From positions 1 through 6,631 of the IMG/VR virus record IMGVR_UViG_2695420412_000003: a stretch of DNA of 6,631 nt. One strand, given 5' to 3'. Below are positions 1 through 6,631 of the stretch, in pieces. How positions within the stretch are numbered: the stretch's first letter is position 1; each line of letters begins with the position of its first letter. Position numbers and translations under genes: made by a program. This DNA comes from a virus (taxonomy: Duplodnaviria; Heunggongvirae; Uroviricota; Caudoviricetes). The notes beneath the pieces were generated by a model. That model was given only the letters and a program-made list of their open reading frames with translations. It was not told the origin of the DNA and searched no databases.

Positions 1-438
1 ATGCGACTGCCACGGCCCCGTGATTTCTCTGCCTTCGCGGGTTTTGAATGGTTCGCGGCGGCATTCATCCATCCACTCGGTAACGCAGATCGGATGATTA
101 CGGTCCTTGCGGTAAATCCGGCATGTACATGATTCATTGTCCTGCTCAAAGTCCATGCCATCAAACTGCTGGTTTTCATTGATGATACGGGACCAGCCAT
201 CAACGCCCACCACCGGAACGATGCCGTTCTGCTTGTCAGGGAAGGCGTAAATTTCTTTCGTCCACGGATTAAGGCCGTACTGGTTGGCGACGATCAGTAA
301 TGCGATGAACTGCGCATCGCTGGCATCACCTTTAAATGCCGTCTGGCGAAGAGTGGTGATCAGTTCCTGTGGGTCGACAGAATCCATGCCGACACGTTCA
401 GCCAGCTTCCCAGCCAGCGTTGCGAGTGCTGTACTCAT
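1..438 (-). CDS. bet: Recombination protein Bet (Red-beta single-strand annealing protein), N-terminal ~146 codons; gene continues beyond the window's left edge
   Basis: Minus-strand translation from the ATG at 436-438 reads MSTALATLAGKLAERVGMDSVDPQELITTLRQTAFKGDASDAQF...REGREITGPWQSH, matching my recollection of lambda Bet. It is open to position 1. It lies 5 nt downstream of the gam stop, as in lambda. Not in the ORF track because it is truncated by the window edge. Confidence 0.9.
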   Translation of the reverse strand, partial: MSTALATLAGKLAERVGMDSVDPQELITTLRQTAFKGDASDAQFIALLIVANQYGLNPWTKEIYAFPDKQNGIVPVVGVDGWSRIINENQQFDGMDFEQDNESCTCRIYRKDRNHPICVTEWMDECRREPFKTREGREITGPWQSH

Positions 439-443
439 CCGTT

Positions 444-740
444 TTATACCTCTGAATCAATATCAACCTGGTGGTGAGCAATGGTTTCAACCATGTACCG
501 GATGTGTTCTGCCATGCGTTCCTGAAACTCAACATCGTCATCAAACGCACGGGTAATGGCTTTTTTGCTGGCCCCGTGGCGTTGCAAATGATCGATGCAT
601 AGCGATTCAAACAGGTGCTGGGGCAGGCCTTTTTCCATGTCGTCTGCCAGTTCTGCCTCTTTCTCTTCACGGGCGATCTGCTGGTAGTGACGCGCCCAGC
701 TCTGAGCCTCAAGACGATCCTGAATGTAATAAGCGTTCAT
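444..740 (-). CDS. gam: Gam, host RecBCD inhibitor (98-aa short form)
   Basis: The 98-aa product [60 protein letters not shown]... matches lambda GamS from memory. An AGGAG Shine-Dalgarno lies about 8 nt upstream of the ATG at 738-740. Confidence 0.9.
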
Positions 741-794
741 GGCTGAACTCCTGAAAATGGCTGTGAAAATATCGCCCGCGAAATGCCAGGCTGA

Positions 795-959
795 TTAGGA
801 AAACAGGAAAGGGGGGTAGTGAATGCTTTTGCTTGATCTCAGTTTCTGTATTAATATCCATTTTTTATAAGCGTCGACGGCCTCACGAAACATCTTTTCA
901 TCGCCAATAAAAGTGGCGATAGTGAATTTAGTCTGGATAGCCATAATTGTTTGATCCAT
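795..959 (-). CDS. kil: Kil-like host cell-division inhibitor (54 aa), using the internal ATG of the 795..1085 ORF
   Basis: The internal ATG at 957-959 is preceded by AGGAG and gives [54 protein letters not shown]. It overlaps the 3' end of cIII by 32 nt in a different frame, the same arrangement as lambda kil/cIII. The sequence identity to lambda Kil is recalled only approximately, and the length (54 aa) differs from my memory of lambda Kil (47 aa). Confidence 0.6.
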
Positions 960-1092
960 TTTTCGGGACTCCTGGCTGATTAAGTATGTCGATAAGGCGT
1001 TTCCATCCGTCACGTAATTTACGGGTAATTCGTTCAAGTAAAGATTCGGAAGGGCAGCCAGCAACAGGCCACCCTGCAATGGCATATTGCAT
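928..1092 (-). CDS. cIII: cIII, FtsH (HflB) protease inhibitor that stabilises cII (54 aa)
   Basis: Hand translation of the minus strand from the ATG at 1090-1092 gives [54 protein letters not shown], then TAA at 928-930. This matches lambda cIII as I recall it. It is absent from the ORF track, presumably because it is short. Confidence 0.85.
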   Translation of the reverse strand: MQYAIAGWPVAGCPSESLLERITRKLRDGWKRLIDILNQPGVPKNGSNNYGYPD

Positions 1093-1158
1093 GGTGTGCT
1101 CCTTATTTATTTACACATAACGAAAACGCCTCTAGTGAAGCGTTATTGGTATGCATAT

Positions 1159-1182
1159 AAAAAAGCCCTCACATTGGAGGGC
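1159..1182 (-). terminator. Intrinsic terminator on the leftward transcript, between the 156-aa orphan gene and cIII
   Basis: Plus strand has gccctc (1165-1170), loop acattg, gagggc (1177-1182), preceded by aaaaaa (1159-1164). On the minus strand this is a 6-bp GC-rich stem followed by a run of six U. Confidence 0.5.
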
Positions 1183-1286
1183 AAAGAAGATTTCCAATAA
1201 TCAGAACAAGTCGGCTCCTGTTTGGTTACGAGCGACATTGCTCCGTGTATTCACTCGTTGGAATGAATACACAGTGCTTATTCGTA

Positions 1287-1757
1287 CTAATAAAACACCC
1301 AGTTTTCTGTTTCTTGGTTGTGTCCAAAGTTATATTCAATATCTGGTATTGATGTATCAATATTCTTCATCCCATCAACAAGAGTTGATACAACAGCCAA
1401 ATCTTGTTTGATTCTCATTAAATGGTATTTCTTCCGGTGCAATAAACTCTCAATGGCAAGTTTCTTCGTTGGGAATGCAAAAGATCTTTCTGCATTTTTT
1501 GCTACTTTCTTAATTGCATATCTATTTCTCCTTTGTTTCCATTCCTGTAACCACTGATTTGGTGCTGGTTTAAAATTAACAATCCAATGCGCAGGAACCA
1601 ACCATGCATAATGCTCTGTCTGATGAAAAGCTATATATTGAAGTGCGAATATTTTTATCCCATCTTCTTCAACTGTCGCCTGGAATCTCCAGAAAACAGG
1701 CATTCCATCATGTTCAGTTTCTGATTCAGGAAAAGGTACGCTCCATGATTTTGTCAT
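1287..1757 (-). CDS. Hypothetical protein, 156 aa, no family recognised; accessory ('moron') candidate in the N-cIII interval
   Basis: Complete ORF with a GAGGTGA Shine-Dalgarno about 5 nt upstream of the ATG at 1755-1757. The region is visibly AT-rich relative to the flanking lambda-like genes. An intrinsic terminator lies downstream. The plus-strand ORFs overlapping it look like antisense artefacts. Confidence 0.7.
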   Translation of the reverse strand: MTKSWSVPFPESETEHDGMPVFWRFQATVEEDGIKIFALQYIAFHQTEHYAWLVPAHWIVNFKPAPNQWLQEWKQRRNRYAIKKVAKNAERSFAFPTKKLAIESLLHRKKYHLMRIKQDLAVVSTLVDGMKNIDTSIPDIEYNFGHNQETENWVFY

Positions 1758-1815
1758 ATCTCACCTCAAATAAGTGGTTTGCTGCCTAATTTCATTTTCT
1801 GGCGACCAACACAAG

Positions 1816-2088
1816 TCACCTCGCCGTCAGTTGTTTTGATTTCCGGTAGCCTGCCGCGTAAAGAGCTACGTTCGGAAGACAAGTTGAACCTTCATATTTT
1901 CTGGTCAACGTTGTCAGAGTTATAACTTCTGCTCTCATTGCTGGTTTGCGCTTGCATTGCAAGACCACTCGTGAAGGGGTTGGCCTGTGTAGCTTGTCGG
2001 AGCTGATCGCCTCCTGACTTTGCAGATTTGCGCGACGAGCTCTACGGCGAGAAGCTGCGGTGCCTTTAAATTCTGTTTTTCTGGACAT
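1816..2088 (-). CDS. N: N-family transcription antiterminator (91 aa from the internal ATG of the 1816..2160 ORF)
   Basis: The ATG at 2086-2088 is preceded by GGGAGGA. The N-terminus MSRKTEFKGTAASRRRARRANLQSQEA carries an arginine-rich motif typical of lambdoid N proteins and resembles the phage 21 class rather than lambda. The gene sits directly downstream of a nutL-like boxA/boxB, in the canonical position. Confidence 0.7.
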   Translation of the reverse strand: MSRKTEFKGTAASRRRARRANLQSQEAISSDKLHRPTPSRVVLQCKRKPAMRAEVITLTTLTRKYEGSTCLPNVALYAAGYRKSKQLTAR

Positions 2089-2186
2089 GGATTCCTCCCG
2101 AATAAACTTTGGCGATGCAATCTCGAAGCTCCTCCTGAGACGGTTGCTTCGGCATTGCATCCCACAGCTTATGTGGTTGGGTGATC

Positions 2187-2231
2187 TGGCTTTTCAGCCA
2201 CGTAGTCGAGAGTCGACGTTGTTTAAAGAGC
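2187..2231 (-). promoter_or_regulatory. nutL-like site: boxA, spacer hairpin, boxB (read on the minus strand)
   Basis: Minus strand reads GCTCTTTAAACAACG (boxA-like; plus 2223-2231), then a spacer with a GTCGA/TCGAC hairpin, then TGGC-TGAAAA-GCCA (boxB-like stem-loop; plus 2187-2200). The same architecture recurs at nutR (4866-4911) with a compensatory change in the boxB stem. Confidence 0.55.
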
Positions 2232-2277
2232 CTGCCAGTCTGTTCCATTTGGCTTCCAGCGTCCTGCTGACGGTTAA

Positions 2278-2320
2278 ATAGTACGATATGTGCTTTACAA
2301 GATCAATACAATTTGTTGTA
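2278..2320 (-). promoter_or_regulatory. Candidate pL promoter with overlapping oL operator(s)
   Basis: Minus strand shows TTGATC (plus 2301-2306) as a -35, a 17-nt spacer, then TACTAT (plus 2278-2283) as a -10. This places the transcription start about 45 nt upstream of boxA. An adjacent inverted repeat TACAA-N4-TTGTA (2307-2320) shares the TTGTA/TACA motif found in the cI-cro intergenic region. Assigned by eye only. Confidence 0.3.
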
Positions 2321-2493
2321 AGTTGGCGTGGTTTTTTATAACGCTTTGTATTTAATAGTGTTGTTTTTTAGCGTGGATGTATTGTCTCGGCGATGTAAGG
2401 AGAGATCAGAATTGCGTGGTTTAGTGGGTTGCATCTATTTATTTTTCAATAAATATAATTGGTTATGTGTTTTTAGGTGGGCGAACGTGAGGC

Positions 2494-2519
2494 AAAGAAA
2501 ACCCGGCGCTGAGGCCGGG
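2494..2519 (-). terminator. Intrinsic terminator ending the cI-to-250-aa-gene leftward operon
   Basis: cccggc (2502-2507), loop gctgag, gccggg (2514-2519); on the minus strand the hairpin is followed by UUUUCUUU (plus 2494-2501). It begins 5 nt after the stop of the 250-aa ORF (2525-2527). Confidence 0.6.
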
Positions 2520-2524
2520 TTGTA

Positions 2525-3277
2525 TTATGCTGCAAGTCTCTTAATCCAAGTCTCTCTTTTGGAGAATGGTAGAACTTGGCTTGATTCATGGAAGAGTAAG
2601 GAGAGTTGTTGCATTTGATCACCAATTGCTTCGCTGTCTATAACAACAAATCTGTTGTTATACTCCTCACTTGAAGCTTTAAGATCAATTAGTTTCCCAA
2701 GCAATGAGTAAGCACTATTCCAGCTTCCTCCGTGTTTCACGCTTGATGTAAAAACGTATTTAGGTATGTCGGTTTTTATTGTTACAGGGACGGTAATTTG
2801 ATGTCCACTCAAGCCATATACGTTTTCACGAAGAGAAAGTGCGTCTCTAAGCTCTGTGTGATATAGATAATCAATAACCATACTTTCAAACTTTTCAGCT
2901 TGAACTGGCTGATACCAGTCTAACGACAAAGTTGATGCGAGTATACCAGCTCTAATTATGTTCGATGTAATCGCACCGACATCCTTTTCTGTTGCCCAAG
3001 CAATGATTTCTCCTCGAGCATTGAGTTCTGCGCCTTCTTTAAGCAGTAATTGTCGTATCTCATCAAGTCGTTTTTTGGTAAGCGAGATCCCTCTTGCCTC
3101 CATATTCATTAAGGCATCGCATCTGTCACTAACTAAATACCTACCATTGACTTCACGGATAAAGGCACCGACATGCTCTCCATCATCACAGTAAGTGAAT
3201 GGACTGATAATTCTCAAGGTCTTGCCTATTGGATGGCATTCGAAACCTAGTTGTGAGATCACTGTTGAGCACATCAT
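2525..3277 (-). CDS. Hypothetical protein, 250 aa, no family recognised; distal gene of the two-gene cassette at the rexAB-equivalent position
   Basis: Complete ORF whose ATG (3275-3277) overlaps the upstream gene's TGA (3274-3276) in an ATGA arrangement, indicating translational coupling. AT-rich. No obvious Walker, nuclease or transmembrane motif seen by eye. Followed immediately by an intrinsic terminator. Confidence 0.75.
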   Translation of the reverse strand: MMCSTVISQLGFECHPIGKTLRIISPFTYCDDGEHVGAFIREVNGRYLVSDRCDALMNMEARGISLTKKRLDEIRQLLLKEGAELNARGEIIAWATEKDVGAITSNIIRAGILASTLSLDWYQPVQAEKFESMVIDYLYHTELRDALSLRENVYGLSGHQITVPVTIKTDIPKYVFTSSVKHGGSWNSAYSLLGKLIDLKASSEEYNNRFVVIDSEAIGDQMQQLSLLFHESSQVLPFSKRETWIKRLAA

Positions 3278-3831
3278 ATTCCAAACCCCATTTGCCCCGA
3301 CTCATCTTCAAGCGGTAAAGGTATTCTCCCAGAGTAAGTTATGTTCAGATGTTTACAGAAGTAATTCCAATACCCTACCAGGTCATCTGGGTTTATGTCA
3401 TCTTCGATTGGAAACGCTATTCTATCACTATAGTATCCAGCTTCTTCATAGTATACATGGTAGTGAGCACCGTAAATGATATCTTGGTACTTCGGATGAT
3501 CGACCTTGTAACTATTCGTGTGTTTGTCAAAGTGATAGGTATCTACCGCGAAAACCCTCTTGTTATGATAGAAAGCAATAATATTTATTTTAGGGTAAGA
3601 AATCGGGTCATCAGGTTCTGAATCCTGATCTGGTTTCCATTTCAGTTCAAACTTTAGCCCTTGTATAGGTATACAATCCTCATCCAAGGGGATGATATGA
3701 GCTTGTAGCCACATATCAGAGCGACTTGGTTTCTGTTTCCATTTAACGCCAGAAAAGTTAACTATTTTTTTACAATAAAGTACTTTATCAACTTCTACTT
3801 GGCTTGGCTGATAATCATCTATTTTTGCCAA
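3274..3831 (-). CDS. Hypothetical acidic Tyr/His/Asp-rich protein, up to 185 aa, no family recognised; proximal gene of the rex-position cassette
   Basis: The ORF opens 39 nt downstream of the cI stop. The first codon in the track is TTG (3829-3831) with a GGGCGG-like Shine-Dalgarno about 8 nt upstream. The first in-frame ATG is at codon 40 and has no Shine-Dalgarno, so the start is uncertain. Coding-like composition continues from 3831. Confidence 0.65.
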   Translation of the reverse strand: MAKIDDYQPSQVEVDKVLYCKKIVNFSGVKWKQKPSRSDMWLQAHIIPLDEDCIPIQGLKFELKWKPDQDSEPDDPISYPKINIIAFYHNKRVFAVDTYHFDKHTNSYKVDHPKYQDIIYGAHYHVYYEEAGYYSDRIAFPIEDDINPDDLVGYWNYFCKHLNITYSGRIPLPLEDESGQMGFGI

Positions 3832-3870
3832 TGTTTACCGCCCTGTAAATTGTAGATAAAAGTGGTTTCA

Positions 3871-4566
3871 TCACCCAAACGTCTCTTCAGGCCATTGGCT
3901 GGCGATAACTTTCCCCACAACGGAACAACTCTCATTGCATGGGATCATTGGGTATTGTGGGTTTAGTGGCTGTAGAAACACCTGACCGCTATCCCTGATC
4001 AGTTTCTTGAAGGTAAATTCATCACCACCAAGTCTGGCTATGCAGAAATCGCCGGGCTCAACAGCTTGCTCAGGGTCAACCAGAATTAACATCCCGTCAG
4101 GAAAGCTGGGTTTGGAACCTGTTGGTGCGGTCATTGAGTTACCTTCAACCTCAAGCCAGAATGCAGAGTCACTGGCTTTTTTGGTTGTGCTTACCAATCT
4201 CTCCGCATCGCCTTTGGTAAAGGTTCTGAGTTCTGGAGAGAACATCCCAGCCTGAACATGAGAAAAAACAGGGTACTCATATTGTTTTTTAACTGGGGCC
4301 GATGAGTATTCGCCAACAGGTGAAAATGTCCCGTCGTGGTTGAATGATATGTTATCAATACCAAGGTATTTAAACACCACACCAATATCACTAAGAGATG
4401 GATGACGAGATCCGCGCAACCAGTGTCCAATCCCACCCTGCGTCATACCTAGCTCTTCGGCTAACTTCTCTTGAGTTATGCCGAGCTCTTTCATTCTGGA
4501 TCTAGCCAGTTCATACCATTTCATTTTCATGTCCTTATTATTACGCTTTGTACTGGAATCATCCAT
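3871..4566 (-). CDS. cI: cI-type prophage repressor: heterologous N-terminal HTH domain fused to a lambda-identical LexA-like S24 autocleavage domain
   Basis: From about [28 protein letters not shown]... to ...[12 protein letters not shown] the C-terminal half matches lambda cI as I recall it, including the GNSM serine motif. The N-terminal part ([52 protein letters not shown]...) is a different HTH domain. The ORF track starts at a TTG (4570-4572); I place the start at the ATG at 4564-4566, which has no Shine-Dalgarno and may be leaderless as in lambda pRM. The start is uncertain by a few codons. Confidence 0.9.
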
Positions 4567-4639
4567 GCACAATGTGTATTTTTACTTGTATTCGTAAAGT
4601 ACATATTGTATTTTTATTCGTGTTTACTATGGAGGGCAT
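4567..4639. promoter_or_regulatory. oR/pR/pRM divergent control region between cI and cro
   Basis: A 73-bp AT-rich intergenic region lies between divergent repressor genes. It contains the inverted repeat TACTT-N9-AAGTA (4583-4601) and TACA-N3-TGTA (4600-4610), plus repeated TTGTATT motifs. Candidate pR elements are TTTACT (4581-4586) and TATTGT (4604-4609); GGAGGG (4631-4636) is the cro Shine-Dalgarno. Confidence 0.5.
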
Positions 4640-4855
4640 ATGAGCAACCTACGAAAATATCGAGAGTCACTGAATATCTCTCAAACAACACTTGCTAAGG
4701 CAGTTGGATGCACACAGGGAGCTATCGGACATTGGGAATCTGGTCGTCGCTTCCCAGACCTTAAAACATGCCGTGCTCTTGTTGCATGCCTAAACAAGTT
4801 AGGCGCAAAAGTCAGTCTTGATGACGTGTTCCCGCCGGAACACAAAGCCGCTTAA
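4640..4855 (+). CDS. cro: Cro-like HTH repressor (71 aa), not lambda Cro
   Basis: It is the first rightward gene, divergent from cI. It carries an HTH-XRE motif (ISQTTLAKAVGCTQGAIGHWESGRRFP) closely paralleling the cI HTH ([27 protein letters not shown]), consistent with shared operator specificity. A GGAGGG Shine-Dalgarno precedes the ATG. Confidence 0.85.
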   Translation: MSNLRKYRESLNISQTTLAKAVGCTQGAIGHWESGRRFPDLKTCRALVACLNKLGAKVSLDDVFPPEHKAA

Positions 4856-4865
4856 TAAGCGGATC

Positions 4866-4911
4866 CGCTCTTTGTAACAACGGACATTCGTCCTACGTCG
4901 CTGAAAAGCGA
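4866..4911 (+). promoter_or_regulatory. nutR-like site: boxA, spacer hairpin, boxB
   Basis: CGCTCTTTGTAACAACG (boxA-like, from 4866), then a GGAC-ATTC-GTCC hairpin (4882-4893), then TCGC-TGAAAA-GCGA (boxB-like, 4898-4911). It lies between cro and cII, as in lambda. Confidence 0.55.
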
Positions 4912-4978
4912 GTTCCAAGATATCTGACCAACTAAGGCCATATGCGTTTCCACGCATACCTTTCAACTAACTATTCAC

Positions 4979-5019
4979 TATTGGAAATCTTAAGAAATGG
5001 AAAGAACAAGTTACAGCAA
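4979..5019 (-). promoter_or_regulatory. pRE-like cII-activated leftward promoter overlapping the cII start
   Basis: Minus strand reads TTGC-TGTAAC-TTGT (plus 5006-5019), then 13 nt, then TAAGAT, then TTCC. This mirrors the lambda pRE layout as I recall it (TTGC-N6-TTGC, about 12 nt, AAGTAT) and spans the complement of the cII ATG. Confidence 0.5.
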
Positions 5020-5293
5020 ACTATCACAGCGTGACGTTGATCGCGCAGAAACAGATTTACTTATCAATCTGTCAGCTATTACCCAGCGCGGTCTGGCAAA
5101 GATGATTGGCTGTCATGAATCGAAGATAAGCAGAACGGACTGGAGATTTATTGCTTCGGTCTTGTGTGCTTTCGGAATGGCATCAGACATAAGTCCGATT
5201 AGCAGGGCTTTTAAGTATGCGCTTGATGGACTCACCAATAAAAAACGCCCGGCGGCAACCGAGCGTTCTGAACAAATCCAGATGGAATTCTGA
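4997..5293 (+). CDS. cII: cII transcriptional activator (98 aa), chimeric: heterologous N-terminal region with lambda-identical C-terminus
   Basis: The C-terminal LTNKKRPAATERSEQIQMEF matches lambda cII as I recall it; the N-terminal about 75 residues differ. Position between nutR and O is canonical. Confidence 0.85.
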   Translation: MERTSYSKLSQRDVDRAETDLLINLSAITQRGLAKMIGCHESKISRTDWRFIASVLCAFGMASDISPISRAFKYALDGLTNKKRPAATERSEQIQMEF

Positions 5294-5314
5294 GGTCATT
5301 ACTGGATCAATCCA
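5238..5314 (-). ncRNA. oop: OOP antisense RNA (antisense to the 3' end of cII), with its intrinsic terminator
   Basis: Minus strand of 5238-5314 reads ...GAUUGAUCCAGUAAUGACCUCAGAAUUCCAUCUGGAUUUGUUCAGAACGCUCGGUUGCCGCCGGGCGUUUUUUAUU, matching lambda OOP RNA from memory, including the GC hairpin and U-tract (plus 5241-5262). Ends are approximate. Confidence 0.7.
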
Positions 5315-5325
5315 CAGGAGTCATT

Positions 5326-6225
5326 ATGACAAATACAGCAAAAATACTCAACTTCTGCAGAGGTAACTTTGCCAAACAGGAGCGTAATGTGGCAGATCTC
5401 GATGATGGTTACGCCAGACTATCAAATATGCTGCTTGAGGCTTATTCAGGCGCAGATCTGACCAAGCGACAGTTTAAAGTGCTGCTTGCCATTCTGCGTA
5501 AAACCTATGGGTGGAATAAACCAATGGACAGAATCACCGATTCTCAACTTAGCGAGATTACAAAGTTACCTGTCAAACGGTGCAATGAAGCCAAGTTAGA
5601 ACTCGTCAGAATGAATATTATCAAGCAGCAAGGCGGCATGTTTGGACCAAATAAAAACATCTCAGAATGGTGTATCCCTCAAAACGAGGGAAAATCCCCT
5701 AAAACGAGGGATAAAACATCCCTCAAATTGGGGGATTGCTATCCCTCAAAACAGGGGGACACAAAAGACACTATTACAAAAGAAAAAAGAAAAGATTATT
5801 CGTCAGAGAATTCTGGCGAATCCTCTGACCAGCCAGAAAACGATCTTTCTGTGGTTAAACCGGATGCTGCAATTCAGAGCGGCAGCAAGTGGGGAACAGC
5901 AGAAGACCTGACCGCCGCAGAGTGGATGTTTGACATGGTGAAGACCATCGCGCCATCAGCCAGAAAACCGAATTTTGCTGGGTGGGCTAACGATATCCGC
6001 CTGATGCGTGAACGTGACGGACGTAACCACCGCGATATGTGTGTGCTTTTCCGCTGGGCCTGCCAGGACAACTTCTGGTCCGGTAACGTGCTGAGTCCGG
6101 CCAAACTCCGCGACAAGTGGACTCAGCTCGAAATCAACCGTAACAAGCAACAGGCAGTCGTGACAGCCAGCAAACCAAAACTCGACCTGACAAACACAGA
6201 CTGGATTTACGGGGTGGATCTATGA
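5326..6225 (+). CDS. O: Replication initiator protein O (299 aa)
   Basis: The 299-aa product MTNTAKILNF...WIYGVDL matches lambda O from memory, with at most a few substitutions. It contains the origin iterons and its stop overlaps the P start (ATGA at 6222-6225). Confidence 0.95.
   Translation: MTNTAKILNFCRGNFAKQERNVADLDDGYARLSNMLLEAYSGADLTKRQFKVLLAILRKTYGWNKPMDRITDSQLSEITKLPVKRCNEAKLELVRMNIIKQQGGMFGPNKNISEWCIPQNEGKSPKTRDKTSLKLGDCYPSKQGDTKDTITKEKRKDYSSENSGESSDQPENDLSVVKPDAAIQSGSKWGTAEDLTAAEWMFDMVKTIAPSARKPNFAGWANDIRLMRERDGRNHRDMCVLFRWACQDNFWSGNVLSPAKLRDKWTQLEINRNKQQAVVTASKPKLDLTNTDWIYGVDL
5674..5800. repeat. Lambda-type replication origin inside O: four ~18-19 bp iterons plus an adjacent AT-rich unwinding region
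   Basis: Iterons atccctcaaaacgaggga (5674-5691), atcccctaaaacgagggat (5694-5712), atccctcaaattgggggat (5718-5736) and atccctcaaaacagggggac (5741-5760), each an imperfect inverted repeat. They are followed by the A-rich tract acaaaagacactattacaaaagaaaaaagaaaag (5761-5794). Confidence 0.85.
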
Positions 6226-6631
6226 AAAACATCGCCGCACAGATGGTTAACTTTGACCGTGAGCAGATGCGTCGGATCGCCAACAACATGCCGGAACAGT
6301 ACGACGAAAAGCCGCAGGTACAGCAGGTAGCGCAGATCATCAACGGTGTGTTCAGCCAGTTACTGGCAACTTTCCCGGCGAGCCTGGCTAACCGTGACCA
6401 GAACGAACTGAACGAAATCCGCCGCCAGTGGGTTCTGGCTTTCCGGGAAAACGGGATCACCACAATGGAACAGGTTAACGCAGGAATGCGCGTAGCCCGT
6501 CGGCAGAATCGACCATTTCTGCCATCACCCGGGCAGTTTGTTGCATGGTGCCGGGAAGAAGCATCCGTTATCGCCGGACTGCCAAACGTCAGCGAGCTGG
6601 TTGATATGGTTTACGAGTATTGCCGGAAGCG
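6222..6631 (+). CDS. P: Replication protein P (DnaB helicase loader), N-terminal ~136 codons; continues beyond the window's right edge
   Basis: The ATG at 6222-6224 overlaps the O stop. Translation MKNIAAQMVNFDREQMRRIANNMPEQYDEKPQVQQVAQIINGVFSQLLATFPASLANRDQNELNEIRRQW... matches lambda P from memory and is open to the window end. Confidence 0.95.
   Translation, partial: MKNIAAQMVNFDREQMRRIANNMPEQYDEKPQVQQVAQIINGVFSQLLATFPASLANRDQNELNEIRRQWVLAFRENGITTMEQVNAGMRVARRQNRPFLPSPGQFVAWCREEASVIAGLPNVSELVDMVYEYCRK

Follow-up and report, generated by a model that had tools for sequence, protein, structure and literature searches.

A 156-aa ORF between N and cIII of a lambdoid phage is an HK97 gp45-type early-left accessory gene followed by a PreS sRNA homologue and its terminator tL2a

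In this study, a 156-aa ORF located between the N and cIII genes was analysed in a 6,631-nt stretch of lambdoid phage DNA, referred to below as the window. The gene is already catalogued: it is the lambdoid early-left accessory gene named gp45 in HK97, L0079 in 933W and vb_24B_11c in phi24B, and it is listed without an assigned function. We regard its identity, its coding status, its cassette structure and the reassignment of the terminator behind it as close to certain. The best overall explanation, to which a probability of about 0.55 is given, is that the gp45-type gene is an accessory cassette, dependent on pL and N, whose product would be a host-directed early factor.

The window covers the immunity and early-left region, with leftward transcription from the minus strand, on which all the features given below are located. 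The cI gene (3871-4572) is followed by two genes in the rexAB position (3274-3831 and 2525-3277) and by a terminator-like hairpin (2521-2500). A PDC-M24-like pair adjoining cI was seen in a PADLOC scan of the window. A relaxed hexamer scan gave a candidate for pL, TTGATC-17-TACTAT (2306-2278), and nutL was read from the sequence at about 2231-2187, so placed that pL and nutL together span 2187-2306; we take CTCTTTAACAA (about 2230-2220) to be boxA and TGGCTGAAAAGCCA (2200-2187) to be a boxB-like element. The antiterminator gene N (1816-2088; Pfam N_peptide, E = 2e-32) has its stop at 1816 and a likely ATG at 2088 behind GGGAGGA, its longest ORF extending to 2160. The 156-aa ORF, of the HK97 gp45 type by ORF list and PHROG match, occupies 1287-1757. 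A 194-nt non-coding stretch separates it from cIII (928-1092, identified by ORF translation), which begins the set of genes past the terminators and is overlapped by the cIII RNA thermoregulator (1047-1105; Rfam RF01804, 88.5 bits, E = 3e-21). The kil and gam genes come after cIII in the leftward gene order.

The first-pass annotation had described the ORF as an orphan of no recognisable family. This description had to be given up, as the protein matched phrog_1636 with E = 3.3e-111, residues 1-156 aligning with positions 1-156 of the 156-position profile. Amino acid identity was 98.1% to HK97 gp45 (NP_037731) and 98.7% to both 933W L0079 (NP_049479) and phi24B vb_24B_11c, and the gene and the gene order of the window are the same as in these three phages. 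Searching with tblastn matched 88 phage records, mostly Stx1a and Stx2a converting phages, and the gene DNA was found in 598 of 5426 complete E. coli genomes, about one in nine. Full-length homologues of 156-163 aa, with identities down to 54%, were present in Pectobacterium, Brenneria, Cronobacter, and Rosenbergiella. Wherever the gene is annotated, the label is "hypothetical protein" or just Gp45. With the single protein as query, no significant match was obtained in Pfam, NCBIfam, PADLOC, or PDB sequences, and PHROG returned function-unknown families only. A literature search on HK97 gp45, L0079, vb_24B_11c, phrog_1636, and the N-cIII interval found no paper, and the gene was not found in the accessible part of the supplementary files of the accessory-gene screen from the Silas laboratory.

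The ORF starts with ATG and has a Shine-Dalgarno sequence, GAGGTGA (1767-1761), three bases before it. This strong signal had been pointed out in the first-pass annotation together with the AT-rich composition, and both features were found as described, the GC content being 36.1% in the ORF versus 44.9% in the window and 50% in N and gam. The ORF is also, as had been stated, the only one in its interval, in the sense that no other sizeable conserved ORF lies in the stretch bounded by the stop of N (1816) and the start of cIII (1092). When close relatives were checked for frameshifts, as had been proposed, the ORF was intact in all 80 copies from IMG/VR viral contigs. Among these copies were 29 DNA alleles but no more than 7 proteins; of the segregating sites, 21 were synonymous and 5 non-synonymous (pN/pS 0.06). 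Because of these data, together with the homologues down to 54% identity and the AlphaFold model (pLDDT 93.7, see below), the ORF is, judged from its sequence, a real coding gene of the translated type. Long ORFs do arise by chance in AT-rich DNA, and the downstream RNA is the best-understood element of the interval; still, the reading that the ORF is untranslated and the interval a mere spacer or precursor of the downstream sRNA has virtually no probability in view of the pN/pS value, the intact copies, the strong Shine-Dalgarno sequence, the confident model, and protein-level homologues reaching down to 20% identity.

Comparison of the N-cIII interval across related phages, which had likewise been proposed, revealed cargo that varies ahead of a block that is nearly invariant and contains the sRNA PreS (see below). 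Phage ev017 and its relatives have both flanks of the interval, window 1-1277 and 1816-6631, at 97-99% identity; between 1277 and 1816 they carry ral and sieB/esc, and ea10 follows the T-run. HK97 and 933W share with the window just 1116/1154-1881, which places the right-hand junction inside the last 22 codons of N. The window N is 99% identical to that of ev017 and has only its last 22 codons in common with HK97 N. The minimal mosaic cassette (about 1278-1815, GC 36.4%) consists of the spacer between N and the ORF, the Shine-Dalgarno sequence, the ORF, and the 9 nt after its stop codon.

Among the 80 viral contigs, the gene was seen behind N of the HK97, lambda, and window types, with or without ea10, and in 73 of the 80 loci the tL2 block was located behind it, no other arrangement being seen. 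933W carries both the gp45-type gene and ea10, L0079 adjoining ea10/ssb. The slot from N to PreS is taken by a different gene, of 83 aa, in Sakai Sp5, and by ral, orf78, orf87, and gene 17 in P22. In phages of the unrelated NX263/Bas81 type, a copy with 62% identity occupies another, hypervariable early slot; in NX263 (Salmonella) and Bas81 (E. coli) it is the first gene of an early operon, and in relatives of these phages precisely this gene is absent or has been replaced. The NX263-type slot measures 10 to 1190 nt and accommodates several alternative small genes, all of which fell into function-unknown families when compared with PHROGs.

These comparisons bear on the initial proposal that the gene replaces the ral/sieB/ea10 interval of lambda. 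As indicated by ev017 and 933W, the replacement comprises two separate events: the gene swaps with ral and sieB/esc, as proposed, and ea10 is lost separately, with a junction just after the T-run. The assignment as an accessory cassette of the early-left operon was upheld by its exchange between N alleles and with other cargo, and the data support a frequently exchanged, dispensable early cargo gene. A moron, that is, independently transcribed prophage cargo, was considered and rejected; no promoter of its own was found, and the terminator is that of the conserved PreS block.

The terminator before cIII had been described as the ORF's own. The hairpin and the T-run are real, with GCCCTC-AATGTG-GAGGGC (1159-1182) forming a 6-bp stem, including 5 GC pairs, followed by T6, and the terminator scan together with lambda homology identified the element as tL2a. 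Its attribution to the ORF was not sustained. Positions 1154-1277 are 96% identical, over 124-126 nt, to lambda 33920-34045, the ral-ea10 spacer. Alignment showed that a 119-nt block (1277-1159), beginning 9 nt past the ORF stop codon and finishing at the T-run, is nearly invariant in the window, lambda, ev017, HK97, and 933W, whatever the upstream gene. Since the same block is found in phages that do not have the gp45-type gene, the terminator is assigned by homology to the conserved PreS sRNA gene, not to the ORF.

In lambda, the ral-ea10 spacer encodes an Hfq-dependent sRNA, LPR1, which was renamed PreS; it is about 88 nt long, is processed to about 68 nt, and has the early-left terminator tL2a as its 3′ end (bioRxiv 10.1101/2024.10.31.621285, a 2024 preprint from the Melamed laboratory). 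According to the same preprint, production of PreS is confined to the lytic cycle; the sRNA enhances translation of the dnaN message of the host, supports phage DNA replication, and is conserved in thousands of genomes. The putative PreS/LPR1 homologue of the window lies at 1159-1244 (86 nt here and about 88 nt in lambda). The conserved block opens with a perfect 12-bp hairpin, GTGTATTCATTC-CAAC-GAGTGAATACAC (1245-1272, fold z -4.6), which is invariant in lambda, ev017, HK97, and 933W and lies immediately before the position inferred for the PreS 5′ end. The window has two stretches, UGUUCUGAUUA and AAAUCUUCUUUG, that are the same in lambda and are candidates for the seed, being perfect complements of sequence in the MG1655 dnaN leader about 15-45 nt ahead of the AUG. 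The scan also found a second terminator-like hairpin with a T-rich tail (1119-1144) at the HK97-type junction, where ea10 lies in lambda and 933W; this hairpin is shared with HK97 and not with lambda, 933W, or ev017.

A standard scan of 900-2600 for sigma-70-like sites detected none, but it missed pL too. In a relaxed scan accepting 8 of 12 matches, the 340 nt upstream of the ORF contained no promoter-like hexamer pair, and the same scan recovered one pL candidate, the site at 2306-2278, correctly placed before nutL. On this argument, which is one of simple hexamer matching, the gene is probably transcribed from pL only, after infection or induction, in the lytic cycle only, in agreement with the N-dependent early-left expression suggested earlier. 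Its message would end at tL2a, making PreS the 3′UTR of the gp45-type mRNA, or, with N-modified RNA polymerase, continue into cIII-kil-gam. The further suggestion, that cIII, kil, and gam need N-mediated read-through, corresponds to the established situation at tL2 of lambda.

When 1.84 billion representative proteins were searched with a profile, 91 matched at E ≤ 1e-3, most of them being 105-165 aa long and aligned over residues 20-140. Two large matches (P0059 and P0069) turned out to be repeat or junk proteins and not domain fusions. The wider family comes from phages and prophage-bearing genomes, and no cellular relatives with a named function were found. Its shared core comprises a beta-hairpin ending in [HR]-E-T, an invariant lysine (K87), the segment R-[FY]-A-[FY]-x-T-K-E-x-A, and a helix with R-K-x-x-Q-x-x-H-L. 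All 55 family members tested fall in function-unknown PHROGs (1636, 13631, 25384, and 28215), and a Pfam scan of 55 members gave three isolated weak matches only. Comparison of the family profile with PDB sequences gave nothing beyond isolated weak matches, and none of the sources searched provides a name for the family.

Structure prediction, one of the checks recommended in the first-pass annotation, produced a confident model that matches no solved structure and gives no function. AlphaFold with an alignment of 55 sequences, used instead of 20 close homologues that had given a pLDDT of 55.5, returned a pLDDT of 93.7 and a pTM of 0.80. In the predicted model, three long antiparallel strands (residues 19-30, 33-46, and 50-55) form a beta-meander, which packs on a helix of 33 residues (98-130); two short helices and a short strand (83-86) complete the single-domain protein. 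A search for counterparts to the predicted fold found neither a solved structure nor a known DNA-binding fold. The same predicted fold was detected by Foldseek (E 3e-7 to 9e-4) in phages of Erwinia, Achromobacter, Delftia, Rhizobium, Tenacibaculum, and Cellulophaga, several of which we take to be virulent.

The predicted product has a molecular mass of 18.6 kDa and a pI of 8.8 (family median, 9.0); the net charge of residues 61-131 is +12, and the ends of the protein are acidic. No transmembrane segment was found, the highest Kyte-Doolittle value for a 19-residue window being 0.71, and the gp45-type protein is soluble by prediction. Conserved basic residues (K87, R91, R108, K109, H112, and R115) are located in and just before the long helix. 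E46, a nearly invariant acid of the family, is replaced by Q in the enterobacterial clade, which would favour binding over catalysis without saying what is bound, and the residue pattern supports a protein with no enzyme-like signature.

Under the preferred reading, the gp45-type protein would be a dispensable host-directed early factor, active in counter-defence or host takeover. It may act by binding nucleic acid, or a host protein that handles nucleic acid, through the conserved basic face, for which the residues from K87 to R115 listed above are candidates. A generic counter-defence or host-takeover role, which the first-pass annotation had allowed for, is plausible, and we would place its chances somewhat below even. 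Against a host-directed role, no homology connects the family to a defence system or a host target, and the conserved basic face is just as compatible with a role in DNA or RNA metabolism of the phage itself.

The main rival builds on this last point and holds that the protein serves the phage's own nucleic-acid transactions, as an early accessory that binds DNA or RNA in replication, recombination, or transcription. Such a role would suit the basic centre, with its K, R, and H residues conserved in and just before the long helix. Distant relatives occur among replication-module genes (DnaD-like, DUF6291, ParB-like, and a half-size beta-clamp homologue), SSB and exonuclease genes also being read nearby from translated ORFs, and the 933W gene adjoins ea10/ssb. 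The rival is nevertheless unlikely, although worth serious attention, because the distribution is sporadic, the gene is exchangeable at its site with ral/sieB or other small genes and is absent in close relatives of NX263, no known DNA-binding fold was found, and the association with the clamp does not hold in reverse. In three lineages, the half-size clamp homologue (DnaN, E = 1e-17) was located near gp45-like genes, but none of 79 clamp-like loci had a gp45-like gene while the positive control was working, and the link was dropped for this reason. The ParB-like neighbour was seen in two lineages only, too few to be used. As a side observation, the clamp neighbour had echoed the link between PreS and dnaN.

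Anti-restriction had been among the functions first suggested, and the corresponding reading is that the protein stands in for Ral, either modulating a type I enzyme as Ral does or mimicking DNA as Ocr and ArdA do. The gene occupies the ral slot of lambda, ev017, and P22 and would be expressed early. Alignment with Ral by hhalign, however, gave a probability of 0.1%, the protein has 156 aa versus 66 aa for Ral, and the family is present in many phages without any hint of pressure from one type of restriction. DNA-mimic proteins such as Ocr and ArdA are strongly acidic, and mimicry was rejected on the basic pI of 8.8, the +12 centre, and the median pI of the family. A function of this kind is thus disfavoured and very improbable.

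Superinfection exclusion, also on the initial list of functions, is disfavoured to a slightly greater degree, with only a slim chance remaining for a prophage-expressed exclusion or defence gene that, like sieB, shields the lysogen from other phages. It is true that sieB holds the same slot in lambda and P22 and that defence cargo is frequent in early-left regions of prophages, as exemplified by the PDC-M24-like pair beside cI. The gp45-type gene, however, runs with the pL operon and shows no promoter-like site, whereas sieB has its own promoter on the other strand, and its product has no membrane segment. A search of PADLOC-DB 2.0 returned 0 families at E up to 1, and the same-fold relatives are found in phages of varied, unrelated hosts; a virulent phage has no lysogen to protect. 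Relationships to P22 gp17 and to lambda Ea10 (annotated as Ssb) were also tried and rejected, the hhalign probabilities being 2% and 0.15%, respectively.

To extend the host-directed reading beyond this phage, the gp45 types and their distant relatives could form a class of early effectors, so far unrecognised, that serve counter-defence or host takeover, share an unsolved fold and are carried as swappable cargo at hot spots of early operons; in lambdoid phages they would be co-transcribed with PreS as the 3′UTR. We put this forward tentatively, as a doubtful possibility. Shiga-toxin phages, including 933W, phi24B, and many Stx1a and Stx2a phages, have the gene in their early-left operon. Being uncharacterised and widespread, with a fold for which there is no solved counterpart, it is a reasonable target for knock-out or for counter-defence screens. 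The more useful practical outcome is the correction of an "orphan terminator" to the PreS sRNA plus tL2a, and in this lineage PreS would be the 3′UTR of another upstream gene than in lambda. The known lambdoid early-left organisation is not overturned by these results.

In comparison with known systems, the gene of the window shows no substantial difference from the HK97 gp45 / 933W L0079 type; HK97 gp45, 933W L0079, and phi24B vb_24B_11c are likewise 156 aa long and stand between N and the tL2a block, and it is the upstream N allele and the immunity region that differ. Ral, SieB/Esc, and Ea10 of lambda and gene 17 of P22 belong to the same slot of the N-dependent pL operon, where they are exchanged as mosaic cassettes, and these genes and the gp45-type gene are all small and non-essential. 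Unlike sieB, the gp45-type gene has neither a promoter of its own that could be found nor a membrane segment in its product. The wider family (phrog_13631, phrog_25384, and phrog_28215; BFVD models such as A0A0A0YXB3 of Erwinia phage phiEa2809) has the core motifs and the predicted fold in common with the gp45 type at an identity of just 16-28%, and the enterobacterial clade differs from it by an extra 18-residue N-terminal extension, by Q for E46, and by H for C49.

The putative PreS homologue is like that of lambda in its GC-rich hairpin and U-tail. Over the part of about 88 nt, it differs from lambda PreS by two substitutions, a T to C in the body and a G to A in the terminator loop, and by one 2-nt gap, a deletion of GA that sets the T-run directly on the stem. 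Its neighbours are different as well, with the gp45-type gene upstream in place of the ral of lambda and cIII downstream in place of ea10.

A mosaic junction was located inside N, at window positions 1816–1881. HK97 and 933W share with the window just the final 22 codons of N and the cassette that follows; the remainder of N is 99% identical to that of ev017, the phage that matches the window on both sides of the cassette. A further junction, short and present in both the window and HK97, lies before cIII (1119–1158), at the site where ea10 is found in lambda, 933W and ev017. It contains a second terminator-like hairpin, AACGCTTCACTAGAGGCGTT, followed by a T-rich tail, so that terminators are arranged in tandem (n = 2) ahead of cIII. 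Overlapping the start of cIII, a lambda cIII RNA thermoregulator was identified on the minus strand (1047–1105; Rfam RF01804, 88.5 bits, E = 3e-21).

In the E. coli Sakai prophage Sp5, a different gene of 83 aa (ECs_1180, positions 8721–8972 of the retrieved locus L021), assigned to the function-unknown family phrog_2471, was observed between N and ea10, the position of the gp45-type gene, and is a further alternative cargo at this hot spot downstream of N. Relatives of the Salmonella phage NX263 (loci L102 to L141) have a hypervariable slot of 10 to 1190 nt upstream of a ParB-like gene, occupied by several alternative small genes, all of which fall into function-unknown PHROGs.

Between cI and pL, in the position of rexA/rexB, the window has two overlapping minus-strand ORFs, 3274–3831 and 2525–3277 (span 2525–3831), followed by a terminator-like hairpin (2521–2500). 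The 250-aa product contains DUF1828 and matched the PADLOC candidate PDC-M24B (E = 6e-10), and the 185-aa product gave weak matches to DUF6978 and PDC-M24A (E = 5e-4). The two genes look like a candidate defence pair that would be expressed from the prophage. GC skew on the plus strand was strong at 2300–2500, reaching +0.51; in the cI-distal and oL/pL region, the side of the leftward transcript is thus C-rich and G-poor.

Among the retrieved loci, a phage family of approximately 180-aa proteins was found at L016 (4865–5401), L017 (4734–5270), L009 (3062–3613) and L013 (3125–3688). This family is labelled "RusA-like Holliday junction resolvase" in PHROG (phrog_3007) and in the record of the E. 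coli phage Bas81, which appears to be a mis-annotation; its members are homologous to the beta sliding clamp, at half its size, and match residues 136–303 of E. coli DnaN (E = 1e-17).

What the first reader, a model, noticed from the sequence alone, without database searches (positions are those of the whole stretch)
2187..2231. nutL and nutR share an unusual three-part architecture with a compensatory base change in the boxB stem
Both nut sites have boxA (GCTCTTT[A/G]...AACAACG), a short spacer hairpin, and a boxB with the same TGAAAA loop. The boxB stems differ as TGGC/GCCA (nutL, 2187-2200) versus TCGC/GCGA (nutR, 4898-4911): a G-C pair becomes C-G while pairing is preserved. That covariation supports a functional RNA hairpin. 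The N protein's arginine-rich motif is not lambda's, so this may be a distinct N/boxB specificity pair, and the extra spacer hairpin is not a feature I recall from lambda nut sites.
Basis: partly seen in the sequence, partly recalled or inferred. Interest (0 to 1): 0.4.

Follow-up and report, generated by a model that had tools for sequence, protein, structure and literature searches.

The report
Known-type phage nutL/nutR antitermination sites
These are the two RNA signals (nutL and nutR) through which this lambda-like E. coli prophage's N protein keeps early transcription from terminating; identical sites are already annotated in Shiga-toxin phage VT2-Sakai, and the only mildly new point is that their N-binding hairpin has a plain four-base GNRA loop that always travels with its own class of N proteins.

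Summary
A boxA / spacer hairpin / UACG / boxB module occurs exactly twice, once downstream of pL (2231-2187, minus strand) and once downstream of cro (4867-4911, plus strand). The two boxB stems differ by a G-C to C-G swap.

It is not new. Both sites are base-for-base identical to the "putative N-utilization" features annotated in phage VT2-Sakai, and the N protein is 100% identical. The spacer hairpin is the hallmark of H-19B/933W-type nut sites. The window's nutR shares its spacer hairpin, linker and boxB stem with H-19B nutR.

One correction: the boxB loop is not UGAAAA. It is a GAAA tetraloop closed by a U-A pair, and that pair becomes C-G in relatives.

[quoted passage not shown] The 933W/H-19B ARM class never had a tetraloop: it had GACAA pentaloops, plus one odd nutL variant. 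The rule holds across 19 cro contexts and in near-isogenic phage pairs. A 2008 phage epsilon34 paper had already predicted a novel boxB specificity for this ARM type.

Low interest; ordinary, common lambdoid regulation.

The parts
2187..2231 (-). nutL as a whole: boxA, spacer hairpin, UACG linker and boxB, in the pL transcript
   Evidence: Sequence. Pattern match with 0 expected by chance. Identical to the feature 'putative N-utilization leftward' of AP000422.1.
2219..2231 (-). nutL boxA, GCUCUUUAAACAA
   Evidence: The first 8 nt, GCTCTTTA, equal the annotated boxA-L of phage 21. The resemblance to the rrn boxA consensus is from my own knowledge.
2205..2217 (-). nutL spacer hairpin, GUCGA-CUC-UCGAC
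   Evidence: Folds at -3.5 kcal/mol. The stem is flush with ACAACG and UACG. Only 12 of 5000 shuffles do as well. Relatives keep the stem while the loop varies.
2187..2200 (-). nutL boxB, UGGCU-GAAA-AGCCA: 5-bp stem plus GNRA tetraloop (loop at 2195-2192)
   Evidence: Fold. Covariation: 100% of cells paired, 3 of 5 pairs with double changes.
4867..4911 (+). nutR as a whole, in the pR transcript between cro and cII
   Evidence: Identical to 'putative N-utilization rightward' of AP000422.1. The spacer hairpin, linker and boxB stem are identical to H-19B nutR.
4867..4880 (+). nutR boxA, GCUCUUUGUAACAA
   Evidence: Sequence.
4882..4893 (+). nutR spacer hairpin, GGAC-AUUC-GUCC
   Evidence: The same hairpin is in 933W, H-19B and HK97 nutR. 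Variants GGGC/GUCC and GGGC/GCCC show the A-U to G.U to G-C path.
4898..4911 (+). nutR boxB, UCGCU-GAAA-AGCGA (loop at 4903-4906)
   Evidence: It differs from H-19B/933W nutR boxB (UCGCU-GACAA-AGCGA) only by lacking the loop C.
1816..2088 (-). N gene (90 aa). The ARM is roughly residues 5-25: TEFKGTAASRRRARRANLQSQ
   Evidence: Pfam PF25694 N_peptide, E 3.4e-32. 100% identical to N of VT2-Sakai, Stx1-converting phage, YYZ-2008, 1717 and 2851.
2278..2306 (-). pL (TTGATC, 17 nt, TACTAT), placed by homology
   Evidence: Maps onto the 'putative major leftward promoter' of AP000422.1. The sequence was read. The strict consensus scan did not find it.
4586..4614 (+). pR, placed by homology (may be off by 1 nt)
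   Evidence: Maps onto the 'putative major rightward promoter' of AP000422.1.
4942..4968 (+). tR1 region downstream of nutR (hairpin AUGCGU-UUCC-ACGCAU)
   Evidence: Annotated 'putative rho dependent terminator for pR transcript' in AP000422.1. The same sequence follows H-19B nutR, where nutR/tR1 was studied experimentally (PMC3526286).
1125..1182 (-). Two tandem intrinsic-terminator-like hairpins in the pL operon, before cIII
   Evidence: 1182-1165 (6 bp followed by TTTTTT) and 1144-1125 (8 bp followed by TT-rich sequence).

Best explanation
The two elements are the nutL and nutR sites of a lambdoid N-antitermination system of the VT2-Sakai type.

Proposed mechanism:
1. RNA polymerase starting at pL or pR transcribes boxA, then a short spacer hairpin, then boxB.
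2. [quoted passage not shown]
3. NusB/S10 bind the consensus-like boxA. NusA and NusG complete a complex that stays tethered to the polymerase.
4. The modified polymerase reads through tR1 on the right, reaching cII, O and P. On the left it reads through the tandem terminators before cIII, kil, gam and bet.

The spacer hairpin tucks away 12-13 nt. That leaves about 10 single-stranded nucleotides (AACAAC + UACG) between boxA and boxB, close to lambda's 8-9.

What is shown here: the sequences, their placement, conservation and covariation of both hairpins, and the strict pairing of ARM class with loop type.

What is inferred from lambda, P22 and H-19B work: actual N binding, Nus-factor dependence, antitermination, and the role of the spacer hairpin.
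For: - N belongs to the N_peptide family.
- Each nut module lies on the transcribed strand between an early promoter and terminators.
- The sites are identical to annotated nut sites of VT2-Sakai.
- nutR shares its spacer hairpin, UACG linker, boxB stem and downstream tR1 with H-19B nutR/tR1. That region has been footprinted with N, NusA and Rho (PMC3526286).
- BoxB covariation over 9 distinct tetraloop boxBs: 45 of 45 cells paired, and 3 of 5 pairs show changes on both sides. Pair types are U-A/A-U/C-G, G-C/C-G/A-U and U-A/C-G. No shuffle reached the observed covariation score (0 of 500), and slid registers collapse.
- The loops seen are GAAA, GCAA and GUAA, that is GNAA.
- All 25 distinct spacers form a hairpin flush with ACAAYG and UACG, using 7 different stem starts.
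- ARM class against loop type: 131 nutL and 121 nutR sites of this ARM class are all tetraloops. 42 nutL and 41 nutR sites of the 933W/H-19B class include no tetraloop: 76 are GACAA pentaloops and 7 nutL carry the odd GCUC-CGUCAAC-GAGC hairpin.
- The rule holds across 19 cro contexts, 4 of which occur with both classes.
- Phages g341c and SPN9CC are near-identical across this region. Apart from a few scattered substitutions and the last few codons of N, their differences lie in the two boxBs and the ARM codons.
Against: - No experiment on this N or these sites was found, and none can be run here.
- The minimum-free-energy fold of the 61-nt nut RNAs is not the two-hairpin structure. It pairs boxA with the boxB 3' strand: -16.3 against -11.7 kcal/mol for nutR, and -14.2 against -12.0 for nutL. 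The z-scores of the whole region are unremarkable (-1.3 and -1.4).
- The U-A to C-G change of the closing pair is seen only in two related lineages (L020 and L186/L187), so it may be a single evolutionary event.
- Many of the 175 loci are close relatives, so the counts overstate the number of independent events.
Confidence: 0.9

Rival explanations
1. BoxB is a 4-bp stem with a UGAAAA hexaloop. It would then be recognised in a way unrelated to the GNRA fold.
For: The U and A flanking GAAA are invariant in E. coli and Salmonella members. A U-A pair closing a tetraloop is thermodynamically weak.
Against: RNAfold pairs the U and A. In Tatumella (L020) and IMG/VR loci L186/L187 the pair is C-G (UGGCC-GAAA/GUAA-GGCCA), a change on both sides. 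SPN9CC nutR has U.G at the same position. Loop variation is confined to the N position of GNRA. From my own knowledge, the homologous U-A is paired in the solved lambda and P22 boxB complexes.
Confidence: 0.1
2. The tetraloop-versus-pentaloop difference has no role in specificity. The two N classes would be interchangeable, and the ARM/loop association would reflect co-inheritance only.
For: nutL lies about 100 nt from the ARM codons, so linkage alone could explain the nutL association. From my own knowledge of the Franklin and Cocozaki work, N peptides of lambda and P22 tolerate a range of boxB variants.
Against: nutR lies 2.5-4 kb away, across the highly mosaic immunity region, and still matches the ARM class in 162 of 162 loci. 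Four cro types occur with both classes, and there the nutR loop follows N, not cro. In g341c versus SPN9CC, the 135-column cro-cII alignment differs at 3 columns: 2 in the boxB loop and closing pair, and 1 just 3' of boxB.
Confidence: 0.25
3. The spacer hairpin is itself a specific protein-binding or processing site, for NusA, Rho or an RNase. It would then be more than a passive device that hides spacer nucleotides.
For: In H-19B nutR the spacer is protected by NusA (with N) and by Rho (PMC3526286). The hairpin position, flush between ACAAYG and UACG, is invariant.
Against: At least 7 unrelated stem sequences and many loop sequences occupy the slot, which argues against sequence-specific recognition of the hairpin. 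As I recall the abstract of Neely and Friedman 2000 (not readable here), deleting the dyad in H-19B had little effect, whereas disrupting one arm inactivated NUT.
Confidence: 0.2
4. The palindromes act at the DNA level, or as terminators for antisense transcription, rather than as nut RNA.
For: The consensus scan flags the antisense of the nutL spacer hairpin plus the T-rich complement of boxA as terminator-like (2205-2217, plus strand).
Against: That stem has only 5 bp and a 3-nt loop. The number of terminator-like hits in the region is no higher than in shuffles (4 found, 3.1 expected). nutR has no such antisense match. Covariation preserves RNA pairing, including G.U intermediates on the sense strand only (GGGC/GUCC).
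Confidence: 0.03

Closest known systems
VT2-Sakai (Stx2 phage Sakai) nutL/nutR and N, GenBank AP000422.1; also Stx1-converting phage AP005153, YYZ-2008, 1717 and 2851
   Same: N is 100% identical. nutL and nutR are base-for-base identical from boxA through boxB. They are annotated there as putative N-utilization leftward and rightward.
   Different: Nothing in the nut sites themselves. The window comes from a related non-Stx-type prophage (99% identical to phages ev017 and PhiR57_1). The genes flanking the immunity region partly differ.
H-19B / 933W / HK97 N-NUT system (Neely and Friedman 1998, 2000; work from the Sen laboratory, PMC3526286)
   Same: The layout is the same: boxA-like region ending ACAAYG, spacer hairpin, UACG, boxB. 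The nutR spacer hairpin GGACAUUCGUCC, the linker, the boxB stem UCGCU/AGCGA and tR1 are identical. The N C-terminus CLPNVALYAAGYRKSKQLTAR is shared.
   Different: The boxB loop is GACAA (a pentaloop, as in P22) rather than GAAA. The ARM is RRRERLKAKALANG rather than RRRARRANLQ. N is 127 aa with an extra central segment and 40% overall identity. The H-19B/933W boxA is degenerate (GCUAUUU, or absent at nutL), whereas the window has consensus GCUCUUU.
Phage lambda N / nutL, nutR
   Same: The logic and gene order are the same: boxA followed by boxB in the pL and pR transcripts. The inner boxB motif CU-GAxA-AG is shared, and so is a GNRA-type fold.
   Different: From my own knowledge, lambda boxB has a GAAAA or GAAGA pentaloop, no spacer hairpin, an 8-9 nt linear spacer, and the ARM MDAQTRRRERRAEKQAQW. 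It has no significant sequence similarity to this N apart from the arginine cluster.
Phage P22 gp24 / boxB (PDB 1A4T)
   Same: The inner boxB, GCU-loop-AGC, is the same. In P22 the loop C of GACAA is flipped out and touches the peptide (PMC12550061). The window's loop is that pentaloop minus the C.
   Different: P22-type nut sites have no spacer hairpin (L014). The ARM is GNAKTRRHERRRKLAIERD.
Phage 21 N / boxB (PDB 1NYB)
   Same: The ARM core KGTAxSRxxARRAxL is identical to the window's at 12 of 17 positions, and boxA is GCTCTTTA.
   Different: Phage 21 boxB has a 7-bp stem with a CUAACC hexaloop and no spacer hairpin (PMC12550061).
Salmonella phage epsilon34 / g341c gp43 (N)
   Same: The ARM class is the same (FNGSAAGRRRERRAALQ), and both nut sites have GAAA-tetraloop boxBs. 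Villafane et al. 2008 predicted 'a novel BoxB specificity' for it (PMC2629481).
   Different: The body of that N protein is 933W-like (120 aa). Its nutL boxA lacks GCUCUUU, and its spacer hairpin is GAUUCA-GUGA-UGAAUC.

Membership tests
Lambdoid N/nut processive antitermination | An N-family protein with an N-terminal arginine-rich motif, encoded as the first gene of the pL operon | tested here: met
   PF25694 N_peptide, E 3.4e-32, covering 1-90. The gene lies directly downstream of pL and nutL.
Lambdoid N/nut processive antitermination | Two nut sites, one in each early transcript, on the transcribed strand and upstream of terminators | tested here: met
   Exactly two matches, each on the correct strand. 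Terminators lie downstream.
Lambdoid N/nut processive antitermination | A boxA element (GCUCUUUA-type) located 5' of boxB | tested here: met
   GCTCTTTA is present in both sites. It is identical to the annotated boxA of phage 21.
Lambdoid N/nut processive antitermination | A boxB stem-loop maintained by compensatory changes, with a GNRA-type loop | tested here: met
   100% of cells paired, 3 of 5 pairs with double changes, and loops GAAA, GCAA and GUAA.
Lambdoid N/nut processive antitermination | N binds boxB RNA and, with Nus factors, suppresses downstream terminators | not testable with these tools
   This needs reporter or binding assays. It is inferred from homology to H-19B, lambda and P22.
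H-19B-type NUT (spacer-hairpin nut sites) | Dyad symmetry (a hairpin) in the spacer between boxA and boxB | tested here: met
   Hairpins at 2217-2205 and 4882-4893. All 25 distinct spacers in relatives form flush hairpins. H-19B nutR has two hairpins (PMC3526286; sequence).
H-19B-type NUT (spacer-hairpin nut sites) | A GACAA pentaloop boxB with the cognate RRRERLKAKALANG ARM | tested here: not met
   The window has a GAAA tetraloop and an RRRARRANLQ ARM. It is a sister specificity class, not the H-19B class itself.
H-19B-type NUT (spacer-hairpin nut sites) | Degenerate or dispensable boxA and independence from NusB/S10 (as I recall from Neely and Friedman 2000) | tested here: inconclusive
   The window's boxA is consensus-like, unlike H-19B/933W, which hints at NusB/S10 use. 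Function cannot be tested here.
Rfam RNA families | A match to a curated covariance model for a nut or boxB element | tested here: not met
   No nut family matched at E up to 1. The only significant hit in the window was Lambda_thermo.

The most novel reading that the evidence does not exclude
The VT2-Sakai / epsilon34 / Citrobacter-Kluyvera-Tatumella N proteins and their boxBs would form a fourth N-boxB recognition class that has not been characterised biochemically. Its RNA would be a canonical GNRA tetraloop, with no flipped-out base as in lambda and P22 and no hexaloop mimic as in phage 21. It would be read by an ARM whose core resembles that of phage 21, and told apart from the 933W/H-19B class by a single loop nucleotide. 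If so, one-nucleotile loop insertions or deletions together with an ARM cassette swap would be the natural route by which lambdoid phages switch antitermination specificity. Because N-ARM/boxB pairs are widely used as RNA-tethering tools, this pair could also serve as an orthogonal tether.
Probability: 0.45. Interest if true: 0.4.

Novelty: already known. Interest (0 to 1): 0.2.

Why it matters
As a finding in this window it matters little. It re-identifies standard, already annotated regulatory sites of a very common prophage type: the N + nutL module is present in 759 of 5,426 complete E. coli genomes.

The comparative by-product has modest value. It gives a clean natural example of protein-RNA co-variation: an ARM cassette and two boxB loops, kilobases apart, switch together. 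It also points to a plain GNRA-tetraloop boxB class, carried by many Shiga-toxin phages, that I could not find described experimentally. That class could be used to ask how N discriminates a tetraloop from a pentaloop, and whether the flipped-out loop base of lambda and P22 is needed at all.

Tried and rejected
- PDB sequence search with N found nothing, even at E up to 10. The solved N peptides are too short or too divergent, so no structural transfer by sequence was possible.
- Rfam has no nut or boxB family.
- Several papers are not held in the library and could not be read: Neely and Friedman 2000, Cocozaki 2008, and Cilley and Williamson 2003. Statements about their content rest on my memory and are marked as such.
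- The literature searches did not return any paper describing a tetraloop boxB class or VT2-Sakai nut function.
- The consensus promoter scan missed pL and pR. I placed them by homology to the VT2-Sakai annotation instead.
- Folding the 61-nt nut regions gave non-significant z-scores and a non-canonical minimum-energy structure. I do not use whole-region folding as evidence.
- I considered that the base preceding boxA (GGCU in nutL, CGCU in nutR) co-varies with boxB stem position 2, which would keep an alternative boxA:boxB-3'-strand pairing. Relatives do not maintain this, for example AGCU or UGCU with UGGCU, and CGCU with UAGCU. I rejected it as coincidence.
- My first attempt at the cro-context clustering used a regular expression that missed all tetraloops. 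It was corrected.

Full report
**1. Observation.**
The window is a lambdoid early/immunity region. Gene order and Pfam matches are: gam, kil/cIII, a 156-aa ORF, N (minus strand), two accessory genes, cI (minus strand), cro, cII, O, and the start of P.

The described elements are present as stated.
- nutL, minus strand: GCUCUUUAAACAA (2231-2219), GUCGA-CUC-UCGAC (2217-2205), UACG (2204-2201), UGGCUGAAAAGCCA (2200-2187).
- nutR, plus strand: GCUCUUUGUAACAA (4867-4880), GGAC-AUUC-GUCC (4882-4893), UACG (4894-4897), UCGCUGAAAAGCGA (4898-4911).

A pattern covering ACAACG, a gap, TACG and boxB hits exactly these two places. Each lies on the strand transcribed from the adjacent early promoter. None of 200 shuffles gave a match. 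The two boxB stems differ by a G-C to C-G exchange at stem position 2, so the compensatory change is real.

**2. Context.**
nutL lies about 45-90 nt downstream of a pL that maps onto the VT2-Sakai annotation: TTGATC, 17 nt, TACTAT at 2306-2278 on the minus strand. It lies about 100 nt upstream of N.

nutR lies 11 nt after the cro stop codon. It is upstream of a hairpin region annotated in VT2-Sakai as the Rho-dependent tR1.

Further down the pL operon, two intrinsic-terminator-like hairpins precede cIII. The elements therefore sit where nut sites must sit to be useful.

**3. Already annotated.**
The N protein is 100% identical to N of VT2-Sakai, the Stx1-converting phage of Sato et al., YYZ-2008, 1717, 2851 and many other Stx phages.

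From boxA through boxB, both nut sites are identical to the features 'putative N-utilization leftward' and 'putative N-utilization rightward' of GenBank AP000422.1.

The window as a whole is 99% identical to the temperate coliphages ev017, ev207, PhiR57_1 and PhiR63_2. The N + nutL module occurs in 759 of 5,426 complete E. coli genomes.

**4. The three-part architecture is the H-19B type.**
933W, HK97 and H-19B have the same layout: a boxA-like stretch ending in ACAAYG, a hairpin, UACG, then boxB.

H-19B nutR reads CGCUAUUUUCACAAUG-GACAUUCGUCC-UACG-UCGCUGACAAAGCGA. Its spacer hairpin, linker, boxB stem and downstream tR1 sequence are identical to the window's nutR.

[quoted passage not shown] Neely and Friedman 2000 (Mol Microbiol 38:1074) is cited in PMC3202840 but cannot be read here. 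As I recall its abstract, it dealt with exactly this spacer dyad symmetry.

So the 'extra spacer hairpin' is indeed absent from lambda, P22-type sites (L014) and phage 21. But it is a known feature of this phage group.

**5. BoxB is a GNRA tetraloop hairpin.**
RNAfold closes the loop with U-A, giving UNGCU-GAAA-AGCNA.

Among relatives I found 9 distinct boxBs of this type. On the 5-bp model every cell is paired (45 of 45). Three of the five pairs show changes on both sides:
- position 1: U-A, A-U, C-G;
- position 2: G-C, C-G, A-U;
- the closing pair: U-A, C-G.

No shuffle of 500 reached the observed covariation score, and all slid registers collapse.

Loop sequences are GAAA, GCAA and GUAA, so variation is confined to the N of GNRA.

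One caveat: the C-G closing pair is seen only in two related lineages (Tatumella L020 and IMG/VR L186/L187), so it may be a single event.

Compared with H-19B, 933W and P22 (GACAA), the loop lacks the C. In the P22 complex that C is flipped out and touches the peptide (PMC12550061).

**6. ARM class and loop type travel together.**
I collected 175 loci with N genes of this family, giving 57 distinct proteins and 26 distinct ARMs. They came from phage records, one-genome-per-species bacterial assemblies and IMG/VR.

Two ARM classes appear.
- The window's class, ..G[ST][AS]x[SGT]RRRxxRxxLQ.., had tetraloop boxBs at all 131 nutL and all 121 nutR sites.
- The 933W/H-19B class, RRRERLKAKALANG, had no tetraloop at any of its 42 nutL and 41 nutR sites. 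76 are GACAA pentaloops, and 7 nutL (SPN9CC type) carry the odd hairpin GCUC-CGUCAAC-GAGC.

Linkage cannot explain the nutR result.
- The loci fall into 19 cro-sequence contexts. Four of these occur with both N classes. In all of them the nutR loop follows N rather than cro.
- Salmonella phages g341c and SPN9CC act as a natural swap experiment. The pL leader and N gene are essentially identical, apart from a few scattered substitutions. The exceptions are the nutL boxB, the ARM codons and the last few codons of N. The 135-column cro-cII alignment differs at three columns: two in the boxB loop and closing pair, and one just 3' of boxB.
- Mosaic N proteins keep the rule. Examples are this ARM on a 933W-like body in g341c and Kluyvera, and on a lambda-like C-terminus in Tatumella.

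It remains comparative evidence only.

**7. The spacer hairpin is conserved as a structure, not as a sequence.**
All 25 distinct spacers form a hairpin of 3-6 bp. In every case the first base is the G of ACAAYG and the last base immediately precedes UACG.

Seven unrelated stem starts occur: GUCG, GAUU, GGAC, GGGC, GGCC, GGUG and GGC. Loops drift freely. The series GGAC/GUCC to GGGC/GUCC to GGGC/GCCC shows the classic A-U to G.U to G-C path.

With the hairpin folded, about 10 single-stranded nucleotides separate boxA from boxB. From my own knowledge, lambda has 8-9. This fits a role as a device that hides surplus spacer sequence, but that role is inferred.

**8. BoxA.**
Unlike H-19B, 933W and g341c, whose 5' boxA half is degenerate or missing, both sites here carry GCUCUUU. 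Their first eight bases equal the annotated boxA of phage 21. 'AACAACG' is the tail of this extended boxA plus the first hairpin base. A testable consequence is that this system may depend on NusB/S10, whereas H-19B reportedly does not (as I recall).

**9. ARM relatives.**
The ARM core KGTAASRRRARRANL shares 12 of 17 positions with phage 21 N (KGTAKSRYKARRAEL). I recalled the phage 21 sequence from memory and confirmed it at 100% against phage 21 record OL657228. Yet phage 21 boxB is a 7-bp stem with a CUAACC hexaloop. Sequence similarity of ARMs therefore does not predict the RNA target.

**10. Mechanism and rivals.**
The best-supported reading is standard N antitermination: N-ARM on boxB, NusB/S10 on boxA, plus NusA and NusG. 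The modified polymerase then reads through tR1 and the pL-operon terminators.

Rivals considered:
- a hexaloop reading of boxB (disfavoured);
- no real specificity difference between the classes (disfavoured, but not excluded);
- an active role for the spacer hairpin (possible);
- a DNA-level or antisense-terminator role (very unlikely).

**11. Novelty.**
The finding as written is already known. The sites are annotated, and the architecture has been studied in H-19B.

Villafane et al. 2008 noted that the N-terminal 27 residues of epsilon34 N are divergent, and they predicted 'a novel BoxB specificity' (PMC2629481). The searches I ran returned no description of the tetraloop nature of this class, nor any experiment on it.

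**12. Limits.**
- Nothing here demonstrates binding or antitermination.
- Many of the surveyed loci are close relatives.
- Whole-region minimum-energy folds prefer an alternative boxA:boxB pairing, whose significance is unknown.

Noticed in passing
window 2525-3277 (-) and 3274-3831 (-): Two overlapping accessory genes lie between cI and pL, the position rexAB occupies in lambda. One is a DUF1828 protein of 250 aa; the other is a DUF6978-like protein of 185 aa. They match the PADLOC candidate defence system PDC-M24B/A (E 6e-10 and 5e-4). An intrinsic terminator follows at 2521-2500 (-). This is probably a prophage-encoded defence or exclusion pair expressed with cI.
   Followed up: partly
window 2094-2180 (-): A long stem-loop lies in the N leader between nutL and the N ribosome-binding site: -39.3 kcal/mol, z -3.36. 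It resembles the lambda N-leader stem, which as I recall is cut by RNase III and takes part in N autoregulation. Relatives carry the same inverted repeat.
   Followed up: partly
window 1047-1105 (-): Rfam Lambda_thermo, the cIII thermoregulator, matches at 88.5 bits, E 3e-21.
   Followed up: no
window 1125-1182 (-): Two tandem intrinsic-terminator-like hairpins lie between the 156-aa ORF and cIII. They are likely targets of N antitermination in the pL operon.
   Followed up: no
window 4860-4920 (+) and 2180-2240 (-): The predicted minimum-energy fold pairs boxA (CGCU..UUU) with the boxB loop and 3' strand, enclosing the spacer hairpin. Energies are -16.3 against -11.7 kcal/mol for the canonical two-hairpin form in nutR, and -14.2 against -12.0 in nutL. 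The z-scores are unremarkable. This echoes the 'alternative NUT RNA structures' in the title of the H-19B paper.
   Followed up: partly
L007 (Salmonella phage SPN9CC), about 4380-4395 (+), and its nutR: An N with the 933W-type ARM has two different boxBs. Its nutL is GCUC-CGUCAAC-GAGC (a 7-nt loop, or GUCAA with a C.C closure). Its nutR is UCGCU-GACAA-GGCGA with a U.G closing pair.
   Followed up: no
L188 (phage 21) 3346-3400 (+) compared with window N residues 6-22: The window's ARM core is 12 of 17 identical to the phage 21 N ARM, although the two boxBs are structurally unrelated: tetraloop with a 5-bp stem, against CUAACC hexaloop with a 7-bp stem.
   Followed up: partly
L009 and L015 (Segatella copri MAG contigs); L012 (394-bp Xanthomonas pisi contig): Coliphage N/nut regions, 98% identical to the window's N or of 933W type, appear in assemblies labelled as Bacteroidota and Xanthomonas. 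This is almost certainly binning or assembly contamination.
   Followed up: no
window 5680-5765 (+): Four iteron-like repeats (ATCCCTCAAAACGAGGGA and variants) lie inside the O gene, which is the expected lambda-type origin. Read directly from the sequence.
   Followed up: no
window 1287-1757 (-): A 156-aa ORF directly downstream of N has no Pfam or PADLOC match. ORFs of the same length occupy the same position in 933W and HK97. Records of close relatives label a gene in this stretch as superinfection exclusion / SieB. I did not resolve whether that label refers to this ORF.
   Followed up: no

What the first reader, a model, noticed from the sequence alone, without database searches (positions are those of the whole stretch)
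2525..3831. Unrecognised two-gene cassette in the rexAB slot: candidate prophage-encoded defence/exclusion system
In lambda the slot between cI and the oL/pL region holds rexA-rexB, a lysogen-expressed abortive-infection system co-transcribed with cI, and this slot is known to vary among lambdoid prophages. Here it holds two genes (185 aa acidic, Tyr/His/Asp-rich; 250 aa) that I cannot assign to RexA/RexB or any family I know. I see no membrane-protein character like RexB and no obvious ATPase or nuclease motif. Seen directly in the sequence: same orientation as cI and only 39 nt downstream of it; ATGA start/stop overlap between the two genes; a strong intrinsic terminator 5 nt after the second stop, just before oL/pL; clearly more AT-rich than the flanking lambda-like genes. 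Inference: expressed in the lysogen from pRM/pRE, acting together as an exclusion/defence or lysogeny-associated module of unknown mechanism.
Basis: partly seen in the sequence, partly recalled or inferred. Interest (0 to 1): 0.85.

Follow-up and report, generated by a model that had tools for sequence, protein, structure and literature searches.

The report
Uncharacterised two-gene cassette replacing rexAB
Where phage lambda carries its rexA-rexB exclusion genes, this lambda-like prophage carries a different, conserved pair of soluble proteins of untested function, most likely a lysogen-expressed anti-phage module, and the pair is about three times commoner than rexAB in complete E. coli genomes.

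Summary
On the minus strand, cI (3871-4572) is followed after 39 nt by orfA (3274-3831, 185 aa, TTG start). OrfA overlaps orfB (2525-3277, 250 aa) by ATGA, and a strong intrinsic terminator follows (2500-2521). Homology to lambda stops exactly at the cI stop codon and resumes at the terminator, so the cassette precisely replaces rexA-rexB.

It is not fully unrecognised. OrfB is a Pfam DUF1828 protein, both genes are PHROGs of unknown function, and the pair is a distant relative of the untested PADLOC candidate PDC-M24.

In the models, OrfB has a YbjN/type-III-chaperone-like N-domain and a restriction-endonuclease-like C-domain that lacks the catalytic motif. OrfA has no recognisable fold neighbour. 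It carries an invariant R/D/H-x-N/H-x-H set and a conserved disordered tail, and its start codon is almost never ATG.

The A-B pair sits directly after the prophage repressor in all 80 IMG/VR loci examined, next to at least 29 repressor types. The same arrangement occurs in Pasteurellaceae, Pseudomonas and Helicobacter prophages.

The best reading is a repressor-co-transcribed two-protein exclusion or defence module. That function, its expression and its mechanism are inferred, not shown. No experiment on this family was found.

The parts
3871..4572 (-). cI repressor (HTH_3 + Peptidase_S24). The C-terminal half is about 93% identical in DNA to lambda cI. RefSeq annotates the start 6 nt downstream (231 aa).
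3832..3870 (-). 39-nt cI-orfA spacer with a weak Shine-Dalgarno-like GGGCGG 6 nt before the TTG. It has no terminator. This is the right-hand mosaic junction with lambda (homology ends at 3870).
3274..3831 (-). orfA: 185 aa, TTG start, soluble, acidic, mostly beta. Residues conserved across the family are K22, W31, R92, D97, H104, N106, G121, H123, H125, F158 and P173. The C-terminal tail (about 173-185) is conserved but modelled as disordered. PHROG 2017; weak sub-threshold similarity to DUF6978 and PDC-M24A.
3274..3277 (-). ATGA stop/start overlap of orfA and orfB (translational coupling). An overlap or abutment is kept in all homologous pairs.
2525..3277 (-). orfB: 250 aa, soluble. The N-domain (about 1-121) is Pfam DUF1828 with a YbjN/type III secretion chaperone-like fold. 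The C-domain (about 129-250) has a restriction-endonuclease-like alpha-beta-beta-beta-alpha-beta topology without the D...(D/E)xK motif. PHROG 1960; full-length match to PDC-M24B.
2490..2521 (-). Intrinsic terminator of the cI-orfA-orfB transcript (stem 2521-2500, then a T-run). It is homologous to tM of 933W and to the sequence after rexB in lambda. This is the left-hand mosaic junction.
2282..2300 (-). Operator-like sequence resembling oR (15-mers with 2 mismatches to 4592-4610), marking the probable oL/pL region downstream of the terminator. The assignment is inferred.

Best explanation
orfA-orfB is a two-protein accessory module of temperate phages. It is carried in the repressor-proximal cargo slot and transcribed with cI in the lysogen, up to the tM-type terminator. 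Its most likely job is to exclude or abort infection by other phages.

Proposed working model (inferred):
1. OrfA is made at a low level because of its GTG/TTG start. OrfB is made by translational coupling, and the two form a complex.
2. OrfA's conserved but disordered C-terminal tail docks on OrfB's chaperone-like DUF1828 domain.
3. OrfB's degenerate restriction-endonuclease-like domain binds nucleic acid or a phage trigger rather than cutting DNA by the classical mechanism.
4. OrfA's invariant Arg/Asp/His-x-Asn/His-x-His cluster is a metal-dependent catalytic or effector site that is unleashed on infection.

Shown here: gene anatomy, precise replacement of rexAB, obligate pairing, repressor linkage across many immunity types and several bacterial orders, purifying selection, fold-level assignments, and distant homology to PDC-M24.

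Inferred: co-transcription, complex formation, anti-phage function, and which protein is sensor and which effector.
For: 1. Slot. Homology with lambda ends at the cI stop (3870) and resumes at the terminator (2521), so the cassette replaces rexA-rexB base for base. 933W has a kinase cassette between the same landmarks. Owen et al. 2021 (PMC8585504) describe the cI-N interval as a mosaic hotspot holding rexAB and the abortive-infection gene bstA.

2. Unit. A lies directly upstream of B in 80/80 IMG/VR loci. 72/80 have an S24 repressor upstream on the same strand, and these fall into 29 repressor clusters at 70% identity. One of the other eight was inspected and has a short HTH repressor instead. 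The same repressor-A-B order is seen in Yersinia, Providencia and Pantoea, and A-B adjacency also in Xenorhabdus, Izhakiella and Thorsellia. It recurs in Rodentibacter, a metagenomic lineage, a Pseudomonas D3-like phage and a Helicobacter prophage.

3. Defence link. The only PADLOC matches are to PDC-M24A and PDC-M24B, in the same order. For B, E = 6e-10 over the full length, improving to 1.8e-15 in distant members. For A the matches are repeated but weak, 4e-4 to 1e-3. PDC-M24 is a two-gene candidate found embedded in BREX, DISARM or type I R-M loci.

4. Allelic diversity in constant flanks. A second allele (180 + 258 aa, 42% and 52% identical) sits behind the same cI, and also behind true lambda cI, with the same terminator.

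5. Dosage signals. orfA starts with GTG or TTG in 42/42 distinct alleles, and the A/B overlap is conserved.

6. Real, constrained proteins. dN/dS is at most 0.2. AlphaFold models have pLDDT 82 and 84.

7. Prevalence. Allele 1 is in 239 and allele 2 in 61 of 5426 complete E. coli genomes, against 99 for rexAB.
Against: - There is no experimental evidence for expression, protection or toxicity. No paper in the searchable library treats DUF1828, DUF6978 or PDC-M24 functionally.
- PDC-M24 is itself untested. OrfA's link to it is below Pfam's DUF6978 threshold (22 against 29.6 bits) and covers only about 40% of the PADLOC model.
- OrfB lacks the PD-(D/E)xK catalytic residues. H159 and K173 are not conserved in distant members.
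- Strict linkage to a repressor is equally what a lysogeny-control function would show.
Confidence: 0.6

Rival explanations
1. It is a lysogeny-control accessory. The pair would modulate the repressor switch, for example by stabilising lysogeny or helping the switch to lytic growth. That role has also been reported for lambda RexA/RexB (my own knowledge, not checked here). It would not target foreign phages.
For: The pair is invariably placed right after the immunity repressor, across at least 29 repressor types and from Enterobacterales to Helicobacter. OrfB's C-domain has a DNA-binding-type fold without catalytic residues.
Against: The slot is dispensable and interchangeable: rexAB, the stk cassette, or allele 1 or 2 behind the same cI. 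A function tied to one repressor-operator system would not be expected to move freely among 29 repressor types. Relatives (PDC-M24) were catalogued inside R-M and BREX loci, away from repressors.
Confidence: 0.13
2. It is a toxin-antitoxin-like addiction module that stabilises the prophage. One protein would be toxic and the other would neutralise it. Any anti-phage effect would be secondary.
For: The two genes are small, translationally coupled and overlapping. The upstream gene has a conserved weak (GTG/TTG) start, which suggests tight control of stoichiometry. OrfA carries an invariant catalytic-looking polar cluster.
Against: Both proteins are larger than typical type II pairs. No known toxin or antitoxin family matches in Pfam, NCBIfam or PADLOC. 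One IMG/VR locus has a frameshifted orfA next to an intact orfB, which shows that loss of A alone is tolerated at least there.
Confidence: 0.12
3. It is a host-fitness or virulence 'moron' unrelated to phage-phage conflict, such as a metabolic or stress function useful to the lysogen.
For: It is expressed-in-lysogen type cargo and AT-rich relative to its flanks. It is frequent in commensal and pathogenic E. coli.
Against: Both proteins are cytoplasmic with no signal or membrane segments. The pair is found in prophages of hosts with very different lifestyles (Xenorhabdus, Pseudomonas, Helicobacter, Pasteurellaceae). The only family-level hits are to a defence candidate.
Confidence: 0.1

Closest known systems
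PADLOC phage defence candidate PDC-M24 (cassette FAM_00129>>FAM_00065; Payne et al. preprint 10.1101/2024.01.29.577857)
   Same: It has two genes in the same order, a small A followed by a B of about 255 aa. OrfB aligns with the PDC-M24B models over their full length (E 6e-10; distant members down to 1.8e-15). OrfA-family proteins hit only the PDC-M24A models.
   Different: OrfA similarity is weak and partial (E about 5e-4), so standard calling would probably miss this locus. PDC-M24 was defined from cassettes embedded in BREX, DISARM or type I R-M loci, whereas this branch sits after prophage repressors. PDC-M24 is untested, so it supplies no mechanism.
Lambda RexA-RexB abortive-infection/exclusion system
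   Same: It occupies the identical genomic slot, with identical junctions (cI stop codon and the immunity-transcript terminator). It is also two genes on the cI strand.
   Different: There is no sequence similarity (no Pfam, PHROG or PADLOC Rex hit). There is no membrane protein equivalent to RexB. Sizes and predicted folds differ.
BstA of Salmonella prophage BTP1 (Owen et al. 2021, PMC8585504)
   Same: It is a prophage defence gene kept directly downstream of, and presumably co-transcribed with, the repressor in diverse Gram-negative prophages, with its own Rho-independent terminator.
   Different: BstA is a single protein with no detectable similarity to OrfA or OrfB. An aba-like self-immunity element was not looked for here.
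Kinase (stk) cassette of Stx phage 933W
   Same: It is alternative cargo between cI and the same tM terminator. From my own knowledge, Stk excludes phage HK97.
   Different: It has four genes including a eukaryotic-like protein kinase. They are unrelated to OrfA and OrfB.
DUF1828 / DUF1829 proteins, including DS-6B of the DefensePredictor screen (bioRxiv 10.1101/2025.01.08.631726)
   Same: OrfB's N-domain is DUF1828 (33.5 bits, threshold 22). One distant OrfB homologue gives a marginal DUF1829 hit (E 0.049). DUF1829 was reported in a validated two-gene E. coli defence system.
   Different: OrfB's own C-domain gives no DUF1829 hit even at E up to 10. DS-6 pairs its DUF1829 protein with a HipA-like kinase, not an OrfA-like protein.
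PD-(D/E)xK nucleases (Can2/Card1 nuclease domains, PspGI, NgoMIV, Cfr10I) and YbjN/type III secretion chaperone fold
   Different: No conserved acidic/lysine catalytic set is present. The deep invariants are G155, S157, G158, P164, T177, G194 and D198. The resemblance is at fold level only, with about 10% identity.

Membership tests
RexA/RexB (lambda) | Sequence homology to RexA and RexB | tested here: not met
   No Rex family appears among the Pfam, PHROG or PADLOC hits at E up to 1 / 0.1 / 1. There is no DNA similarity between the junctions.
RexA/RexB (lambda) | A polytopic membrane component (RexB) | tested here: not met
   Maximum 19-residue Kyte-Doolittle hydropathy is 0.45 (OrfA) and 1.19 (OrfB). 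Both are modelled as soluble globular proteins.
RexA/RexB (lambda) | Location between cI and the immunity-transcript terminator, on the cI strand | tested here: met
   Junctions with lambda lie at window 3870 and 2521.
PADLOC candidate PDC-M24 | B component matches a PDC-M24B model | tested here: met
   E 6.1e-10, residues 2-248 against model positions 4-253 of 256. Distant homologues reach 1.8e-15.
PADLOC candidate PDC-M24 | A component matches a PDC-M24A model | tested here: inconclusive
   E 4.8e-4, 18 bits, only residues 104-163. Among the 15 family representatives, three matched one PDC-M24A model, three another and one a third, with a best E of 2.4e-4. One distant member aligns over nearly the whole model at E 1.1e-3.
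PADLOC candidate PDC-M24 | Gene order A then B, adjacent, same strand | tested here: met
PADLOC candidate PDC-M24 | Demonstrated anti-phage activity | not testable with these tools
   The preprint lists the 145 PDC systems as untested candidates.
Pfam DUF1828 (PF08861) | Score above the gathering threshold | tested here: met
   33.5 bits against 22, residues 26-110. All 8 deep homologues match.
Pfam DUF6978 (PF22398) | Score above the gathering threshold | tested here: not met
   22.0 bits against 29.6. 5 of 15 family representatives match at E below 0.01, best 1.1e-4.
PD-(D/E)xK nuclease superfamily (OrfB C-domain) | Alpha-beta-beta-beta-alpha-beta core fold | tested here: met
PD-(D/E)xK nuclease superfamily (OrfB C-domain) | Conserved catalytic D ... 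(D/E)xK residues | tested here: not met
   No acidic residue at the start of beta-2 (S157-G158-H159) and no (D/E)xK in beta-3. H159 and K173 vary in distant homologues.
YbjN / type III secretion chaperone-like fold (OrfB N-domain) | Structural similarity of the domain | tested here: met
BstA | Sequence homology to BstA | tested here: inconclusive
   No PADLOC, Pfam or PHROG hit other than those listed. I did not verify that these libraries contain a BstA model.

The most novel reading that the evidence does not exclude
OrfA-OrfB is a mechanistically new two-component abortive-infection or exclusion system. A chaperone-like/endonuclease-fold sensor (OrfB) would hold and release a previously undescribed beta-rich metal-dependent effector (OrfA). 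The system is spread by temperate phages from Enterobacterales to Helicobacter, always as repressor-linked cargo. It would also account for part of the unexplained resistance of E. coli Nissle 1917 to lambda and Stx phages, which Bury et al. 2018 (PMC5987069) attributed to its prophage 3.
Probability: 0.3. Interest if true: 0.75.

Novelty: new variant of a known kind. Interest (0 to 1): 0.55.

Why it matters
The rexAB locus is the textbook example of prophage-encoded exclusion. This cassette fills the same slot in about 300 of 5426 complete E. coli genomes (239 with allele 1, 61 with allele 2), against 99 for rexAB itself.

Carriers include the probiotic Nissle 1917, the species type strain, an Stx1a-converting phage, and O104:H4 outbreak strains (allele 2).

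If it is a defence system, it would affect phage therapy, the spread of Stx phages and the engineering of probiotic strains. It would also add a protein pair with no characterised relatives to the immune repertoire. OrfA has no structural neighbour in the PDB or among predicted viral structures.

It would also give a first function to DUF1828 and validate a PADLOC candidate family. The strict repressor linkage over deep divergence, and the conserved non-ATG start of orfA, are concrete and testable regulatory features.

Tried and rejected
1. RexA/RexB or any validated defence family: no hits in Pfam, NCBIfam, PHROGs (function) or PADLOC apart from PDC-M24.

2. Sequence search of the PDB with single-family and deep profiles: nothing significant for either protein.

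3. An apparent E = 2.9e-12 hit of the OrfA profile to the designed Kelch protein SAKe6 (8pjr). It is six identical repeats, each with individual E of about 33 or more, summed together. It is an artefact.

5. OrfB as an active classical nuclease: rejected because the catalytic residues are absent or not conserved.

6. DUF1829 in OrfB's own C-domain: no hit at E up to 10. There is only one marginal hit in a distant homologue.

7. Literature. No functional paper on DUF1828, DUF6978, PDC-M24 or the RefSeq protein accessions was found. Brenes & Laub 2025, probably the source of phages PhiR57_1 and PhiR63_2 (my recollection), is not held. The DefensePredictor supplements are not held.

8. The published Nissle 'phage repressor' as evidence for this cassette: rejected. 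Its primers map to cII, not to cI or orfAB.

9. Scans with the deep alignments A3 and A4 failed for lack of a conserved stretch. A plasmid search found nothing.

10. Internal repeats, RNA families or an extra promoter in the cassette: nothing beyond chance.

Full report
**Anatomy.** The window is a lambdoid immunity region.
- On the minus strand lie N (1816-2160), orfB (2525-3277, 250 aa), orfA (3274-3831, 185 aa) and cI (3871-4572; HTH_3 + Peptidase_S24).
- On the plus strand lie cro, cII and O.
The cI-orfA spacer is 39 nt and has no terminator-like site. The orfA stop and orfB start overlap as ATGA. An 8-bp, 6-GC hairpin with a T-run (2521-2500) starts 3 nt after the orfB stop.
- The cassette is 39.4% GC, against 46% for cI and 50% for N. 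OrfA is acidic (pI 5.3) and rich in Asp, Tyr and His. Neither protein has a membrane-like segment.
- One correction: orfA starts with TTG.

**It is exactly the rexAB slot.**
- Aligned to lambda, similarity (93%) runs through the C-terminal half of cI and stops at the cI stop codon (window 3870). It resumes (90%) at window 2521, which in lambda is the base after rexB.
- The 1348 bp in between replace lambda's rexA-rexB.
- The same terminator is annotated in 933W as 'tM, terminator for pM transcript', and there it closes a four-gene cargo that includes the kinase stk.
- About 150 phage records share only the terminator end of the query (the listed ones match its first ~70 nt), and only seven carry this cassette.
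- Owen et al. 2021 describe the cI-N interval as a mosaic hotspot that houses rexAB and the abortive-infection gene bstA.

**What the proteins are.**

*OrfB*
- It passes Pfam's threshold for DUF1828 (33.5 bits against 22) in its N-terminal half and belongs to PHROG 1960. OrfA belongs to PHROG 2017. Both PHROGs are 'unknown function'. NCBIfam gives nothing.
- The AlphaFold model (pLDDT 84) has two domains.
- The C-domain's alpha-beta-beta-beta-alpha-beta order fits that core. The catalytic D...(D/E)xK set does not: candidate residues H159 and K173 are not kept in distant homologues. The deep invariants are G155, S157, G158, P164, T177, G194 and D198, plus C3, C14, D32, D51, E90 and W121 in the N-domain.
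- I therefore treat the C-domain as a degenerate, probably non-classical, nucleic-acid- or ligand-binding module.

*OrfA*
- The family is small: 20 clusters at 50% identity among 1.84 billion representatives.
- Its invariant residues are polar and look catalytic: R92, D97, H104-x-N106 and G121-x-H123-x-H125.
- The last 13 or so residues are conserved (P173, E175, S178-G179-Q180, G182) yet modelled as disordered. This is what a docking peptide would look like.

**Link to a defence candidate.**
- Against PADLOC, OrfA hits only PDC-M24A (E 4.8e-4, partial). OrfB hits only PDC-M24B (E 6.1e-10, full length).
- Distant OrfB homologues score better (1.8e-15 and 2.7e-13). Their OrfA partners again hit only PDC-M24A, and weakly.
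- PDC-M24 is cassette FAM_00129>>FAM_00065. It is one of 145 untested 'phage defence candidates' defined because they are embedded in BREX, DISARM or type I R-M loci.
- So this pair is a divergent branch of a catalogued but uncharacterised two-gene superfamily. OrfA's membership is below formal thresholds (DUF6978: 22 against 29.6 bits).

**The pair is one unit tied to the repressor.**
- *GTDB genomes:* A precedes and overlaps B in Izhakiella, Yersinia, Providencia, Xenorhabdus, Pantoea and Thorsellia. A cI-like gene lies just upstream in four of these loci.
- *IMG/VR:* 80 of 80 loci have A abutting B, and 72 have an S24 repressor upstream on the same strand. These repressors fall into 29 clusters at 70% identity. 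Of the remaining eight loci I inspected one, and it has a short HTH repressor there.
- *OrfA relatives at 21-25% identity:* each is again followed by a DUF1828 protein, and in three of four loci by one that lies directly after an S24 repressor.
- *Other phyla and orders:* the same order occurs in a Pseudomonas D3-like phage, where the OrfA gene is unannotated, and in a Helicobacter pametensis prophage.
- *Selection:* both genes are under purifying selection (dN/dS at most 0.2), and A evolves faster than B.
- *Second allele:* a version of 180 + 258 aa, 42% and 52% identical, lies behind the same cI as in the window and also behind genuine lambda cI, with the same terminator. DNA identity falls from about 0.9 to about 0.55 across the cassette and recovers at the terminator.

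**A regulatory peculiarity.** orfA begins with GTG or TTG in all 42 distinct IMG/VR alleles (79 loci) and in seven of the eight genome loci checked. I saw ATG only in Thorsellia and Helicobacter. Together with the conserved overlap, this argues for a deliberately low and fixed A:B dosage.

**Prevalence.**
- Allele 1 is in 239 of 5426 complete E. coli genomes, including Nissle 1917 and DSM 30083. It is also in phages ev017, ev207, PhiR57_1, PhiR63_2 and Stx1_121427.
- Allele 2 is in 61 genomes, including O104:H4 strains.
- Lambda-type rexAB is in 99.

**Interpretation.** The best-supported reading is lysogen-expressed cargo co-transcribed with the repressor and acting as a two-protein exclusion or defence module (confidence 0.6).

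The mechanistic sketch is inference:
- an A-B complex forms through OrfA's tail and OrfB's chaperone-like domain;
- OrfB senses;
- OrfA's His/Asp cluster provides effector chemistry.

Rivals that the data do not exclude are a lysogeny-switch accessory, a toxin-antitoxin-like addiction module, and a phage-unrelated fitness gene.

Nothing experimental was found. The one paper on the Nissle prophage cloned what its authors called the phage repressor. Its primers map to cII (window 4951-5320), so it says nothing about orfAB.

**Novelty.** The genomic niche and the logic (repressor-linked prophage defence cargo) are known. The protein family is catalogued only as DUFs, PHROGs and a distant untested PADLOC candidate. 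Hence 'new variant of a known kind', with moderate interest that would rise if function and a new mechanism are shown.

Noticed in passing
window 4951-5320 (cII, 4997-5293): The 'phage repressor (pr, EcN_1294)' of E. coli Nissle 1917 was reported to reduce lambda and Stx-phage plating about 200-fold (Bury et al. 2018, PMC5987069). Its qPCR and cloning primers map to the cII gene of this immunity region, not to cI. The published effect is therefore probably due to CII over-expression.
   Followed up: yes
window 3829-3831, and orfA homologues in L003-L009 and L026-L105: orfA uses a GTG or TTG start in 42/42 distinct IMG/VR alleles and 7/8 genome loci. ATG was seen only in the Thorsellia and Helicobacter versions. 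A non-ATG start conserved over this much divergence is unusual and suggests dosage control.
   Followed up: yes
L025 3486-4004 (Pseudomonas phage VB_PaD_phPA-G, PP083311.1, about 14515-15033): There is an unannotated OrfA homologue overlapping the start of the annotated DUF1828-like gene (ATGA). A 216-aa gene lies between it and the CI-like repressor.
   Followed up: partly
window 1287-1757 (-): A 156-aa ORF (PHROG 1636, unknown function; equals L0079 of 933W) lies just beyond N. In Nissle 1917 and PhiR57_1, which have the same immunity region, this position holds sieB and ral instead. It is a second variable cargo slot in the window.
   Followed up: partly
window 1047-1105 (-): Rfam Lambda_thermo (the cIII thermoregulator RNA element) matches at 88.5 bits. 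It is a known lambda feature.
   Followed up: no
L051 (IMGVR_UViG_2526164629_000012), about 2447-3001: One otherwise identical allele-1 locus has a disrupted (frameshifted) orfA next to an intact orfB. Loss of A alone is therefore tolerated at least there.
   Followed up: no
L011 versus L013 (E. coli genomes CP138399.1 and ED1a CU928162.2): Allele 2 of the cassette occurs behind two different repressors: the window's cI and genuine lambda cI. Both have the same downstream terminator, which shows the cassette and the immunity specificity reassort independently.
   Followed up: yes
L010 (Actinomadura rugatobispora JCM 3366, 518-bp contig): A 518-bp contig in an actinomycete assembly encodes the orfA/orfB junction at 64-82% identity to the E. 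coli proteins. This is most likely enterobacterial contamination of that assembly.
   Followed up: no

Follow-up and report, generated by a model that had tools for sequence, protein, structure and literature searches.

The question raised by this locus is whether the immunity region of a lambdoid phage was assembled by recombination within its coding sequences and, if so, which segments were exchanged. The window, a stretch of 6,631 nucleotides, was mapped from its open reading frames, Pfam matches and the closest annotated phages (Table 1), and very probably comes from a natural lambdoid phage or prophage, of which it is the early control region, with an immunity determinant of the VT2-Sakai / Stx2 II / 1717 / ev207 type. 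A mosaic immunity region had originally been predicted at 3871-5293, a span that does run from the cI stop to the cII stop and in which Pfam recognises HTH_3, Peptidase_S24 and Phage_CII domains. The mosaic is real; it is also ordinary and already known, and its segments differ in part from those first proposed.

The 1,423 bp of this region are 96-99.5% identical across their full length to VT2-Sakai, Stx2 II, 1717 and ev207, and in 57 phage records a match at 96-99.5% spans 80% of it or more. Of 5,426 complete E. coli genomes, 202 contain at least 80% of the window. Judged by sequence, the immunity type would be that of VT2-Sakai, to which 4282-5230 is 96.9-97.4% identical in nucleotides and the N-terminal domain of CI 96.8-97.9% in amino acids, with operators that are alike; cro is 97-99% identical in nucleotides to VT2-Sakai-type phages.

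Table 1. Coordinates of genes, gene segments and predicted control sites in the window
Feature	Position	Strand	Description
bet (partial), gam, kil, cIII	1-1154		
156-aa ORF	1287-1757	minus	
N	~1819-2091	minus	
OL/PL	~2280-2352		three predicted operators, upstream of N
Predicted OL operators	2280-2294, 2305-2319, 2338-2352		annotated as putative operators in AP000422
Terminator	2500-2521		
Two genes in rexB/rexA position	2525-3277 and 3274-3831	minus	
cI	3871-4530 (ATG 4530) or to 4566	minus	
cI 3' part	3871-4281	minus	lambda-type allele: stop codon, linker from Y101 (lambda numbering), Ala-Gly cleavage site, S24 autocleavage/dimerisation domain
cI 5' part	4282-4530	minus	HTH_3 DNA-binding domain, VT2-Sakai type; no nucleotide homology to lambda (blastn)
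Predicted operator OR3	4540-4554		ATTACGCTTTGTACT; 14/15 match to OL3 neighbourhood; fits pattern ANNACRNNNYGTNNT
Predicted operator OR2	4566-4580		TGCACAATGTGTATT; one mismatch to pattern
Predicted operator OR1	4598-4612		AGTACATATTGTATT; 13/15 match to reverse complement of OL1; top-scoring site
cro	4640-4855	plus	71 aa, all-helical HTH_3 type, unlike lambda Cro
nutR-like site	4866-4911	plus	boxA CGCTCTTTG(TAACA) and boxB-like hairpin TCGCTGAAAAGCGA, read from sequence; start of nutR-cII module
cII	4997-5293	plus	
cII codons 1-78	4997-5230	plus	body of 933W / 21 / VT2-Sakai / mEp234 type
Candidate CII box for PRE	5006-5019	minus	TTGCTGTAACTTGT; single match, not significant alone
cII codons 79-98 and stop	5231-5293	plus	lambda-type tail overlapping oop; 62/63 nt and 20/20 aa identical to lambda
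oop-like antisense RNA	5236-5316	minus	intrinsic terminator 5269->5242; pO-like promoter 5351->5323
33-bp pO/oop 5' box	5301-5333		ACTGGATCAATCCACAGGAGTCATTATGACAAA; matches box in PMC3349717
O	5326-6225, then start of P		

Compared with lambda, the identity of the window changes in steps and not in gradients. Homology was found by blastn only at 1-1277, 2400-2521, 3870-4281 (93.4% nucleotide identity to lambda 37226-37637) and 5231-6631 (98.1% to lambda 38591-39991). In 30-base windows, identity was 30-37% to the left of 3871, 83-97% for 3871-4290 and 27-40% from 4291. Sharp junctions lie at 3870/3871 (about 30% to 93%), 4281/4282 (a drop) and 5230/5231 (a return to 98%), and non-coding flanks step in the same manner. 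On the right arm, the stretch 5150-5230 is near random in the lambda register, and six mismatches fall in 5231-5420, one of them (5287) inside cII; the lambda-like DNA to the right of 5230/5231 comprises the last 20 cII codons, oop, O and P. Alignment with lambda and other lambdoid genomes gave sharp edges and no uniform divergence, together with the VT2-Sakai immunity type noted above, and the recombination-type breakpoints originally predicted inside cI and cII were recovered relative to lambda. A 120-bp terminator segment, 2400-2521, is also kept between the window and lambda.

The left edge of the lambda-like island in cI is the stop codon of the gene, while the junction at 4281/4282 falls on the first base of the Y101 codon (lambda numbering), in the inter-domain linker and 10 residues before A111-G112. 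The conserved segment, which aligns with lambda 37227-37637, starts at residue 101, as does the crystallised self-cleaving fragment 101-229 (PDB 2ho0/2hnf). From Y101 to the end, 135 of 136 amino acids are identical to lambda CI, the sole change being W129L, whereas the DNA of these 136 codons carries 27 base differences, 25 at wobble positions. The description of this domain and of the cII tail as lambda-identical is accordingly right for the proteins, one substitution apart, and wrong for the cI DNA. CI matches Peptidase_S24 in Pfam (E=1.3e-28) and, in the PDB, lambda CI 3bdn and the 101-229 fragment 2ho0. It is identical to lambda in VQA/GMF, EGNSM and FTFKK, around A111-G112, S149 and K192, respectively; A111-G112 is the cleavage site of lambda CI, and S149 and K192 are its Ser/Lys dyad. 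The protein has the build of a lambdoid CI repressor, with an N-terminal HTH_3 domain and a C-terminal S24 domain that holds the Ala-Gly site and the Ser/Lys dyad. RecA-stimulated self-cleavage would be expected as in lambda, because CI from residue 101 is lambda CI with one substitution, the cleavage site and dyad included.

The N-terminal part matches HTH_3 over residues 23-70 (E=2e-10) and has 18% amino acid identity to that of lambda, without any nucleotide match. Lambda Cro gave no meaningful alignment with the Cro of the window, and the body of CII has diverged. The N-terminal domain of CI, cro, the operators and most of cII are heterologous to lambda, as had been proposed. The cI reading frame is open up to TTG 4572 and ATG 4566. 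The start is probably ATG 4530 (MKMKWYEL...), which would be leaderless, since MKM(K/N)WY is kept with g341c, OR3 lies upstream and the PRM geometry is lambda-like. In AP000422, the VT2-Sakai record, the cI start is annotated two codons further in.

In cII, lambda-like sequence sets in right at the first base of codon 79 (5230/5231). The whole product matches Phage_CII (PF05269) over profile positions 1-91 of 91 (E=7e-34). Per 40-bp window, the cII body is 88-100% identical to 933W, mEp234 and VT2-Sakai and 18-60% to lambda, while the last 20 residues (LTNKKRPAATERSEQIQMEF) are identical to those of lambda. These last codons overlap a predicted oop RNA, recognised by a minus-strand promoter, a transcript of about 77 nt with an intrinsic terminator and the overlap with the cII 3' end. 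The oop region is 98% identical to lambda, and the oop-like transcript (~80 nt) folds at -28.4 kcal/mol (z=-3.4). Rfam, scanned for the oop family, holds no oop model, and the only real match was the cIII thermoregulator. In lambda, oop lies at 38599-38675 and overlaps cII by 55 nt (PMC3349717); through the blastn offset it maps to 5239-5315 of the window, and the 55-nt overlap agrees. The junction is located 8 bp past the oop 3' end. When lambda is compared with lambda imm21, homology likewise begins at lambda base 38591, so that the cII junction and the classical right-hand imm21 boundary are one and the same. Overlap with oop, not a random crossover within the gene, accounts for the conservation of the cII tail.

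Comparison of the edges in eight reference phages showed that such boundaries recur. Homology to the window stops at 4281 in lambda, HK97 and mEp234 and at 4855 in 683R2; it restarts at 4865 in HK97, 933W and mEp234, starts at 4965-4969 in imm21 and HK022, and starts at 5231 in lambda and 683R2. The point 4865 lies next to the nutR-like site, which matches the 'putative N-utilization rightward' feature of AP000422. To the right, the homology of five phages (VT2-Sakai, HK97, mEp234, HK022 and 683R2) ends at 5333, the end of a 33-bp pO/oop box conserved among lambdoid phages (PMC3349717), which is a right-hand boundary for non-lambda replication modules.

The heterologous block consists of at least two modules, 4282-4864 (N-terminal domain of cI, OR and cro) and 4865-5230 (nutR and cII body). 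Relative to lambda, there is a high probability that five segments make up the region: the cI linker and C-terminal domain of lambda type; the cI N-terminal domain, OR and cro of VT2-Sakai type; nutR and the cII body of 933W/21 type; the cII tail, oop and pO of lambda type; and O and P of lambda type. Set against lambda alone, exactly one heterologous block is seen within 4282-5230 and the bet-cIII and O-P flanks are 97.5-98% lambda, which would suit one double-crossover event, its two exchange points lying within cI and cII, that gave a lambda backbone a new core of cI N-terminal domain, operators, cro and most of cII in one piece. Such an origin is nevertheless improbable, given that the two parts of the block, left and right of 4864/4865, differ in their distributions. 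Phage 683R2 joins a window-type cI N-terminal domain, OR and cro to a lambda-type cII, while HK97 and mEp234 combine a cI-cro that is 97.7% lambda with a window-type cII body. Furthermore, the cI C-terminal domain is diverged from lambda about three times as far as O/P (6.6% versus 1.9%), so the flanks do not have one shared history, and the N, OL and rex-position segments are non-lambda too. From the combinations in 683R2 and in HK97 and mEp234 it follows that the specificity core is 4282-4864 only and that the cII body lies outside the immunity-specificity unit; nutR and the cII body form a separate, widely shared module. The proposal of a core swapped by recombination within coding sequences stands as far as the breakpoints in cI and cII are concerned; it does not stand for a single core, for the cII body as part of it, or for the cII joint, which is the oop 3' end.

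A history without recombination would require that diversifying selection for new immunity had altered the N-terminal domain, the operators and cro in situ, while purifying selection kept the C-terminal domain and the cII tail; it is very improbable indeed. The C-terminal domain is under strong purifying selection (one amino acid against 25 wobble changes), and repressor DNA-binding domains do evolve faster than C-terminal ones (48% versus 80% to g341c). Purifying selection does not protect synonymous sites, however, and the C-terminal domain is still 93% identical in DNA, whereas the N-terminal DNA is at a random 27-40% within 10 bp of the edge. The synonymous sites of the C-terminal domain are far from saturated beside DNA at random identity, which excludes divergence in place. 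The non-coding flanks, with their similar steps, and the relatives of the N-terminal domain itself (g341c, epsilon34 and phage L), unrelated to lambda's, also argue against it. Least credible of all is an artefact, be it an assembly chimera or a hybrid made in the laboratory, such as lambda imm21 or imm434, since dozens of wild phages and prophages, each sequenced independently, have the arrangement, as do the 202 complete E. coli genomes, and although the right junction is that of lambda imm21, the cI junction is unlike any classical laboratory hybrid among those examined.

The five-segment mosaic is marked by step-wise breakpoints, by boundaries that recur in independent genomes and by discordant relatedness of its segments. 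From these we infer recombination as the mechanism. Three conserved stretches, namely the C-terminal domain of cI, the oop/pO box and the 120-bp terminator segment, would serve as shared homology, through which homologous recombination between lambdoid phages could swap the variable segments. Selection would retain only those joints that fall between domains or genes, hence the recurring boundaries.

The direction of the exchange in cI may be approached through the relatedness of its two domains. Between the window and lambda, the N-terminal domains of CI are 18% and the C-terminal domains 99% identical; the corresponding values are 48% and 80% between the window and g341c, 56% and 65% between lambda and TL-2011c, and 20% and 81% between lambda and g341c. 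The window CI is colinear with the g341c and epsilon34 repressors through the junction (PVKKQYEYP versus PVKPQFEYP). The N- and C-terminal domains of lambda have different nearest relatives and therefore, on four taxa and assuming roughly clock-like domain divergence, the comparison suggests that the lambda-immunity cI is likelier to be the chimera than the window cI.

Among about 100 records in the phage collection with a lambda-type C-terminal domain at 90% identity or more, about 63 carry the window-type N-terminal domain and about 36 that of lambda; about two-thirds of these C-terminal domains thus sit on a VT2-Sakai-type N-terminal domain and not on lambda's. In the same collection, the window-type N-terminal domain was found only with lambda-family C-terminal domains, and the cI junction is visible only against lambda-immunity phages. 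Only two types of N-terminal domain were found there with the lambda-type C-terminal domain. HK97 was considered as a third partner and rejected, as HK97 and mEp234 have lambda immunity. The C-terminal domain of 683R2 is 93.4-94.4% identical to those of lambda, HK97 and mEp234 and 91.2% to that of the window, despite its window-type N-terminal domain. Alleles of the C-terminal domain are not sorted by the type of N-terminal domain, which indicates repeated exchange through or within this domain.

The specificity of the core was examined through Cro and the operators. The cro product matches HTH_3 (E=4.2e-12), and CI and Cro, both of HTH_3 type, are 35% identical over 62 residues (E=1e-12), with TQGGIGHW in CI and TQGAIGHW in Cro, bearing out the predicted near-identical recognition helix, TQG[G/A]IGHW. 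The divergent cI/cro pair would flank a tripartite OR, with a second operator set at PL, as read from the order of the reading frames and the predicted sites. A short operator guess, TACN5GTA, was not enriched (25 matches against 20 expected) and was dropped for a 15-bp pattern. A repeat search within OR returned only weak pairs; more informative was the cross-comparison of OR with OL, from whose three matched pairs a 15-bp pseudo-palindrome, A(R)TACA-N3-TGTA(Y)T, was derived, with sites at 4540, 4566, 4598, 2280, 2305 and 2338. The degenerate pattern has six matches against 0.48 expected, five in OR/OL and one further inside cro, a count that is partly circular as the pattern was built from the same sites.

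All six predicted operators coincide with 17-bp 'putative operators' annotated in AP000422, OR3 sitting within one of them. In 683R2, a 93%-identical phage, substitutions are confined to the central triplet or to positions between the operator sites: the half-sites of OR2 and OL are kept, and the central bases of OR2 vary. The operator consensus predicted for the epsilon34 repressor, WTACRAWWTGTAT (PMC2629481), has the same architecture. Predicted OR1 overlaps the likely PR -10, and the centres of OR3 and OR2 lie at about -17 and -43 relative to ATG 4530, near the geometry of lambda PRM. As was proposed, the specificity set made up of the operators, cro and the DNA-binding half of cI differs from that of lambda. 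The operators are distinct from lambda's by sequence; heteroimmunity with lambda is not to be assumed from this.

Operator binding and promoter assignment are here putative. CI, with its HTH_3 domain and lambda-type autocleavage domain, would bind six 15-bp sites, three each in OR and OL, and thereby repress both PR and PL and autoregulate a probably leaderless PRM; Cro, with nearly the same recognition helix, would compete with it for the same sites. As cited in PMC10742460, Fattah et al. (2000) found high C-terminal and low N-terminal homology between the CI proteins of VT2-Sa and lambda, and the two phages to be cross-immune. Lambda CI has an apparent KD of 3.7-6.4 uM on VT2-Sa operators and of 0.2-3 uM on its own (PMC10742460). 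Cross-immunity as related there is not explained by distinct operators alone.

Where both immunity types meet in one cell, mixed dimers of the two repressors, or mixed cooperative tetramers or octamers, are conceivable, because the dimerisation and cooperativity half is 99% identical to that of lambda CI and the DNA-binding half unrelated. It is a rather unlikely suggestion, offered tentatively, that such cross-talk through the C-terminal domain, and not shared operator recognition, could underlie the VT2-Sa/lambda cross-immunity or mutually destabilise double lysogens. More probable than this is that lambda cI is a recombinant with a C-terminal domain from the VT2-Sakai/epsilon34 lineage. The case bears on possible interactions, in polylysogens such as O157:H7, between heteroimmune repressors whose C-terminal domains are identical.

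Mosaicism at the level of domains and at the oop boundary is textbook knowledge for lambdoid phages. The arrangement described here is present in GenBank records from 1999-2000, and the CI homology pattern, going by the citation in PMC10742460, was already in Fattah et al. (2000). The window is a clean worked example, in which the cI segment begins at residue 101 and the cII tail is the oop overlap. Salmonella epsilon34 and the g341c prophage have colinear cI, cro and cII homologues and predicted operators of ATACA-N3-TGTAT architecture too; they are, however, much more diverged from the window, without an identity step along cI, and only two sites are annotated per operator region. The epsilon34 repressor has been described as having an 80% and 50% relationship to those of lambda/HK97 and VT2-Sa/Nil2 (PMC2629481). 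Phage 21 has a cII body of the same family (89.5% nucleotide identity), but its cII tail has one codon more, and several bases are changed where it overlaps oop, whereas that of the window is lambda-identical apart from 1 nt. In lambda imm21 (OM418627), as in the window, homology to lambda begins at 38591, a boundary that abuts the oop 3' end (PMC3349717).

Lambda cI (NC_001416 37227-37940; PDB 2ho0/2hnf) encodes the same residues 101-236 except for W129L, cleavage and catalytic residues included, but the lambda operator consensus is different and lambda Cro belongs to another fold class, the Cro/C1 type, in contrast to the HTH_3 type of the window. The same immunity region as in the window is found in VT2-Sakai / VT2-Sa (AP000422, AP000363), Stx2 II, Stx2-1717, 2851, Nil2 and YYZ-2008, and also in the non-Stx phages ev017, ev207 and PhiR57_1. 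The VT2-Sakai type has the same six operators, differing only at central or edge bases, and the same junction with the lambda-type C-terminal domain. VT2-Sakai itself differs from the window in the genes downstream of cI and in carrying an HK022-type oop/pO allele (75-82% in 5216-5295) with HK022-type O/P, where the window has oop, O and P of lambda type.

The repressors of phages 933W and HK022 are 45% identical in their N-terminal domains and only 20% in their C-terminal domains, a pattern opposite to that of the window compared with lambda, and this is another domain-level shuffle among lambdoid cI genes. The window and phage 683R2 have their cI N-terminal domain in common, yet the C-terminal-domain allele of 683R2 (4096-4500 in that phage) lies nearer to the lambda-immunity phages (lambda, HK97 and mEp234) than to the window, an indication that cI has undergone exchange more than once at its C-terminal domain or inside it.

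In the neighbouring cro gene, at window 4763-4777, the operator pattern has a seventh match, AAAACATGCCGTGCT. It is kept in all VT2-Sakai-type phages checked, and may be a chance occurrence or one retained through coding constraint. Over its full length, the Cro protein (4640-4852) matched 28tn_A, recently added to the PDB as a 'lambda repressor-like protein' (E=4.5e-17), and thus a close structural template may be on hand.

The N gene (1755-2160) was found to be mosaic within itself: its 3' part, to 1881, matches HK97 and 933W at 98%, whereas the arginine-rich RNA-binding motif is encoded in the 5' part, for which VT2-Sakai-type phages gave the only match (93%). Compared with lambda and PhiR57_1, the window lacks the ea10-ral-sieB stretch at 1154-1820. 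The ORF found in its place gave no Pfam match, and is 98% identical to the N-adjacent gene of HK97 (gp45), 933W and 683R2.

Features between cIII and cI
Feature	Window	Strand	Remarks
lambda cIII thermoregulator RNA element	1047-1105	-	Rfam RF01804, 88.5 bits, E=3e-21; intact
156-aa ORF replacing ea10-ral-sieB	1287-1757	-	phrog_1636
Gene in rexB/rexA position	2525-3277	-	overlaps 3274-3831
Gene in rexB/rexA position	3274-3831	-	overlaps 2525-3277

The rexB/rexA slot, downstream of cI, is bordered by the cI stop codon on one side and a conserved 120-bp segment on the other. A short island at 2400-2521 is conserved at 90% with lambda 35708-35826 and at 80-93% with HK97, 933W, mEp234 and VT2-Sakai, with a strong minus-strand terminator (2521->2500) at its end; in all likelihood the PRM operon terminates here, and the island is probably one more recurrent mosaic boundary.

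The gene pair in this slot matched a candidate defence pair in PADLOC, with a full-length match to PDC-M24B (E=6e-10) and a partial one to PDC-M24A (E=5e-4). It also matched DUF1828 and DUF6978, along with phrog_1960 and phrog_2017, families of unknown function. Unlike the window, lambda carries rexAB as cargo downstream of cI, while 933W carries stk and others and mEp234 carries hicABC; the cargo of VT2-Sakai differs too.
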